This document shows, piece by piece, positions 1-64,000 of a stretch of 64,000 nt of DNA. Made by a program: the position numbers and the translations under genes. The notes under the pieces are model-generated. The model saw only the letters and a program-made list of their open reading frames with translations, did not search any database and had not been told where the DNA came from. The DNA lies in the NCBI GenBank assembly GCA_963841915.1, contig CAWJEN010000006.1, positions 992,001-1,056,000 of the forward strand. Reading direction: 5' to 3'. Every line of letters starts with the position of its first letter. Position 1 is the first letter of the stretch. This DNA is from an uncultured Planctomycetota bacterium. Lineage in GTDB: Bacteria; Planctomycetota; Phycisphaerae; Tepidisphaerales; Tepidisphaeraceae.

Positions 1-1947
1 CCGCTCTGCCTGATTCGGGAGCGACAGACGCATCCAGCCGCTGCCGAATCGCTCATGTCGCCAGACGCCTGGGTCGCCGAAGATGTCGTTGCTGGCGGCA
101 TAGATGACGTTCGCGTTCGACGGGTCGACCGTCAGCCGAACCCGCTGCGTCGGCCCGCCGAGGAACTCAACCGAATTGCCGCCGTTGTTGGTGAAGTAAG
201 TGCCGGCGTCGGTAGTGACGTAGAAGTCGTTCTGAAATGTCAGCACCGGCGCGATGCGTTGGACCTGCTTGCCGTCGACGTTGAGCTGCTGCCAGGAGAC
301 GCTGCCTGCCGACGTCAACGCGTTCGTGCTGCGGTAGAGGTTGCTACCGACCGCGGCCCAGACCTCGTTGGCGTTGTCCTTGTTGACGTGGACGCTCCAT
401 GCGCGGGCCGAGACGCTGCTGGGCGACTTGAGCACCTGCCACGTGTTACCGCCGTCGGTGCTGCGGGCGATTTGGTTGCTCGTGTTGCCTTGGCCGAGCG
501 CGGCGAACATCGTGCCGTCGGCGGCAAATGCGACGTCGTTGCCGCCGTTGAACCTCGGCAGGCCCGGCTGCGTCATTTCATAGCTCCACCCTCCGTCGTT
601 GCTCACCGTTGCCAGCAACCGGTCCCAGCCCTGAACGACGAGCTTGTTGTCGTTGAATGGGCTAAACTCGGCATTGTTGGCGACCCAGCCGGTGTAGCCG
701 CTGGCGCGGTGACCATTGCCGGTCGGCGTGTTGAGCGCATCGTTCCACGTGTCGCCGCCGTCGCGGGTGACGAAGACGCTCGTCGTCGTGCCGAGGTAGA
801 CGGTGTCACTGTCGTGCGGACTAATTTCTGCCCACCAGCCGTTAACGATGCCGGAATCGAACGGCGTCGAGTCGACGAGCTTGCTCACGACGTTCGACTG
901 CGTCAGCACGTGCTGCCACGTCAGGCCCGCATCGGTGCTGCGGTAGGCGCCCATGCCGCCGGACCAATTGTTGTCGACGGCCCAGAGCGTGTTGCCGTCG
1001 GCACTTTGAGCGATGTGCTTGAAATCAGGCGGCCAGTAGCCGCTGGGGTCGCCGTCTTCAACCTTCGTCCAGTTGAGCCCGCCGTCGGTCGTGCGGAAGA
1101 CGCCGCCGACGTGCTGGCGGTTGGATACGTTGCCCTGGGCGGTGCCGACGACGGCGTGGAGGAAGTTTGGGTTCGTCGGGTGGGCGACCAAGCCCCACAC
1201 GGCCACGCCGTTGCCGAGCGTCGGCAGGCCGTTGCTGCGCTTCTGCCAGGTGCCGTTTTCGCCGTCGTTGCTGCTTCGCCAGACGCCCGACTCGGCGACG
1301 GCGACCCACACGGTCTCATGCGAGCCTGCACCGAATGCCGCAGCCATGATGTTGTTCTTCGACCCGCTGACGCCTGTCGGAACCTGGCTGATCTGCGACC
1401 AGGTTTCGCCGCCGTCGCGGCTGCGCCAGATCTTGCCGTAGTTTGGCACCTGATCGGCGTTGGTGCCGTCCTTGAAACGCCGATGGTCGCCACCGAAGGC
1501 GAGCAGCGTGGTATGCGTCGGGTCGCCCGCGTCGAAGAGGACGGTTTCGACCGAGGCGGGGTAGCCGTAGCCGGTGGCAGGAGGAAGGCCGCTGCGCTTG
1601 GCCGTCCAATTCGCCCCGCCGTCGGTCGATTGGTGCGGCCCGCTGTTCGTGCCGGCCCAAACAATATTCGGATCCGTCGGGTGCCAAGTGAAGTCCGAAT
1701 GCTCCCAAGACTGCCAACCCGTTGTCGGGAGCCACGACTGGCCGGCGTCGACGCTGACACCGGTGCCGAGGATGTCGCCGGCCAGCAGAACGCGATCCGG
1801 GTCGTGCGGGCTGACGGTCACAGCGTCGATCCGCCCGCCGCTGCCCGGCTCGCCCAGCGGCTGCCACTGCAGATCGGCAGCGAGCAGCCGACGTGCCTCG
1901 AGCCCTTCAAGCCGCGCACCGCAAAGATGTGGGTTCATATTGGTCAT
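1..1947 (-). CDS. Secreted LEPR-XLL (planctomycete extracellular motif) protein with BNR/Asp-box beta-propeller repeats; runs off the left edge
   Basis: Absent from the ORF track because it has no stop in the window. Manual translation from ATG 1947 gives MTNMNPHLCGARLEGLEARRLLAADLQWQPLGEPGSGGRID..., then repeats STDGGANW, SRDGGETW, TTDGGLNW, STDAGLTW, TRDGGDTW, STDGGNTW. AAGGAG lies upstream. Confidence 0.85.
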   Translation of the reverse strand, partial: MTNMNPHLCGARLEGLEARRLLAADLQWQPLGEPGSGGRIDAVTVSPHDPDRVLLAGDILGTGVSVDAGQSWLPTTGWQSWEHSDFTWHPTDPNIVWAGTNSGPHQSTDGGANWTAKRSGLPPATGYGYPASVETVLFDAGDPTHTTLLAFGGDHRRFKDGTNADQVPNYGKIWRSRDGGETWSQISQVPTGVSGSKNNIMAAAFGAGSHETVWVAVAESGVWRSSNDGENGTWQKRSNGLPTLGNGVAVWGLVAHPTNPNFLHAVVGTAQGNVSNRQHVGGVFRTTDGGLNWTKVEDGDPSGYWPPDFKHIAQSADGNTLWAVDNNWSGGMGAYRSTDAGLTWQHVLTQSNVVSKLVDSTPFDSGIVNGWWAEISPHDSDTVYLGTTTSVFVTRDGGDTWNDALNTPTGNGHRASGYTGWVANNAEFSPFNDNKLVVQGWDRLLATVSNDGGWSYEMTQPGLPRFNGGNDVAFAADGTMFAALGQGNTSNQIARSTDGGNTWQVLKSPSSVSARAWSVHVNKDNANEVWAAVGSNLYRSTNALTSAGSVSWQQLNVDGKQVQRIAPVLTFQNDFYVTTDAGTYFTNNGGNSVEFLGGPTQRVRLTVDPSNANVIYAASNDIFGDPGVWRHERFGSGWMRLSLPNQAER

Positions 1948-1973
1948 AGCTCCTTCAGCCTGCGACCGCGTCG

Positions 1974-2705
1974 CTACCTTGACTCGCCTGAATCGCTCGA
2001 GATGAGCAGGTTGTCGAATGCAACCTCGAGCGTGTTGAACGCCGGGTTGACGCGCAACCCAAACTGATTGCCGTCCGGTACATCGCCGCGTCCGACGGTC
2101 GCGACGAGTGGCTCGAAAGCCGGCTCGCCGTCCTGCACCAGGCGAACGCCGATCTCCAGCCCGTCGTCGATCGGCGTGCCGACCATCTCGAGCCGGAAGT
2201 CGGGCGAGCCGTCGGTCAGGTCGAACTCGTCGCTGGCCGCCAGTTCCTCGACGGCCTCGCCGTCGCCGCGGGTGAGCACGAGGCGGAAGCGTCGGCCGCT
2301 CGTGTCAATTTCCTGGACGTAAGCGAAAAGGCCGGCGAGCTTCTGCTCGAAGTTGTCGGGCCGCTGTGCGTGGGCGAAGAGGCCGATCTTGGACTGCGTG
2401 TAGTTGATCTGCTCGACATCGACATCAACGGCGAGCCGGAACCCGTCGCCGGAGTTGCCGAGCGTGCGGTAGGCGACGCCGACATCGCCGAAGCGAGAGT
2501 TGTCGTAGAAGGCGAGCGTGCCCTCGTGAAGGGTCAGGCCCGGCTCGGTGCCGAAGGTCTTGCCGACTTCGGTCGCTTGATCGCCGAAGTCGTTGAACGT
2601 GATCTGCAGGTCGGCCGGCTCGGCGTCAAAGGATTCGACCTCGCCGAACACCGGCGCTGCGACAAGCAGAGCGGCTGCAAAGATGATGGCGTTACGAGTA
2701 TTCAT
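1974..2705 (-). CDS. Secreted hypothetical protein (243 aa)
   Basis: MNTRNAIIFAAALLVAAPVFG signal peptide followed by an acidic beta-rich domain; co-oriented with neighbours. Confidence 0.7.
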   Translation of the reverse strand: MNTRNAIIFAAALLVAAPVFGEVESFDAEPADLQITFNDFGDQATEVGKTFGTEPGLTLHEGTLAFYDNSRFGDVGVAYRTLGNSGDGFRLAVDVDVEQINYTQSKIGLFAHAQRPDNFEQKLAGLFAYVQEIDTSGRRFRLVLTRGDGEAVEELAASDEFDLTDGSPDFRLEMVGTPIDDGLEIGVRLVQDGEPAFEPLVATVGRGDVPDGNQFGLRVNPAFNTLEVAFDNLLISSDSGESR

Positions 2706-2766
2706 GGCGAGATCCGGCAAAAGTCGCCTCCGACCGTTTCCGGCCGGCGGCGAGGGTGAGGAGGAA

Positions 2767-3482
2767 CTAGCGACGGCGACGCAGGCCGACCAGCCCAAGC
2801 AAGCCCAGCGCGGCGGCCGAGGCTGGCTCGGGGATGGCCACGGAGGTGATGCTGAAGGCGTCGAAGGCGATTTGGTCTGCGTTCGTCGGGTTCGAACCGA
2901 TCCGCGCGAAGACCAACAAGTCTTCGCCGACGAGCCCAGCGTTGTTGCCGGCAATCGTGTTGAACGTCAGCGTGCGGTCGACGAACGTGCCTTGTGCCGC
3001 CGTAATGACTGCACCGATATCCGTCTGATTCTCCGCAACGACGATCGGGTCGCCGAAGATGTTGCCGTCCATGTCATCATCGATGACAAGGCCGTAGCTG
3101 TAGGTGTCTGGAAGTCCCAGGTCACTGCGCTTTCCGACCTTCAGCGTAAGGACGTACGTGGTGTCTGCCTCGACAGAACCAAGGTTCTGATAGACGCCGA
3201 TGCCGTTGACGGTATCGGCAGCAAGTCCGCGGTCGTCGAGGATCAGGTACTGGTCCCCGTCGCCGTTGGCGATGGCGGTTCCACCGGTCGCCGTGTTGAA
3301 CGAGACTCGCGAGCGATCGCGGTTGCCGAACTTGGTAAAGTCGGGGACCGGAGGTGGTGCTGCCGGAGGTAATCTGCGGGCGTCTGGAAGCTGCCGTTGT
3401 CGACCTGCATGACGGCGGCCGGGGCGGCGGAGATGAGTGCGAGCGACGCGGCGGCCGCGAGGGTGGTGGTTGCGATCTTCAT
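2767..3482 (-). CDS. PEP-CTERM sorting-domain protein, frameshifted near 3340-3380
   Basis: The signal peptide MKIATTTLAAAASLALISAAPAA is in one frame. Another frame is open from ~3345 (VPDFTKFGNRD...) to IPEPASAAALGLLGLVGLRRRR*. Confidence 0.75.
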
Positions 3483-3559
3483 GGGGTTCCTCCTGGAGGT
3501 TCTTCGGAAACAGGTGACGGCGGCCGCATCACAGGCGACGACCGATGCGTCTTGGTCGG

Positions 3560-4873
3560 CTACTCAGCCGGCGGCGCGACGCTGGCGCCAGGTTGATCTT
3601 CAAACGGCACGCACACGCGGCCGATCCGTTCGGGGTTGGCCCCTTCGGCCAGAGCACGGCCGATCTCGGCGATCCGCCGGCCCATCGCCTTGAGCGGCAG
3701 GCGGATGAGCGACAGTTCCTCCACGCCGAGCCATCGCGTGGCGGACGGGTGCGGATCGAAAGCGATAACCGACAGGTCGCCGGGGATGCTCAGGCCGACG
3801 CGTCGTGCGGCCTCGCCTATGGCCCAGATGCCGACGTAGCTGCCGGCGATAACGGCCGTCGGCTGACGTCGACGTAGCCAACGCTCCGTGCGATCCACGG
3901 CCTTTGCCATCGGCGCGTCGGGCGAGGCGTCGACTGCAAAATCCGGCAGAGCCTCGCGATGGCTCACATACACATTCCTGTGCCCCGGATGGTCCGAACG
4001 GCCGACCCAGCACACGCCCGGCTCGTCCACATCGAGGCCCGCGTCGGCCAGCGTGAGCTCAAAGCCCTCCTGCCGCTCGAACACCCAGGGGGCCGGCCAC
4101 CTGTTGATGACCATCCCGATCCGCTCGTGTCCGGCCTCGATGAGCCGTCGCGTCGCACGCTTGGCAGCGTCGAGATTATCTTCAACAACTGACGGCAAGC
4201 CGAGGTACTGGTGGGCCGTGCCCATCACCAGGCCTGGGATCTCAAGACGCACCGCGTCGCGCAGCAACAGCGCGTCGCGCGGCTTGGCGGCGAGGCTGAC
4301 GAGCACGTCCGGGCGATCCCGCTCAAGTCGCCGAACGATCGCGTTCGTGTCGCTCTCGATCGCGCCGAACAACTCCACATTCACGCCTGACTGCCCCGCC
4401 GCTTCGTCGATACCCGCCAGCACTTGGGGCGTAATCCAATCGCTGCTCAGCTTGGCGATGTCGAAGAGCACGACGCCGAGGCGGAGCGTGTTGAGCCGTT
4501 CCGACGCGTCGTGGCCGCCGGCGTTTGAGGGCTGACCCTTTTCACCAGGCGAGTGCGTGGAGCGTTGGACCGCGAGCCGCGGCCCCCCGAAGGTTCCACG
4601 ACCCGGTGTGCGGCTGACCCAGCCGTCGCGCTGAAGACCATCTAAAGCCCGCCGAACGGTCGAGCGGCTCAGCCCGGTCCGCTCGACGATCTGCGCGTCG
4701 GTCAGAAGCGGAGCACCCGGACCGAATCGGCGATGGCGCAGGTAGGTCACCATCCGGTCGCGAAGCACGTCCATGGCACCACGCGCCGGGAAGGGCTGAG
4801 CGAGCAGATCGCCCCCACCATCTCCGCCCGCCGCGACAGTCGTCTCGCTCGAACTGTTGTGAGCCATTTTCAC
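3560..4873 (-). CDS. GntR-type HTH / LacI-type sugar-binding transcriptional regulator
   Basis: N-terminal GLSRSTVRRALDGLQRDGWVSRTPGRGTF (GntR winged helix); C-terminal EDN..., GHERIG, GLSIPGDLSVIAFD (LacI/PBP domain). Confidence 0.85.
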   Translation of the reverse strand: MKMAHNSSSETTVAAGGDGGGDLLAQPFPARGAMDVLRDRMVTYLRHRRFGPGAPLLTDAQIVERTGLSRSTVRRALDGLQRDGWVSRTPGRGTFGGPRLAVQRSTHSPGEKGQPSNAGGHDASERLNTLRLGVVLFDIAKLSSDWITPQVLAGIDEAAGQSGVNVELFGAIESDTNAIVRRLERDRPDVLVSLAAKPRDALLLRDAVRLEIPGLVMGTAHQYLGLPSVVEDNLDAAKRATRRLIEAGHERIGMVINRWPAPWVFERQEGFELTLADAGLDVDEPGVCWVGRSDHPGHRNVYVSHREALPDFAVDASPDAPMAKAVDRTERWLRRRQPTAVIAGSYVGIWAIGEAARRVGLSIPGDLSVIAFDPHPSATRWLGVEELSLIRLPLKAMGRRIAEIGRALAEGANPERIGRVCVPFEDQPGASVAPPAE

Positions 4874-4882
4874 GATTTGAGC

Positions 4883-4911
4883 AGTATGTCTCGTCTATCG
4901 TCTCATGTCAA
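4883..4911 (-). promoter_or_regulatory. Sigma70-type promoter of the regulator gene
   Basis: Minus strand TTGACA-N17-CATACT immediately upstream of GTG 4873/ATG 4867. The spacer contains an AGACGA direct repeat (possible operator). Confidence 0.6.
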
Positions 4912-5527
4912 GAGGACTCTTCTCGGGTAATGGCCCGACATCGCTCCTCCTGAATGGGAGAACCCTGCTGGCACGGTCGGGCCGAGCAGACTGGATGTAT
5001 TGTGAGCCATTTGAGGCATAGCGACAAGTGTGACGAATGATCAGCGGCGACGTCGCGTCTTCCAGCACTTCGCGCTCGACCGTTCCTTCAATCGTTTGAG
5101 CTACGGTTTTTCACGAATGTCGCAGCCTCTTCTCCTTCCGATAAGTCCTCGACCTCCTCGCATCGGGTTGCGCTCATACCCAATCCCGGGCGCGACCCCA
5201 GCCGCCGCGCCTCGGCCACGCGCAGCATCCCCCACTCCCGCACGGCGGCGAGCAGATCGGGGGGAGCGGGCGTGGCGGACGCCATGTTTAGTCGCTAAGG
5301 CTGGCGAGCGACACATATGCACAGCGGAAGATGTCCGATGCGGCGTGGCGACGATCAGCCGCGCCGCACGAACTGAGGTGACTAACGAGGCTCGGTGCAG
5401 TTGCAGGACAGTGCCGGCCATCGACCACCCGACGTCGCCGCCGTCGGTCGCGTAGCGGTCGAGAATTGCCGAGAGACGGTTATAAACCGGCGGATGCGCC
5501 TCGCCGATGCCTAAGCCGTGATGAACC

Positions 5528-5800
5528 TTGAAGTGCAGCGTGCTCGCCGCCGCCGCCGAGGACTACCTGCGCGAACTCAACCCGGACGCGAGCTTCGGAG
5601 CCTTCGGCCAGGATTACAACCTCGAGAGCTACGCCCTCTGCGGCTCCGACATGCTCATTAAAGGACACGACGTCTCCCACATCGCCTTCGGCGACGGCTC
5701 CACCGGCAACGCCTTCCCCGGCAGACGCTTCGACTACATGCTCGCCAACCCGCCGATCGGCGTGAAGTGGGAGGCACAGAAAGACACGGTGCAAAAGTAA
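5528..5800 (+). pseudogene. hsdM: Internal fragment of type I restriction-modification methyltransferase
   Basis: AEDYLRELNP...FGQDYNLESYALCGSDMLIKG...FDYMLANPPIGVKW matches an HsdM N6-MTase segment with an NPP motif; only ~90 aa. Confidence 0.75.
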
Positions 5801-5802
5801 CA

Positions 5803-6290
5803 TGCCACCGACGCCATCGCCGACGTGGTGCGTCAGATCCCCGGCGCGAGCGACGTGAAGGTCGAGCAGACCGAGGGGTTGCCCGTGCTCGACGTGCAGA
5901 TCGTTCGCGCCGCGATCAGCCGGCTCGGGCTGAACGTGGCGGAGGTGCAGGACCTCGTCGCCGCCGCGGTCGGCGGACGCGAGGCGGGCGTGATCTTCCA
6001 GGGCGATCGCCGGTTCGACCTGATCGTCCGACTGCCCGAGACGATGCGCGGCGACGTCATGGCGCTGGCAAGCCTGCCGGTCCCACTGCCCGATGCGAGA
6101 ATCGGCTCGGCCGAGTTCGCGAGCATCGGCGTTCCCCCGACGGCCCCGGCTTTCGTGCCGCTGGCCGACATCGCCACGCTCGACACGACCGTGGGCATCA
6201 ACCAGGTCAGCCGCGAGAATGGCAAACGCCGCATCGTCGTCCAGGCCAACGTCCGCGGCCGCGACATCGGCTCGTTCGTCGATGAGGCCG
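5803..6290 (+). pseudogene. Internal fragment of CusA/CzcA heavy-metal RND transporter
   Basis: IPGASDVKVEQTEGLP...GDRRFDLIVRLP...VPLADIA...NQVSRENGKRRIVVQANVRGRDIGSFVDEA. Confidence 0.8.
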
Positions 6291-6490
6291 AAAGCGCCGT
6301 GCTCAGCGGCGTCGCTCGCGCGGGTCGAGGCGGCGTTCTCATCAAGGGCGGCGGCGCGCTCGAAGAACTTGGCACGCTCACCGCGATCGCTTTCGACAAG
6401 ACCGGCACGATCACGCGCGGCGAACCCCGTCTGACCGACGTCGCCGCGGCCGAGGGCGCGACGGAGGATGAACTGCTGAGCGTTGCCGCG
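6291..6490 (+). pseudogene. Internal fragment of heavy-metal P1B-type ATPase
   Basis: GVLIKGGGALEELG...AFDKTGTITRGEPRLTDV, fused in frame to the CusA fragment. Confidence 0.75.
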
Positions 6491-7717
6491 GCGGCACGGC
6501 AGTTGAGCATCTCCGAAAAGACGCTGGCCAACTTGGTGCTGGACCGGCGGCTGACGCCGACGCTGACGCCGGCGTCTTCCACGGCGCAGGTGGAGGGCCA
6601 GGACGACCCGACGGTCTTGCGGCGACGCATCCGTGAGCTCGAAGTGCAGCTGCGGCGTGCCGAGTCCGAGCGGGAGACCCTCAAGCGGGCCACCGCGTTC
6701 TTCGCCCGCGAGGACGAACAGGACCACACGCAGGACCGCCCCCGGGAAAAGCGATGAGAGCACGGACGCGCAAGCTCGCACGGACGCGCAAGCTCGCACG
6801 GAAGCGTCTCTGGATCGAGAACTATCGCGGCACGTTCGACCTGACGAGCAGGTGCCGCGTGCTGGGCGTAGGCCGCAGCGGGCTCTATGCCGCGCGTCTG
6901 CAACGCACGTGATTGCCCGGCCCGCGTCAGGTTCGTCGGCAACGCCTTGCCGAGCAGGTGCGGGTCGTCCACGAGCAATCGTGTGGGACCTACACCGCCC
7001 CGCGGGTCGCCAAAGCCCTTGAGCAGCAAGGTGAGTCGGCCTGCCGCAACACGGTGGCGACGCTGATGCATTAACAGAATCTGCGTGGCCGCGGAAGACG
7101 GCGGCGTGTCCACGCACCACCGACAGCCATCACGGCAAGCCCGTCGCGGCCAACGTGCTCGATCGCCGCTTCACCGCAGATCGGCCCGATCAAAGCTGGG
7201 TCGGCGACATCACCTACGTCGCCACGGATGCAGTCTTTTTGTATCTGGCGGTCATGATCGACCTGTTCAGTCGGAAGGTGGTGGGGTGGTCGATGACCGA
7301 CCACATGCGGGCCGAGTTGTGCACCGACGCGTTGGCCATAGCGCTGGCGAACCGGCATCCGCGGGTAACTCCAGACCCGCCATTGCTGTTCCACAGCGAC
7401 AGGGGCAGTCAATACGCCATCCAGCCCCATCGCTTGGTGTTGGACGAGAATGCCATGACCTGTTCGATGAGCCGCGTGGGCGACTGCTGGGACAACGCGG
7501 TGTCGGAGAGCTTCTTCGCGACGCTCAAGACGGAACTGGTGCACGGGGAAAACCACCCCGACTACGCCGCCGCGTGTCGGTCGATCTTCGAATACGTCGA
7601 GGTGTTCTGCAACCGCCAGAGAATGCACTCGAGCCTGAACTACTTGTGCCCCGGAGCGTTCGAGGCCACACCTCCTTCACCCAACCGCCCCACGCCCACC
7701 GAACGTGGGTAATACCA
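6491..7717 (+). mobile_element. Degenerate IS3-family element (OrfA remnant plus interrupted OrfB transposase)
   Basis: OrfA tail ARQLSISEKTL...ERETLKRATAFFAR. OrfB pieces CRVLGVGRSGLY and GTYTAPRV...NTVATLMH* (internal stop). rve core WVGDITY...DLFSRKVVGW...FHSDRGSQY...CWDNAVSESFFATLKTE. Probable right end ...GGGTAATACCA at 7717. Confidence 0.85.
6760..6806 (+). repeat. 18-bp tandem repeat (about 2.5 copies) at the IS3 OrfA/OrfB junction
   Basis: GCACGGACGCGCAAGCTC x2 followed by GCACGGAAGCG. Confidence 0.8.
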
Positions 7718-7982
7718 CACCCCCGGCGGCCGGGCCTTGGCCGGGATGCTGGAGGTGTTCGACGAGTTCGAGCGGGACATCCTCCGCGAGCGCGTGCGGG
7801 CCGAAATCGCCCAGGCTCGTAAGGAAGGCCGCCCCCACGGCCGACCCAAGACCGCCGCCAAGCTCGCCGGCCGCATGCGCACTCTCCGCCGCCAGGGCTT
7901 GAGCAAACGCAAGATCGCCGAACAGCTCGGCATCAGCCGCACCAGCGTTATCCGCCACCTTGCCGAGGTGCCGGTCGCTTAG
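7718..7982 (+). pseudogene. C-terminal fragment of serine recombinase/resolvase
   Basis: TPGGRALAGMLEVFDEFERDILRERV...GRPHGRP...GLSKRKIAEQLGISRTSV; the catalytic N-terminus is missing at the IS end. Confidence 0.8.
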
Positions 7983-8220
7983 CGTGCAAAAAGTAACCAA
8001 CGGAGGAGTAGCCCCTAAGAAAGTAGACGCCGCTAGCTGCGGGACCACCGCCCAAAGCTACCTAGAGGGAGGACGCGCTACCGATCAGAGCGGGCCACTT
8101 CAGAGCGGCTTCAACTCATCCGTAGCGGTTTGGCTTCTTGTGCATCTGGTGCATTCTCTTGTAGCCGCAAGGTTCTCTCCGCGGCTGCGAGGGACTTGAC
8201 GCCGCTCGAGAGGCGGCGAG

Positions 8221-8391
8221 CACAAGCTGACGCTGCCGAATGGCCTGCTGGCGTTCGATATCTCGGCCGGGCAGGAAACAAACGTGCTAATGGCGGCGGT
8301 GACACTGAGCGTTGTGCCGCTCATCATCGTCTTTGTCGTGTTGCAGAAGCAGCTCATTGCCGGCATCCAATTGGGTGGCGTGAAGGAGTGA
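8221..8391 (+). pseudogene. C-terminal remnant of carbohydrate ABC transporter permease (MalG-like)
   Basis: Manual translation HKLTLPNGLLAF...NVLMAAVTLSVVPLIIVFVVLQKQLIAGIQLGGVKE*, with no intact 5' part. Confidence 0.65.
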
Positions 8392-8455
8392 CCGCCCGGA
8401 GCGGCGGTATCCTTACCGCTCCCGCTCGTTCCTGCCGCGCCGACCACCACCTGTC

Positions 8456-10396
8456 ATGACCAACTTTGCCAGTCGCTGTTTCTGCTCCGTGCTCGGTCTT
8501 TGCTTGCTCGGAAGCGTCGCCAGCGCCCACCCGACGCCGCAGCCGCATCGACCCGAGATCGCGCAATACGAGGCAAGCCCGCTGCCCGACCGCATTGTGC
8601 TGACCTGGGTCGAGGACCCGGCGACGTCGCAGGCTGTGACGTGGCGGACCAATACCAGCGTCGACACCTCGTGGGCGGAAATTGCGATCGCCGGCCACGG
8701 GCCCGACTTCATCGACGACAGCCACCGACTCGCCGCCGAGTCGACCGAACTGAGCACGCATCTGGGCAAGGTGCGGTATCACACGGTGCGGTTCGAGGAG
8801 CTGACACCCAGGACGATGTACGCCTACCGCGTCGGTGACGGTGAGCGGTGGAGCGAGTGGTTCCACTTCACGACAGCCAGCGACAAGGCCGAGCCGTTCA
8901 CGTTCATCTACTTTGGCGACGCGCAGAACGCGATCCGCTCGATGTGGTCACGCGTGCTGCGTGAGGCCCATGCCGAAGCGCCTCGGGCTGCCTTTGCCAT
9001 TCATGCGGGCGACCTTGTGAATGTCGGTGACAGCGAGCGCGACTGGGGCGAGTGGTTTGCAGCCGGCGGCTGGCTCAACGGCATGCTGCCGGTCGTTCCG
9101 GTTCCCGGTAATCACGAGTACCACCTCGATCATGAAGGACCTGAGCCGGTGCGGGCCCTTGCACCGACGTGGACTTCGCAGTTCCCGCTTCCCGACAACG
9201 GCCCGGCCGAAACGCGTGGCACGGCTTACTGCCTCGACTATCAGGGCGTCCGCCTCCTGGCACTCGACACGAATCAGCCCATCGACGGGCAGGCGGCGTG
9301 GCTGGACGAACGTCTCGAAGAGAACGAGCAGAACTGGGTCATCGTCACGATGCACCACCCCGTCCACTCGGCGGCGGCGAATCGACAAAACGATCGGCTA
9401 CGCGAGATACTCGACCCGCTGTTCAGGCGGCACGGCGTGGACCTGGTGCTGCAGGGTCATGACCACACCTACGCCCGCGGCGTCGTCAATGGACCAACCG
9501 GTGACGTCAACGTGCCGGCCGGTCGGACGCATCAAGTCGAAGGCGGACCAGTTTTCGTTGTCTCCGTCAGCGGACCCAAGATGTACGCCATCGACCGCGA
9601 GCCCTGGATGCAACGCATCGCCGAGGGCACGCAGCTGTACCAGGTCATCCACGTCGACGGCGACACGCTGAGTTACGAAGCACGCACGGCCAAGGGCGAG
9701 CTGTACGACGCGTTCACACTCGACAAGAAGGCCGGTCTCATCGAGCAACCGGTCGAGATGGACGAGCGGATTCGCGAGCCGGAGATGCCTGTGACGCAGC
9801 GGCCGCATCAGCCTTGGGTGTTCCGTTGCGTGCTGGATCGGCGGGCGCGGACGGTGGTGGTCGCCCTGTCGAATGACGTGTGGGCCGCATGGGATGCCGA
9901 AACGTGCGACTTGTACAAGGTGTGGTCCGGCGAAGCGGCTGGCGAGGGAAAGGGTGGTATGAAGTTCACCGGCACCGTCTACGACACGCGGCACGGCCCG
10001 CAGCCGCAGACGCAAGGTGAGGTTTTTGACAGCTTCGCGACGTCGAGCTGGACCGTTCTACGCGATGGTCAACCCGTCGAGGCAACGCCTCGCTGGCTCG
10101 GCCATCGCGTCGACGGCACCGAGAGCGTCACCCTCAAGCGTGAGCTTCGGCTCGACGACGAGACGGTCGTGACCATCTCTGAATCACCAGAAGCCGCCGG
10201 CCCGCGGGCGTTACGCCGCATGTTTAAGGTCGAAGGCTTACCAGTCGCAACGACGCTTCGGTTGCAACTTGCCAACGGCCCGGCGGCGACCGTCGTCGCC
10301 GAGGGCGGTACGGTGTTGGAAGAAAACCGCGGGCAGCGGGTGGTGCTGTTCGAGATTGCCGCCAACGGCCAAGCCGCGGCGACGGTGACTTGGTAG
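8456..10396 (+). CDS. Secreted purple-acid-phosphatase-like metallophosphoesterase (FN3 + calcineurin-like) with extra C-terminal domain
   Basis: Signal peptide; motifs GDAQ, GDLV, GNHE, MHH, GHDH. Confidence 0.85.
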   Translation: MTNFASRCFCSVLGLCLLGSVASAHPTPQPHRPEIAQYEASPLPDRIVLTWVEDPATSQAVTWRTNTSVDTSWAEIAIAGHGPDFIDDSHRLAAESTELSTHLGKVRYHTVRFEELTPRTMYAYRVGDGERWSEWFHFTTASDKAEPFTFIYFGDAQNAIRSMWSRVLREAHAEAPRAAFAIHAGDLVNVGDSERDWGEWFAAGGWLNGMLPVVPVPGNHEYHLDHEGPEPVRALAPTWTSQFPLPDNGPAETRGTAYCLDYQGVRLLALDTNQPIDGQAAWLDERLEENEQNWVIVTMHHPVHSAAANRQNDRLREILDPLFRRHGVDLVLQGHDHTYARGVVNGPTGDVNVPAGRTHQVEGGPVFVVSVSGPKMYAIDREPWMQRIAEGTQLYQVIHVDGDTLSYEARTAKGELYDAFTLDKKAGLIEQPVEMDERIREPEMPVTQRPHQPWVFRCVLDRRARTVVVALSNDVWAAWDAETCDLYKVWSGEAAGEGKGGMKFTGTVYDTRHGPQPQTQGEVFDSFATSSWTVLRDGQPVEATPRWLGHRVDGTESVTLKRELRLDDETVVTISESPEAAGPRALRRMFKVEGLPVATTLRLQLANGPAATVVAEGGTVLEENRGQRVVLFEIAANGQAAATVTW

Positions 10397-10421
10397 AAGT
10401 TCCCTAACCCTCGATAGCATC

Positions 10422-13133
10422 ATGTTGATCCAACGCTTCGGTCGCCCGCTCCTTGCTGTCTTGTGCCTCGCCTCGCTGGCGGCGGCTGATCCTGAGCCCG
10501 TCGACGTGGCCGACCTGGCGCTCGGCGAGGGCTTGTCGCTCCGCGTCTACGACCTCGGCGAGCCGATCGACCGTTTGCCGACCCTGATCGAGGGCCAGAC
10601 GGCCAACGTAAATAAGACGGTCGAGCGGCCCGACCTGGGCAACGACTCGTTCGAGCTCGATGACCGCTTCTACGCAGAGCTCACCGGATACCTACTCGTT
10701 GACGAGCCGGGCGAATACGAGTTCTCGCTAAAAAGCGACGACGGCAGCGCGTTCTACATCGGCAGCGACCTTGTCATCGGCCACGACGGCTTGCACGACC
10801 GCAACTCGTCGATCGAGAGCCTTGTCGAACTCGACGCTGGTGCGTACCCGATCCGCGTCGTTATGTTCGACAACACCAACTCGGCCATGCTGCGCCTGAG
10901 TTGGCGGACGCCGGGGACCGATCACATCGTCGTCATTCCGAGCAAGCACCTCAGAACGGAGACGGGCCAGGTGCGTGTCACCAGTCCCGGCACGAAGCAG
11001 TTCGACGTGCCCGGCGGGCCGCTCAAAAGCACCCGACGCGCCGGCGACAGGCGGCCTCTGGCCGGGGTTCACCCGGCGACACGTCTGGTCGAACTGCGGC
11101 CCGAAGGCTTCGAACCGGCCGTGGGCGGCATCGACTTTCTGCCGGACGGCCGCATGCTCGTGTGCCTTTGGGAACCCCAAGGCCGCGTCATGATGCTCGA
11201 CGGCGTGGCCGGGCCGGATGCCGACGCCGACTTCGTCGACGCCAAACAGATCGCCCAAGGCCTGGCCGAGCCGCTCGGCATCAACGTCATGATCGGCGAC
11301 GACGGCGAGGCGCGCATCTTCGTCCTGCAGAAGCAGGAACTCACCGAACTCATCGACCACGACGGCGACGACGTTATCGACGAGTACCGCGCGGCTGTCA
11401 CCGGCTGGCCCGTCAGCGACAACTTCCACGAGTTCGCCTTCGGCCTCACCCAGCGCGACGGCAAGCTGTACGGCACGCTCGCGCTGGCCATCAATCCCGG
11501 TGGCGCGACGACCGAGCCGCAGGTCGACGGTCGCGGCACGGTTATCGAGATGGACCCGGACGCGGGCACCTACCGCACCTACGCCGCCGGGCTTCGCACG
11601 CCCAACGGCATCGGCTACGGCGAGGCCGGTGAGATCTACATCCTCGACAATCAAGGTGACTGGCTGCCCAGCAGCAAGGTGTTGCGGCTCGAAGAAGGTG
11701 CGTTTTACAACTCGCACATCACCCCGCCGCACCCGTATGCGACACGACCCGTCACCCCGCCTGTCGCCTGGTTGCCGCAAGGAGAAATCGGCAACTCGCC
11801 CACCGCCCCGTCGCCCGTGCCCGACGGCTGGGGCCCCTACGCCGGTCAGCAGTTCCACGGCGATGTCACGCACGGCGGTGTGAAACGCGTCGATGTCGAG
11901 ATGGTCGAAGACGCCGACGGCAACGACGTCTGGCAGGGGTGCGTCTTCCGCTTCAGCCAAGGCCTCGAGGCCGGCACCAACCGCATGATGGTCGGCCCGG
12001 ACGGTGACCTCTACATCGGCGGAATCGGGTCCAACGGCAACTGGGGCCAAAGCGGCAAGTTGCGATTCGGCCTGCAAAAGCTCACGTGGACCGGTGATCT
12101 GCCCTTCGAGATGGTGCACGTGCTCCCGGGTCAGTCGAGCCAGGGCCAGGGCATCGAGATTGTCTTCACCACGCCGCTGGCCGAGGGTTCAGGCGCATCA
12201 GCGCAAAGCTACCGCGTCCGCCAATGGACGTACGAGCCCAACGAGAACTACGGTGGCCCGAAGATCGATCAGAGCGACGTGAGGATAACGTCGGTCGTCG
12301 TCTCAGATGACCGCTTGAAGGCTTACCTGCGGGTCGCCGACGAGACGCCGATGAAGGAGAACTTCCTCGTTCACGTGGTCCTCAACGATCAAGGCAATGA
12401 TGCCGTTCGCGGCGAAGGCGGCCTCGAACCCTGGACGACCGAAGGCTTCTACACCCTCAATACCCTGCCCATGCGCACTTCAAGTTTCGACACACAAAAT
12501 GATGACGACTTCACGACGCTCTTCGACGGCACCGCCGAGAGCGCGGCCGCCAACTGGCGCGGCTACAAGCAAGAGGCCCTGCCCGATGCGTGGCAAGTCG
12601 TCGACGGCAATCTGACCCTCACGAGCGGCGGCGCGGGTGACATCGTCACGAACGACACGTACACGGACTTCGACCTCCGTCTCGAGTGGAATATCAGCCA
12701 AGGCGGTAACAGCGGCATCTTTCATGGCGTCGCCGAAGAAGGCGAACACACGAAGAACACGTACCAGACCGGGCTTGAGATGCAGGTGCTCGACGACGAG
12801 CGGCACCCCGACGGTCGAAACGGCCGCGACCGGCTGGCGGGTGCGCTGTACAACCTAGTCGACGTGCCGGACCCGTCACCGGTTCGTCCGGCAGGTGAGT
12901 GGAACGAGGCCCGCATCGTCGTTGAGAACGATCGCGTCCTGCACTATCTGAACGGCACCGTCGTCGCCGACGTCATGCTCGGCAGCGACGACTGGAAGCA
13001 GCGTCTTGCCGCTTCGAAGTTCGCCGACTGGCCGCGCTTTGCCAAGGTCCGCACCGGTCATATCGGCCTGCAGGATCACGGCGACGTCGTCCACTACCGC
13101 AACATCCGCATCCGCCGACTCGGCGACGAGTGA
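10422..13133 (+). CDS. Secreted PA14 + sugar-dehydrogenase-like beta-propeller + DUF1080 (3-keto-glycoside hydrolase) protein
   Basis: SDDGS/HDGLH (PA14); GLAEPLG, GLRTPNG, DNQGDW (propeller); GGNSGIF, EMQVLDD, GEWN, GHIGLQDHG...YRNIRIR (DUF1080). Confidence 0.85.
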   Translation: MLIQRFGRPLLAVLCLASLAAADPEPVDVADLALGEGLSLRVYDLGEPIDRLPTLIEGQTANVNKTVERPDLGNDSFELDDRFYAELTGYLLVDEPGEYEFSLKSDDGSAFYIGSDLVIGHDGLHDRNSSIESLVELDAGAYPIRVVMFDNTNSAMLRLSWRTPGTDHIVVIPSKHLRTETGQVRVTSPGTKQFDVPGGPLKSTRRAGDRRPLAGVHPATRLVELRPEGFEPAVGGIDFLPDGRMLVCLWEPQGRVMMLDGVAGPDADADFVDAKQIAQGLAEPLGINVMIGDDGEARIFVLQKQELTELIDHDGDDVIDEYRAAVTGWPVSDNFHEFAFGLTQRDGKLYGTLALAINPGGATTEPQVDGRGTVIEMDPDAGTYRTYAAGLRTPNGIGYGEAGEIYILDNQGDWLPSSKVLRLEEGAFYNSHITPPHPYATRPVTPPVAWLPQGEIGNSPTAPSPVPDGWGPYAGQQFHGDVTHGGVKRVDVEMVEDADGNDVWQGCVFRFSQGLEAGTNRMMVGPDGDLYIGGIGSNGNWGQSGKLRFGLQKLTWTGDLPFEMVHVLPGQSSQGQGIEIVFTTPLAEGSGASAQSYRVRQWTYEPNENYGGPKIDQSDVRITSVVVSDDRLKAYLRVADETPMKENFLVHVVLNDQGNDAVRGEGGLEPWTTEGFYTLNTLPMRTSSFDTQNDDDFTTLFDGTAESAAANWRGYKQEALPDAWQVVDGNLTLTSGGAGDIVTNDTYTDFDLRLEWNISQGGNSGIFHGVAEEGEHTKNTYQTGLEMQVLDDERHPDGRNGRDRLAGALYNLVDVPDPSPVRPAGEWNEARIVVENDRVLHYLNGTVVADVMLGSDDWKQRLAASKFADWPRFAKVRTGHIGLQDHGDVVHYRNIRIRRLGDE

Positions 13134-13340
13134 GCCGACAACCCAATAGTCCGGCTCGATCTCGTCCATCCGCTTTGCGGCAGCGACTCCGAGCTACGGG
13201 TCTCCACCGGACTGACCTATCAGGCTGTCGGAGTGCCGTGTGGAATGACCTACTGGTCGCCCCGCAACCGACCAGGCGGCCATGTCTTCAGCCGTTGAGG
13301 CAAGAGGTCAGCTTGCGGCAAAATTGGATAGCCTGTTGCC

Positions 13341-14765
13341 ATGCCCGACGCCAAGCAGCCGAACGTTGTTGTCGTATTTTCCGATCAGCAGCGTCATGAC
13401 TCGTGCGGCCTGCACGGCAATCCGCTCGGGCTCACGCCGAACTTCGACCACTTTGCGAGTCGCGGGACGCACGTCGCTACGTGCATCACGCCGCAACCCG
13501 TGTGCGGTCCGGCGCGGGCTTGCCTGCAGACCGGTCGTTTTGCGACGGCCGTCGGCGGTGGGTGCCACACGAACAATGGCATCCTGCCGACCGACTCGGA
13601 CGCGCTGGCCAAGCGGTTTGCAGCGGCGGGCTACGCGACGGGTTACTTCGGCAAGTGGCACCTTGGCCCTGGTGGCGGAGCGAGCCAAGCCGTCGCCCCC
13701 GAGCATCGCGGCGGCTGGCAAACGTGGCTCGCCGCCAACGCCATCGAAGCCTGCAGCGACTCGTACCACGCTGTTGCTTACGACGAAGAAGGTCGCGAGC
13801 ACCTGCTGCCCGGCTACCGCAGCGACGCCTTCACCGACGCCGCCATCCGGTTCATCGGCGAGCATCGCAACGGGCCGTTTCTGTGCATGGTGAGCAATCT
13901 CGAGCCGCACATGCAAAACCACCGCGACGCGCACCCGGCACCCGACGGGTACGAGCAACGCTACCACGGCCGCTGGACGCCACCCGATCTGGCGGCCCTG
14001 CCCGGTGTTCACCCGTTCTACGAACACCTTGTCGGCGGTAACGCCCAACAGGAGCTTGGCGGTTACTGGGGCATGTGCAAACGACTCGACGAAGGGCTCG
14101 GCCGCGTGATGGATGCCCTGCGGTCGCTAGGCCAACTCGACAACACCATCGTCGTCTACACGAGCGATCACGCGAGTCATTTCCGCACGCGAAATGATGA
14201 GTACAAGCGATCGCCTCATGAGAGCAGCGTGCGTGTGCCTTGCATGTTCCACGGCGGCCCGTTCACCGGTGGCGGGCGGATCGAGGTGCCCTTTCAGCTG
14301 ACCGACCTGGCACCGACGCTGTGCGACGCGGCAGGTCTGGGGTCGCCGACGGGCTCGCAAGGCAAGAGCCTGCTGCCGATCGTCAAGCGTCAGTCGACGG
14401 AGTGGCCCCAGGAGGCTTTTATACAGATCAGCGAGAGCGTGTGCGGCAGAGCGGTGCGGACGGCGCGGTGGAAGTACGCTGTCGAAGACAGAGACACGAA
14501 GGCGACGGAGCCGTTCGGCAGTCGGTACGTCGAGACGCATCTGTATGACCTGGCGAGCGACCCGTACGAGCTGTGCAATCTGGCCGGGATCGAGGCGTAT
14601 GCGACGGTCCGGCAGGAGATGAAAGAGCGGCTGCGTCGACGCATGGCCGAGGCGGGCGAGCCGGTGGCGGAGCTGGTCGACGCGGAGGTGCCGACGGTGC
14701 TGCCGGGGCAGGCGTCGCAGCTGGAGATTCGGGCGAGCGATGTGAAGCTGCCGAGGGTCGACTGA
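13341..14765 (+). CDS. Formylglycine-dependent sulfatase
   Basis: PNVVVVFSDQQR, CGPARACLQTG (CxPxR), GKWHLG, YTSDH, LYDLASDPYE. Confidence 0.92.
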   Translation: MPDAKQPNVVVVFSDQQRHDSCGLHGNPLGLTPNFDHFASRGTHVATCITPQPVCGPARACLQTGRFATAVGGGCHTNNGILPTDSDALAKRFAAAGYATGYFGKWHLGPGGGASQAVAPEHRGGWQTWLAANAIEACSDSYHAVAYDEEGREHLLPGYRSDAFTDAAIRFIGEHRNGPFLCMVSNLEPHMQNHRDAHPAPDGYEQRYHGRWTPPDLAALPGVHPFYEHLVGGNAQQELGGYWGMCKRLDEGLGRVMDALRSLGQLDNTIVVYTSDHASHFRTRNDEYKRSPHESSVRVPCMFHGGPFTGGGRIEVPFQLTDLAPTLCDAAGLGSPTGSQGKSLLPIVKRQSTEWPQEAFIQISESVCGRAVRTARWKYAVEDRDTKATEPFGSRYVETHLYDLASDPYELCNLAGIEAYATVRQEMKERLRRRMAEAGEPVAELVDAEVPTVLPGQASQLEIRASDVKLPRVD

Positions 14766-14938
14766 GCAAGGTTGCGCGATGGCGGCCGCGGTGGCGCATG
14801 TCGTAATCTGCCGTATTCAGACGCACCCAGTTGCGACGGCGGTCGATTCATGCTGTATTTTTTGCTGGAAACGGCTGCAATTTTGCAGCTCGGCCGACGA
14901 CCCGCCGACGCAGTCGGAGGCTCGGCGAGTGCTCAGAA

Positions 14939-14954
14939 TGTTCCACGTGGAACA
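14939..14954. promoter_or_regulatory. parS-like site
   Basis: TGTTCCACGTGGAACA, a perfect palindrome matching the bacterial chromosomal parS consensus. Confidence 0.8.
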
Positions 14955-15013
14955 ATGGGCCGAGGCAAAACCCCGCTGCCGAGCCGCCAACGCACTCGGC
15001 GGGTCCGGCGGAA

Positions 15014-15029
15014 TGTTCCACGTGGAACA
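15014..15029. promoter_or_regulatory. parS-like site
   Basis: TGTTCCACGTGGAACA; the palindrome extends to 20 bp (15012-15031). Confidence 0.8.
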
Positions 15030-15129
15030 TTGCCGCGTCCGGCGACTCCAATGGCCGCCGCCGCGCAACAAACATTCGCGTTGCAGGTGCTGGAGCGGCT
15101 GGAGCTTGACGCTCTTCTAATGTGTTTCG

Positions 15130-16008
15130 ATGCCTCTCGCGTTCATCGGTCTCGGCAGCAACCTCGGAGATCGGCAGTCGCTGATCTACGTCGCGATCGA
15201 CAAGATCAATCAGCTCGACGGCATTCGGGTCACGCGGACAAGCGACCTCTACGCGTCAGCGGCCCACGACTCGCCGCCGGGTTCGCCGAACTACCTCAAT
15301 GCGGTGGCTGAGGTGTCGACGACGCTGACGCCAACGCAGTTGCTGACGTCGCTGCAGACCATCGAGCACATGCTGGGTCGCGAGCGGCCGGCTGACGTTC
15401 GCAACGCGCCACGGTCGATCGATCTGGACTTGCTGCTTTATGAAGGGCTGGTATTGGAGACGCCCGAACTGACGCTGCCACACCCGCGGATGAACGAGCG
15501 TGCCTTCGTACTCGCGCCGCTGTGCGAGCTTTATCCGGCGTTTGTGCACCCGACGACGGGTCAGACACTGTCGACGCACTACGAGCAGATCAAGCCCACC
15601 GCAACGCCTGCTGTCCGGTTGAACAACATCAAGTCGATGGTGCTCGACAAGCGTGGGCTAACACCAGTTGATCGCTTGGCGGGAGGCATCGGATTGGCGG
15701 CTGCATTGCTCGTCGCCACCGTCGTATTTGGCAGCAGCTTCCTTGTCCTGCTGCAGTTGGAACCGGACCTCTTGCCGATTTCCGTCTTTGGCCTGCTGCT
15801 CTCGGCCATTGGAGGTTATGGCCTGATCCGTTACCACAGAGCCGCGGAGCGTCTCGACCGTTACGTGAGGACCCTGCCGCCGGACGATGATGCCGACGAC
15901 GTGGGTCATGGGTTTGAGGTGCTCGATGCCGAGGTCGTTGCCGAGGCTTCGCTACCGTCGCCCGATGCAAGTGTGCCGGACGATCAGCGAGATGCGGCAA
16001 GCCCGTGA
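15130..16008 (+). CDS. folK: 2-amino-4-hydroxy-6-hydroxymethyldihydropteridine diphosphokinase with C-terminal membrane extension
   Basis: AFIGLGSNLGDR, YLNAV, IEHMLGRER, APRSIDLDLL, LPHPRMNERAFVLAPL. Confidence 0.9.
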   Translation: MPLAFIGLGSNLGDRQSLIYVAIDKINQLDGIRVTRTSDLYASAAHDSPPGSPNYLNAVAEVSTTLTPTQLLTSLQTIEHMLGRERPADVRNAPRSIDLDLLLYEGLVLETPELTLPHPRMNERAFVLAPLCELYPAFVHPTTGQTLSTHYEQIKPTATPAVRLNNIKSMVLDKRGLTPVDRLAGGIGLAAALLVATVVFGSSFLVLLQLEPDLLPISVFGLLLSAIGGYGLIRYHRAAERLDRYVRTLPPDDDADDVGHGFEVLDAEVVAEASLPSPDASVPDDQRDAASP

Positions 16009-16780
16009 AGCCCTCGACGGCCGCGTCGGGTTCGTGCCGACGATGGGTGCGTTGCACGCGGGTCACTTGTCGCTCGTCGAGCAGGCTGCGTTTCACGTGG
16101 AACATGTCGCGGCCAGCGTCTTTGTGAACCCGACGCAGTTCAACGACCCGGCCGACTTCGACAAGTACCCGCGGACGCTCGATGACGATCTGGCCATGCT
16201 GGAGAAGGCGGGCGTGGAGCTGGTGTTCTGCCCGGAGCCGGGCGAGGTCTATCGACCGGGCGAGGCGGACGTGGCGGTCGACGTGCCGGCACTCACCGGA
16301 CGCTTGGAAGGGGCACATCGACCGGGTCACTTCGCCGGCGTTTGCCGGGTGGTGTTGAAGCTGTTCAACATCGTGCGGCCGGACGTGGCGGTGTTCGGCA
16401 GCAAGGATTTTCAGCAGCTTCGCGTGATCGAGGCGATGGTCCGCGGGCTCGACCTGCCGATCGAGATCATTGCTGCTCCGATCGTGCGGGAGGACGACGG
16501 TCTGGCCATGAGCAGTCGCAACCGACGCCTTTCCGAGACGGAGCGGTCGGCAGTCGTGGCCATACCCGAAGCCTTGCAGGACGCGACGGCAGACGATCGG
16601 CCGTTGCGGCTCGTCGAGCGAGAGGTGCGGGCCAAGCTCACGCGGGCGTGGCTGCGGGTCGACTACGTCGAGGCGGTCGATCCGGTCTCGCTGCAGTCGG
16701 CCCAGGAGCGGCCTGCCCGGCTGGTGGTCGCTGCCTACGCGGGAGAGGTTCGGCTGATCGACAACGTCCGACTTGGCTGA
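15965..16780 (+). CDS. panC: Pantoate-beta-alanine ligase
   Basis: GFVPTMGALHAGHLSL, SVFVNPTQF, RPGHFAGV, FGSKDFQQ, REDDGLAMSSRN, RLIDN. Confidence 0.95.
   Translation: MQVCRTISEMRQAREALDGRVGFVPTMGALHAGHLSLVEQAAFHVEHVAASVFVNPTQFNDPADFDKYPRTLDDDLAMLEKAGVELVFCPEPGEVYRPGEADVAVDVPALTGRLEGAHRPGHFAGVCRVVLKLFNIVRPDVAVFGSKDFQQLRVIEAMVRGLDLPIEIIAAPIVREDDGLAMSSRNRRLSETERSAVVAIPEALQDATADDRPLRLVEREVRAKLTRAWLRVDYVEAVDPVSLQSAQERPARLVVAAYAGEVRLIDNVRLG
16089..16104. promoter_or_regulatory. parS-like site inside panC
   Basis: CGTTTCACGTGGAACA. Confidence 0.6.
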
Positions 16781-16840
16781 TGTTCAAGGTACGGGAGCGT
16801 CTTTGCCGCGGGTGTTGTCGGGTCGAATAGACTGCAGAAC

Positions 16841-17839
16841 GTGCTGCGCGAACTCTTTCGGATTCCGTTCATCGACTGGCCTGTCTACGGGTACGGGCTC
16901 ATGCTCGTGCTCGGCGTGTGGGCTTCGATCGAACTCGGCAAGCGGCTGTTCAAGATCTTCGGACTCAACGGTGACGACTTCGTCACGATCGGCGTGCTCG
17001 GCCTCGTCAGCGGCGTCGTCGGGGCCAGGCTCAGTCACGTGCTGGAGAACTTCGGCACCTACACCAGCGCCGAGCGGAGCATCGGAGACAACTTCCTTGC
17101 GGCCATAAACATCACCGGGGGCGGACTGACCTTTTACGGCGGCTTCCTCATGGCGACGGCGGTGCTGCTGCTCTACGGTCGCGTCAAGGGCTTGCCGATC
17201 CGACTGTCGATTGACATCGTCGGACCGTGCCTCATGTTCGGCCTGGCGTTTGGTCGCGTGGGATGTTTGCTCAACGGCTGCTGCTGGGGCCAGGTGTGCC
17301 ACGTGGAACAAGTGCCCTGGGCTATCACGTTTCCGTACGACTCACCGGCCGTTGATTTTCAACTGGAAACGGGGCAACTCAAACCCGGCGTGGATGTCCC
17401 GCAGGAGCTGGTCGGTTATGTCGAGACGGACGAAGGCCTGATCCCGACGACGCTCAACCAGCAGCAGGTACAAGCCGACCCGCGACTGGCGGAGATGGCT
17501 CGCAGCGTCCGGTCGCTGCCGGTCCACCCGACGCAGCTCTACAGCGTGCTCAATGCCCTCATCATCGCTGCAACGCTCCTGGCCTTCCTGACGACACGAC
17601 CGGCTCCGGGCAGGGTGTTCGCGCTGATGTTGCTCCTGTACGGCCCGTCACGATTTGCCTTGGAAACGCTGAGGGTCAACACGCGCCTCACGGGCAACCT
17701 GACGTACTCCATGTGGGTCAGCGTTGGTGTCACAACGGCCGGTGTATTGCTGTGGGTCGCCAGCGGCTACCTCGCCCGTCGCATGCCGTCAAAGACGAGC
17801 GACAGCAGCTTGCCCGCATCATCGACGACTGTCGCCTGA
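16841..17839 (+). CDS. lgt: Prolipoprotein diacylglyceryl transferase
   Basis: YGYGLM, VVGARL, GGLTFYGG, GRVGCLLNGCCWG, VHPTQLY, RFALETLR. Confidence 0.9.
   Translation: MLRELFRIPFIDWPVYGYGLMLVLGVWASIELGKRLFKIFGLNGDDFVTIGVLGLVSGVVGARLSHVLENFGTYTSAERSIGDNFLAAINITGGGLTFYGGFLMATAVLLLYGRVKGLPIRLSIDIVGPCLMFGLAFGRVGCLLNGCCWGQVCHVEQVPWAITFPYDSPAVDFQLETGQLKPGVDVPQELVGYVETDEGLIPTTLNQQQVQADPRLAEMARSVRSLPVHPTQLYSVLNALIIAATLLAFLTTRPAPGRVFALMLLLYGPSRFALETLRVNTRLTGNLTYSMWVSVGVTTAGVLLWVASGYLARRMPSKTSDSSLPASSTTVA
17295..17310. promoter_or_regulatory. Degenerate parS-like site inside lgt
   Basis: TGTGCCACGTGGAACA, one mismatch to the palindrome. Confidence 0.45.
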
Positions 17840-18771
17840 CCGGCAACCACGATTTCGGCCCCAGCCGGCCAGACGTCGCGGAGTTTGACCCAGTCTTTGC
17901 CGGTGACGACAGCCACGCCACCGTCAGGTGTGCGGGCGACGATGTTGGCAGCGTCTGAGGCTGAAAAGACGTGATGGTCCGAAAACATGAGGGTGTCTCG
18001 CACTTCAACCCCCTCGGCAACGAGAGCGTCGACGAAGGCTTGAGGATGGCCGATACCGCAGGCCACAATTGCCGGCCGTCCAGCGACCGCCGCAACATGA
18101 AGTGCGAATCGGCTGGTGAAAGTCGGTGCACGTGTCAACCTCTCGACCTCGCGTCGGGCAGCCGCGGCATCCGCCAAATCGCTCCTTGTGATCAGCACTG
18201 CCGAGGCCCGTCGCAGCCCCTCCACCGGCTCCCGCAAGAGGCCACCCGGCAGAAGCCGGCCATACCCGAATGGCCGCGTCGCGTCGATCAGCACGAGGTC
18301 GACATCCCGCGCCGCTCGCCGGTGTTGAAAACCGTCGTCGAGCACAAAGCACGTCACCTCCGGCCGTTCATTCAGTACCTGTTTGGCCGCCTCGACACGC
18401 TTCGGGTGCGACGCGAAGGCGATCGAATCACCGAGCAGGGACTGGAGCAACTTTGTCTCGTCTGACGTCTCACCGGGAGCTGCTTTGTACCCTCGACTCA
18501 GCACTGCCGGCCGCTCACCTGCGTCGAGCAACTGTCGGCACAGCCATGCCACGACGGGCGTTTTCCCGGTACCGCCTACGGTGATGTTGCCGATGGAAAT
18601 GGTCGGTCTGCCAAGACGTTCGACGTTGTTCCCTCTATTGAAGCCGACGTTGCGAAGCGACACTGCAGCTTGGTATGGAAGCGACATCAAGCCGAGCCCG
18701 TGCCGCACCAAGCGCCAGCACAAGCTCTTCTTCCTGCCGCTGACGATGTCGTGAAAGAGACGCTCCATCAT
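17767..18771 (-). CDS. lpxK: Tetraacyldisaccharide 4'-kinase
   Basis: SIGNITVGGTGKTP, LSRGY, LDDGFQH, LLPGGLLREP, FSDHH, TGKDWVK. Confidence 0.93.
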   Translation of the reverse strand: MMERLFHDIVSGRKKSLCWRLVRHGLGLMSLPYQAAVSLRNVGFNRGNNVERLGRPTISIGNITVGGTGKTPVVAWLCRQLLDAGERPAVLSRGYKAAPGETSDETKLLQSLLGDSIAFASHPKRVEAAKQVLNERPEVTCFVLDDGFQHRRAARDVDLVLIDATRPFGYGRLLPGGLLREPVEGLRRASAVLITRSDLADAAAARREVERLTRAPTFTSRFALHVAAVAGRPAIVACGIGHPQAFVDALVAEGVEVRDTLMFSDHHVFSASDAANIVARTPDGGVAVVTGKDWVKLRDVWPAGAEIVVAGQATVVDDAGKLLSLVFDGMRRAR

Positions 18772-19697
18772 GAGTAGATGCCGAGCTTCTTCGGGTCACA
18801 GACGACAGATCGTGACGATATGCGAGCCACATCGAATGCTTCGACCCAAGCTTCGATGCTGTCGTCCTCGCCAATGTTGAAGTTGCACCAACCGGCAAGA
18901 AGCTGACGGACACGGCCGGGTGACCAGCTGAGCTCTCGCAGCTGCGCGACGCGTGTGTCGCCGTGCCTTTTGGCCAGCTTTCGACCATCCACCCCAACCA
19001 CCAGGGGCAGATGCAGGTAACGCACCTCGCCTGCTCCGGGATACAGGAGTCGACGCAAGTACGTCTGACGCACTGAGCTGTCGCGAAGGTCATCGCCTCG
19101 AACGATGTGCGTCACGCCATAGTCGAAATCGTCGACAGCCGACGCCAGCTGATACGAGATGCCACCATCTGCCCGCTGTATGACAAAAGCGCCGAGGTCG
19201 GCCAAGTCATGGGCCTCTACTCGACCCTGAAGATCAGATAGGACAACCTGACCCTCAACCTGCAGGCGAAGAACATCACCGCTGGTTCGAGTCGCCATCG
19301 CTCGTCCCGAACACGCTCCTTGATAGACAGCTGCCCCGTCCTCCGAGACTGCGCTCGCAGTAGCAATGACATCTGCGCGTGAGCAACTGCAAGGGAAAAC
19401 ACGCCCGGCCTGGGAGATTTGAGTGACGACATTCTCGTAATGAGGCACTCGCGACGAAGGGAGTGGCGTCATCTGACCCCAGTCAAGACCCAACCATCGC
19501 AAGTCGCGCTGGGCCGCGGCGACCGCGCCCGGTTTGTTCCGCGGCCCGTCTAAATCATCAATCCGCAGGAGCACTTGCCAATCAAGCTGCTTCGCCATCG
19601 CCCACTGGACGATAAAGGTTCTCGCGTTTCCAAGGTGCAACGCCCCGGTCGGCGACGGGGCGAGACGGGTAATCGACTGCTTCAGTACGTGGGTCAA
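18768..19697 (-). CDS. gluQ: Glutamyl-Q tRNA(Asp) synthetase (start uncertain)
   Basis: RLAPSPTGALHLGN, LRIDDLD, CSCSR, YQLASAVDD, VRGDDL, KLAKRHG; no anticodon-binding domain. Confidence 0.85.
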   Translation of the reverse strand: MTHVLKQSITRLAPSPTGALHLGNARTFIVQWAMAKQLDWQVLLRIDDLDGPRNKPGAVAAAQRDLRWLGLDWGQMTPLPSSRVPHYENVVTQISQAGRVFPCSCSRADVIATASAVSEDGAAVYQGACSGRAMATRTSGDVLRLQVEGQVVLSDLQGRVEAHDLADLGAFVIQRADGGISYQLASAVDDFDYGVTHIVRGDDLRDSSVRQTYLRRLLYPGAGEVRYLHLPLVVGVDGRKLAKRHGDTRVAQLRELSWSPGRVRQLLAGWCNFNIGEDDSIEAWVEAFDVARISSRSVVCDPKKLGIYS

Positions 19698-19874
19698 AAG
19701 GATGATGCAATCTGTCGCAGAGAAAAAGATATTCGTCTTTTCATAGTAAGGCCGTACGCTAGCATCGGACGAAGCGGCAGACCTTTGTGAAATGGTCAGT
19801 CGCGACGCCGGGTGCGAGACGGGATTTCGGCAGGAGTAGTCCTCCTGTGTTCTGAACCTCTTCAGCCAAGTAAC

Positions 19875-20285
19875 ATGCCACGCGGACGCCCCAAGAAGCA
19901 GCCATCTATCGCCGAACTTCAAGAGATGATCCGCGCTCGTCGCGGAGAACGGACCAAACTCCTCGGTGAGCGAAAGAAGGTCCAGGCTAAGCTAGACAAG
20001 ATCGATCGTCAGATTGCCGCCTATGACGGCGACGATGGCAACGGTGGTGGTGGCTACGGCAGCCGCCCGCGGAACGCTAAGCCCCTGCCCGATGTCATCG
20101 CCGACGTATTCAAGGCGAACAGTAACAAGACGATGCGCATCAAGGATGTCGCGGAAGCCGTCGAGAAAGCCGGCTACCAAAGCAACAGCAGCAATTTCCG
20201 CGGTATCGTCAACCAGACGCTCATCAAAGAAGCTCGGTTCAAGCAAGAGGGTCGCGGCGCTTATCGCCTCGCCAAGGGAGGCTAG
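19875..20285 (+). CDS. Small basic protein: AT-hook-like motif + coiled coil + putative winged helix
   Basis: MPRGRPKK; coiled coil; Gly linker; LPDVIADVF...MRIKDVAEAVEKAGY...IVNQTL...FKQEGRGAYRL. Confidence 0.7.
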   Translation: MPRGRPKKQPSIAELQEMIRARRGERTKLLGERKKVQAKLDKIDRQIAAYDGDDGNGGGGYGSRPRNAKPLPDVIADVFKANSNKTMRIKDVAEAVEKAGYQSNSSNFRGIVNQTLIKEARFKQEGRGAYRLAKGG

Positions 20286-20332
20286 CCCCTTCACCCTGAG
20301 ATGAGGCTGTGTCCATTGCCTCAAAAAGTTGA

Positions 20333-20362
20333 CCGTGCGTGTTTGGGATCAGACACGCACGG
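20333..20362. terminator. Hairpin between convergent genes
   Basis: CCGTGCGTGT / ACACGCACGG 10-bp stem. Confidence 0.45.
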
Positions 20363-20418
20363 CGCTTGCTTTGGAAGAGACCATCCATCGACCGATGGAT
20401 ACGAGACATTGCGTTAAG

Positions 20419-20838
20419 CTAGTATAGTGGTCCGTCGCCGACATCGCTGTTCCACAAATTGATACCGCCGGCAAGGCTCTTGACGTTGTCAAAGCCTTGA
20501 TTCCTTAGTGCATCTACGAAGGTGAGTGATCGGACGCCGCTGCGACAGTAGATGACGAGCTCCTTCGCCCGGAGCGGCTCGACGACCTCGTCGAAGCATT
20601 GCGCGAGCGACTGCAGCGGAACGAGCATCGACGGCTCTATCTTCGTGATTTCACGCTCGTGAGGAAGTCGACAATCGATGAGGATGACGTCACGGCGCTG
20701 TTTTAAAGCGGCGTAGAGTTGACGTGGCGTAATTTCACGAGAGTCATCTAGCCGATATCCTGCCGGCAAGCCACCTGCATCGAGCGCTTCTTGAGGTTCA
20801 TCTGGCACGTCGGATGGTAGACGCGAGCAGGTTGGCAT
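20419..20838 (-). CDS. Rhodanese-domain protein
   Basis: LIDCRLPHE, IYCRSGVRS, VKSLAGGINLW. Confidence 0.85.
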   Translation of the reverse strand: MPTCSRLPSDVPDEPQEALDAGGLPAGYRLDDSREITPRQLYAALKQRRDVILIDCRLPHEREITKIEPSMLVPLQSLAQCFDEVVEPLRAKELVIYCRSGVRSLTFVDALRNQGFDNVKSLAGGINLWNSDVGDGPLY

Positions 20839-20854
20839 TCGCTATGATGCGATC

Positions 20855-21586
20855 ATGCAACGTGTCATGATCGCTCTGGTTGGCCTGCTCACGACTGCCG
20901 CCCTGGCGAGCGCAGACAAGTCTTACGACGCGCTGCTGAAGCAATACGTCACGCCCAACGGCTTCGTCAACTACGACGGGCTCGCAGCCGATCGAGAGTC
21001 GCTCGACACCTACATCGGCGGTTTGGCGACAGTGGACCTTGCGTCGCTGTCTGGTGACGATCGGCTCGCGACGCTCATCAACGCATACAACGCCTTCATG
21101 CTCGAGACGATTCTCGAGAACCGACCGATTGACAAAGTCACTGACATCGATGGCGTCTTCAAGCAGGAGCGGTTCATTCTCGCCGGCGAGCCGGTGTCAC
21201 TGGACGAGGTGGAGCACGAGATGATCCGCAAGCAGTTTGACGAGCCGAGGATCCACTGGGCCGTCAATTGCGCCGCCTTATCGTGCCCGCCGCTCCGGGC
21301 CGAGGCATACACCGGCGAGCGGCTCGAGGAGCAGTTGGCCGACCAGACGCAACGCGTGCACGCCGATGCGAAGTTTGTCGACTACGACGGCGGTGACACG
21401 ATCACACTGAGCGGTTTGTACAGCTACTACGCCGACGACTTCAAGCAAGGCCACGACAGCGTCTTGCCGTACGTCGCGCAGTACGTGCCGGCACTGAGGG
21501 AGCAGCTCGAAGCCGGAAATGCTCCGTCCATCGAGTACAACAAGTACGATTGGACGCCCAACGATGCCGCTCTGCACGCAGATTGA
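20855..21586 (+). CDS. Secreted DUF547 protein
   Basis: Signal peptide; INAYNA, SLDEVEH, EPRIHWAVNCAALSCPPL, WTPND. Confidence 0.85.
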   Translation: MQRVMIALVGLLTTAALASADKSYDALLKQYVTPNGFVNYDGLAADRESLDTYIGGLATVDLASLSGDDRLATLINAYNAFMLETILENRPIDKVTDIDGVFKQERFILAGEPVSLDEVEHEMIRKQFDEPRIHWAVNCAALSCPPLRAEAYTGERLEEQLADQTQRVHADAKFVDYDGGDTITLSGLYSYYADDFKQGHDSVLPYVAQYVPALREQLEAGNAPSIEYNKYDWTPNDAALHAD

Positions 21587-21624
21587 AGCGTGATGATCGT
21601 CAGCCTTGCTAACCCGGAGGAGCT

Positions 21625-22944
21625 ATGAGAAAGATCCTTACCGCCGCCTTGTTGTTGAGCCTCGCTGCTTCAACGGCGACAGGTGATGTGCTTGTACTCA
21701 TCGACGGCGAGCAAATCGTCGGCGAGGTGCGGCGAGAGCATCGCAATGGGCAGGACGGCTACCTTGTCAGCATCGGCAACGAGCAACGCTTCATCCGGCT
21801 CGATCGCGTGCGACGCCATGTCATCGGTCGCGACACGGTGGAGGCACCGGAGCCGCTTGGAGATGCATCAGAGGACGCAATTCGCCTCGAGTCGCTACGA
21901 CGCGCGACGGCTGGCTTGACCGATATAGACCTCACTCTGAAGAAGTACGACGCGTTTCTCGATGATGCGATGGACGCAGCGGTCGTGATTGCTGCCAATG
22001 CCGATCGTCGTCAATGGGAACTTCGACAGGTCGGCGGATTCGTCAAGGTCGGCGACGACTGGATGACGCCAGCCGACCGCCAGACGCTGCTCGCCGCAGC
22101 GCTGGCCCGCATCGATGACGCTCGTCAAGCCGTTTCGCAGGACGCAGCAGACGCTTTGCCTTTGGTAGAGTCGCTACTGGCTGATCCGCTGACCCAGCCG
22201 GCAGGCGCGTACCTGTCGGGGGTCGTCGCACTGCAGGCGGGTCAACTTTCAACCGCCCGTCAGCAGTTTGAGCGTGTACGGGCGGTCAATCCGACGCACG
22301 CACCGACGCTGGTCAACCTAGCCGTGATTCAGACGCAACTCGGTCGACCGGAGCGGGCGACGTGGTTCATGGCAGAGGCCATCGCTGCGGCATCCGACCG
22401 TCGCTCCGTACTCGACGCGGCCGCAGAGTTGCTGAACATGCTCGATGAACCGCGTGACCGCAACGCCGAGAAACTGGCGGCGGTCTTTGCAGAACACGAT
22501 AAGACGATGCAGCAACAGCTCAAGGAACAGGGCCTTTATCGATACGGTGGCATCTGGATCGACGCAGAACGACGCAAAGCTATCGAGGAAGAGCAGGCGG
22601 AGGTAGAAGCAGCAGTGGGCGAGCTCAAGTCGCAGTACGACACGCTGGCCCAGGAGATCCGCCTGATCGAGCGGGAGGTGTCTGCCAACGAGGCAGCGAT
22701 GCGGCAGATCGAGATTCAGAGCACTGTCCGCGACGCAGAAGGTCGCTTGATCCGCCTGCCGTTACCGGCCGAATTCGGCAGACTTCAGGCGGACAATGAG
22801 CGGTTGATCGTTGACCGGAACCAGCTTGTCGCTCAAGCCACACAGCTGGAGAACGAGGCCCAACAGCTTCGACAGGCCGTCGACCGAGGCTCGTTCACCG
22901 GCAAGATGGAACCCGTTGGCGCTGACGGTGTGCCGGTGCCTTGA
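21625..22944 (+). CDS. Secreted TPR/coiled-coil hypothetical protein
   Basis: Signal peptide; TPR-like YLSGVVAL...ARQQFERV...P...LVNLAVI; C-terminal coiled coil. Confidence 0.65.
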   Translation: MRKILTAALLLSLAASTATGDVLVLIDGEQIVGEVRREHRNGQDGYLVSIGNEQRFIRLDRVRRHVIGRDTVEAPEPLGDASEDAIRLESLRRATAGLTDIDLTLKKYDAFLDDAMDAAVVIAANADRRQWELRQVGGFVKVGDDWMTPADRQTLLAAALARIDDARQAVSQDAADALPLVESLLADPLTQPAGAYLSGVVALQAGQLSTARQQFERVRAVNPTHAPTLVNLAVIQTQLGRPERATWFMAEAIAAASDRRSVLDAAAELLNMLDEPRDRNAEKLAAVFAEHDKTMQQQLKEQGLYRYGGIWIDAERRKAIEEEQAEVEAAVGELKSQYDTLAQEIRLIEREVSANEAAMRQIEIQSTVRDAEGRLIRLPLPAEFGRLQADNERLIVDRNQLVAQATQLENEAQQLRQAVDRGSFTGKMEPVGADGVPVP

Positions 22945-22956
22945 AAAAGCCGTCGC

Positions 22957-24981
22957 TCAAGCACCGGCCAACACAGGCTGCGGCGTGATGACGTCGCGGT
23001 GAATTCGTTCTTCGAAAGCATCTTCTATAGGCGTCGCGTCGAGTTCTTCGCCCTGCCGGACCAGTCGGGCCGAGTTGAAGACGACGATGATGCTTGACAG
23101 CGTTTGCAACGCAGCGGCAACGATCGGGTCGATATAGCCGGCCGCGGCCAGCAGGCCGAAGACGATGATGAAGGCCAGGCTGATGCCGATGCCTTGCATA
23201 ATCACGCGGCCGCTTTGACGCGCCAGACGCTGCAAGAACGGCACGCGGTCCAGCCGGTTGTTCATGAGCGCGACGTTGGCACTGCTAATGGCGACGTCGC
23301 TACCGGCGGCACCCATGGCGATGCTGAGATCGCCCGCTGCCAAGGCCGGTGCGTCGTTGACGCCGTCACCGACGACGGCAGTGACGAGGCCCTTCTGCTT
23401 AAGACCCTCGACCACTTTGAGCTTGTCGGCAGGCAGCACTTCGCCCTGTACGTCGGTGCAGCCGGTCTCTGCCGCGACACGCCGGGCGACGCTCCAACGG
23501 TCACCGCTGACCATGACCACCTGGCGGACGCCTTGCGTTTTGAGCAGGCTGACAGCTTCGGCAGCGTCGTCGCGGACCTTATCCTCCAAGCCGATCCAGC
23601 CGAGCAGCCTGCCGCCGCGGGCGACGTAGAGCACGCTGATGCCGTCCGGCGGTTGCTTGTCTTCGGCGAGCTCTACCGCGACGCCGTTGTCACCAAGCCA
23701 CGCCTCGCGACCGACGACGATGGTGTCGCCGTTGATGCGTCCGCGGACACCGAGGCCGCCCGTCTCTTCGAAGTCTTCAACCGGATCGACCTGCACGCGG
23801 GCCCGCTCGGCTGTTGCGACAACGGCTCGCGCAACGGGGTGCGTCGAGTTTTTCTCGACTGCGACGGCTGCGGCAAGCAGGTCGGCCGGCTCGACGCCGT
23901 CGACGGGTGCCAGGCGAGAAACGCTCAGGCGGCCAGTGGTGAGGGTGCCCGTCTTGTCGAGTACAACCGCAGAGAGATTTCGTGCCCGCTCGAGAACGCT
24001 GACATCTTTGATGAGAATGCCGAGCCGTGCCGCCGCAGATAAAGCGGCAACCATGGCGGTCGGCGTGGCGAGGATGATGCCGGCCGGGCTGCCGACAATG
24101 AGCAGCGCGACAAATCGGGGTGTGTCGTTCGTAAAGAACCAGACGACGGCTGCCACCATCAGCATCGTCGGGGTGTGATAGCTTGCGTAGGCGTCGGCGA
24201 GGCGCTGGGTGGCCGTCTTGCTCTGCTCCGCGTGGAGCACCAGATCCTGAACGCGGCCCAGCGTCGTGTCGCTGCCGGCGTGGGTGATGCGGACGTCGAG
24301 AGCGCCGGTCAGATTCGTCGTGCCACCGAAGACATCGGTGCCCTCGTCGACATCAACCGGCAGCGACTCGCCGGTGATGTTTGCCTGGTTGATGCTGCTC
24401 GTACCGCGAACGATCGTGCCGTCGCCCGGCAGGTTGTCACCCGGCTTGACGCGGACAACATCGCCGGGCTGCAGGTCTTTGGCCTCGACCTGCGACTCGC
24501 TGCCGTCGTCGTTGATCTTGAGCGCCGTAGTCGGCGTCAGGCGGAGCAACCGCTCGATCGTCCGCCGCGCGCCGAGAGCGGTACGGCTTTCGATGAGCGT
24601 CGACAGCGTCATGAAGAACGCGATCCAGCCAGCCGTCGTGTAAAGCGACTCTGCAAAGGCTGCCAGAACGGCCACCGCGGCAAGAACGCTGACGCCGAGC
24701 CGGCCTTGCCAAATGTCCTTCAGCGCGTCGACGATGATCGGAACGCCGAGCAGCAACGCTGCGAGGATGGCTGCGACGCTCGCATGGAAGTTGGCACCGC
24801 CTGCCGCGTCGTCGAAGGCGAAGCTGGCGGCGAATGCGACGAGCAACAGCACACCGCCGAAGAGCGTCATCACCAGCCGTGGCCCCACGGAGCGGGTCTC
24901 GCTCGGCTGATGGTCGGCCGGCTTTGCCGGTGTCGAGGCGGCGGTGGACTCGAAGATCGACGAAGGGCTTGCGGTGGTCAT
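22957..24981 (-). CDS. P1B-type cation-translocating ATPase
   Basis: TGES, DKTGTLT, STHP, VSGD, GDGVND; GGAG RBS upstream of ATG 24981. The TM metal motif reads SPA. Confidence 0.9.
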   Translation of the reverse strand: MTTASPSSIFESTAASTPAKPADHQPSETRSVGPRLVMTLFGGVLLLVAFAASFAFDDAAGGANFHASVAAILAALLLGVPIIVDALKDIWQGRLGVSVLAAVAVLAAFAESLYTTAGWIAFFMTLSTLIESRTALGARRTIERLLRLTPTTALKINDDGSESQVEAKDLQPGDVVRVKPGDNLPGDGTIVRGTSSINQANITGESLPVDVDEGTDVFGGTTNLTGALDVRITHAGSDTTLGRVQDLVLHAEQSKTATQRLADAYASYHTPTMLMVAAVVWFFTNDTPRFVALLIVGSPAGIILATPTAMVAALSAAARLGILIKDVSVLERARNLSAVVLDKTGTLTTGRLSVSRLAPVDGVEPADLLAAAVAVEKNSTHPVARAVVATAERARVQVDPVEDFEETGGLGVRGRINGDTIVVGREAWLGDNGVAVELAEDKQPPDGISVLYVARGGRLLGWIGLEDKVRDDAAEAVSLLKTQGVRQVVMVSGDRWSVARRVAAETGCTDVQGEVLPADKLKVVEGLKQKGLVTAVVGDGVNDAPALAAGDLSIAMGAAGSDVAISSANVALMNNRLDRVPFLQRLARQSGRVIMQGIGISLAFIIVFGLLAAAGYIDPIVAAALQTLSSIIVVFNSARLVRQGEELDATPIEDAFEERIHRDVITPQPVLAGA

Positions 24982-25045
24982 GCGTCGGCTCCTGCCAACC
25001 GTAGTGCCGTCGGACTTCGGATCCAAAAGCGCCTGATGCCCGCCG

Positions 25046-26041
25046 CTACGAAGCGTCGCGCGTCTGGAACAGTGCGACGGCTAACGCGAGGATGCCGACA
25101 ATCAACGCCAGGCCGTAAAGCGAGACAAGACCAACGTACTGCCAGCCGACATCGGCGATGGAACCCTGCGACAAGGCGTCGCTGAGCCAGTAAAACTGCA
25201 GATTTGGAATGGCGGCGTAACCGATCTGTGCCCACGAGGCGATGCCGGTGCCGCTTTCGTTGGCTGCGTTGACGAGACGACCAAAGGTGTAGTCACTGGT
25301 CAGCCCGAGCAGGAAGACGACGAGCATGATCGACAGCGTCGCCGCCTGACCAAGCCGCGTGCTGCACGCGACGGCAACGGCGGCGAACAACATCGTGGCC
25401 TCTAAGATCATGAAGGCCGCCAGCCACTGCCCGCGTGAGAAGACCTCGCCCGTCGGTTCTGCTGCAAAAGCATGATCAAAAGGAGCAGCCGCCAGAAGGC
25501 CCACAGGCAGCAGAATGGCCAGCCACCGGGCGGTTGTGCTGCCGAACGGCTTGCCGAACAGGTAATTGGCCGCCCCACCGATGACGACGCCGCCGAGTAA
25601 AGCCACGCCACCGAAAACCAGCACCGGAGCGTCCCAAGGCGTGCTGACGGTGCTGAAGGCACCTTGCCGGATCGCCAGCACGTGGACGATGGTCCAAACC
25701 CACCAGGCCAGGGCCAGAGCTACAGCGATGCCGATGTATTTGCCCAGGACGAACACCGGCCGTGCCAGCGGCTTGCTGATGACGGTCAACGCTGTCTTGT
25801 CTTCAATTTCACGACTGACGACGCCACTGGCGGAGAAAGCGGCCAAGACGAGTCCGCCGATGAGCAACATCGACAGACCCATGTCGGTCGCCAGCATATC
25901 ATCGTCGTCAAACGTGTAGGCGGCGAGGAACGGGCTGAGGATCAGGGCAAAGATCACGACGCCGAGCCACACGATGTAAAACGGCTGACGGACCGCTTCT
26001 ACAAGCGCATTACGAGCGACGGCGTAGAGCTGAATCAACAT
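25046..26041 (-). CDS. ABC-2-type membrane permease
   Basis: AVARNALVEAVRQP, SREIEDKTALTVISKPLARPVFVLGKYIG; multiple TM helices. Confidence 0.8.
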   Translation of the reverse strand: MLIQLYAVARNALVEAVRQPFYIVWLGVVIFALILSPFLAAYTFDDDDMLATDMGLSMLLIGGLVLAAFSASGVVSREIEDKTALTVISKPLARPVFVLGKYIGIAVALALAWWVWTIVHVLAIRQGAFSTVSTPWDAPVLVFGGVALLGGVVIGGAANYLFGKPFGSTTARWLAILLPVGLLAAAPFDHAFAAEPTGEVFSRGQWLAAFMILEATMLFAAVAVACSTRLGQAATLSIMLVVFLLGLTSDYTFGRLVNAANESGTGIASWAQIGYAAIPNLQFYWLSDALSQGSIADVGWQYVGLVSLYGLALIVGILALAVALFQTRDAS

Positions 26042-26557
26042 GAGTCGGACGCCGGGAAGCGGCGGATCACGATAGCTTAGCCGACAACGCGTCGGCCAAA
26101 ATCTCAGTCCAACCTGATCGCACGCCGTCGACCGTAAAGCCGTAAGCGATGACCGCCGAGTCGGTCCCGATGCCAAGGCCCTAGACGTTGCCGCCGATCC
26201 GGTCGTTGATATTCAATGGACCGGTCCACCCGACCTCCGCGTTGTTCCGGACTCGTATGTCCGGCCGAAGCAGGCAAGTGAACTTCCCATCGATTTCGTC
26301 AATTGCATCGAGCCGAAAGTCCGCCTGTCGCCCGTCGGACGAGTTGGCGAAGGCGTTGTCGTCGCTGAAGTCGATCTGCAGATTGGCGAGGCTGCGGAAT
26401 TCGCAGTGGTCGAATCACTCGATAATCAGCAGCAGCGACACGTCGCGGCTTCACCATCTACGCGTGGTGTGTCGTCGCAGACCCTGCCGGTGGCCCGGCA
26501 GTCGGCTGCAACGCTACAGTCGGCGGCGCGTTACCTTGCAACGCCGCAAGAGGAGCC

Positions 26558-28606
26558 ATGGCCGACGCGACCCCACGACTTAGCCCGCCCGACGCCGCAC
26601 CAGAATCAATGGCTGAGCAAGGTCGCGTCGTCGCCGCCTCGCTCGGCGGACTCGGCATGCAGTTTGTGCTTGTCGCGGTCGCACTCGGCCTGCTGACGAC
26701 CGGCAACCTCAACGGCCTGGGCCTAATCCCGTTTACGCTCGCCGGCTTGTTGCCGTGGGCGGCAGCGGTTGTTGCGGCAATCCTTCGCAAAGCCCGTGCA
26801 ACCGAGGCGTACGAGCTCGAAGCCGCACGACGCGGTGGCGAGGCGGCACGGACGATCTTCGAGAGCGAGATCGACGCCCGACCCGCAGGCCGCAGGCTCG
26901 AACGCTTCCTCAAGCTCGGCCTGCCGATCATCGGTGGCATTGTCGGCATCTTCCTGCTCTACAACGGGCTGACGATCCTGCGCACCGTCCTGGTCCTGCG
27001 GCAAAGGCCCTTCACCGCGCCCGACCTGCTGGCAGGTGTGACCGGTGCGGCAGCGTTCTTCGGGTTCGTCGCAGGCTTCTACCTCCTGGGGCTCGGCGGC
27101 TCGCTGAAGCGGCCGGTGCTGCGTGGTGCGGCGGTTTACCTGCTCGGCACGGTCATCCTGTTCGCCCTCGTCGCCGCTGCTGCCGCTATCGAGGCGGCGG
27201 TTGGGATCCGCGTCGTCTCAATCGTCGTCTACTACGCCCTGCCGATCATCACGTTGATTGTCGGTGTCGAGATTCTGCTTAATCTGGTTCTTGAGCTCTA
27301 TCGTCCGGCGGCGACGGGTGAAACAGTCGACAGCGCCCGGCCGGCGTTCAACCCACGCGTTGTCGAGTTCGCCGTCAGCCCGGGCGGGGTCGTTCGTCAG
27401 CTCAACGAGGCCTTCCGCTATCAATTCGGCTTCGAAGTCACCCAGTCGTGGTTCGTCGGCGTCCTCCGGAAGTCGGCCGCTTTGCTGCTGCTCGTCGGGG
27501 CTCTCATCCTCGTCCTGCTGAGCACACTCGTCGTCGTCAGGCCCCACCAGCGTGGTCTCGTCACGACATTCGGCCGGCTCGACAACGCGTCGCTCGAGCC
27601 TGGACTGCACGTCAAGTGGCCTTGGCCGATCAGCCGAGCCAGACTCGTGGAGACCGGCCGCATACGCACGCTTGTCGTCGGCACGGAAACCGACCTCGTC
27701 AACCATTCGAGCTATCTGTGGTCCAACCAGCACACGCAAAACAACGGCCTGCTGATCGTCAGTGGCACCGGGCAGACCGGCGAGGCTGCCGGCCCGGCCA
27801 TTGGTTTGGCCGCGGCAGATCTGCTTGTGCAATGGCGTGTGGATGAGAATCAGGTGCACGACTTCGTGGCCGGCTACGCCGAACCGACGCGACGGCTCCA
27901 GACGCTCGCCGACCAGGCGCTTGCCCGAGAGATTGCCAGGTACGACATCGACAGCGCGATCGGCTCGCGGCGGACGGACGTTGCCGCGGCCGTCGAGACG
28001 CGGCTTCGGTCGGCCGTCGATGGTGACCGGCTCGGCATCGATATCGTCAGCGTCGGGCTCAAGAGCGTTCGCCCGCCTGTCGAGGCGGCAGAGGCCTTCA
28101 ACGCCAGCGTCGCCGCCGAGCAGGACAGCGTCCGACTGGTCAAGGAAGGCGAAGCTCAGCGAGACGGCCTGCTGGCCCAGGTCGCCGGTTCGACCGAGCG
28201 GGCCTTGGAGCTGAGCTCGCGCATTCGCGCGTTGGAGCGGGCTGTTGTCGCCGAGGATGCCGACGCCGCTGATTTGTCTCGCACGGAGGCCGAGATCACG
28301 ACGGACCTGCTCGCCGGTGGCGGGTCGGCATCGGAGAACCTGCTGCAGGCCCGTGCCGTTCGTTGGCAGAGCGAGAACTCTGCCCGCAGCCGCACGGCTA
28401 GAGCTCGCGCCCTCGTTGAACCTTTCGCCAAGGCAGCGGACGTATTCCGCAAGCGGCTGTACCTCGAAGCCATCCGCGGGTCGCTCGCTGATCGGGCCAA
28501 AGATATTTACCTCACACCGAGTCCGGTGCAAATGGAGTTCGAAGGGGAAAGTGGCCTAGGCATCCGTGGTGCCGGCGGCCTGCGGATGCCCGAAGGTGAG
28601 CAGTAA
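26558..28606 (+). CDS. SPFH/Band-7 (HflK-like) protein with multi-TM N-terminal domain
   Basis: About six TM helices, then VVVRPHQRGLVTTFG...PGLHVKWPWPI...GIDIVSV...VRPP.EAAEAF...RLYLE. Confidence 0.85.
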   Translation: MADATPRLSPPDAAPESMAEQGRVVAASLGGLGMQFVLVAVALGLLTTGNLNGLGLIPFTLAGLLPWAAAVVAAILRKARATEAYELEAARRGGEAARTIFESEIDARPAGRRLERFLKLGLPIIGGIVGIFLLYNGLTILRTVLVLRQRPFTAPDLLAGVTGAAAFFGFVAGFYLLGLGGSLKRPVLRGAAVYLLGTVILFALVAAAAAIEAAVGIRVVSIVVYYALPIITLIVGVEILLNLVLELYRPAATGETVDSARPAFNPRVVEFAVSPGGVVRQLNEAFRYQFGFEVTQSWFVGVLRKSAALLLLVGALILVLLSTLVVVRPHQRGLVTTFGRLDNASLEPGLHVKWPWPISRARLVETGRIRTLVVGTETDLVNHSSYLWSNQHTQNNGLLIVSGTGQTGEAAGPAIGLAAADLLVQWRVDENQVHDFVAGYAEPTRRLQTLADQALAREIARYDIDSAIGSRRTDVAAAVETRLRSAVDGDRLGIDIVSVGLKSVRPPVEAAEAFNASVAAEQDSVRLVKEGEAQRDGLLAQVAGSTERALELSSRIRALERAVVAEDADAADLSRTEAEITTDLLAGGGSASENLLQARAVRWQSENSARSRTARARALVEPFAKAADVFRKRLYLEAIRGSLADRAKDIYLTPSPVQMEFEGESGLGIRGAGGLRMPEGEQ

Positions 28607-28645
28607 GCTTGAGACGAACCGCAATGCCAGGAGCTGTTTGACCCG

Positions 28646-29610
28646 ATGAATCGCCTGCTCAACATCCTCGTCGCCCTTGCCCTGTTGCTCGTGCTGATCG
28701 GCTATGCGGCGACGTACACCGTCTCCTTCAATGAGACGGCCATCGTTACGACGTTCGGCAGCGCCGGTGACGGCAGCGTAAAGAACGCCCCGCGTCAGGA
28801 CGGTGTGACCGAGGCCGATCCCAATGACGGCGGTGCCGGCCTCTACTTCAAGCTGCCCTGGCCGATTCAACAAGTCGCCGCCCGTTACGACACGCGGGTG
28901 CAATTGCTCGAAAGTGCCGTCGAACAGGCCACGACGGGGGATCAGCAGAGCATTGTGCTACGCGTCGCAGTGACGTGGCGGGTCGTGGATCCGCTGGCGT
29001 TCTACAAGTCGCTCGGCAGCCTCGGCGAGGCCGAGTCGCAGCTCCGTAATCGGATCCGCGCCGCCCGCGGCCTCATCGGTGACTACGACTTCAACGACCT
29101 GGCCAACATTGAGGGCACTGCGACTGCCGCCAGCGAACTGGCCGACCGCATGATGACCGGCGTGCAAAGCGGTGTTGACTCCAGCGGCTACGGCCTGGAG
29201 GTATTGGATCTCGAAGTGACGAAGCTTGAAGTGCCCCGCGGCGCAGTGACTGACAGCGTGGTGCAGCGCATGGCCTCGGAGCGGACGCTCCTTGCCGCCC
29301 GGCGCAGCAATCGGGTGCTGCGGGCCAGGCTCGGCTCATCACCGAGGGTCAGCAGAACGCGAGCGTCATCACCAGCTTCGCCGAAGAGCAGGCGGCTGAG
29401 ATTCGCAGTCGCGGCGAGGCGGCGGCGGCGGCGACGTTGGCCGAACTGACGGGCGAAGCTGCAGAATTGGCCGTGCTGCTCGACGAAATTGAGACCATTC
29501 GCCTGTCAGCCGGCAGCCGTGCCCGATTCTTCATCGACGCCGCGTCGTTCTACCCGCTCAATCGGCTCAGCGAATTCCTCGACGTGCCCGAGCCGAAGGA
29601 GCAGCCGTGA
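28646..29610 (+). CDS. SPFH (HflC-like) protein, frameshifted near 29300
   Basis: YTVSFNETAIVTTFG, GLYFKLPWPIQ, YDTRVQ, WRVVDPLAFY, QRMASER. It continues in the -1 frame (AQQSGAAGQARLITEG...AAEIRSRGEAAA) to TGA 29610, which overlaps the next GTG. Confidence 0.8.
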
Positions 29611-31073
29611 GCGAATTGGCTCCAGAACACGATCACGATGCCGGCGTCGAGCAGACGCCCGAGCGAGGATTGACCGACGCACTGGCGATCAGCTTCCGCG
29701 TACTGCGGGTGCTGTTCGTCATCATGCTGATCTTCTTCCTGTTCAGCGGCGTCTTTACGGTCAACCAGAATCAAGTCGCTGTCCGCACCAGCTTCGGTCG
29801 AATTTCAGGCGGACCCGGCGGTGAAGTATTGACCGCAGACGGCGGACCTTACTTCCGCTGGCCCAAGCCGGTCGGTCAGGTCTTCTACATTCCGACCGAA
29901 GAGCGAAGGCTGCAGATCAGCCAGACGTTCGCCTTCCAGGCGACCGACAGCACCGAGTCGCTCGCGACGGCCGCCCCCGCGGCGGATCAGACGAATGTCG
30001 TCGATTTCGGCTTCCTTTTAACGGGTGACAAAAACATCGTCTACGCCCGGTACAACGTCGACTACAGGGTGCGGCCTGAGGAGGCTATCAGCTTCCTTCG
30101 CCATGCTGCCGGACCTGAAAACGACCGACTGCTTCTGCCCGATGGCCAGCTCGGTGCTCCTCGAGACACAGCTGATTTTGCTGTTATTGCCGACAATCCG
30201 GATCGGATGTTCGAGCGGGCCAACCGGCTCGTGGCCGCCGCTGTGGAGCAAGCGGTCATCGCCGACACGGCACGTCGCAGCGTCGAGGAGTTCCGGCTCG
30301 GCCGCGCCGCCGAAGGAACGAGCGATCTGCAATCCGCCATCACGGGCGACGCGCAGCAGATGCTCGATGACATGAATCTCGGCATCGAGATCGTCAGTCT
30401 GCAACGCACCGAAGCGTCCGTGCCGCCACAAATCAGAAGCATCTTCGAGCAGCTCAACCAGGCGTTACAACTTCAGGCAGCGCTCCTTGATCAAGGGCGG
30501 GGCGAGCAGCGGAATCTGCTAACGGGTGTCGCCGGCGATGCGGCCCCGGCGTTGCTGGCGTCGATTGAGGTTTACGAAGCGGCCGACGCCCGCCGGCAAG
30601 CAGGCGACGAGACGGCCAGTCAGGAAGCTGAAGACGCACGGCAAGCCATTGCCGACCTGCTGAATGGCGGGACGGTGAGCGAGGTCCTGACCCGCCTTGC
30701 CGAAACGCTGCCCGCCGACGCACCCGCCCGCCAGCAGTTACTCGACGAAGCGACGGCCGGCAGAAACCTGACGGTCAGCGGCACCGCATACGAGCTCGTC
30801 GGCACGGCCGCCAGTGATGCTTCGCAGATCGTCCGCCAGGCGCAGGCGCTTCGGCAACGCACGCAGGGGCTGACGGAGGAATACGCCGCCAACCCCGAGC
30901 GACTTCGCGGGCGTCTCATGCTGGCTGCACTTCGTGATATCCTGACCGCCCCGGACGCCGAGATTGAGTACGTCCCGGTGGCCGACATGATTCGCTTGCA
31001 GATCACGCCCGATGCTGAGCGTCGGAGCCAAAACGAACGTCGTCGTCTTGATGGCGCACGACAGCCGCAATAA
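29607..31073 (+). CDS. SPFH (HflK-like) protein with helical insertion
   Basis: LTDALAISFRVL, FSGVFTVNQNQVAV..FG, GPYFRWPKP, LLTGDKNIV, LGIEIVS. Confidence 0.85.
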   Translation: MSELAPEHDHDAGVEQTPERGLTDALAISFRVLRVLFVIMLIFFLFSGVFTVNQNQVAVRTSFGRISGGPGGEVLTADGGPYFRWPKPVGQVFYIPTEERRLQISQTFAFQATDSTESLATAAPAADQTNVVDFGFLLTGDKNIVYARYNVDYRVRPEEAISFLRHAAGPENDRLLLPDGQLGAPRDTADFAVIADNPDRMFERANRLVAAAVEQAVIADTARRSVEEFRLGRAAEGTSDLQSAITGDAQQMLDDMNLGIEIVSLQRTEASVPPQIRSIFEQLNQALQLQAALLDQGRGEQRNLLTGVAGDAAPALLASIEVYEAADARRQAGDETASQEAEDARQAIADLLNGGTVSEVLTRLAETLPADAPARQQLLDEATAGRNLTVSGTAYELVGTAASDASQIVRQAQALRQRTQGLTEEYAANPERLRGRLMLAALRDILTAPDAEIEYVPVADMIRLQITPDAERRSQNERRRLDGARQPQ

Positions 31074-31085
31074 GGGTTTACCTAC

Positions 31086-32267
31086 GTGACGACCACCACC
31101 GCCACCAATACGACTCACGATGACGACGCCGTGCTGGAGCTGCGCGGCGTCTCCAAAACCTTCCGCGACTTCTGGCTCAGGCCACGCGTTAAAGCCGTTC
31201 AAGACGTCGATCTGGTCGCCCGTCGCGGCGAAGTCATCGGCCTGCTCGGCCCCAACGGCAGCGGCAAGACGACCACGATCAAGATGATCCTCGGGCTGCT
31301 CAACCCGACCGCCGGGCAGATCGCAGTCCTCGGCAAGCGGCCAAGCGACGTCGCTCTGAAGCACAAGATCGGCTACCTGCCCGAGGAGTCAAACCTTTAC
31401 CGCTTCCTCAACGCAGGCGAAACGCTCGACTTCTACGGCCGCCTGTTCAAGATTCCCGCCGTCGAGCGGAAGGGACGTGTCGAGAGCCTGCTCGAGATGG
31501 TCGGCTTGACCGCCGCTCGCTATCGGCCGGTCGGTGAGTATTCCAAGGGCATGCAACGCCGTGTCGGGCTGGCTCAAGCACTCATTAACGACCCGGACCT
31601 GCTCGTGCTCGACGAGCCGACCACCGGCATGGACCCGATTGCCACGCGGCAAATCAAGGACCTCATCAAGACGCTCCGTGATCGTGGCAAGACCATCCTC
31701 CTCTGTACGCACCTGCTCGGCGAAGTCGAAGACGTCTGTGATCGGCTCGTCATCATGTACGGCGGCAGGATCCGGGCATCGGGCACCGTCGGCGAACTGC
31801 TCACTGTGCCTGACAAGCAGTCGATCGAGGTCGACGGTGAAGCACTTGATGCGGCGACCGTCGAACGACTGACGGCAGTCATCAACGAAAGCGGCAGGCA
31901 GGTGTCCGAGGTGCGTCATCCACGTCAAAAGCTCGAGAACGTTTTCATGGATGTGATCGAGCTGGCCAATCGTGGCGGCGAAACGACCACCGGTGCCGCC
32001 GTCGGCGGTGACATGGCCGGGTTCCTGACGAACGGCGACGGTGACGACCTGCTTCGGTCGCTGGCAGCTACGCCGACGAAGCCGGAAGTCGTGACGCCCG
32101 AGCCTGTTCCCGAAGCAGCCGCAGCCGACGAAGGCGAGCTGGAGCGACTTCGCGACGAACCGGTGTCAGCCGCCCCCGAGCCTGTTGCGCCTGCCCAGCC
32201 GCAGAAGGACGATGACTTCCTGAGCGATCTGGCCGGTCCCAAAGAGACTGACGAGGCCGGCCGATGA
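31086..32267 (+). CDS. ABC transporter ATP-binding protein with acidic tail
   Basis: GPNGSGKTT, YSKGM, LLVLDEPT, CTH. Confidence 0.93.
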   Translation: MTTTTATNTTHDDDAVLELRGVSKTFRDFWLRPRVKAVQDVDLVARRGEVIGLLGPNGSGKTTTIKMILGLLNPTAGQIAVLGKRPSDVALKHKIGYLPEESNLYRFLNAGETLDFYGRLFKIPAVERKGRVESLLEMVGLTAARYRPVGEYSKGMQRRVGLAQALINDPDLLVLDEPTTGMDPIATRQIKDLIKTLRDRGKTILLCTHLLGEVEDVCDRLVIMYGGRIRASGTVGELLTVPDKQSIEVDGEALDAATVERLTAVINESGRQVSEVRHPRQKLENVFMDVIELANRGGETTTGAAVGGDMAGFLTNGDGDDLLRSLAATPTKPEVVTPEPVPEAAAADEGELERLRDEPVSAAPEPVAPAQPQKDDDFLSDLAGPKETDEAGR

Positions 32268-34132
32268 CCGCGTTCGATCAGGACATCCTCGCCGGTCGGA
32301 AACGACGCCAAGGCCGCGTCGGCTTTGCCAAGTACCTCGCAGGCCGAGCGACGGGTTGGATGATTGCCATCGCGGCAACACTGCTCGTCGTTTTCGTCAT
32401 CGGCGGCTTCGCCGAAGCTGCTGGCGGAGACTCAGCTTTTCGTATGCCTTGGGATTGGTTGCCAGCCGTGCTCAACGGCAGCGAGCCGATGGCCCGGTGG
32501 ACCGGCGTCGTTCTGACCCTCTTTCTGGGCGGCTGGCTGGCGACGATTGGCCTGAAGCTATGTCGGCTCCTGCTGTCGCTCGACATCATTGCCAGCACGG
32601 CCATCGGCAGCGTCTTTACCGTCGCCCGCGCCGGACTCGACGAGGCCGTCCGCAACAGAACGGTCGTCGTGCTGCTTGGCCTGATGCTCGTCGCCTTGTC
32701 CGTGCAGCCGTACCTGACGCTCGGCACAATCGAGCACCCGCTACGCGACACTATTCGCTTCACACTGTCGTACAGCGGCTTCATTGCCGCGCTGTTTTTG
32801 GGCGGCGTGACTATCTTCTTGGCCACCAGCGGCGTGGCCAGCGACTTTTCTGCCCGCCGGGCCGGCAGCGTTTTCGTCAAACCCGTTCCACGGTGGGGCT
32901 ACTTGCTAGGCCGCTGGCTCGGCACGGTGGTGCCGATGGCGGTGCTCGTCATCGTCTGGGCGGTGGTAACCCTATTCATCTCGACGGTTTGGCTGAATCA
33001 TCAGACCGCCCTGGACATTCAAGATCGCGACTTCATCTCGAATCAGGTGCTCGTCGCACGGGCCGAGACGGAGGCGCAGCCGGACGAGTCGCTTCAGGAC
33101 CGCGTTCGTGATCGGGTGATGACGCTCCGCGAAACGGATCCGGACCGCGTGGCCCGTCGTGGCGAAGCGAACCTGGTCCAGGACCTGCTTAACGAGGAGC
33201 GACTTTCGTTCCTCGCCCTGCAGTACGATGAGACGAAGTCGTACCGGTTCCCGGGCCTGGGAGAAGTTCGCCAGCGGGCGCTGGCATTGGAGGCTGAGCT
33301 GAAGGCAGATGCCCAGGAGATCAGCGACCGGCTCAAGGAGATTAATGTCGACTTGAAACCGAATGCCGTAACGCTTGCGAGCGTTCTACCCTTTGGTGAG
33401 TTCCTTGATCTCGACCTGTCGCAGGGCCAATTGCAATTGCAGTTCAGCGTCCGCGGGAGCAACACCTACGGTTCGACGAACGGCGTGGTGAGTCTCGAAG
33501 CTGCGGGCGCCGTGCTCACGGTCAATTATCTTATCGACCGCGTTCAGACGTATTCGCTTCCCGCCACCTTTATTGATGAAGACGGGACGTTGGAGTTGTC
33601 GGTGAAGAATCGAGGCTTCATCCGAAACGACACGCTGCAGCAGGTTCCGATTCAGTTCGAGGCTGATACGTGGCTGAGTATCTTCTCAGTCCGCGGTGAC
33701 TTCGGCGGCAACGTGCTGCGGCAGGCGATACTGCTGTGGACACGCCTCTGCTTCCTGGCGATGTTGGCCACGGTTGCGGCATCGGTAATGAGCTTTCCCG
33801 TGGCCACGACGTTGTCGCTAGCGCTTTGGACGCTGGCGGCCGGTGGTACCTGGCTGCAGAGGACGCTGCAATCCGGCGTCGGCCGAAGCGGCGACAACGT
33901 TGCCGGCTCTGCGTTCGAGATGTTCCTGGTCCCGATCGCTCAGGGGCTTGCGTGGCTCATGAGCGGCTTCAGCAAGGTCGACGGCATCTCCCGGCTTAGC
34001 CAAGGCTTGTACTTGTCTTGGAACGACGTGCTCTACCACGTCTTGACCGTCGGGCTGCTATGGACCGCCATCGCATTTGCCGTCGGTTGGGTGCTATTCT
34101 CGCGACGCGAGATCGCACGCGTGCAGGTCTAA
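32264..34132 (+). CDS. ABC-2-type permease with large extracytoplasmic domain
   Basis: VARAGLDEAVR, SVFVKPVPRWGYLLGRWLG; TM clusters at both ends; ends FSRREIA. Confidence 0.8.
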   Translation: MTAFDQDILAGRKRRQGRVGFAKYLAGRATGWMIAIAATLLVVFVIGGFAEAAGGDSAFRMPWDWLPAVLNGSEPMARWTGVVLTLFLGGWLATIGLKLCRLLLSLDIIASTAIGSVFTVARAGLDEAVRNRTVVVLLGLMLVALSVQPYLTLGTIEHPLRDTIRFTLSYSGFIAALFLGGVTIFLATSGVASDFSARRAGSVFVKPVPRWGYLLGRWLGTVVPMAVLVIVWAVVTLFISTVWLNHQTALDIQDRDFISNQVLVARAETEAQPDESLQDRVRDRVMTLRETDPDRVARRGEANLVQDLLNEERLSFLALQYDETKSYRFPGLGEVRQRALALEAELKADAQEISDRLKEINVDLKPNAVTLASVLPFGEFLDLDLSQGQLQLQFSVRGSNTYGSTNGVVSLEAAGAVLTVNYLIDRVQTYSLPATFIDEDGTLELSVKNRGFIRNDTLQQVPIQFEADTWLSIFSVRGDFGGNVLRQAILLWTRLCFLAMLATVAASVMSFPVATTLSLALWTLAAGGTWLQRTLQSGVGRSGDNVAGSAFEMFLVPIAQGLAWLMSGFSKVDGISRLSQGLYLSWNDVLYHVLTVGLLWTAIAFAVGWVLFSRREIARVQV

Positions 34133-34179
34133 GCGGCATCGGCCGCAACTAATCTGGGGTCGGCAACGTATACCTACGT

Positions 34180-36126
34180 ATGAGGAACGCCCTGACGATC
34201 ACTGGTGGCATCGGCATCTTTGCCGCCTGCGTCGCGGCGGCGGGCATGCTGACCCAGTCGATCAACCAGCAACGCAAGGACAACAACCTTGCCGTCAGCG
34301 ACAACATCTACGACCTGCCGCCCGAGCACGCTGTCACGCAGGCAGGTCTTGGCATCTTCCGCGGCATCGCCCTCGCGTTCGCCTGGCAGCGAATGGAGGA
34401 TCTGAAGAACGAAGGTAACTACTCCGAGGCCGTCCAGCTCGGCGAGTGGATCACGAAGCTGCAACCCAAGTTCGCCCGTGTCTGGGAGTTTGTCAGCTGG
34501 AATCAGGCGTACAACATCTCGGTCGGCACCCACACGCCCGACGAGCGGTGGTTCTGGGTGCGAAGCGGCATTGACCTGCTGCAGCGCAAGGGCGGCGGGA
34601 TCGACTCGAATCCTGACAATCTTCGCCTCTATCAGCAGCTGGCTTGGATTTACCACCACAAGGTGGGCATGTTCCAGGACCAATACAACTGGTACTACAA
34701 GCGGAACGTCGCCAGCGAGTTCAACGCCATTCTCGGCGAGCCTCCCCGGAATCGCCAGCTCAATGTCGCCTGGCTCGAAGCCATCGCCGCCTCACCCGAC
34801 AGCGAGCAGCTACTCGGCGACGAAGCCCGGCGGCTGCTGCGTTACATGCGGGATAAAACTGCCGGCGACGTGGTAGACCAACTCCGCGACTTCACCGTCG
34901 CCAGCGTGCTCGTGCCGATCGAGACGCCCGAGGGGCAGGAAGACAGCGCATTCACCGCCGGAGAGCTGGAACCGCCGCAGGCGTTTCCGGAGTGGGCCGA
35001 GCAGGAGACAATTGATGAAACGATTGCATTTCTCCGAAAGAAGGCCTTAAAGAGCGACCGCCTGAACATGGACCTCGACGCGATGATTCGCGATGCCGAC
35101 GAACTGGGAGCCATTGACTGGCGGCACCCGGCGGCGCACTCAATTTACTGGGCTCGCCGCGGTCTTGAGCGAGTTGAAGAAGACGAGGGCCGAAGCCTGG
35201 AAGGCCAAACAAACCTTCGCCGGCAGGTCCTCAACAGCCTCAACGGGCTGGCACGCGAAGGACGCGTCGTCTACGACCCGTTGCAGAACTACGTGAGCTA
35301 CACACCTGACTGGCCGTTTTGGCTGGACTTTGAGCGGTATTACGTGATGGTCCAGGACGCGGAGCTCGAAGCCGCCCGTGCGGCCGGCGTAGAGCCGGGT
35401 GAGCTGGAGACGCTTCGAACAGAACGCATGTACGGCAGCGGCTTCCGCAACCGCATGGACGCCGCCATCGCCGACGCTGAGCTGTACGGCGACCGCGACA
35501 TGGCCGATGAGCTTTTCCTCCGGATGGCCCGGCGGTACGAGGGCACGCGGTTCGAAGAGCGATACAACGTCGGCCTCGACGAGTTCCTCGAAAAGCAGTG
35601 GAACGACACGATCGAAAATCCTGACACCGCCCGAGCCACCATCTCGGCCATGCTGGTGCAGGCGCTGTCGTCGCTCTACCTCGTGCGGCAACCCGAACGG
35701 TACGACCAGCTTGTTGCCAAGGCCCTCGATCTGCACGAGGGCTGGCGGAAGCTCAACCCGGACCCGAACGACCCGCTGTATCAGGAGGTGCCGCCCTTCC
35801 CGTCGCTCATCGCAGAGGCCTACGGCAACTTCCTCACCGGCAAGAGTGGTCAGGTCGTCGTGGAACGCATTCCGCTGGAGATTCGGGCAGGGGTCTGGGC
35901 TTCACTGGGCGATTCTGAGGATGTTCAAGTCGCGCTGTTTCGCTCGAACTTTGGCCAAGAGATGTACCGGCAAGCCGCCGCCGAGGGATATGACCCGTCG
36001 CTGGTGTTCCCGCCACCGCCGAGCCTGCGATTCACCGACGAGCTTAAAAAGTCCGTGTCCGGTGATAAGGACCTCAATCGCGAACTTGAAGAAGGTACCG
36101 ATTTAGCCGAGCAGGAGATCAAGTAG
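34180..36126 (+). CDS. Membrane-anchored alpha-helical hypothetical protein
   Basis: N-terminal hydrophobic segment; LGIFRGIA...WITKLQP.F..VW...WNQAYNISV...RWFWVRSGI; last gene of the ABC block. Confidence 0.7.
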   Translation: MRNALTITGGIGIFAACVAAAGMLTQSINQQRKDNNLAVSDNIYDLPPEHAVTQAGLGIFRGIALAFAWQRMEDLKNEGNYSEAVQLGEWITKLQPKFARVWEFVSWNQAYNISVGTHTPDERWFWVRSGIDLLQRKGGGIDSNPDNLRLYQQLAWIYHHKVGMFQDQYNWYYKRNVASEFNAILGEPPRNRQLNVAWLEAIAASPDSEQLLGDEARRLLRYMRDKTAGDVVDQLRDFTVASVLVPIETPEGQEDSAFTAGELEPPQAFPEWAEQETIDETIAFLRKKALKSDRLNMDLDAMIRDADELGAIDWRHPAAHSIYWARRGLERVEEDEGRSLEGQTNLRRQVLNSLNGLAREGRVVYDPLQNYVSYTPDWPFWLDFERYYVMVQDAELEAARAAGVEPGELETLRTERMYGSGFRNRMDAAIADAELYGDRDMADELFLRMARRYEGTRFEERYNVGLDEFLEKQWNDTIENPDTARATISAMLVQALSSLYLVRQPERYDQLVAKALDLHEGWRKLNPDPNDPLYQEVPPFPSLIAEAYGNFLTGKSGQVVVERIPLEIRAGVWASLGDSEDVQVALFRSNFGQEMYRQAAAEGYDPSLVFPPPPSLRFTDELKKSVSGDKDLNRELEEGTDLAEQEIK

Positions 36127-36159
36127 CCTCTCCTGCCTCCCGCTAGGCTACCGGGCTGC

Positions 36160-38007
36160 ATGACGGACCGACGCCTGCTGCCGACGCTCGCCCTTGTCGC
36201 CGGCCTGGCCATGACAGTCGGCATGGCCGCCCCGGCCACGCTTCCTTGGCGGCTGCTGTTCATCGCTGGTTCGGTCGGCCTGTCCGTCGTCATGCTGCTA
36301 GCGTGGCGGAGCGGTCGCGTGTCATTGCCGACGGTCTTGTGCGTCGGCGTATTGCTTCGTCTGATCGTGCTGCCGATCGCGCCGACACTGTCCGATGATG
36401 TGTGGCGTTATCTCTGGGACGGCCTCGTCACCGCGACCGGGGGCAACCCATACTTGTCGCTGCCGAGCGATTCGATCAACGCCGAGTTGTCGTCGCTCGT
36501 GCCGCTCGACCGGCTCAACAGTGGTCGCTACTACAGCGTCTATCCGCCGGTCTCGCAGTATCTCTTTGCAACCGCAGGCACAGCCATTCGATTCTTCGGA
36601 TCGGCGATGGCTGGGTTGATTGTGCTGAAGCTCGTTGCCCTGCTGTGCGAGCTGCTCGTGTTGTGGCTGCTGGTCTGTCTCAAGACGCCTGCAACCCTTG
36701 TCGTGCTCTACGCGTGGAACCCGCTGGTGATTGTCGAGACGGTCGGACAGATGCACAGCGAGGCGTTCATGCTGCCGTTGCTCGTCGGCACGATCGCCGC
36801 CTGCCGCGGCGACCGCCTGCGCCTCGCGGGCGTGCTGCTCGCGGCAGCGACATGGGTCAAGCTGTTCCCGCTCCTCTTGTTGCCTTTGCTGTGGCGACGC
36901 GGCGGCTGGCGGAGCGTCTGGCCACAGATCCTCACGCTCGCGCTGCTCGCCCTGCCGTTTTACCACGGCAATGTCGTCGGCAACGTCCGTCAGTCGATTT
37001 TGCTCTACGCAACTACGTTCGATTTCAACGCGGGCCTTTATCTGCTGCTTCGGGCGGCCGTCAACGCCTTGCACGAAGGCCCGGAAAATGTCGGCCGTGA
37101 TGTCGTCGGGCCGGCGCTGCAGATCGTGCTGCTCGCTGGTGTCGTCTTGATCTACGCCTTTGACTGGTGGAAGAAGCCGTCGCTTGCTGCATCGTTCGCC
37201 CTCGTGCTGGGGCTGTTTGTCGTGACGGCGACGACGGTGCATCCGTGGTACCTGCTGGGACTCCTCGCGCTGTTGCCGCTGCAGTCCGGGCTTCGGTGGT
37301 CATGGCTTTGGCTGGCTGCGATCGCGCCGCTGACGTACCTGCGATATTTGCCCGCAGGCGAGTCAACGTATTTTGCCGCGGTCGCGGTCGGATGGTCCGG
37401 CTGGCTCGGCCTATCCGCAGTTGCCTTGCTTCCGGCTGTTCTCCGCAAACGTGCACGAAGCAAGGCGACGCGCGTCGAGGCAGCGATGGGCACGAGCATG
37501 CGAGGCCGTCGCATCCTCGATCTCGGATGCGGTGAAGGCCATGTCGGCGAGGCGCTTCGGTCTCGCGGGGCAGACGTGTCGTTCTGCGACGTTGCCGACT
37601 TCTCAGCCGACACTGCACGGCCGTTCATTCGCTATAACGGCTCTGCCCTGCCGTTCGGCGACACATCGTTCGACGTCATCGTGTTGTACTTCGTGCTTCA
37701 CCACAGCCGCGACGCAGAGCAGGTGCTGAGCGAGGCGGCGCGGGTCGGCAGCCGCGTTGTCGTGGTTGAGAGCGTGTACCGCACGGCGATCGAGTTGCGT
37801 GTCCTCACGTTCCTGGACAAGCTTGCCAATCGGCTCCGCGGCGGACAACAGATGGCGGCCCAGGAAGAGCACCTGCACTTTCGTAAAGTGGCTGATTGGC
37901 TCGCGCTGATGAAAGGCAGAGGGTTGACGGCCGATTACGTCGAGGAGCACGGCCGTTCGCCGCATCGGCAGGCAACGTTCGTCTTGCGTCAGCAGCAGCT
38001 TCTTTAG
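36160..38007 (+). CDS. GT-C glycosyltransferase (GT87-like) fused to class I SAM methyltransferase
   Basis: LSDDVWRYLWDG, VYPP, YAWNPL, VKLFP, VHPWY; then ILDLGCGEG, LPFGDTSFD, VLHH. Confidence 0.8.
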   Translation: MTDRRLLPTLALVAGLAMTVGMAAPATLPWRLLFIAGSVGLSVVMLLAWRSGRVSLPTVLCVGVLLRLIVLPIAPTLSDDVWRYLWDGLVTATGGNPYLSLPSDSINAELSSLVPLDRLNSGRYYSVYPPVSQYLFATAGTAIRFFGSAMAGLIVLKLVALLCELLVLWLLVCLKTPATLVVLYAWNPLVIVETVGQMHSEAFMLPLLVGTIAACRGDRLRLAGVLLAAATWVKLFPLLLLPLLWRRGGWRSVWPQILTLALLALPFYHGNVVGNVRQSILLYATTFDFNAGLYLLLRAAVNALHEGPENVGRDVVGPALQIVLLAGVVLIYAFDWWKKPSLAASFALVLGLFVVTATTVHPWYLLGLLALLPLQSGLRWSWLWLAAIAPLTYLRYLPAGESTYFAAVAVGWSGWLGLSAVALLPAVLRKRARSKATRVEAAMGTSMRGRRILDLGCGEGHVGEALRSRGADVSFCDVADFSADTARPFIRYNGSALPFGDTSFDVIVLYFVLHHSRDAEQVLSEAARVGSRVVVVESVYRTAIELRVLTFLDKLANRLRGGQQMAAQEEHLHFRKVADWLALMKGRGLTADYVEEHGRSPHRQATFVLRQQQLL

Positions 38008-38019
38008 ACACTAATCAAC

Positions 38020-40537
38020 ATGCCGGACGTCCTGCCTTACCAAGCGAAGAAGTCACGACCGTCCGGCCCGCTCACCTGGCCACGTCGTTACGCAAACTGG
38101 CTGCACCTGCAGTGGCCCAGTGGCACCGTGGAGAAGCTGCCCGTTGCCGACCCGCAGGGTCGCACGAACGTCGACGGCCTGTCCATCGTGGGCGACCTGA
38201 CCGGCGTGCCGCTGTTGAAGCTGTCAGCGAATGCTGGTCACGACGCCGTCTGCCGAATTGCCGATGAGCTCGAGGGCGAGTCGCAGCAGGACGACGTGCT
38301 TGACGTCGCCATCATCGGCGGCGGCACCGCCGGCTTCTCCGCCGCCCTCGCCGCCGAAGAGAAGGGTCTTCGCTACTGCGTCTTCGAAGCCAGCACGCCC
38401 TTCAACACGATCAAGGACTTTCCCAAGGGAAAGCCGATTTACACGTACCCGACCAATGTGCGCACGAAGGGGTTCGAACTGCACGAGAAGTCGAACGTGA
38501 AAGAAGGTCTCGTCGAAGACCTCGAAGAGCAGACCGTCGACAAGGGTATTAGGTACGTCAAGGCTCGCGTCGACAAGATCGGGCGGCAGCGGCGGCCTGC
38601 TTGAGGTCAAACTCGCAAAGCCGGCACAGACACCCGAAGGCGTTCATCTCAATGGCACCGGCTTTGTCACCAGTGGCGAGACGGTGAAAGCCAAACGCGT
38701 CGTCGTCGCCATCGGGCGTAGCGGCAACTATCGCAAGCTCGGCGTGCCGGGCGAGGAGAAGAACGACAAAGTCACGCACCGACTGGCCGACCCGAGCGAC
38801 TACTGCAGCAAGAAGGTCCTCATCGTCGGCGGCGGTGACAGTGCGATGGAAACCGCCATCGCACTGGCCGAGTGCGGCGGTGACGTCACCCTGAGCTACC
38901 GCAAGGCAGAGTTCAACCGGCCAAAGCCTGAGAATCAGGACAAGATCGACCAGCTCCAGCAGGACGGCAAGGTCGATCTGCTGTTTAGCAGCAACGTCGC
39001 CGAGATCAAGGACGACGTCGTCGACATCAAGCTCGACGACGGCAGTACGAAGTCGGTCAACAACGATCAGGTCTTTCTAATGATCGGCCGCGAGGCGCCG
39101 CTCGACTTCTTCCGCAGAAGCGGCGTGAAGATCCGCAACGAGCGGACAGTGACCTGGTGGGTGACGCTGATCGCGTTCCTGGCGTTCTGCACCTGGATGT
39201 ACCACTGGATCAAGGGCGACCCGCTGCTCGGCATCGACGGCTGGAAGCTGCCTGCCGTCCTGCAGCCGGACCCGGCGACCTTCATCGCCAGCGTGCGAGG
39301 CGTTCTCGGCGGGTACTTCTCCGACGTCACCACGCTCGGAGGCACGATCCTCGAGTCGGCCAAAGGACGCAGCTTCTATTACACGCTGGCCTATTGCCTG
39401 CTCGTGCTGACGTTTGGCATCGACCGGTATCGCAGACGTCGCACGCCGTACGTCTTCTGGCAGACGATCACGCTGACGCTGATTCAGTGGATTCCGCTCT
39501 TCATCCTGCCCGAAATCTTATTGCCGTACCTCGGCCGCAACGGCTTCATGGACAGCGGCATCGGCGGGTGGCTCAACGCAACGCTCTTCAGCAACGAGAA
39601 CGGTCAGGGCGGCGAATGGTGGCGCGCGTACGGCCTTGTGCTCGCTTGGCCACTGATGGCGTGGAACTGGTTCACGGCCGGACCCATTTGGGGCTGGATC
39701 ATCCTCGGCTCACTGCAGACGTTCGTGCTTATCCCGGCGATGGTCTACTACTGGGGCAAAGGTGCGTACTGCGGCTGGATCTGCTCCTGCGGCGCCCTCG
39801 CCGAGACGCTCGGCGACCGCCACCGTGAGAAGATGCCGCACGGCAAATGGCCCAACCGGTTCAACCTGCTCGGGCAAGTGCTGCTCGCCTTCGGCTTCCT
39901 GATCCAGGCACTCTTCATCCTTCGATGGATGGGCGTCGGCTGGGCCAAAGATGCCAGCGACTACCTCGCCCTCACGAGCGGCCTGGGCTTCTTCAGCTGG
40001 AAGTACTTTGTCGATCTCATCTGGGCCAGCCTGCTGGGCGTGGGCGTCTACTTCTGGCTGAGCGGCCGGGTCTGGTGCCGCTTTGCCTGTCCGCTGGCGG
40101 CGCTGATGCACATCTATCACCGCTTCGGCCGCTTCGCGATTCTTGCCGAGAAGAAGAAGTGCATCTCCTGCAACGTCTGCACGAGCGTCTGTCACCAAGG
40201 CATCGATGTCATGAGCTTCGCCAACAAGGGGCGGCCGATGGTCGACCCGGAGTGCGTGCGATGCAGTGCGTGCGTACAAATGTGCCCGACGGGCGTGCTG
40301 GAATTCGGCATGATCGACCGCGACGGCAACCCGTCGTCGTGCGACCCGTCGTGGCTCGCCGCCAGCCCCGTTCGCATCCGCGAGAGCAGCTTGGGCGAAG
40401 CTGTCAGAGCTGGCGAACCATCACCCGTCGCACCCGCACCTGTCGCCACGAAGGTCCGCCTCACCGTCAACGGCAAGAAGGCCCGCAAAACCAGCGACCC
40501 ATCGCCCATCGGTTCGCTGATCGCCCGCCTCACCTGA
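38020..40537 (+). CDS. Thioredoxin-reductase-like FAD oxidoreductase fused to polytopic 4Fe-4S membrane domain; frameshift near 38582
   Basis: IIGGGTAG and IVGGGDSA; membrane part with CGWICSCG and WCRFACP; two CxxCxxCxxxC motifs. Removing one G at 38581-38583 joins both ORFs. Confidence 0.8.
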
Positions 40538-40544
40538 CGCGTGT

Positions 40545-40964
40545 TCAATCGGCTTCCTCTGCCGCGACGACAGCCTCAGCTTCAAGCTCGACCTTTGCCT
40601 CCGGATGGGCTAGCGCCGCGACCGCGACCTGCGTCAGGCACGGGCGAACGCTCCACTCGTCGACGATCATTTCTTTAAACGATCGACCAACTTCGTCGAC
40701 GTCGTTGATGTTGGTCACGTATCCACGGACGTGGACGAGGTCGCTGCCGGTCGCTTTGCACTTGCCAAGGGCTGACAGAATGATGCGGATGGCGCGTCGG
40801 GCCTGACCCTCTGCGGTGTCGGCGAGGCTGCCGTCTTCTTCAATGCCGAGCGTTCCGGCGACGTGGATGTGCGCGCCGACGCGAACCGCTCGGCTGTAGC
40901 CGTACTTTTCTTCCCAAGCGTTGCCGGTAGTGACGGTGGTGCGTGAGTTGTCGCGGCGGGGCAT
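40545..40964 (-). CDS. RidA/YjgF family protein
   Basis: WEEKYGYSRAVRVG..IHVAGT, RPCLTQVAVAAL, KVELEAEA. Confidence 0.88.
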   Translation of the reverse strand: MPRRDNSRTTVTTGNAWEEKYGYSRAVRVGAHIHVAGTLGIEEDGSLADTAEGQARRAIRIILSALGKCKATGSDLVHVRGYVTNINDVDEVGRSFKEMIVDEWSVRPCLTQVAVAALAHPEAKVELEAEAVVAAEEAD

Positions 40965-41012
40965 GACAATAGAGTAGTGGCCGCGGCAGTATCTGCGTGA
41001 CAGGATGCACCC

Positions 41013-42635
41013 ATGCCCGTGGCGTCCGAGTCAGCTTCACCCCCAACCCGCCTGCCGTTGGCGTGGCTGCCACCGCTGATCGGGTTGGTGTACGGCATTG
41101 TCTGCACGCTGTGGCTGATCCGCCTGCCCCAATGGACCAAGGCCGACGCCGATGAGCCTATCAACGTCGGCAAGGCTCGACTCGTTCGCGCCGGCTTCGA
41201 CCTGTACGCCGAAATCTGGTCCGATCAGCCGCCGTTGTTCACGTGGGTGCTGGCCGGCTTCGAGCACGTCGCGGGCGTGGGCCTGACGGATGACGCGTCT
41301 CGCGGCCGCCTGGTCGTGTTGGGCTTCTCGGTGATGCTCCTGACAGCCGTCTGCTTCGCCGCACGGCGGGTGGCGATCGAGGCGAATCAACAAGTCGGCC
41401 GACTCGCCGTTGCAGCCGCGACACTCTTGGCCGCAGCCCTGCTCATCGGCTCGGCCCAGTACCTGCGGCTGTCAGCCACCATCATGATCGGCCTGCCCGC
41501 TTTGTCGCTGGCCATGACGGGCATGATCTGCCTGTGGTTCGCCGGATACACGACGTCAAAAGCACGTTCGTTTGCGCTGGCTGCAATGGGTGGTGGCCTC
41601 TTCGCCGCCGGGCTGATGGTGAAGCTGAACGTGTTTCTGCTGCTCCCGGGCGTGGTCGCCCTGCTCGTACTCGGCGACCGCCGGCGGTGGCGGTTGGCCG
41701 CGTTCACAACCGCAGCAGGCGTCGTGCTTGCCGCATGCGGTGCAGCCCTGTCGTCGTCGAGTGACAACGGCGGCATGGAACTCGTCGATCAGCTCATCCG
41801 CCCGCACATGACCACCGTCACCGGTGAGGCCCCACCGCCTGACACCGCCGCCAATGATGTGTCTGCCGAGAGCGGCCAGATCTTCGTCAATCTCCAGCGC
41901 ATCGGCATCATCCTGACGCGTGACGTCGCCACCATCTGCCTAGCGCTGCTCACCATGGTCGCACTGCTTCGCACGAAGTTTCGCACGCTGCTTCCGGCGA
42001 CCTACGGGTTGATTTCCGCCTGTCTGGCCGTTGTCGCGGCGGCGCTGGTCCTGCTTCCGTTCGCCAGTCCGGTGTGGCTGCACCACATGACGATTGCAAC
42101 GGTCCCAGTTGCCATTGTCGCTGCCTGCGGCGTTGCTGTTCTCGTCGCTTCGCCGCCGATCTTCACACGTTCAACAAGGATCATGTCAAAGGTTGCCTTG
42201 GTGGCGACGCTGGTCATCGGCATCTACCGCATTGCGGTCACTGTCGACGAGCATGGTCGCGGCGTGGCGTCGCAGCCGAAGTACGAACTGCTTCAGGCAC
42301 TCAAGTCGGCTCGGAACGTGTCGGGTACGGGTTTTGGGTTCGGCGACGATCCGAACCTGCTCTTTGCCGCCGGTCGCCTGCCGTATCCCGAGGCGGCGGT
42401 GCCGTCCCTGAAGCGACGAAGCCGCGGGCTCATGAGCGACGCGATGATCCTCAACCTCATCGAGGAGAACCGGCCGGACATCATCACACTCGGGCGATTC
42501 GACTACGGCCCAACGCTCCTCGAGGCGGTCGATCGCGACTACGAACGCCTCATCGGCCCGGTGCCGAACACGCGCAGGCGAGACGTCGGCACGCTCTACA
42601 TCCGGCGAGACCTCGAGCTGCGTCAATCACCCTGA
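41013..42635 (+). CDS. Polytopic GT-C (ArnT/PMT-like) membrane protein
   Basis: DADE after TM1, LYAEIWSDQPP, LMVK; more than 10 TM helices. Confidence 0.7.
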   Translation: MPVASESASPPTRLPLAWLPPLIGLVYGIVCTLWLIRLPQWTKADADEPINVGKARLVRAGFDLYAEIWSDQPPLFTWVLAGFEHVAGVGLTDDASRGRLVVLGFSVMLLTAVCFAARRVAIEANQQVGRLAVAAATLLAAALLIGSAQYLRLSATIMIGLPALSLAMTGMICLWFAGYTTSKARSFALAAMGGGLFAAGLMVKLNVFLLLPGVVALLVLGDRRRWRLAAFTTAAGVVLAACGAALSSSSDNGGMELVDQLIRPHMTTVTGEAPPPDTAANDVSAESGQIFVNLQRIGIILTRDVATICLALLTMVALLRTKFRTLLPATYGLISACLAVVAAALVLLPFASPVWLHHMTIATVPVAIVAACGVAVLVASPPIFTRSTRIMSKVALVATLVIGIYRIAVTVDEHGRGVASQPKYELLQALKSARNVSGTGFGFGDDPNLLFAAGRLPYPEAAVPSLKRRSRGLMSDAMILNLIEENRPDIITLGRFDYGPTLLEAVDRDYERLIGPVPNTRRRDVGTLYIRRDLELRQSP

Positions 42636-43306
42636 GCGTGGGGCCGTTTGCGATAGGTCGCACGGCATCGCCTGACGATCGGCTGCTCAGGGTCCTGCAT
42701 CACGTCGAATTGCTCAGCAGACAAGGCGTCGTGAAGCGGCAACAGATCCTCTCGCGTCAGCGGCCACGGCGGCCCGTCCTCCGGTTCGTCCGGCTCACGG
42801 AGCCGACAGATCACAATCAGTCGCCCTTCGACGCGCAGCCACGTGGGTAAAAGATGGACAATCTGCGACCGGATCGGATCGCGAACCGCCTGCAGCGTGT
42901 AGGACTCCACGATCAGATCGAACCGGCCCAGCCAAGTAGCAGGCGGCGCGGCTGCGTCGGCAACCTGGTAATCGACCCGCGACTCAGGCCACCGCCGACG
43001 GCACCAGTGGACGGCGGTAGGTGACAGGTCGAACGCCGTCACCTCGTAGCCCGCTGCCGCAACGGCTTCGGCATCGTCACCGAGTCCGCACCCGACGACG
43101 AGGCCACGGCCGCCGCGTGGCGATGCACCATCTAACCACTCGACCAGCAAAGGGTTTGGCCGATTGTCCGCCCAAGGCACCTGCACGTCGTCACCGTTTG
43201 CCGCTCGGTAAAGCGGCTCGAACCAGGCAGCCGAATCCCCAGACGACGCGGCCTGACGCCCCAGCAGGCGAGCACGCTCGCGGCCGACGTCTGATTCTTC
43301 GTGCAT
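42623..43306 (-). CDS. Class I SAM-dependent methyltransferase (TPMT-like)
   Basis: WFEPLY, VPWAD, LVVGCGLGDDA, FDLSPTA, GPPWPL. Confidence 0.85.
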   Translation of the reverse strand: MHEESDVGRERARLLGRQAASSGDSAAWFEPLYRAANGDDVQVPWADNRPNPLLVEWLDGASPRGGRGLVVGCGLGDDAEAVAAAGYEVTAFDLSPTAVHWCRRRWPESRVDYQVADAAAPPATWLGRFDLIVESYTLQAVRDPIRSQIVHLLPTWLRVEGRLIVICRLREPDEPEDGPPWPLTREDLLPLHDALSAEQFDVMQDPEQPIVRRCRATYRKRPHAQGD

Positions 43307-43349
43307 GGTCTACCTCCGCGGTAGTTGAAGGGGTCTGCAGTACTAGCTC

Positions 43350-43775
43350 TCAGTCCATGTCATCGACGTCGCCCTTGCGGTCCATCGCCAGATTCGCCAG
43401 ACGATCGGCGAGCTTGTTCTGGTCGCGAAGCTTGTGCACGTACGACACACTGCCGACCTCACCCGCGGCGGCTACGGCTTTGAGGTACAACGGCTTAAGG
43501 TTCTCGTTCCGCACTCGGTACTGCCCCTTCATCTGCTTGATCACAAGCTCGCTGTCTCCGCGGACAGTTACCTCGTCGGCACCGAGTTCGACCGCCTTCT
43601 CCAGGGCGAAGACGAGGCCGCTGTACTCGGCGACGTTGTTCGTCGCCCGGCCGACGTAACGACCTGCGGTGACGAGCGGCGTCGATTCGTCACGCGCGTC
43701 GCGGATCACGGCACCAAAGCCGGCGGGTCCGGGGTTGCCACGAGACCCGCCGTCAAATTCAACGATCAGATGCAT
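43350..43775 (-). CDS. rnhA: Ribonuclease HI family protein
   Basis: FDGGSRGNPGPAG, TNNVAEY, GDSELVIKQM, NKLADRLAN. Confidence 0.9.
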   Translation of the reverse strand: MHLIVEFDGGSRGNPGPAGFGAVIRDARDESTPLVTAGRYVGRATNNVAEYSGLVFALEKAVELGADEVTVRGDSELVIKQMKGQYRVRNENLKPLYLKAVAAAGEVGSVSYVHKLRDQNKLADRLANLAMDRKGDVDDMD

Positions 43776-43792
43776 GAAGCAGCCTAAGCCGC

Positions 43793-44980
43793 TCAGGCGA
43801 CCGGCGTCGGCTCAGCATCGGGCAGAACTGTCGGTTGGCTCGGGACCCGATCCGTTACATCTTCCGTGGGATCGCCCAATGCACCCGAAGGCGACGCATC
43901 GGCCGACACGACGGCAACGCCGTTGTCATCAAGCTCGATCACATCAAGCTCCAGCTCAAGATCGGCGGCCTGCATACGGCCGGAGATGAGCTTGGCGTAG
44001 GTGTCGCGGCTGGCTACCGTCAGCGGGCCCACGGCGTCTTCGACACCAGCAACGCGCACCTCGACATCAACCGTCGGCTGACCCTCGACTTGGGCCGCAC
44101 GCATGGATTCGGCGGCGGCGGTCGTGAGCACACGCTTGACATCCGCTGGCACGCCCTTGCGGTCCTTGCGAGCCGGGGCCTTCTTCGTGGTCTTCTTACG
44201 AGTGGCCCGCTTGGCCGTCTTCTTCTTCTGCCGGACGGCCATTTCGGGCGTCAAATCCTGTGGGATGTACAACATGCGACCGCAGCCGGGGCACGTGACG
44301 ATGTCGTCCCGCGTCTTAAGGCGGTTGTAAACGTCCACCACCAGCTCCATGTTGCAGGCGGTGCAGTAGTAGCGCTCCTCTTTGCCGTCGATGTGACCGA
44401 TGGGAGCAAGGGCTTCGCCCTCATAATTGTCAGCCAGTCGATCGTAGGAGCCGGCAAGTTCACCCGGCAACTGCGACGCCGCCTCGTCACGCTTCGGCTG
44501 AAGCTCGTCGATATTGGCCTGCAGCTCGGCAGTGCGGTCGCCGATCTCGGCCTCGGCGGCCTTGGCCTTCTCTGCCTCAACCTTGGCTTGCTCACGCTGC
44601 TCGATCTCAAGCTTCTGCAGGTTCTCGATCTCCGTCGCTTGAGCGACGCCTTCTTCTTCGATCCGCTCGCGCTCTGCCTTCTGCGTGTTGAGCTGCTGGA
44701 GCAATGCCTGGTACTGGCGGTGGTTCTTTGCTTCTTGCTGTTGAAGGCGGAGGTGCTCGATGCCCTCGTCGCGATACTTCAGATCGCCTTCGAGCTCCAT
44801 GCCCTTGGCCTTGAGGTGCTGAAGCTTGTCGTGCGTGTCAGACAGGCTCTGCAGGGCAAGATCGGCCCGCTTCTTCTGCACGCGAACGCCTCGGGTGGCC
44901 CGATCAAGCTCATCCTTGGCAAGGCGGAGTTCGCCGTCGGCGTGGAACAGTCGCAGGAGTGCTTCGTTGGTGGGACCCAT
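43793..44980 (-). CDS. Coiled-coil + C4 zinc-ribbon protein (DUF164-like) with Lys-rich C-terminal extension
   Basis: Long coiled coil, CTACNM...CPGCGRMLY; adjacency to RNase H is typical of this family. Confidence 0.8.
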   Translation of the reverse strand: MGPTNEALLRLFHADGELRLAKDELDRATRGVRVQKKRADLALQSLSDTHDKLQHLKAKGMELEGDLKYRDEGIEHLRLQQQEAKNHRQYQALLQQLNTQKAERERIEEEGVAQATEIENLQKLEIEQREQAKVEAEKAKAAEAEIGDRTAELQANIDELQPKRDEAASQLPGELAGSYDRLADNYEGEALAPIGHIDGKEERYYCTACNMELVVDVYNRLKTRDDIVTCPGCGRMLYIPQDLTPEMAVRQKKKTAKRATRKKTTKKAPARKDRKGVPADVKRVLTTAAAESMRAAQVEGQPTVDVEVRVAGVEDAVGPLTVASRDTYAKLISGRMQAADLELELDVIELDDNGVAVVSADASPSGALGDPTEDVTDRVPSQPTVLPDAEPTPVA

Positions 44981-46126
44981 CGTGTGCAGTCGGTGGTTTT
45001 CGTCGTCGGACAACGCGGCCGGCGGCAAAGTGCCGCGGCCGTTGCGTTGAGTTGCGGGCAGTGAGTGTAGCCCGCCTGCTGGCGTTTCGCATGCATGCAG
45101 CGAGAAGAAGCCTCTCCGCCAACCGCTCATAAGGTTCAATCGGGTGAAAAGCCACGAGGTTCATCGGCACATTACGTGCTGAAACGGCCATCGGCCGCCA
45201 GGCTTGCAGCTGTGCGATGTCAGGGGTCGATCGCTCGCTAGCGACCGTTTCGGAAGCGAAAGCCGGATCAAATTGTCGCGCGACGTCACCCCAGGCGTCG
45301 CACGGAGCATCGTGCGTCTCAACATGAGAAGCGGCGGCGTCGGGCGGCGCACGCACCCCACAGGCTTAGAGCTTGAGCAAAGCGACGGCAACGCAGCCAC
45401 TTTGGTTCGATCCAGGAAGAGCTAAGCGGCCGTAGCCCCGGCTTGTGTCAGTCAACAGAGTCGGCAGTCGCTCGCGTCAGCAACAGATGGACCTCGCGGT
45501 CGGCATCCTCCAGTCTTGCAGTAGGCGAACGGTGCGAATGCCCGTGACTGAAACGGGTTCAACTTTCGTCGCCTGCACCTGGATGCGAAGACGTAGAAGC
45601 AACGAGGAAGCAGCCAGGCGGATGGAGTCGAACGCTCCCCACAGCAAGTACATCGCGTCTCCCAACGTAGTCCACGGTTGCCAAGCCAGTGCCGCAGCCC
45701 GTCACCCGTTTCGACAACTGCCCCTTAGGGAACAGGCGCTTACATGCGCGGAAGACAGAGCCGGATGATGTGCGGCGGCAGGCTCAGCTTCGGGCACGCC
45801 GAAGCTTCCGAAGCCACTCGCCCAATCTGCTCAGGCATCATGTTGTGCAGCTATGAGCGTCGTGAATGCCGGATCGAACGGGAACATCCAATAGCAACCG
45901 ACAGCCTGAAGGTGTGAATAAGCGGGATTCGTGACGATGAGCAACCAGTTCCACAAGAGGCCGACCACCAGCCTGAGCAGCTACTTATTGTTCCATCCGC
46001 TCAACGTCATGCTTCTTCTCACCTCTGCAAGTCCGGCAGGACAAGGCGGTTGAGCTACTCAAGGATCAGTTATCGAGAGGGACGGCGGTCAATGGGTCAG
46101 GCAGAAAGACAAACGATCCGCGCAGC

Positions 46127-46156
46127 AAAAACCCCGCAGCGTGAACTGCGGGGTTT
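46127..46156 (-). terminator. Intrinsic terminator after the 16S gene
   Basis: Minus strand AAACCCCGCAG-TTCACG-CTGCGGGGTTTTT. Confidence 0.75.
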
Positions 46157-46293
46157 CTGTCTCTTGGACAGGAGAATAGTCGGATCGACGACCACCGTGA
46201 GGTGGCCCCATGTGAATGGGCGAGGATGCGCTGACGAGCGTTCTTCACTCGGCGGACGAGTCCGCTTTGCTTCTGAACGTCTACGTAATCCCG

Positions 46294-47784
<1,491 letters not shown>

Positions 47785-48292
47785 TTGTTCTTGATGCAGC
47801 CGACCGAAGCCAACTGCTTAATCTCAAACGTTGAAGGTTTGCCCTTGCCGATCGACTTATAAGGAAATAAGACGACCGGCGATGTGGCAACCGAAGTTGC
47901 CACGGACAAGACTCTAACTTTTTTCTAGCTGGCACGCCGCTTTGGCCGAAGCCTCTACGACGTGTTCTTAACTAAATTGGGGATCACTTGCGTACACGCA
48001 AGGATGTGCTTGTTAGAGCTTTTTTGGAAGGACTCTTGCGAGCCCTTAGATCTATGCCACTTACCATCGCTGGTGAGTGGCCACATCCTCGCGGCGATCC
48101 GACTATTCACCTGTCAAAGAACCTTTCCGCTTCGTCGCGTGCCTTTCGGCGTTGCGTCCGTCGCGGTGGGCAGTGTAGGCGGCTTTGGCTGGTGGTCCAG
48201 TGTCTTGCCGCTTTTTTCTGCCGTCGCCTCCGTCGCGTTGAACTCTGCTGAACAATCTGTTCGGCATTTGTTCCCCGCTGCGGGTGCCGGGA

Positions 48293-48320
48293 AAGATAGG
48301 CCGCCCCTTCCATTCGTCAA
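48293..48320 (-). promoter_or_regulatory. rrn-type sigma70 promoter
   Basis: TTGACG-N16-TATCTT followed by a GC-rich discriminator; boxA-like GTTCTTTGACA at about 48112-48123. Confidence 0.6.
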
Positions 48321-48372
48321 TGGGTGAGGGTCATTTTCCCGCTCCGCATCTTCGCTCCATTCACGCAAACCT

Positions 48373-50007
48373 CTAGCGTTGGCGGCCTTGGGTCTTCTCT
48401 TCCGTTTCGTCATCCTTCCGCCTCGGCCGCAATGTGAGGCGCATCGGCACGTCGCCGAACTCCGTCTCGTCCCTCAGGCGGTTGATCAGGAACCGGCGGT
48501 AGCTCTCGTCGAACAGGTCCGGATCATTCACAAACAACACGACGTGCGGCGGATTCGTCCTGACCTGCGTCGCGTAGAAGACCTTGGGCCGCTTGCGACC
48601 GCCCTTTCCTCCGCCGGGTGTCCGGGCGGCCAGAGCTCGCTCAATCGCTCGATTCAGCTCCCCGGTGCCGATGCGAGACGAAGCTGCCTTGTGCAGGCTC
48701 CTACACGCATCGAGCAAGGCTGCCACATTTCGACCTTCGTTGGCTGAGATGAACGCAATCGGGGCAAATGCCAGTCCGGGCACCTCTGCCTCCAGGTAGT
48801 CCCGGTACTCGTCCATCAGGTCGCCGTCCCTCGGCATCGGTTGCTTGGTGTCTGCCGCCTCGTCGCGACGCAGCTTCCGGGCCAGGTCCCATTTGTTGAC
48901 CACGACGATCGTCGGTTTCATCTCGTCGGCCACGTACTGGCCGAGCTTTTTGTCCGGTTCGCTCACGCGCAGCGTCGCGTCGGTAAGCATCAGCACCACG
49001 TCGGCCCGCCTCACGGAGCGTTGAGCCCGGTGAAAGCTGTAGAATTCGACGTCGGTGCTGACCATGTGCCGCTTCTTCCGCACGCCTGCCGTGTCGATGA
49101 CGGTCATGGTGCGGCCGTCCTTCTCGAAGATCACGTCGACGCTGTCTCGCGTGGTGCCGGCCACTTCGCTGACGATGACGCGGTCTCCGCCGCCCTCTTC
49201 TTCATTGAACAAACGGGCGATCGCATTGACGAGCGTGCTCTTGCCGGCGTTGCGCTTGCCGACGATGGCGATCTTGATGTCCGGCACCGGCGGGTTCCGT
49301 GGTGCGTCGGCCAGTTCGATGTTCTCGCTGATCACGTCGGCGATGCGCCTGACGTTGCGGCCGGTCGTCGCGCTCACCGCCATCGGCGTGCCAAATCCAA
49401 GGCGGCTGAAGTCGGCGATGTTCAGGTCGTACTTCTCACCGTCGGCCTTGTTGGCAATCGGAACCACAGGCCGCCCGGTCCGGCGAAGCAGGTCAGAGAT
49501 CATCTCGTCGCCCGCCAGCGGCCCCGTGTGGGCGTCGAGCAGGAAGAACATCAGGTCCGCCCGCTTCATGGCCGTCTCAACCTGGTCCTTAATGTGCTGC
49601 GTCAGGCCTTGGGAGTCCTCGAACCCGTAGCCGCCCGTGTCGACGAGTTGCACCCAACGCGGGCCGTCGTCGGTGTCGATTTCAAGCGGAATGCTAACGC
49701 GGTCGCGCGTCACGCCCGGTTGATCCTGCACGATGGCTACGCGCTTGCGGACAAGGGCGTTCAACAGCGACGACTTGCCGACGTTGGGCCGACCGACAAT
49801 GGCAACCGTCGGGTACCGGATGGGCGGCGGCAAGTCCTCGGGCGGCATGTCGTCGGCCGCGTCTTCGTCCAGCAGGTCATCCTCGGATAACGAAGCGTCA
49901 TCCTCCGACAACGAAACGTCATCCTCGGGCAATGCCGCATCAGGCACTTCCGGTGCCTCCGCAGTGTCGTCTTGGTCTTGCGTCAGATCGGGCTCGGCAA
50001 CGGACAT
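48373..50007 (-). CDS. der: Ribosome biogenesis GTPase Der
   Basis: Two GTPase domains (GRPNVGKSS/VTRD/DTGG/NKAD and GKRNAGKST/TTRD/DTAG/NKWD) plus a KH-like C-terminus. Confidence 0.95.
   Translation of the reverse strand: MSVAEPDLTQDQDDTAEAPEVPDAALPEDDVSLSEDDASLSEDDLLDEDAADDMPPEDLPPPIRYPTVAIVGRPNVGKSSLLNALVRKRVAIVQDQPGVTRDRVSIPLEIDTDDGPRWVQLVDTGGYGFEDSQGLTQHIKDQVETAMKRADLMFFLLDAHTGPLAGDEMISDLLRRTGRPVVPIANKADGEKYDLNIADFSRLGFGTPMAVSATTGRNVRRIADVISENIELADAPRNPPVPDIKIAIVGKRNAGKSTLVNAIARLFNEEEGGGDRVIVSEVAGTTRDSVDVIFEKDGRTMTVIDTAGVRKKRHMVSTDVEFYSFHRAQRSVRRADVVLMLTDATLRVSEPDKKLGQYVADEMKPTIVVVNKWDLARKLRRDEAADTKQPMPRDGDLMDEYRDYLEAEVPGLAFAPIAFISANEGRNVAALLDACRSLHKAASSRIGTGELNRAIERALAARTPGGGKGGRKRPKVFYATQVRTNPPHVVLFVNDPDLFDESYRRFLINRLRDETEFGDVPMRLTLRPRRKDDETEEKTQGRQR
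49876..49938. repeat. 21-bp imperfect tandem repeat x3 in the der 5' extension
   Basis: GTCATCCTC-led units encoding AALPEDD/VSLSEDD/ASLSEDD. Confidence 0.7.
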
Positions 50008-50029
50008 GCCCGAGTCTATCGCAATTTAG

Positions 50030-51061
50030 TTATTGGAAGCCGCCGAACAGGACGATCGGGCCTGAAGGCACGGCCACGCCGCCGGCCGGCTCAAGGCTGA
50101 CGGCAATCCCGCCGAGCGATTCGGGCAACTCCTGCAGCGCCTGCACGTTGAGCGTGCCGCTACCCGTCTCATCGACCTTGAACGTCCCCAGCGGAACCGG
50201 ACCGCCTTTACCGACGATTGCCCACGCCTGGTACGTCTGCTCCGCAGCCGGCGGCGTGAGATTGCCCACGTCCAGCCGCAGCCTGCCTTCGCCGCGGCTC
50301 AAGACCACGTTGCCCGTCGCCTGACGCCTGGCTTCAGTACCTTCCAAGCTCGCCAGGAGCGTTTCAGGGATCATTGCCAGCCGAACCGCGTCGTTGGCAG
50401 CCGCGACCTGCGTCGAAAGCTCATCCAGCTGATTTTCAGCGTCGGCGAACTGTCCTCGAAGCTGGCCGACCCGGTCACGCAGCCGTCCGACCTCTGCTTG
50501 AAGCAGTTCGACAGCCGTGCCCTGGTTCTCCGCCAGCACATTGGCCTCACGAAGGGATTGCTGGGCGGCGTCGAGTTCAAGTTCAGCTTCCGCTGCCGCA
50601 GCAGCCCTCGCATCACGGGCGTCGCGTACCAGCACAAGATCGCCCTGCAGTTGTTCAACAATTTCTGTGAGCGTGTCAGCCTCCTGACGTGAGACTGCCA
50701 ACTGCCTGCTCGTCGAACTCGACCGCACCAGCAGGAAGGTCGAGAGCCCCAAAAGGCCCACCACGAGCAACGCCGCCACGGCCGGTAGCCACCATCGCGT
50801 CAACGGAACGGTGGACTTCCGCGTGCTGATTTGCCCGCGAAGTCGCTGCCATTGCATCTGTGTCACGCGGGCCGGCTGCGGCGCGTTGGCCAACGCGGCG
50901 GCGACCGCCTGGGCTTCTGCGAAGGCTGCGACTGCACGCGGATCGCCTGACTCCAACAGGCCCACGGCCTGATGCACCTCGGCCTCGTCGGCAAGTTCGG
51001 TAGCGTAGAGCAGCATCAATTCGCTCAGCTCCATCGGGGTTCGGGCTTTGTCATACATCAA
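50030..51061 (-). CDS. Anti-sigma factor, RskA family
   Basis: N-terminal anti-sigma domain, one TM helix, coiled coil, YQAW...PVPLG...IAVSLEPAGG..PSGP. Confidence 0.85.
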   Translation of the reverse strand: MMYDKARTPMELSELMLLYATELADEAEVHQAVGLLESGDPRAVAAFAEAQAVAAALANAPQPARVTQMQWQRLRGQISTRKSTVPLTRWWLPAVAALLVVGLLGLSTFLLVRSSSTSRQLAVSRQEADTLTEIVEQLQGDLVLVRDARDARAAAAAEAELELDAAQQSLREANVLAENQGTAVELLQAEVGRLRDRVGQLRGQFADAENQLDELSTQVAAANDAVRLAMIPETLLASLEGTEARRQATGNVVLSRGEGRLRLDVGNLTPPAAEQTYQAWAIVGKGGPVPLGTFKVDETGSGTLNVQALQELPESLGGIAVSLEPAGGVAVPSGPIVLFGGFQ

Positions 51062-51723
51062 GCCATCTCCTCCCCCGGCCGATGGCCGAACAACGCGCTT
51101 CTGATCTTCAAAAGGCCACGACGAATGTGTCCTTTCACAGTTCCAATCGGCGTTCCGGTCAGCTCGGCGATTTCCTTGTGAGTCAGACTGTCGTAAAACG
51201 CTAATTCTAGCGAACGCCTTTGGGCGTCCGGTAGCGTGTCCAGCGCTCCCAGAACAGCCTGTCGCAGTTCGTCCTGCTCGGCAGGATCGCCCGCTGGTTG
51301 ATCCGACTTCTCAGACGGAAGATGCCCTTCGTAGGGCACAGTTTGATGATCACGGCGTCGCAGGCGATCGAGACATCGACTGCGGGTGATCAATAGCAGA
51401 TACGAACGTGGACGGCCGCGGGATGCCGAGAATCTCGAACATTTCTCCCACACCTCCAGAAACACCTCGTTGACCGCGTCTTCGGCCTCGTGCTGATCCC
51501 TCAACATCCGCCGGGCCAGCCCCAGCATGAGCGGGCCGTGACGATGGAACAACGTTTCGAGCGCACTTACATCTCCGGCCACCATGCCGTCGAACAGTTG
51601 ATGATCGTCCCTGGCGTCTTCCACGTCTTCCGCGACCTTGCCGCGGGGGCAGCCTACACAAAGCAGGACGTTTGGGAAGGTCCAGCTTAGCCGACCGGCT
51701 AAGAGTGCAATGACGGCGGGCAC
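51058..51723 (-). CDS. ECF sigma factor (SigK-like); true start probably near 51624
   Basis: AEDAVNEVFLEVW, ITRSRCLDRLR, LAFYDSLTHKEIA...PIGTVKGHIRRGL; coupled to the RskA gene. Confidence 0.88.
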   Translation of the reverse strand: MPAVIALLAGRLSWTFPNVLLCVGCPRGKVAEDVEDARDDHQLFDGMVAGDVSALETLFHRHGPLMLGLARRMLRDQHEAEDAVNEVFLEVWEKCSRFSASRGRPRSYLLLITRSRCLDRLRRRDHQTVPYEGHLPSEKSDQPAGDPAEQDELRQAVLGALDTLPDAQRRSLELAFYDSLTHKEIAELTGTPIGTVKGHIRRGLLKIRSALFGHRPGEEMA

Positions 51724-52013
51724 GTCGCTTCCGTGCGTCCCACTAAGCTGCGGACGGACACCCTCGAGGTCAGCGAAGCCCCTTACGCCCCCTGAATCGG
51801 GTTGAGCAAGACCCCGAAAGGCGATCGCGTTTTGTCCCTTTGCCGCGCGTCTGCCCTAGCGTATGTTGCGTACTCATGGTGCAGGAGATCCCGATTCGAT
51901 CGGCAGGTCTCGGCAGTATTACTGCGTCGCCTGTGTGGGTGACAAGTGACATGAGAAGACACCTACGGATCGTCGTGCCGCACGGGCTCGGCACCGGAAT
52001 GCGGAGAAATAGC

Positions 52014-52904
52014 ATGAAAACCCAGATTCTTTTGGCCGCCACAGCGGCCGCTATCGCGAGTATGCCGGCTTCGGCCGACATCATTTATGGCCTGACGACG
52101 CAAAACAGCATTGCGGTCATCGACAGCGCCATGCCGAGCGACTCGATTGACGGCGGCTTCGTCATGGGCCTCGGCCAGAACGAGAACCTGCTCGAGATCG
52201 ACTACCGCCCCGGCACCGGCGAGCTGTACGCGATCAGCAGCCAGGACAACGTCTACACGATTGACCTGAACTCGTTCGAGGCCAACCTCGTCGGCAACTT
52301 CACCCCGCCGAGCCTGCGTGGCACGAGCTACGCCTTCGACTTCAACAACGCCTTCGATGGTGGCAGCGGCCTTGCCGCCGACATCGGCCGCTTCGCTCGC
52401 ATCATCAGCGACACCGACAACAACCGCGTTATCGACGGTGACACCGGTCAGTACCTCGGCACCCCCGAGAAGACCCCGGTCTTCTACCCGGCAGGTGACC
52501 CGAGCTTCGGCGTCAACCCGAACATCGTCGGCATCGGCTACACGAACGCCTTCCCCGGCGCTCAGAGCACCCAGCAGTACGGCATCGACCGCGCCACGGG
52601 CAACCTCGTCACCGTCGCCAACAACGCCGGCACGCTCAACACCGTTGGCAGCCTCGGCGTCACCGGCTTCACCAACGAGGCCGAGCTGGACATCTCGGGC
52701 GACAACGTCGCCTTCGCTGTCCTGCAGAACGGCCCCAGCAGCGTCCTGTACACGGTCGATCTCGGCACGGGTGCAGCCACGCCGCTCGGCGACTTCGCCA
52801 GCGGTGACCTGATCCGCAGCCTCGCTGTCGTTCCGGTTCCGGAGCCGACAACCGCCGCCGTCCTGGGCCTCGGTGCCCTCGGCATGCTGCGTCGCCGTCG
52901 CTAA
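52014..52904 (+). CDS. DUF4394-like PEP-CTERM protein
   Basis: Signal peptide; IDYRPGTGELYA, AFDFN, YTNA, YGID, LNTVGSLGV; C-terminal VPEPTTAAVLGLGALGMLRRRR. Confidence 0.8.
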   Translation: MKTQILLAATAAAIASMPASADIIYGLTTQNSIAVIDSAMPSDSIDGGFVMGLGQNENLLEIDYRPGTGELYAISSQDNVYTIDLNSFEANLVGNFTPPSLRGTSYAFDFNNAFDGGSGLAADIGRFARIISDTDNNRVIDGDTGQYLGTPEKTPVFYPAGDPSFGVNPNIVGIGYTNAFPGAQSTQQYGIDRATGNLVTVANNAGTLNTVGSLGVTGFTNEAELDISGDNVAFAVLQNGPSSVLYTVDLGTGAATPLGDFASGDLIRSLAVVPVPEPTTAAVLGLGALGMLRRRR

Positions 52905-52934
52905 CGCGACAACGGCTCAGCCCACCTGCCCATC

Positions 52935-52968
52935 AGCGGCCCGCAGGAACTTCTGGGGGCCGCTTCTT
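52935..52968 (+). terminator. Probable intrinsic terminator
   Basis: AGCGGCCC...GGGCCGCT stem followed by TCTT. Confidence 0.45.
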
Positions 52969-53118
52969 GATGCGCGGTCTCCAAGCGAGCAACACGTTAC
53001 CTTTCCGTCATCCCGAGCGAAGCCTGGCCCTGATTGGACGATGCGCGAGACAGGTGGCCTGCTTTCTCACACTTAGCCCCCTCCGGGCTGGCGGGCGAGC
53101 AGGTCGATGGCTAGCCGC

Positions 53119-53730
53119 TCAGTCCTTTTCCCGCCGGACGCCGAGTTCGCGGGCGATTTCGCCGTCGAGTTTGTCGAGCTGGCTGAGTTCTTCCTGTTCC
53201 TCTGCCACGACGTCCGCCTCGATCATGCGGTCGATTTCGTCGTCGGTCACCAGATCGTCTCGACTGCCGGCCGCCGCGGGGTCGGCCGAGCCGCCCTGCT
53301 CCATGGCGTCGAGGAACAGGTCCATCCGCTCTTCCATGCTGCCGGCCTGGCTGACGGCTTTCTCCCAGTCGGCCTGCGTCTTGGTCAGATCCAGCTCACC
53401 GAAACTGCGACCGATCTCGCGGGCGATGACGTTCATGCTCTCGGCAAACTCTCGACCGGCCTCGGCCTGCTTCTGGATGAGCATCGCGTTCTTCATGCTC
53501 AGCAATTGCCGCTCGAGCATCTTCCGCACTGCCGCAGTCCGCTTGAGGCTGCCGCGGATGAATTGGTACTGCTGCTCATCGCCGACGCGTTTGGCCTGCC
53601 GGGCGTTCTTGAGAAAGTCCTCGCCGAAGCGTTCCTGTTGTTTGATGGAACGCTCGATTGACCGCAGCGACTGCCGCAGCCGCATGTCCCGCTCGACGCG
53701 GCGTTCTTCTTTGCTTTTGAACAGGCCCAT
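53119..53730 (-). CDS. ESCRT-III-like protein (Vps24/CHMP3-class appearance), 203 aa
   Basis: MGLF start; basic helical hairpin LRQSLRSIERSIKQQER...ARQAKRVGD; AGSMEERMD; acidic tail with EIDRMI. The family call is by eye only. Confidence 0.65.
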   Translation of the reverse strand: MGLFKSKEERRVERDMRLRQSLRSIERSIKQQERFGEDFLKNARQAKRVGDEQQYQFIRGSLKRTAAVRKMLERQLLSMKNAMLIQKQAEAGREFAESMNVIAREIGRSFGELDLTKTQADWEKAVSQAGSMEERMDLFLDAMEQGGSADPAAAGSRDDLVTDDEIDRMIEADVVAEEQEELSQLDKLDGEIARELGVRREKD

Positions 53731-53741
53731 GAGGCGACAGC

Positions 53742-54377
53742 TTACGAGCCGGCGGCCGCTTCTGCTTGACTGGACGATCCACCGGCCAGCTTCTTGCGCG
53801 TCGCTTCCTCTGCCTGTTGGTACGCCTCGTCTTCTTCCACGCTGCCGGCGTCGAGCTGGTCCCACAGATGCATGAGATCGTTACCGCTTTTGCCCAGCTC
53901 CGCCGACTCGATCGCCTCGCGGTCAGCCATGCCGCCGATCTCGAGCAGTTGATCAAGCTTTTCGGCGTACACCTCCTGCCCCACCGCGTCGCTTTCGAGC
54001 CACCCGCTGACCTTGGCCATGTCCTTGGCAGTGAGATTCAATCGGCCGGCCCCGCTGGACGACTGCTGATTTTCTTTCACCATCCGCAGCCGGGCGACCG
54101 TCATGAGCTCTTTGCTCCGCAGGTTCAGCTCGCGGGCGGCCATGAGCTGTTCCTGCGTCTTGAGCTCGAAGTCCTGGGCCAGCGTCTTTCGCAGCTCCGG
54201 CGAACTCGACTGCTTGCCCTGCCTGAAGATTTCGTGCTTCTTCTGGGCGATGTCGTCGACGTTCTTGAACAGCTTGTCGCGACGCTTGGTGATGAGGATC
54301 TCCTCACGACGAAGCTCGCCGCGCGACAGCTGGCTGAGCGTCTTGTTCCGCCCGAAGATGCGATCGATCAGGGCCAC
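53742..54377 (-). CDS. ESCRT-III/Snf7-like helical protein, 211 aa
   Basis: GTG start with GAGGA RBS; amphipathic MALIDRIFG N-terminus; basic N-half and acidic C-half; alignable with the C-terminal domain of the upstream gene. Confidence 0.55.
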   Translation of the reverse strand: MALIDRIFGRNKTLSQLSRGELRREEILITKRRDKLFKNVDDIAQKKHEIFRQGKQSSSPELRKTLAQDFELKTQEQLMAARELNLRSKELMTVARLRMVKENQQSSSGAGRLNLTAKDMAKVSGWLESDAVGQEVYAEKLDQLLEIGGMADREAIESAELGKSGNDLMHLWDQLDAGSVEEDEAYQQAEEATRKKLAGGSSSQAEAAAGS

Positions 54378-54391
54378 GGTGCTGCTTTTCC

Positions 54392-55939
54392 TCAGTTGGC
54401 CTCTGCCCGCCGGGCCGGAGCGGCCTCGGGCTCGTCTTCAACAGGTGCTTCGACCTCGAACGCCCCGGCTGCCGGGTCTTTGGCCTTTTGCTTCGTCACC
54501 GGAATCTCACGCTCGAACGATGGCGTCTCGGCCTCCTTCGCCTTCATCGACTCGGCCGTCAGCTCGGCGTAGAGACGTTCTTCCTCGTCGCTCAAGCCCG
54601 TCGCGCCCGTCGAACCACCGGCCAGCTCGTCGGCCATTTCGGTCGTCACCTGCAGGTCGGCCAAGACCTCCTCGGCCCGGGCGGCGTCGTTGGCCAGCTC
54701 GTCGGCCGTCGGTAGCTTGCCGGCGACGCTGCCGGCCCGGGCCAGCTCCAGGTTGTGCAGGTGCGTGCCGACGACGTTGATCTGCTGGTTCAGCACGCCC
54801 ACCGTCTGCCGGCGGCGGTCGACGTCTTTACCGAGCTGCACGAGCTGGCTCGTGATGCGACGCCTGGCACCAGTCGACTCCTCCGCCGCGAATGACGCTT
54901 TAAGTTCCCGCTCGCGATCCTCGAGCGTCGCCATCTCGTCGTATTGGCGGTCGCGCTGGCGCGACAACGCCGCCCGCTGTTCGGCGAGTTCTGACAAGCG
55001 GGCCTCGGGTGAGACGTTGGCCCCGAGCATGCGACGCAGACGGTCCATGGTCGAAAGTGTACCCGACGATGCCGCCTGCGACCCGGCCCCTTGCGACGTG
55101 CCAGTCAAACTTTCGTCACGGAACAACATCGGCACGCCGTTCACCGGCTTGACCCGCAACGGCTCGCCGCTCCGCGCCGCCCATTGCTGCGTCGCCAACG
55201 CCACCGCACCGATCGGCAGATTCAATTGGTCGGCCAAGTCGTCCAAAGCGACGGCACCGGTGAGCAGGTCGATCTTCCGCTTGTCCAACGCCGCCGCGAC
55301 ACGGGCCTGCCGCTCGGCAGGTGCTTCGGGATCGAGCATCGCGATCAATCGTCCCGCAGCCGCCGGACCGGTCAACGTGAACCCACCGGCGTCGTTGGGC
55401 TCGATCAGAATCGTCGGAGGCCCGTCGACGAAGCTGCGGGCGACCTGCCTCGCTTCCTCCGTGAATCCACTGCCGCTGAACAGGATCAGCGTCATCGGTC
55501 CGCCGAATTGGTCGGACGGCGTCTTGCTGTCGCCTGGTGGTGGCAGTTGCCCGACCCGACGGCGAACGTCGTCTGATCCCATCGGCACGGGCTCGCGGCC
55601 ACGTGCAAGATCATCCCAGGGCGGCATCGACGCGAATCGAACGTGCGCTACCGGTTGCCGAAACGCCAGCAACACCTGACGGCCCAGCGACGCATCGAGG
55701 CCTTCGCCGATCGGCATCGCGTCTTGAAGCTCAAAGTCCGGCCGATCGGCGGCGACGAGCGACTGCTTCACCGCAGCCGCCTGATTCCACCGCACCACAA
55801 TCGGCGAAAACGCCATCGCCGGCTTCGGCCCAAGCGTCGTCGGCACGACGAACGCCCGGTCCGACAACAACCCGGTAACGTGGCTCACCACGCGTCGTTC
55901 ACTCTCCCGCTGCTTTCTGGCGGCTTGCGTGTCGCTCAT
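54392..55939 (-). CDS. Multidomain protein: alpha/beta domain + winged helix + ESCRT-III-like C-terminal domain, 515 aa
   Basis: LILFSGSGFTEEA; HTH-like VALDDLADQLNLPIGAV...LRVKPVNGVPMLF; Ser/Gly linker; MDRLRRMLG followed by a long helical hairpin. Confidence 0.55.
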   Translation of the reverse strand: MSDTQAARKQRESERRVVSHVTGLLSDRAFVVPTTLGPKPAMAFSPIVVRWNQAAAVKQSLVAADRPDFELQDAMPIGEGLDASLGRQVLLAFRQPVAHVRFASMPPWDDLARGREPVPMGSDDVRRRVGQLPPPGDSKTPSDQFGGPMTLILFSGSGFTEEARQVARSFVDGPPTILIEPNDAGGFTLTGPAAAGRLIAMLDPEAPAERQARVAAALDKRKIDLLTGAVALDDLADQLNLPIGAVALATQQWAARSGEPLRVKPVNGVPMLFRDESLTGTSQGAGSQAASSGTLSTMDRLRRMLGANVSPEARLSELAEQRAALSRQRDRQYDEMATLEDRERELKASFAAEESTGARRRITSQLVQLGKDVDRRRQTVGVLNQQINVVGTHLHNLELARAGSVAGKLPTADELANDAARAEEVLADLQVTTEMADELAGGSTGATGLSDEEERLYAELTAESMKAKEAETPSFEREIPVTKQKAKDPAAGAFEVEAPVEDEPEAAPARRAEAN

Positions 55940-56058
55940 GCCGCCCCCTGATGTGGATCATCGAACCGTCGCCCGACGTAGCGCGTCGACGCGATGCCGA
56001 GGCACCCCATGGCCCACGCCCAGCCCGCAACACTCAGTAGCATGATCGCAAAGCCCAT
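55936..56058 (-). CDS. Putative 40-aa single-TM peptide
   Basis: MGFAIMLLSVAGWAWAMGCLGIASTRYVGRRFDDPHQGAA*; its TGA overlaps the ATG of the 515-aa gene. Confidence 0.4.
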   Translation of the reverse strand: MGFAIMLLSVAGWAWAMGCLGIASTRYVGRRFDDPHQGAA

Positions 56059-56098
56059 TCGTCGGCCAACACCGTAGGTCGCCCGTCGCCGCGGCAAG

Positions 56099-56968
56099 CT
56101 AGCCCAGTGCTTCCGTCGTCGGCGTGACCCGGCCGCACCGCGGGCAGAACGTTGCATCGACCGGAAGCTCGGCCCGACAGTCCTCGTGCGGACAATGCCG
56201 TGCCCGCCCGACCATCGCCGGCACCGCCTGCTTGGGCCGCTTGTCCCGCACGCGGCCGCGGAGCACGACGCCGAGCCTTTGCAACTGCTGCCGATCCGTT
56301 CGCGTCACGATGCGACGCAACGCGACGACGCTCACCGCCATGGGCAGCGCCCAGGTGATGCCCGTGTAGGCCAGCACGATTGCTGCCGTGGTCGGCACGA
56401 TGGCCATGCCGAAGTCCCATGCTTTGGGCGACTTCCAGGTTGCTTCGTCGAAGTGTCGGACAAAGCTCAACCCGGATCGGCCGTGCAGGTTGGCCCCAAC
56501 CCATGTGAGGAGAAATGAGAGGCCAATGAGCCCGAGAAACGCCATCTGCGGCGGCTTGGGCTCGCTGCCGCGGAACGGGTCGACGAGCCAAAGCCGCCAC
56601 AACGGCTCACCGATGACGAGGTGCATGACGGCAGCCAACCCCGCCGCCAACGCCACCGCCTGGGCGGCCAGTGCCAGCACCTTCGCTGCGTGATCCTTCG
56701 CCTCGTCACCCGCCTTGCCGTCGAGCCTGGCCCAGTCGGCGACATGGCCCAGCACGTCTCGTCGCCACCGAACCGCGGTTCTAAGACACGATGCGTTGAT
56801 CCACGCCGGCCCCAACCCGGCTGTCGCAAGCCCGAGAACAAACGTCTGCCACACGTGCCCCTGCGTCGCCTCGGGCGGCGTGCGATCCAGCGTCGTCAGC
56901 AACGTCGACGTCAGCAGAGGCGGCGATTCGCCTCCGTCTGTGGCGTGCATGTCGTCGAGCACTTTCAT
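56099..56968 (-). CDS. Membrane protein with C-terminal zinc ribbon
   Basis: 4-5 hydrophobic segments; CPHEDC...ATFCPRCG. Confidence 0.7.
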   Translation of the reverse strand: MKVLDDMHATDGGESPPLLTSTLLTTLDRTPPEATQGHVWQTFVLGLATAGLGPAWINASCLRTAVRWRRDVLGHVADWARLDGKAGDEAKDHAAKVLALAAQAVALAAGLAAVMHLVIGEPLWRLWLVDPFRGSEPKPPQMAFLGLIGLSFLLTWVGANLHGRSGLSFVRHFDEATWKSPKAWDFGMAIVPTTAAIVLAYTGITWALPMAVSVVALRRIVTRTDRQQLQRLGVVLRGRVRDKRPKQAVPAMVGRARHCPHEDCRAELPVDATFCPRCGRVTPTTEALG

Positions 56969-57046
56969 CGCGTTGTCTTGTCGATCTGAAGACGCAGCTG
57001 CCCACAACGTGCGACGCTCGGATGCAGCACCGCTCGCTTCGCAGGT

Positions 57047-57364
57047 TCAAGCCACAGCCGGTGCATTCGAGAGCATCCGACCGCAATGCCGACAGTACCG
57101 TGCGGCCTGTGGATTGATGGTCCGACAGACCGGATCAGGACACGCCCGACGACTTGGCGTCACGTCGCCCTTGCGGCGGCCGACGGTCGGCCAGATGGCC
57201 AGCTTGGTCATGATCATGACCAGGCCGCGGAGGGCGATCCAGCCGACCCAGAAGACGAATGCGACAGCCGTTAATGCCGTAATGCCTGCCGTGAACAGCA
57301 CGAACAAAGCGGCCTCCGGCGAGGCGAGCGGTTGGGCGAAATGGACGGTGAGGTCTGCGGACAT
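57047..57364 (-). CDS. Small membrane protein with zinc ribbon
   Basis: TM segment; CPDPVCRTINPQAARYCRHCG. Confidence 0.75.
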   Translation of the reverse strand: MSADLTVHFAQPLASPEAALFVLFTAGITALTAVAFVFWVGWIALRGLVMIMTKLAIWPTVGRRKGDVTPSRRACPDPVCRTINPQAARYCRHCGRMLSNAPAVA

Positions 57365-57376
57365 CGGACCGGTATC

Positions 57377-57724
57377 TTACGCGATGGGCGACGCCAAGGT
57401 GCGGCCGCAACGCCGACAGAATCGGGCACCGGCCGGATTCTCGCAGCTGCAACGCAGGTTGCCGCAAGGTACGCCCAGCGTCACCGGCGAGACCACGTAC
57501 CGCGACCGCCCGCCCAACGACGGGCCGATTCCGATCGCCCGGAACGGCAGCGCGATGACCCAGCCGACGGTGTACCCGATGCCCTCGAGCACGGTCGCCA
57601 GCAGCCTGATCGTGCCGCGAATGAGCAGAAGGAGACCGCCGATCGTCCAGATGAGCAGGTACGAGGCGAAGATCGACACGAGGACGACCCCGACCATGAG
57701 CACGATGGTTTTGACGATCATCAT
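57377..57724 (-). CDS. Small membrane protein with zinc ribbon
   Basis: TM segments; CGNLRCSCENPAGARFCRRCG; start overlaps the kinase stop. Confidence 0.75.
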   Translation of the reverse strand: MMIVKTIVLMVGVVLVSIFASYLLIWTIGGLLLLIRGTIRLLATVLEGIGYTVGWVIALPFRAIGIGPSLGGRSRYVVSPVTLGVPCGNLRCSCENPAGARFCRRCGRTLASPIA

Positions 57725-58818
57725 GCCTTGCCTCCTGTCGCGGCGGCTTTGGACCCGCTCAGGCCGTTGCCGCAGAACATGCAGTACGCGTCACCGGGCG
57801 CCGGGAACGCCCCGCACTTGCCGCAGCGACAGATCGCCTCGACGAGTTGCTTGCCGCACCGCATGCAGAACTGGTCGTTGGGGTCGGCCCTGCCGCCACA
57901 AGACGGGCAGCTGCCGGCCGCAAGCTGTTTCAGGCCTTCCGGCACCTGCGCTCGTGACGGGGCTGATGCACTGCCGATGAGCGCGGCCGCAAATGCGCCG
58001 GCAGAGGCAAAGCGGTTGTCGAGCCTCGCATAGCTACGCCGGAACGCTTCGTCCAAGTGCGACGGCACGTTCTTGACGAGATCGCTCGGCACGTCCGTAC
58101 CGGCCGGTCGTTCGCCCGTGAGCATCTCGAAGAGCATCACGCCACACGCGTACACATCGGCTCGGCCGTCGACGTTGGCGTTGGTCCGCTGCTCGGGCGC
58201 CATGTAGTCGAGGCTGCCGGCAACGCTGCCGGTGGCCGTGTTGTCGGTCGTGAAGACGAGACTGCCGGCCCCGCCCGTGGCAACGCCACTGGCCGCGTGC
58301 TCGGCGGCACCGAGGCCGAAATCAGTCAATTTCACCAGGCCGTCGCCGGCCAATCCCGGGCCGCCCGCTTTGAGGGCCTGCTCGTGGATGAGAACGTTCT
58401 CGGGCTTGACGTCGCGGTGGACGACGCCCCGCTCGTGGGCGTGGGAAAGGGCGGCCAGAACCTGGGCGAGGACAGCCGTCGCATCATCGGGCCTCATTCT
58501 TCCGCGGCCGATGAGGTCGCGCAGCGTCGTGCCCGGCACGTACTCCATGACGAGGTAAGGCGTCTCGGCAAACGGGTCGATGCCGATCGCCTTGACGATG
58601 CCGATGTGGTCGAGCCGGTGGGCCATCACGCCCTCACGACGCAACGCCTGGAGATAAGCCGGGTCGCGCGGCAGTTTGACGGCGGCAATCTGGTCGGCCC
58701 AGACGTGGTGGCGGGCCCGCCACACGTCGCCGAACGTGCCGTGGCCGACGGGCGACTCCAGCACCCACTCGGCGATACGGCTGCCTTCGCGTGGTTGTCG
58801 TGCGTCTGACTTTGGCAT
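57721..58818 (-). CDS. Hanks-type Ser/Thr protein kinase with C-terminal double zinc ribbon
   Basis: GHGTFG, AAVK, HRDVKPEN, DFG, YMAPE, DVYACG; CPSCG..FCMRCG..CGKCG..YCMFCG; no TM segment. Confidence 0.92.
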   Translation of the reverse strand: MPKSDARQPREGSRIAEWVLESPVGHGTFGDVWRARHHVWADQIAAVKLPRDPAYLQALRREGVMAHRLDHIGIVKAIGIDPFAETPYLVMEYVPGTTLRDLIGRGRMRPDDATAVLAQVLAALSHAHERGVVHRDVKPENVLIHEQALKAGGPGLAGDGLVKLTDFGLGAAEHAASGVATGGAGSLVFTTDNTATGSVAGSLDYMAPEQRTNANVDGRADVYACGVMLFEMLTGERPAGTDVPSDLVKNVPSHLDEAFRRSYARLDNRFASAGAFAAALIGSASAPSRAQVPEGLKQLAAGSCPSCGGRADPNDQFCMRCGKQLVEAICRCGKCGAFPAPGDAYCMFCGNGLSGSKAAATGGKA

Positions 58819-58966
58819 CGTGCTCACTTCGCGTCCGTGGTTCCCCGCACAAGGTACCACGAAAAGCGGACCATGGGCAGGGCAAAGTTGGCGCCAAACC
58901 CGGCGAAAGCTGTCGCAACTTTCGGCAGGTGGCTCGCCAGGCCTGTCGCCGAAGAGCCCCGCGGGG

Positions 58967-59362
58967 TCATCCGACGAGTCGGTCGGCGATGAAGTCGCAG
59001 GTCAGGAGATTGTACGCCGTGGCCAGCAGTGCCCCGACGATGAAAAACCCGATCGCGACGCCGCCTCCGACGCCAAAATCAAACATCCACCAGAGTCCGA
59101 GAAGTTCCAGCAGCGAGACCGTTGCGACCAGAAAAATGCCCGCACCGTTCGAATCGGCCCGCGCAACTTTGACGACCACGCCCACCAGCACCCAGGGCGT
59201 CACGGCGACGATGAGCACCCACGCCACGATCTTGCCCCCCGCGTCGAAGAACACCGCCCGCCCTTCGGGCCCCGCCTGCCAGAACGCGATAGCCGCCACA
59301 ACGACGGCCAGGAAGACGAACCCGCCGACGACCTTGCCGCCGATGCCTTTGAGGAAGTCCAT
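58967..59362 (-). CDS. Small 4-TM membrane protein
   Basis: 131 aa with four hydrophobic helices; co-oriented upstream of the kinase. Confidence 0.7.
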   Translation of the reverse strand: MDFLKGIGGKVVGGFVFLAVVVAAIAFWQAGPEGRAVFFDAGGKIVAWVLIVAVTPWVLVGVVVKVARADSNGAGIFLVATVSLLELLGLWWMFDFGVGGGVAIGFFIVGALLATAYNLLTCDFIADRLVG

Positions 59363-59450
59363 GGCGTGGGATGGTACGGGAACCGAATCGAACGGCTCAG
59401 CTTCGACATCTGGAGAACTAGACGGCGTGACAGCTTAAGCTTAATCCGAG

Positions 59451-60434
59451 ATGCCGCGGACGCTCGATTACGCCCGGCAGCAGACATCTGGCGGGCCTCG
59501 ACTCGACGTGTGCGTCATCATCGCCGTTTGGGCGACGGCGTGCCTGCCCTTTCTGGCGATTCTCGGCGATGTTTTGCGTGGTCTGGCCAATTTGCTGACC
59601 GCGCTGGCTGCGGCGATTGCCGTCATAGCCGCGATCATCGGCATCGTGCGGACCTCGACGTTTCGCGGCATTCGGATCGTGACCGTCCATCGCCCGACCT
59701 ACGGCACCGGGCTGGCGGCAGCGTGCCTCATCATCGGCGGACTCGTTCTGCTGGCGAACCTGATGCCGACCTACAGCGGCCGATCGCCAAAGGCGGCAGC
59801 CATGGTCAAGTGCGGATTTAATCTGCGGCAGATCGGCTTTGCCGCACGGCAGTATGCCCAACTTTATGGAGAATTTCCGAGCGACTTCGAAACGCTGATC
59901 GAGTTAACGGATCTGTCAGCGGAGAGTCTCGTGTGCCCTCATCATGACCTTCCCCGCGGCCAAAGAGGGTTGACGTACAGCTATGTCCCGCTGATGCACG
60001 GACTGACGCCGGCATCACCACCCGATCTTGTGGCTGCGATCTGTCCCTCATACCTCCATCAAAACGACGGAGGCAACGTGCTCTATGCGGACGGGAGCGT
60101 GCGCTTCGAACGACATGACCTGTTGCCGATTCTGCTCGGTGAACAGTTCGCCCGGCCATCGACGCGGCCGGTCGGACAGGTTGACGACGGGCTGAGTGAT
60201 CGAGAAGACCCAGGCGCCGGTGCCACTGATTGGCCGCATTCTGATGCGGACAACCAGTGTCGGTGGCGTATCGCAGCCCAGCCCGGGAGACATAGTCTGC
60301 GTCACATATCCACGCGGGGAAACCGTGTCCGGTGGCGGCAGCGGCACGGTTTGCCCGCCGCAGACGGCGGCTCATACCGTGGCACCGCGGTTCGTCCGCC
60401 GGCCGAATTATTCCGAGTCGCCTGGTGCTTTTGA
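59451..60434 (+). CDS. Membrane-anchored H-X9-DG (DUF1559-like) protein
   Basis: Three TM helices, KCGFNLRQIG.A..QYA, LVCP, HQNDGGNVLYADGSV; the last ~70 codons lie in the repeat. Confidence 0.7.
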   Translation: MPRTLDYARQQTSGGPRLDVCVIIAVWATACLPFLAILGDVLRGLANLLTALAAAIAVIAAIIGIVRTSTFRGIRIVTVHRPTYGTGLAAACLIIGGLVLLANLMPTYSGRSPKAAAMVKCGFNLRQIGFAARQYAQLYGEFPSDFETLIELTDLSAESLVCPHHDLPRGQRGLTYSYVPLMHGLTPASPPDLVAAICPSYLHQNDGGNVLYADGSVRFERHDLLPILLGEQFARPSTRPVGQVDDGLSDREDPGAGATDWPHSDADNQCRWRIAAQPGRHSLRHISTRGNRVRWRQRHGLPAADGGSYRGTAVRPPAELFRVAWCF

Positions 60435-60851
60435 TTGGGCCTGGTGCCACTGATTGGCCGCATTCTGATGCGGACAACCAGTGTCGGTGACGTACCGCAG
60501 CCCGAGCCGGGTGACGTAGTCTGCGCCGTATGTCCACACGCGTAAACCATGTCCGGCGGCGGCAGCGGCACGGTTTGCCCGCCGCAGACGGCGGCTCATA
60601 CCGTGGCACCGCGGTTCGTCCGCCGGCCGAATTATTCCGAGTCGCCTGGTGCTTTTGATTGGGCCTGGTGCCACTGATTGGCCGCATTCTGATGCGGACA
60701 ACCAGTGTCGGTGACGTACCGCAGCCCGAGCCGGGTGACGTAGTCTGCGCCGTATGTCCACACGCGTAAACCATGTCCGGCGGCGGCAGCGGCACGGTTT
60801 GCCCGCCGCAGACGGCGGCTCAAACCGTGGCACCGCGCTTCGTCCGCCGGC
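60219..60851. repeat. 224-bp tandem repeat (about 2.8 copies) of REP-doublet-like hairpin units
   Basis: Units start at 60219, 60443 and 60667 with GGTGCCACTGATTGG. Each contains an inverted GTGGCACC and two internal hairpins. Confidence 0.9.
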
Positions 60852-61060
60852 AGACACGTTGCGGGTCGCTCGGTGCCGCGGCATGTCTCATTGAGATACG
60901 TTGGCGGAACACGCGTTGCGCCGCGGCGGCCGCGGCGGCGCGTGTTGTAATCGGGCGTACGGTGTACGGCGGCGGACTTGTTTGTCCGTCCAAAAGCTGC
61001 ACGGCGAATAACATTTTTAACGCGTGGCCGACGACCCGCCGACGTACTCGGCGGAGTCGA

Positions 61061-61076
61061 TGTTCCACGTGGAACA
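61061..61076. promoter_or_regulatory. parS-like site
   Basis: TGTTCCACGTGGAACA. Confidence 0.8.
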
Positions 61077-61127
61077 TTCGGCGGCGGTTGCCGACACGGC
61101 TGGTGACGCGTGGCGAGGGTCGGCCGA

Positions 61128-61143
61128 TGTTCCACGTGGAACA
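61128..61143. promoter_or_regulatory. parS-like site
   Basis: TGTTCCACGTGGAACA. Confidence 0.8.
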
Positions 61144-61192
61144 TTCGACCCACCGCCAACCGCCGCCGCCCACGTGGCCGCCGCGGCGCAAC

Positions 61193-61229
61193 AAAAAATG
61201 CCCCGCGGCTGGTTAGGCCGCGGGGCATT
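61193..61229 (-). terminator. Intrinsic terminator of dnaK
   Basis: Minus strand AATGCCCCGCGGC-CTAACCA-GCCGCGGGGCATTTTTT. Confidence 0.8.
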
Positions 61230-61252
61230 CGTGGTGGGGGTGAAGGGAGCGC

Positions 61253-63187
61253 TTACTCCTTCTTAACTTCGTACTCGGCGTCGATGACGTCGTCGTCCTC
61301 TGGCTTGACGCGGTCGCCCTCGGCCTCGGGGGCGGCGCCTTCGGCAGAGGCGGTCGGGTCGGCATCGGCGCCACCGGCTGCGGCATAGGCGGCTTCGCCG
61401 ATCTTCATGACGGCCGTGTTGAGCGTCTCCAGCGCCTTCTTGATGACGTCGCCGTCGTCCTGGTCCTTGACCTCCTTGACGCGGTTGAGGGCGCTTTCGA
61501 CCTCGCTGCGGACGTCGCCGGGGATCTTGTCGGCGTCTTCGCCGTTGAGCAGTTTCTCGGTGCTCGTAATGGAACCGTCGGCCTGGTTGCGAAGGTCGAC
61601 GACCTCGCGACGCTTCTTGTCGGCCTCTGCGTTCTTCTCGGCGTCGGCCTTCATGCGCTCGATCTCTTCGTCGCTCAGGCCACCCGAACCCTTGACCTCG
61701 ATGGAGGCTTCCTTGCCGCTGGACTTGTCGACGGCCTTGACGCCGAGGATGCCGTTGACGTCGATGTTGAAGGTCACCTCGATCTGCGGCACGCCACGCG
61801 GCGCCGGCGGGATGTCGTTCAGGTTGAACTCGCCCAGGAGGCGGTTGTCCTTGGCAAACTCGCGCTCGCCCTGCAGGACGCGGATGGTGACCGTCGTCTG
61901 CGAGTCGGCAGCGGTGGAGAACGTCTCGCTCTTGCTGGTCGGGATGGTGGTGTTGCGCTCGATGAGCTTGGTCATCACGCCGCCCAGCGTCTCGACGCCG
62001 AGGGACAGCGGGGTCGCGTCGAGGACGAGGATGTCCTTGACGTCACCCTTGGCAATGCCGGCCTGGACGGCGGCACCCATGGCGACGACTTCGTCAGGGT
62101 TGACGCTCTTGTTCGGGTCCTTGCCGAAGATGTCCTTGACGAGCTTCTGAACGAGCGGCACGCGGGTCGAGCCGCCGACCAGGATGATCTCGTCGATCTC
62201 GCTCGGCTTGAGCTTGGCGTCTTCCAGCGCCTTCATGACCGGCTGCTTGATGCGATCGACGAAGGAGCCGATGAGGCCCTCGAACGCGCTGCGGGTCAGC
62301 GTCAGGTTGAGGTGCTTGGGACCATTTTGATCGGCTGTGATGAACGGCAGGTTGATGCCGGTCTCGACGTTGGAGCTGAGCTCCTTCTTGGCCTTTTCGG
62401 CAGCTTCCTTAAGCCGCTGCAGAGCCATGGCGTCGTTGCGGAGGTCGATGCCTTCCTGCTTCTTGAACTCGCCTGCGAGCCAGTCGATGATCTCTTCGTC
62501 AAAGTCGTCGCCGCCGAGGTGAGTGTCACCGGCGATGCTGAGCACCTCGAAGAGGGTCTCGTCGGCGTCCTTGTCGACATCGAGCACGGAGACGTCGAAC
62601 GTGCCGCCACCAAGGTCGAAGACGAAGATCTTGCCGCCCTTGTTCTTACCTTCGCCGTAGGCCAGCGCAGCCGCGGTCGGCTCGGGAAGCACGCGCAGGA
62701 CCTTCAGGCCTGCGATTTCACCGGCGTTCTTCGTGGCTTGACGCTGGGCGTCGTTGAAGTAGGCCGGCACGGTGATAACGGCCTCGTCGACCTTCTCGCC
62801 GAGGTAGTCTTCTGCGGTCTTCTTGAGGTCCTGGAGGATGAAGGCCGAGACCTGCTCGGGGGTGTATTCCTCGTTGCGGACCTTGATCTTGACGTAGTCC
62901 TCACCGCCGCCGGTGACTTCGTAAGGGACGGTCTTTTCTTCGCTGGCGACTTCGTTGTGCCGACGGCCCATGAACCGCTTGGCGCTGAAGACGGTGTTTT
63001 TGGGGTTGGTGACCTGCTGGTGGCGGGCCGGCTCACCGACGAGGCGTTCGCCCTTGTCGGTGAAGGCGACGACCGACGGCGTGATGCGGTTACCGCGGGA
63101 GTTGATGAGAACCTTGGGCTGATCGCCCTCCATGACGCTCACCACGCTGTTGGTCGTGCCGAGGTCGATTCCGATGATCTTGCTCAT
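61253..63187 (-). CDS. dnaK: Chaperone DnaK
   Basis: [46 protein letters not shown]. Confidence 0.98.
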
Positions 63188-63260
63188 AATGCTGTTGTTG
63201 GTCTTCGTTGTGGGTTGAGGCGTCGTCCGACGTGCGGCAACGCGGGTGCTGGCCCATATG

Positions 63261-63275
63261 GCAAGGGTCGTGCCA
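63261..63275 (-). promoter_or_regulatory. Sigma54 (-24/-12) promoter upstream of dnaK
   Basis: Minus strand TGGCACG-ACCC-TTGC with consensus spacing, about 75 bp upstream of the ATG. Confidence 0.65.
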
Positions 63276-63307
63276 CACCTGAAACCGGCGTGAGGCCGCG
63301 TGAGGGG

Positions 63308-63325
63308 CGGTTCCACGTGGAACCG
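63308..63325. promoter_or_regulatory. parS-like palindrome in the dnaK-icd intergenic region
   Basis: CGGTTCCACGTGGAACCG, a perfect 18-bp palindrome. Confidence 0.6.
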
Positions 63326-63457
63326 TGGCAGCACGGGCATGAACCGCTGCCACTATGGCGGTCGGGGCAGGACGTCTAAGCCATTGGCAAAGCCGTGTTG
63401 GAGGATCAGAACGAGGTTCCGACCGGTCGTGGTTGACGGGCGGCGTGGCCGCCGTAG

Positions 63458-64000
<543 letters not shown>

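Follow-up and report, generated by a model that had tools for sequence, protein, structure and literature searches.

Archaeal ESCRT loci carry winged-helix proteins, kinases, SPFH proteins and zinc ribbons, the same kinds of partner as those described below (PMC11188069). In the euryarchaeal 'Main' and 'Meth_adaptin' clades (Makarova et al. 2024, PMC11188069/PMC10936438), ESCRT-III is accompanied, as here, by an MIT-AAA ATPase, by a Ser/Thr kinase and by a protein that ends in a winged helix, and one clade shares SPFH-coiled-coil and zinc-ribbon proteins with our system, a likeness by kind. According to a 2025 review, an ATPase of this type appears to be absent in bacteria (PMC7619361). The portion of Ravi et al. 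2024 (PMC11237479) considered here traces a Vps4-like ATPase to several bacterial phyla, Planctomycetes among them, and also finds AAA ATPases next to some bacterial proteins of the Snf7 clade. In the operons of that portion, a TPR-6TM gene takes the place of snf7, or PspA occurs with a tandem AAA, an ABC transporter and OmpA; our locus shows none of these parts. A literature search returned no description of the nine-gene system that we report.

A conserved nine-gene cluster in Phycisphaerae

The window analyzed here is a 64,000-nucleotide stretch of DNA from an uncultured planctomycete of the class Phycisphaerae. At positions 53119..59362 it contains nine ORFs, all intact and all on the minus strand. 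Their order is the one given in the preliminary description, and the start/stop overlaps claimed there were confirmed, as two ATGA overlaps. The intergenic gaps from g1 to g9 are 148, -4, 12, 78, 40, -4, 14, and 11 bases. The first gene, g1 (58967..59362), encodes a 131-aa protein with four hydrophobic segments, consistent with a 4-TM protein. Searches of Pfam and NCBIfam gave no match for it, and jackhmmer joined it to the C-terminal membrane part of F7, a protein of ~285 aa encoded in larger versions of the operon. Next comes g2 (57721..58818), a 365-aa soluble Ser/Thr kinase (PF00069, E 4.5e-39) with a C-terminal double zinc ribbon (DZR, E 6e-4). Hydropathy predicts no TM segment in it, its GxGxxG, AVK, HRDVKPEN, DFG, and APE motifs are all intact, and relatives outside Phycisphaerae have a kinase-RDD protein in its place. 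Three membrane proteins with C-terminal zinc ribbons follow, namely g3 (57377..57724; 115 aa, two TM segments, Cys pairs, PF13240 E 2e-4), its paralogue g4 (57047..57364; 105 aa, one TM segment, DZR/Zn_Ribbon_1 E 0.005-0.006), and g5 (56099..56968; 289 aa, at least three TM segments, of which hydropathy gives three, Zn_Ribbon_1 E 0.002). The next ORF, g6 (55936..56058, start at 56058), encodes a 40-aa microprotein with a single TM segment and a GWxW motif, and its stop codon overlaps the start of g7 (-4). A small hydrophobic ORF lies 5' of g7 in 31 of 51 loci, and in 27 of these 31 it carries the GWxW motif; g6 is a real gene. The cluster ends with g7 (54392..55939; 515 aa), g8 (53742..54377; 211 aa), and g9 (53119..53730; 203 aa), the last of which is the most conserved gene.

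Conservation of the neighborhood across Phycisphaerae, proposed earlier as a check on the cluster, was found when 52 related loci, each with 7 kb or more of upstream sequence, were compared. Both g7 and g8 were present in 43 of them, a zinc-ribbon gene in 41, the kinase in 40, the 4-TM gene in 39, and g5 in 21; g9 stood alone in nine. Since the partner genes recur across these loci, the layout is not due to chance, and all nine are genuine genes that the class conserves. The operon is also present in Fontivita pretiosa (L096), a cultured strain with a closed genome.

ESCRT-III identity of g9 and its links to g8 and g7

Among PDB chains, profiles of the g9 family match CHMP2A (E 1.5e-6), CHMP3 (E 6.6e-6), Snf7 (E 3e-4), and CdvB (E 0.022), and no PspA/Vipp1 chain is among the matches listed at E<=10. 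Pfam Snf7 matches 20 of the 44 family members at E<=0.1, and one distant member (P0258) exceeds the Snf7 cut-off (33.2 vs 27.3 bits); the window's own g9 protein, searched alone, has no match in Pfam. An AF2 model of g9 (pLDDT 77.7) places helices at residues 7-49, 52-109, 116-146, and 163-202, that is, a long alpha1-alpha2 hairpin followed by further helices, as in the ESCRT-III core. When this model was searched with Foldseek, ranks 1-8 were all ESCRT-III proteins (best E 0.008), with Vipp1 at rank 20 and PspA at rank 26. A canonical MIM1 motif was found in the C-terminal helix of 0/44 g9-family members when applied strictly and of 5/44 when relaxed, and in none of the g8 or g7 C-terminal (g7-C) alignments, whose rows may be incomplete at their ends. 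Not all ESCRT-III subunits carry MIM1.

For g8, profile-profile comparison with the broad g9 family gave 87-89% (E 2-4e-6), and g7-C is joined to the ESCRT-III families by a link of 96%. These alignments run in register from the N-terminus over 154-169 columns, and an unrelated coiled coil of the same operons, used as a control, gave <=0.3%. An Atlas feature match (0.92) places g8 with a cluster containing 16% Snf7. Direct Snf7 matches were obtained neither for g8, which also had no PDB match, nor for g7-C, and Snf7 was absent among the families shown for either. The earlier interpretation as a whole is partly supported. Its view that the three proteins resemble Snf7/Vps24 rather than PspA holds directly for the g9 family, but only transitively, by profile links, for g8 and g7-C.

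The g7 protein is a fusion. Residues 1-200 weakly match a restriction-endonuclease-like alpha/beta fold, residues 205-280 form a predicted winged helix, and an ESCRT-III-like domain covers residues ~296-470; in relatives outside Phycisphaerae, the two halves are separate genes. The winged helix is single, and its Foldseek matches include a human ESCRT-II chain at rank 13 (E 0.13), surrounded by numerous winged-helix proteins that are unrelated. The preliminary description had assigned to all three proteins an amphipathic start and a basic-to-acidic charge layout. The charge layout stands, with a basic N-half and an acidic C-half in 44/44, 59/59, and 54/59 members of the three families, and amphipathic N-termini and amphipathic C-terminal helices are present. 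The amphipathic start of g7, however, is internal (~residue 296), because its N-terminal 280 aa are globular.

An MIT-AAA ATPase inherited together with g9

A search of the genome for an MIT-AAA ATPase, suggested at the outset, was successful: an MIT-like AAA ATPase gene lies at G000:C6:665527-666690, ~378 kb from the cluster and outside the window. A gene for an SPFH-coiled-coil-propeller protein (C6:976644-978158) also lies outside the window. In 18 of 20 chosen loci of the phylum, an MIT-AAA gene was located near the g9 homologue, and 11 of the 20 had two such genes. An ATPase beside ESCRT-III genes, which is the Vps4/CdvC criterion of Makarova et al., was seen in 12 of the 59 Phycisphaerae loci with 5 kb downstream. 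An MIT-AAA gene also follows the gene of a protein labelled Ca. Acetothermia by its source. Judged by sequence, the unlinked ATPase is orthologous to the operon-linked copies, with which it forms one clade (support 99) in a quick tree that contained no archaeal or eukaryotic references.

The ATPase contains a single classical AAA domain, whose Walker A/B motifs and arginine finger are intact. Its N-terminal profile matches the MIT domain of VPS4B over positions 10-82 (E 2.7e-4), MITD1, and VPS4A, with other MIT domains reaching 3.5e-6; TPR matches to the same profile span only ~25-35 residues each. Single members match weakly (MIT 3/40, TPR_2 10/40). Against the NCBIfam CdvC equivalog cut-off of 650 bits, nine operon-type ATPases reach 164-232, and CDC48 and PAN score alike. 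No Vps4_C domain was matched in this genome; one relative scores 22.3 bits against a cut-off of 21.3, and three lie under it. The relatives also have a second ATPase family, whose match to VPS4B begins at the MIT region and scores 264 bits.

Within the class, g9 and a strong MIT-ATPase match coincided: of 201 genomes, the 49 with one also had the other, including those in which the two genes are not linked. In the phylum, 60 of 301 genomes were positive for g9 and 61 for the ATPase, with 59 common to both. Of four intermediate MIT matches, three were examined, and each of these lies directly behind a divergent g9-like gene. Taken together, it is very probable that the ESCRT-III proteins have a dedicated MIT-AAA ATPase. 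In three families g9 is single-copy and present in every sampled genome (9/9, 7/7, 9/9). For the class, 152 of the 201 genomes gave no g9 match, and some families had no match at all (0/26, 0/19, 0/9), although the profile missed at least three divergent copies. Within the family of our bacterium, g9 and the ATPase were not found in 6 of 27 genomes (profile search; 92-97% complete). Five of these six were inspected; none had g8, and four retained an orphan g7 piece with eroded neighbors.

Compared with the euryarchaeal systems, the bacterial one has three to four ESCRT-III paralogues that have diverged, and often two ATPases that differ from each other; a nuclease-like fold precedes its winged helix, which is joined N-terminally to the ESCRT-III domain, and its SPFH protein is fused to a propeller-like region. 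The crenarchaeal division system CdvABC likewise comprises several ESCRT-III paralogues, one with a winged helix, and a single-ring MIT-AAA ATPase; this genome's ATPase aligns end-to-end with the CdvC model. However, the winged helix is N-terminal here and C-terminal in Cdv, the ATPase scores far under the CdvC cut-off, some close relatives have lost the system, and no CdvA-like gene was recognizable in the operon when the window's genes were compared with Pfam and NCBIfam models. The likeness to eukaryotic and Asgard ESCRT lies in CHMP3, CHMP2A, and Snf7 being the best sequence and fold matches of g9, and in the VPS4A/B-like MIT profile. Unlike in those systems, there is one winged helix rather than a tandem, indistinguishable from other winged-helix proteins, canonical MIM1 is missing, and ubiquitin, UEV, or ESCRT-I parts were not seen here. 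PspA/Vipp1 proteins belong to the same superfamily, and their loci can also include SPFH partners, but the present system has a dedicated MIT-AAA ATPase.

A proposed membrane-remodeling machine and its alternatives

We favor, with a probability of roughly 0.6, an ESCRT-III/Vps4-like machine that is dispensable, is linked to a kinase, remodels the inner membrane and has a role other than division. It would act at the cytoplasmic face of this membrane and would not be essential in every lineage. As the gene neighborhood suggests, the 4-TM protein, the zinc-ribbon membrane proteins, and the microprotein may mark the membrane site, and the zinc-ribbon kinase may switch assembly via phosphorylation. 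With its winged-helix adaptor and ESCRT-III domain, g7 would seed the filament, comparable to ESCRT-II and Vps20 in one chain. Onto it g8 and g9 would polymerize via their amphipathic N-termini and basic hairpins. The MIT-like AAA ATPase, relocated out of the operon in this lineage and inherited together with g9, would grip the C-terminal helix of one subunit, most probably g9, to remodel or dismantle the filament, so that a membrane neck is constricted and then sealed or cut. Its most probable effect would be to seal the inner membrane or to bud vesicles into the periplasm.

Of the three roles suggested initially (remodeling, repair, and division), division turned out to be the weakest. In an FtsZ-independent equivalent of Cdv, g7 would form a template ring, g8 and g9 would constrict, and the ATPase would drive scission. 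This genome has no tubulin/FtsZ match, and in Phycisphaerae, which do without FtsZ, fission proceeds by an unknown mechanism (PMC6952346). Three ESCRT-III paralogues with one ATPase parallel Sulfolobales (PMC11796394), and the universal presence of single-copy g9 in three families fits as well. Yet all planctomycetes lack FtsZ, whereas only a minority of the phylum's genomes matched g9, it was not found in whole families of the class, and the absence of g9 and the ATPase in six of the 27 same-family genomes argues against an essential division role. We therefore consider this reading unlikely. Equally unlikely is its wider form, that some FtsZ-less planctomycetes cut the inner membrane at division by a complete archaeal/eukaryote-type ESCRT pathway, replaced in other lineages, and that this pathway jointly comprises membrane adaptors, the kinase, a winged-helix ESCRT-II-like nucleator, three ESCRT-III subunits, and the Vps4-like ATPase.

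The patchy distribution with its lineage losses would also suit an anti-phage or conflict system, in which infection is sensed by the kinase and zinc ribbons, the membrane is sealed or ruptured by the ESCRT-III filament, and the nuclease-like domain of g7 binds or cuts nucleic acid. The kinase matches the PD-T4-6 and MAD6 models, and fusions to FtsK-, RuvB-, and NERD-type domains occur among distant g9-like domains. However, the PADLOC matches are generic (kinase, AAA, coiled coil), with none for g1, g3-g5, g8, and g9; gene order is stable class-wide next to housekeeping-like neighbors; the viral contigs searched held no relative; and the core strands of the g7 N-domain show no conserved D...(D/E)xK pattern, which makes such a function improbable. 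We give a slightly lower probability to diverged PspA/Vipp1-type stress-repair proteins acting without an ATPase, the linkage being incidental. A planctomycete PspA profile does match g9 (55%) and g7-C (22%), the genome has no other PspA match, and g7 persists alone in some genomes. Against this stand the coincidence with the ATPase in 49/49 genomes, the PDB and Foldseek results above, and the lack of any PF04012 match genome-wide. The family HMMs gave <=7.5 bits against 20 planctomycete PspA-like proteins, and PspA is no clear substitute, being matched in 6/49 positive and 26/152 negative genomes. It is very improbable that g8 and g7-C, or all three proteins, are generic coiled coils merely resembling ESCRT-III: the best PDB matches of g7-C are designed coiled coils, VIA is undiscriminating, and direct Snf7 matches are absent for both, but the in-register alignments and the coiled-coil control argue otherwise.

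With the ESCRT-III/Vps4-like machine as the preferred reading, about one fifth of the sampled Planctomycetota genomes have a conserved ESCRT-III operon of several subunits that is inherited jointly with an MIT-AAA ATPase. A Vps4-like motor is kept or lost along with filament-type genes, although reviews describe bacteria as being without such a motor. This bears on the age of ESCRT-III/Vps4, which may be older than the archaea or may have been transferred early between domains. It also names specific genes, available in a cultured strain whose genome is closed, for the shaping of the planctomycete inner membrane and for FtsZ-less division.

Layout and conservation of the nine-gene cluster

The cluster comprises nine intact ORFs (g1 to g9) on the minus strand of the window sequence, running from 59362 to 53119 with intergenic gaps of 148, −4, 12, 78, 40, −4, 14 and 11 bases. 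Four hydrophobic segments are present in g1; g2 encodes a Ser/Thr kinase whose catalytic motifs are intact and which also has a double zinc ribbon; g3 to g5 are membrane proteins with a zinc ribbon at the end, and g6 is a single-TM peptide of 40 aa. The layout given in the preliminary description, with its 4-TM, kinase, zinc-ribbon and small-peptide genes, was thus recovered. The Snf7 and PspA_IM30 matches that it had proposed to look for were not found when the sequences of g7 (515 aa), g8 (211 aa) and g9 (203 aa), the ESCRT-III-like genes, were searched one by one.

The flanking ORFs (48373-52904 and 61253-63340) resemble what we take to be a Der-type GTPase, a sigma/anti-sigma pair and DnaK, and include a DUF4394 PEP-CTERM protein; these flanks are not a defence island. 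Near-identical translated stretches occur in several frames at 60048-60900, and the sequence there suggests a tandem repeat (unit about 220 bases) that overlaps ORF 59451-60434 at its end; this ORF gave a weak DUF1559 match.

Among 3,419 candidates, 2,969 g9 homologues were found at E ≤ 0.001. The closest named relatives are labelled Tepidisphaerales, Tepidisphaeraceae or Planctomycetota, the best showing 76-86% identity, which makes Phycisphaerae the most likely class of the host. Of 197 related genome loci the best 80 were kept, and genes were counted in the 52 whose upstream sequence reached 7 kb or more. The neighbourhood proved conserved: g7 and g8 were present in 43/52 loci, a zinc-ribbon gene in 41, the kinase in 40, the 4-TM gene in 39 and a g5-type gene in 21, while g9 stood alone in nine. 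We consider g6 a real gene, because a small hydrophobic ORF precedes g7 in 31 of the 51 loci having a zinc-ribbon gene and g7, with a GWxW motif counted in 27. The cluster is also carried by a cultured strain, Fontivita pretiosa (L096).

Joint presence and loss of g9 and an MIT-like AAA ATPase

No Vps4-like ATPase had been seen in the window, and a search of the whole genome found one MIT-like AAA gene about 378 kb from the operon (G000:C6:665527-666690). A profile of the N-termini of the ATPases from the larger operons described below matched the MIT domain of VPS4B (positions 10-82, E 2.7e-4) and those of VPS4A, MITD1 and calpain-7; TPR and designed-repeat matches, mostly short stretches, outranked MIT in this search. 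Residues 11-385 of the genome's own ATPase aligned with the CdvC model at 216 bits, but the protein scored higher with CDC48 (232) and PAN (229), all cut-offs being missed. In a quick tree that left out archaeal and eukaryotic references, it clustered with operon-linked Phycisphaerae copies (support 99). Owing to this grouping and the MIT match, it would count as a Vps4 by the working criteria in the accessible part of Makarova et al. (PMC11188069), namely an MIT domain or ESCRT neighbours.

In counts drawn from incomplete genomes and non-independent relatives, with an MIT profile made from operon-linked genes, the g9 profile matched 49 of 201 class genomes and the MIT profile 67 at E ≤ 0.001. 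Comparison of the two lists showed that the 49 strong MIT genomes (E ≤ 2.5e-12) are identical to the 49 g9-positive ones. Four more scored 4e-9 to 9e-7, and in all three examined the ATPase gene immediately follows a divergent g9-like gene missed by the g9 profile. The last 14 matches were weak, mostly short and within long frames. The phylum sample (301 genomes) contained 60 g9-positive and 61 MIT-positive genomes, 59 being common to both.

In the window's family (27 genomes), 21 have g9 and the ATPase, mostly unlinked, and six have neither. Five of these six were examined: g8 was found in none and a g7 piece in four, three retaining the ESCRT-III half, with eroded neighbours. Since g8, g9 and the ATPase are lost jointly while g7 lingers, g8 and g9 fit as the ATPase-dependent part. 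The orphan g7 genes (L132:6612-8150, L133:7130-8596, L134:5872-7275, L135:7178-7852), one without the ESCRT-III half, come from genomes that yielded no g8, g9 or ATPase, and reflect either ongoing decay or a stand-alone role of g7.

Between g9 and the ATPase, a tiny ORF (L140:9426-9584) resembles the MIT-like domain at its start only; such ORFs occur in three genomes of one family (that of L140, G326 and G439). A 518-aa frame with three MIT-like repeats was seen at G010:C101:16699-17382, in a genome 66% complete and with no g9 match.

Larger and divergent operons

Twenty phylum loci were chosen from the 60 g9-positive genomes, favouring long contigs and variety. Their larger operon contains a g7-N gene in 18/20 and an MIT-like AAA gene in 18/20 (two such genes in 11), the ATPases forming two distinct families. 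An SPFH-coiled-coil-propeller gene was present in 13 loci, the propeller call resting on weak Pfam matches, a kinase anywhere in the locus in 12, and a g1-related membrane gene in six. The window's genome has its SPFH gene relocated (C6:976644-978158). At L046:10638-13835, two copies of one ATPase family flank g9, not one of each. Just ahead of the g9 homologue, three of the 20 loci (L031, L033, L047) carry a lipoprotein-like coiled-coil gene of ~200 aa (family F9), possibly a periplasmic partner.

A second, divergent version of the system (L160-L162) consists of a g9-like gene and, immediately after it, an MIT-AAA gene; two of the three loci also have a gene like F7 (a membrane protein of larger operons). 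It occurs in families that gave nothing with the main profile. Upstream of the divergent ESCRT gene, L162:166-1976 has the look of a four-helix accessory protein and a reverse transcriptase, presumably as in diversity-generating retroelements. On a 1.4-kb contig from beyond the phylum (source label Ca. Acetothermia), P0205 has an MIT-AAA gene immediately after it, and atlas clusters suggest a presence in Chloroflexota and Lentisphaerota as well. Some distant g9-like domains occur in fusions, with FtsK/SpoIIIE in P0209 and with a RuvB-like ATPase in P0240 and P0244, one of the latter two also having a NERD domain.

Relation to known systems and proposed role

In the accessible parts of these sources, ESCRT components are identifiable in archaea and not in bacteria, and the partners in archaeal ESCRT loci include wH, kinase, SPFH and zinc-ribbon proteins (Makarova et al. 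2024, PMC11188069); bacteria seem to lack a Vps4-like ATPase (2025 review, PMC7619361); and a long branch separates bacterial PspA/Vipp1 from archaeal/eukaryotic ESCRT-III (Liu et al. 2021, PMC8281802). The accessible text of Ravi et al. 2024 (PMC11237479) reports a Vps4-like ATPase in several phyla, Planctomycetes among them, and notes that certain bacterial proteins of the Snf7 clade occur in other contexts; in their system, however, snf7 is displaced by a TPR-6TM gene. Their Table S3 or web app could list the present proteins. No such system appeared in the accessible parts of PMC6952346, PMC8382908, PMC7203096 and bioRxiv 2022.11.08.515611, and a term search for 'ESCRT' in a 2025 Planctomycetota review (PMC12673574) gave no occurrence. 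A description of the operon was not found in the literature searched, which mostly excludes subscription papers.

At the sequence level, the preliminary reading as a Snf7/CHMP-type ESCRT-III operon holds, and is extended by a putative, co-inherited Vps4-like ATPase in bacteria. Judged by architecture, which is similar, the operon probably works like an archaeal ESCRT system, its Snf7/Vps4 assignment being one of likeness.

A role in division is possible: no FtsZ was seen in the window's genome, and according to the accessible part of PMC6952346 the mechanism by which Phycisphaerae divide is not known. The losses within the family and the patchy range of the system nevertheless argue against an essential division role. 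Support for a defence role is of a generic kind only. PspA, matched in 6/49 g9-positive and 26/152 g9-negative class genomes, does not clearly substitute for the system.

From the observed domains, gene linkage, joint presence and joint loss, we propose that the membrane adaptors and kinase would define a site and switch it, and that g7, using its winged helix and its ESCRT-III half, would seed a filament. This filament would be extended by g8 and g9 and turned over by the ATPase, which would grip a C-terminal helix. A canonical MIM1 was found in 0/44 g9-family members, so the predicted grip would be non-canonical. A cytoplasmic ESCRT filament cuts necks budding away from the cytoplasm; the system may therefore serve inner-membrane sealing or vesicle shedding into the periplasm.

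Follow-up and report, generated by a model that had tools for sequence, protein, structure and literature searches.

A gene of an uncultured member of the Tepidisphaeraceae (Planctomycetota, class Phycisphaerae) appears to join an adaptor-like N-terminal module to an ESCRT-III-like C-terminal half. The question it raises is whether its product is a bacterial relative of CHMP7, as an initial annotation had suggested, and what such a protein would do in the cell. CHMP7 is thought to be the product of fusing ESCRT-II with ESCRT-III, and its N-terminal half, a membrane adaptor, consists of Vps25-like winged helices in tandem and binds the membrane through a hydrophobic hairpin loop (10.1101/049221, in the portion of that study available to us). 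We analyzed the gene within a window of 64,000 nucleotides, i.e., the whole stretch of DNA under study.

The fusion gene and its structural model

The gene is a single open reading frame that contains LILFSGSGFTEEARQVA and the MDRLRRMLG motif (Table 1), and it is present as one copy in the 3.6-Mb genome, which is 94% complete. Among 8000 candidates scored, 78 relatives of the 515-residue protein were obtained, with 458 representatives at E<=0.001; their records are named as hypothetical proteins of Planctomycetota, Phycisphaerae or Tepidisphaeraceae. A promoter scan found none.

Table 1. Positions in the window of the fusion gene, its predicted parts and the genes of the conserved block
Feature	Position	Strand	Evidence
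515-aa fusion gene (N module plus ESCRT-III-like subunit A)	54392..55939	-	Reading frame, AlphaFold2, comparison of split and fused loci
Mrr-like restriction-endonuclease fold without catalytic motifs, residues 1-204	55328..55939	-	hhalign, weak Foldseek matches
Long beta-hairpin, residues 80-104, proposed membrane anchor	55628..55702	-	AlphaFold2, homologue conservation
Single winged-helix domain, residues 205-277	55109..55327	-	Model, structural search
Linker, presumed former intergenic region, with an internal ribosome-binding site predicted in relatives	55049..55108	-	pLDDT <50 at 285-294
In-frame ATG, Met298, candidate internal start	55046..55048	-	Linker ATG in 34/37 fused loci; weak site here
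ESCRT-III-like half, residues 298-471: amphipathic helix 0, hairpin, two further helices	54527..55048	-	Homology to standalone genes and neighbour B
Neighbour B, 211 aa, helical paralogue of the C-terminal half	53742..54377	-	Profile-profile comparison
Neighbour C, 203 aa, Snf7-family ESCRT-III protein; probable ATPase-recruiting subunit	53119..53730	-	CHMP3/Snf7 profile hits, Pfam, co-occurrence
Membrane protein with C-terminal zinc ribbon, start uncertain	56099..57007	-	Weak Pfam zinc-ribbon hits; 3 hydrophobic segments; conserved in family loci
Small membrane protein with zinc ribbon, 105 aa	57047..57364	-	Pfam, conservation, hydrophobic segments
Small membrane protein with zinc ribbon, 115 aa	57377..57724	-	Pfam, conservation, hydrophobic segments
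Cytoplasmic Ser/Thr kinase with C-terminal double zinc ribbon	57721..58860	-	Pfam Pkinase E 4.5e-39; DZR weak
Four-segment membrane protein, 131 aa, first gene of the conserved block	58967..59362	-	Conservation; no Pfam/NCBIfam hit

AlphaFold2 modelled the full 515 residues with a pLDDT of 87 and a pTM of 0.76 (67 alignment rows), and the first 280 residues with a pLDDT of 96 (127 rows). The model is laid out as an alpha/beta region (1-201, assigned to the domain 1-204), a winged-helix topology (207-274, assigned to the domain 205-277), a linker disordered at 285-294, an amphipathic helix at 298 and a helical hairpin (311-406), after which helices 412-440 and 451-471 lead to a disordered acidic tail. 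Residues 298-408 hold 20 basic and 16 acidic residues, and residues 409-515 hold 10 and 27, respectively; MDRLRRMLG ranks 8/506 by hydrophobic moment among nine-residue windows. The low-complexity linker, amphipathic MDRLRRMLG, helical hairpin and acidic tail that had been read from the sequence at the outset are thus all present in the model or in the composition. Searched against the PDB, the profile of the full-length fusion returned noise only.

The N-terminal module

Compared with the Mrr_cat alignment, residues 1-204 gave an hhalign value of 92% (E 5.5e-7) over 49 columns only; a second alignment gave 74%, and nine controls reached at most 0.9%. The part shared with Mrr corresponds to the second half of the core fold and its TS/GFT..A motif. 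Foldseek returned weak MspJI and AspBHI rows (E 0.03-0.07), the N-module profile gave three chance rows in the PDB, and restriction enzymes were absent from the best-50 structural lists for both the whole model and the N half; since the N-half lists were filled by winged helices, they barely test the nuclease-like domain. Among the 78 homologues, the catalytic D and (D/E/Q)xK are not conserved (D occurs at the candidate site in 16/78), strand 3 is hydrophobic or carries Arg and has no conserved K, and the Glu of helix 1 is retained in 70/78. In comparison with the Mrr-type type IV restriction endonucleases (Mrr_cat, MspJI, AspBHI), the catalytic strands are replaced by a long basic-aromatic hairpin, and no PD-(D/E)xK motif is present. 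Short N-terminal matches in one family, considered as a truncated module, were rejected as such, the proteins being full length and divergent.

The strands of the hairpin are modelled at E80-89 and E93-104. Its tip is hydrophobic and aromatic, with basic residues on the flanks; at least one aromatic residue occurs in 68/78 homologues and at least two K/R in 74/78. Across the phylum this basic-aromatic character is kept and the sequence is not, which suits a lipid surface.

The model contains one winged helix only, and its structural matches to ESCRT-II are no better than those to unrelated winged helices. Fold and profile together show the N module to be a catalytically dead Mrr-like domain followed by one winged helix. 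The Mrr-like region and the winged-helix fold of the initial annotation are therefore both retained, the former well above the controls and the latter in agreement with the structural search.

The C-terminal half and neighbours B and C

The C-terminal half (subunit A) has an amphipathic helix 0, a basic hairpin, further helices and an acidic tail, as in Snf7-type ESCRT-III proteins, and it is homologous to standalone genes whose products begin with M-L-D-K/R-I-K. Profile-profile comparison of the A family with neighbour B gave 77%, which rose to 95.5% (E 1.6e-8, 146 columns) with wider alignments. The comparison of A with C was not significant, and that of B with C reached only 14%. The initial annotation had taken an unrelated C-terminal domain as grounds for giving up its proposal; since the domain is homologous to the next gene, the proposal stands on this point. 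As to the expected kinship with both neighbours, that with B was found, whereas that with C was not significant.

Direct matches of the C-terminal half are faint. In Foldseek, its top five rows are all CdvB2 chains, at non-significant E values of 0.013-0.07. Its profile retrieved mostly designed coiled coils from the PDB, with CdvB at E 0.89 and CHMP4B at E 2.6, and Snf7 was not among the 25 Pfam families listed for it. Structural alignment of the whole model ranked unrelated hairpins as high as Snf7, the CHMPs, Vipp1 and PspA. In the Atlas, the nearest named clusters carry Snf7 (0.88, to be taken as a lead), with 10/10 in one family or clan, and one homologue, P0206, is named CdvB/Snf7 by its source. 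We regard the C-terminal half as ESCRT-III-like on this indirect evidence. The nearest Snf7-carrying clusters, of about 216 residues, come from Lentisphaerota and Verrucomicrobiota, which suggests that related subunits may span the PVC group.

The profile of neighbour C gave clearer results. Built from ten rows, it matched CHMP3 at E 5e-4; built from 31 rows, it matched CHMP3 at E 2.9e-5 and yeast Snf7 at E 2.8e-4 (177635 sequences), and neither PspA nor Vipp1 was among its nine PDB rows. Pfam Snf7 was detected in 12/31 members (best E 7.9e-6); the copy of the window, searched singly, gave no Snf7 hit. Neighbour B had no ESCRT-III hit of its own in the PDB, and the three helical proteins, scanned as single sequences with Pfam/NCBIfam, yielded nothing of use. 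In the own genome, no real match to Pfam Snf7 or MIT was obtained; the Snf7 search stayed below the cut-off in all 14 controls as well. As judged by these profiles, neighbour C belongs to the Snf7 family, and A and B are paralogues. The ESCRT-III context proposed for the locus is borne out by neighbour C.

The order of the block is membrane protein, kinase, zinc-ribbon membrane proteins, fusion, B and C. It is kept in 16 named loci, and the same block, from the membrane protein to C, is kept in 20 loci from six families. The kinase lies upstream of the fusion in 14/16 and 16/20 class loci; outside the class, it is mostly absent from that position.

Several further features were observed in and around such loci. 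A small PspC-domain gene (L060:9366-9575, E 8.7e-21) lies between B and C, its cluster occurs in 5/20 loci, and it offers a link to the phage-shock system. B, C or the A half is frameshifted in single relatives (L005, L015, L066), possibly from assembly errors. In the window, at about 59800-61230 and before dnaK, overlapping frames have near-identical translated stretches, which suggests a repeated DNA unit; the short shadow frames at about 45400-48300 have the look of what we take to be a ribosomal RNA gene.

Split and fused states

We covered 55/65 loci outside the class. In 45/55, neighbouring but distinct genes encode the N module and A, and none of the 55 is fused; in the remaining 10/55, one half is missing within the stretch or by the cut-off. 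The class loci with both halves are fused in 39/39 cases, one of them a duplicate. In the split state, the winged helix closes the N gene, and a median of 9 bases separates it from A, which begins with M-L-D-K/R-I-K-x-L-F, a motif that recurs inside the fusion. In a quick unrooted tree of 73 N modules, from which four near-duplicate loci were left out, a branch with an SH-aLRT of 94 sets the 36 fused modules apart from the rest. Because split rows occur in 19 families, the fusion is most parsimoniously read as a derived state, specific to Phycisphaerae, that would have arisen from two adjacent genes. The separate existence of the halves elsewhere supports the idea, already voiced in the initial annotation, that this gene is a fusion.

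A candidate internal start

The linker contains an in-frame ATG in nearly all fused loci (Table 1). Its anti-Shine-Dalgarno pairing has a median of -8.2 kcal/mol, with 31/37 loci at or below -5, against a median of -2.0 and 44/304 for other in-frame ATGs; among real B and C starts, 35/61 are at or below -5 kcal/mol. When the position was fixed, i.e., the best ATG was not chosen, 30/37 loci scored, against a background of 19%. In this genome and two others of its genus, the ATG lies three codons later and pairs weakly (-3.8 kcal/mol), as weakly as several true starts of this genome; 10/67 close homologues have no Met within 6 residues. Based on these pairing energies, a free A produced from the internal start is likely in the family, and the odds for it in this genome are about even. 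The internal start at MDRLRR that had been foreseen is thus well founded at the family level, whereas the site is weak here.

Four orphan fusion copies (L164-L167, from G033, G111, G166 and G160) occur in genomes without B, C or the ATPase; three have no ATG, and one has a very weak site. Since these copies form one clade, the loss of the internal start counts as one event.

The Vps4-like ATPase and the distribution of the system

A gene for an AAA ATPase with a three-helix-type N-terminus adjoins the operon on its 3' side in 11/20 class loci. The orthologue in this genome is unlinked (G000:C6:665536-666687; L069:9528-10691), with 51-54% identity over its full length. A system without an ATPase was considered and rejected, given the AAA gene that follows the operon in relatives and the orthologue elsewhere in this genome. 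End-to-end coverage of the ATPase is given by the CdvC model alone (11-385 against 12-367 of 370); over the core, the CDC48 and PAN models score at least as high as CdvC, and all are far below the cut-off. Vps4_C hits are weak, with one over the cut-off. Pfam MIT was found in 0/8 of the ATPase N-termini and weakly in 1/7 of those of a second ATPase described below; the ATPase matched PDB entry 2mpk, which we take to be an MIT domain, at E 0.044. We call the enzyme, a single-ring AAA ATPase of Vps4 architecture whose gene is linked to ESCRT-III genes in relatives, Vps4-like and not Vps4.

Among 301 class genomes from 24 families, the fusion occurs in 95, C in 89 and the N-terminus of the ATPase in 90; six families, the same for all three, account for every case. 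C and the ATPase are both present in 88/301 genomes and both absent from 210, so that they agree in 298/301; one of the three discordant genomes, G260, is unpublished. The fusion is near-universal in four families (46/48, 13/13, 19/19 and 14/14) and was not found in 18/24. In five family genomes, the fusion gene persists (in one of them as a fragment) while C and the ATPase are lacking. Six genomes of the own family are without both C and the unlinked ATPase, and 5/5 of those tested are also without B, a search that had no positive control. C was found in 66/351 genomes drawn from the phylum.

Outside the class (L109-L163), 39/55 loci have a second AAA ATPase close to B and C; it has about 400 residues and a helical N-terminus, and none was seen inside class loci. 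B is doubled in several of the outside loci. A 600-residue gene (L057:6579-8390 and relatives) follows the ATPase in many loci; its C-terminal propeller is weakly supported, and the SPFH label first given by eye to its N-terminus was dropped, as Pfam did not confirm it and gave weak propeller hits only. tblastn found no copy of this gene in G000. Immediately upstream of the ATPase lie short frames of 54-95 residues that duplicate its first 40 residues (G046:C1:1852455-1852583, G151:C139:5266-5385 and G031:C17:38910-39038).

Comparison with known systems

Like CHMP7/Chm7, the protein has an N-terminal adaptor fused to an ESCRT-III-like half, a fusion origin and a candidate membrane-anchor beta-hairpin. 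Unlike CHMP7/Chm7, it has a single winged helix that follows a dead Mrr-like fold, its hairpin belongs to this fold and not to the winged helix, and it shows no specific likeness to Vps25; it also has a conserved internal start and is bacterial, with the fusion confined to one class. With a single winged helix in place of a tandem, the protein may work like CHMP7, but it is not a CHMP7 member, and the kinship originally proposed is not upheld. On our best reading, the fusion is convergent with CHMP7, a membrane adaptor or nucleator having been fused to the first ESCRT-III subunit.

In CdvB, the winged helix is C-terminal. The CdvB/CdvC system of the TACK archaea resembles the present one in joining ESCRT-III to a winged helix, in the top Foldseek rows and in the coverage of the ATPase by the CdvC model; it differs in that the winged helix here is N-terminal and comes from a separate gene, in the scores far under the CdvC cut-off and in that no CdvA was seen. 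PspA/Vipp1 share the superfamily fold and a bacterial host, and some relatives have a PspC-domain gene between B and C; on the other hand, C matches CHMP3 and Snf7 and not PspA, the present system has an ATPase partner, and the genome holds a separate PspA-like gene. At E<=1, PF04012 (PspA_IM30) has one match only in the genome, on another contig; the divergent PspA-like gene G000:C3:216832-217515 (L048) has E 0.0016, below the cut-off.

According to the part of Makarova et al. (2024; PMC10936438) compared here, archaeal loci place a winged-helix gene upstream of ESCRT-III, often with kinases, and systems with both Vps4 and ESCRT-III are limited to archaeal and eukaryotic lineages. The loci of the main clade and of Halo/Meth_adaptin share with ours an upstream winged-helix gene, a Vps4-like ATPase, a Ser/Thr kinase and zinc-ribbon proteins. 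In contrast, the host here is bacterial, there are three to four ESCRT-III-like genes, and the loci outside the class often have the second AAA ATPase. A nuclease-fold adaptor does not appear in the text of that survey as compared, and within this scope the adaptor architecture is new. Ravi et al. (PMC11237479), in the sections available, record Vps4-like ATPases in Planctomycetes, although snf7 is displaced there, and AAA ATPases close to some PspA or Snf7 genes of bacteria; a 2025 review states, in the part at hand, that a Vps4-like ATPase appears absent in bacteria (PMC7619361). The literature searched, with most subscription papers outside its scope, contained no description of the operon or the fusion; the tables or web application of Ravi et al. 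may list the proteins.

Proposed mechanism and alternatives

We propose, with a probability of about 0.55, that the N-terminal adaptor docks on the membrane and seeds A, that the gene yields two products and that a co-polymer of A, B and C is recycled by the Vps4-like ATPase under control of the kinase. The basic-aromatic hairpin would dock the N module, which would hold subunit A, to the cytoplasmic membrane at its inner face. The full-length fusion would seed the polymer; free A from the internal start would be the second protein made. A, B and the Snf7-family C would then co-polymerize. By analogy with known ESCRT biology and given the co-occurrence with C, the ATPase may be recruited through the tail of C and recycle the filament, and the kinase and zinc-ribbon membrane proteins may set place and time. 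Such action would be like that of CHMP7 or Vps25-Vps20, by convergence. The standalone N module and standalone A of L124, when co-modelled, gave an ipSAE of 0.46 against 0.00 for the best control (runs agree 100%, partner pLDDT 77), which hints that the two may bind; the ipSAE mark is reached by 116/157 solved and 2/215 mismatched pairs, with only 18 solved pairs and both mismatches at or below 0.60.

The N module could instead be a protein adaptor whose partners, namely the kinase, cargo in phosphorylated form or the membrane proteins with zinc ribbons, would bring the polymer to the membrane. The upstream kinase and zinc-ribbon genes of most class loci fit this reading, as does a winged helix whose look-alikes include UFL1, PCI domains and ESCRT-II as much as DNA-binding ones; phosphorylation has also been proposed as a cargo signal in archaeal loci (PMC10936438, in the part consulted). 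However, the conserved character of the hairpin tip speaks for lipid, the kinase is mostly missing upstream outside the class, and we consider a protein adaptor rather unlikely. A link to DNA, suggested at the outset, would mean that the nuclease-like domain and the winged helix bind DNA and tether the polymer on the membrane to the nucleoid or to foreign DNA. An Mrr-like fold, Zalpha and transcription factors among the best winged-helix rows and a slightly positive N domain (median net charge +2) agree with it; however, no nuclease active site is conserved, the winged helix has a net charge of about -1, and its recognition helix has no conserved basic position, the only conserved basic residue being the terminal Arg274 (73/78). 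The DNA link is thus not sustained, and we judge it clearly unlikely.

It is still less probable that neither the C-terminal half nor B is an ESCRT-III protein, the two being coiled coils of an unrelated or PspA type next to a single genuine Snf7 gene: direct hits are not significant and the hairpin matches are generic, but helix 0, the short-turn hairpin, two helices and the acidic tail follow the ESCRT-III order, the CdvB2 rows, Snf7 clusters and P0206 all point to ESCRT-III, and the genome has its own weak PspA-like gene. As for the cellular role, planctomycetes are not known to have FtsZ, and the system might be their cell-division machine, as Cdv is in Sulfolobales, with the fusion protein as ring nucleator. 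No FtsZ match was found in this 94% complete genome (control positive in 13/14), the gene is single-copy and near-universal in four families, and Tepidisphaeraceae are described as dividing by binary fission in the section of PMC13514998 at hand. Its absence from 18/24 families and the losses within the own family nevertheless argue against an essential division role, which we hold to be distinctly unlikely; repair or vesicle formation is likelier. Returning to the seeding model, its likeliest job is a non-essential membrane remodelling of this kind. Vesicles of 40-50 nm at even spacing cover Terricella alpina, another member of the family, according to the same portion of PMC13514998.

Implications

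Planctomycetes have membrane invaginations and vesicles that are unexplained. Tentatively, and with the balance against so broad a claim, FtsZ-less planctomycetes may have a complete sequential ESCRT-III/Vps4-type fission machine with a dead-nuclease adaptor, from which Phycisphaerae would independently have made a CHMP7-like nucleator whose internal start fixes the ratio of seed to filament, the machine cutting membranes in vesicle release or in the division of the lineages that carry it. The system would be a multi-subunit bacterial counter-example, across many planctomycete families, to a confinement of Vps4 plus ESCRT-III to archaea and eukaryotes. Its split and fused states, side by side, show how a CHMP7-like fusion of adaptor and ESCRT-III can arise, and a cultured carrier, Fontivita pretiosa (locus L004), makes the role directly testable.
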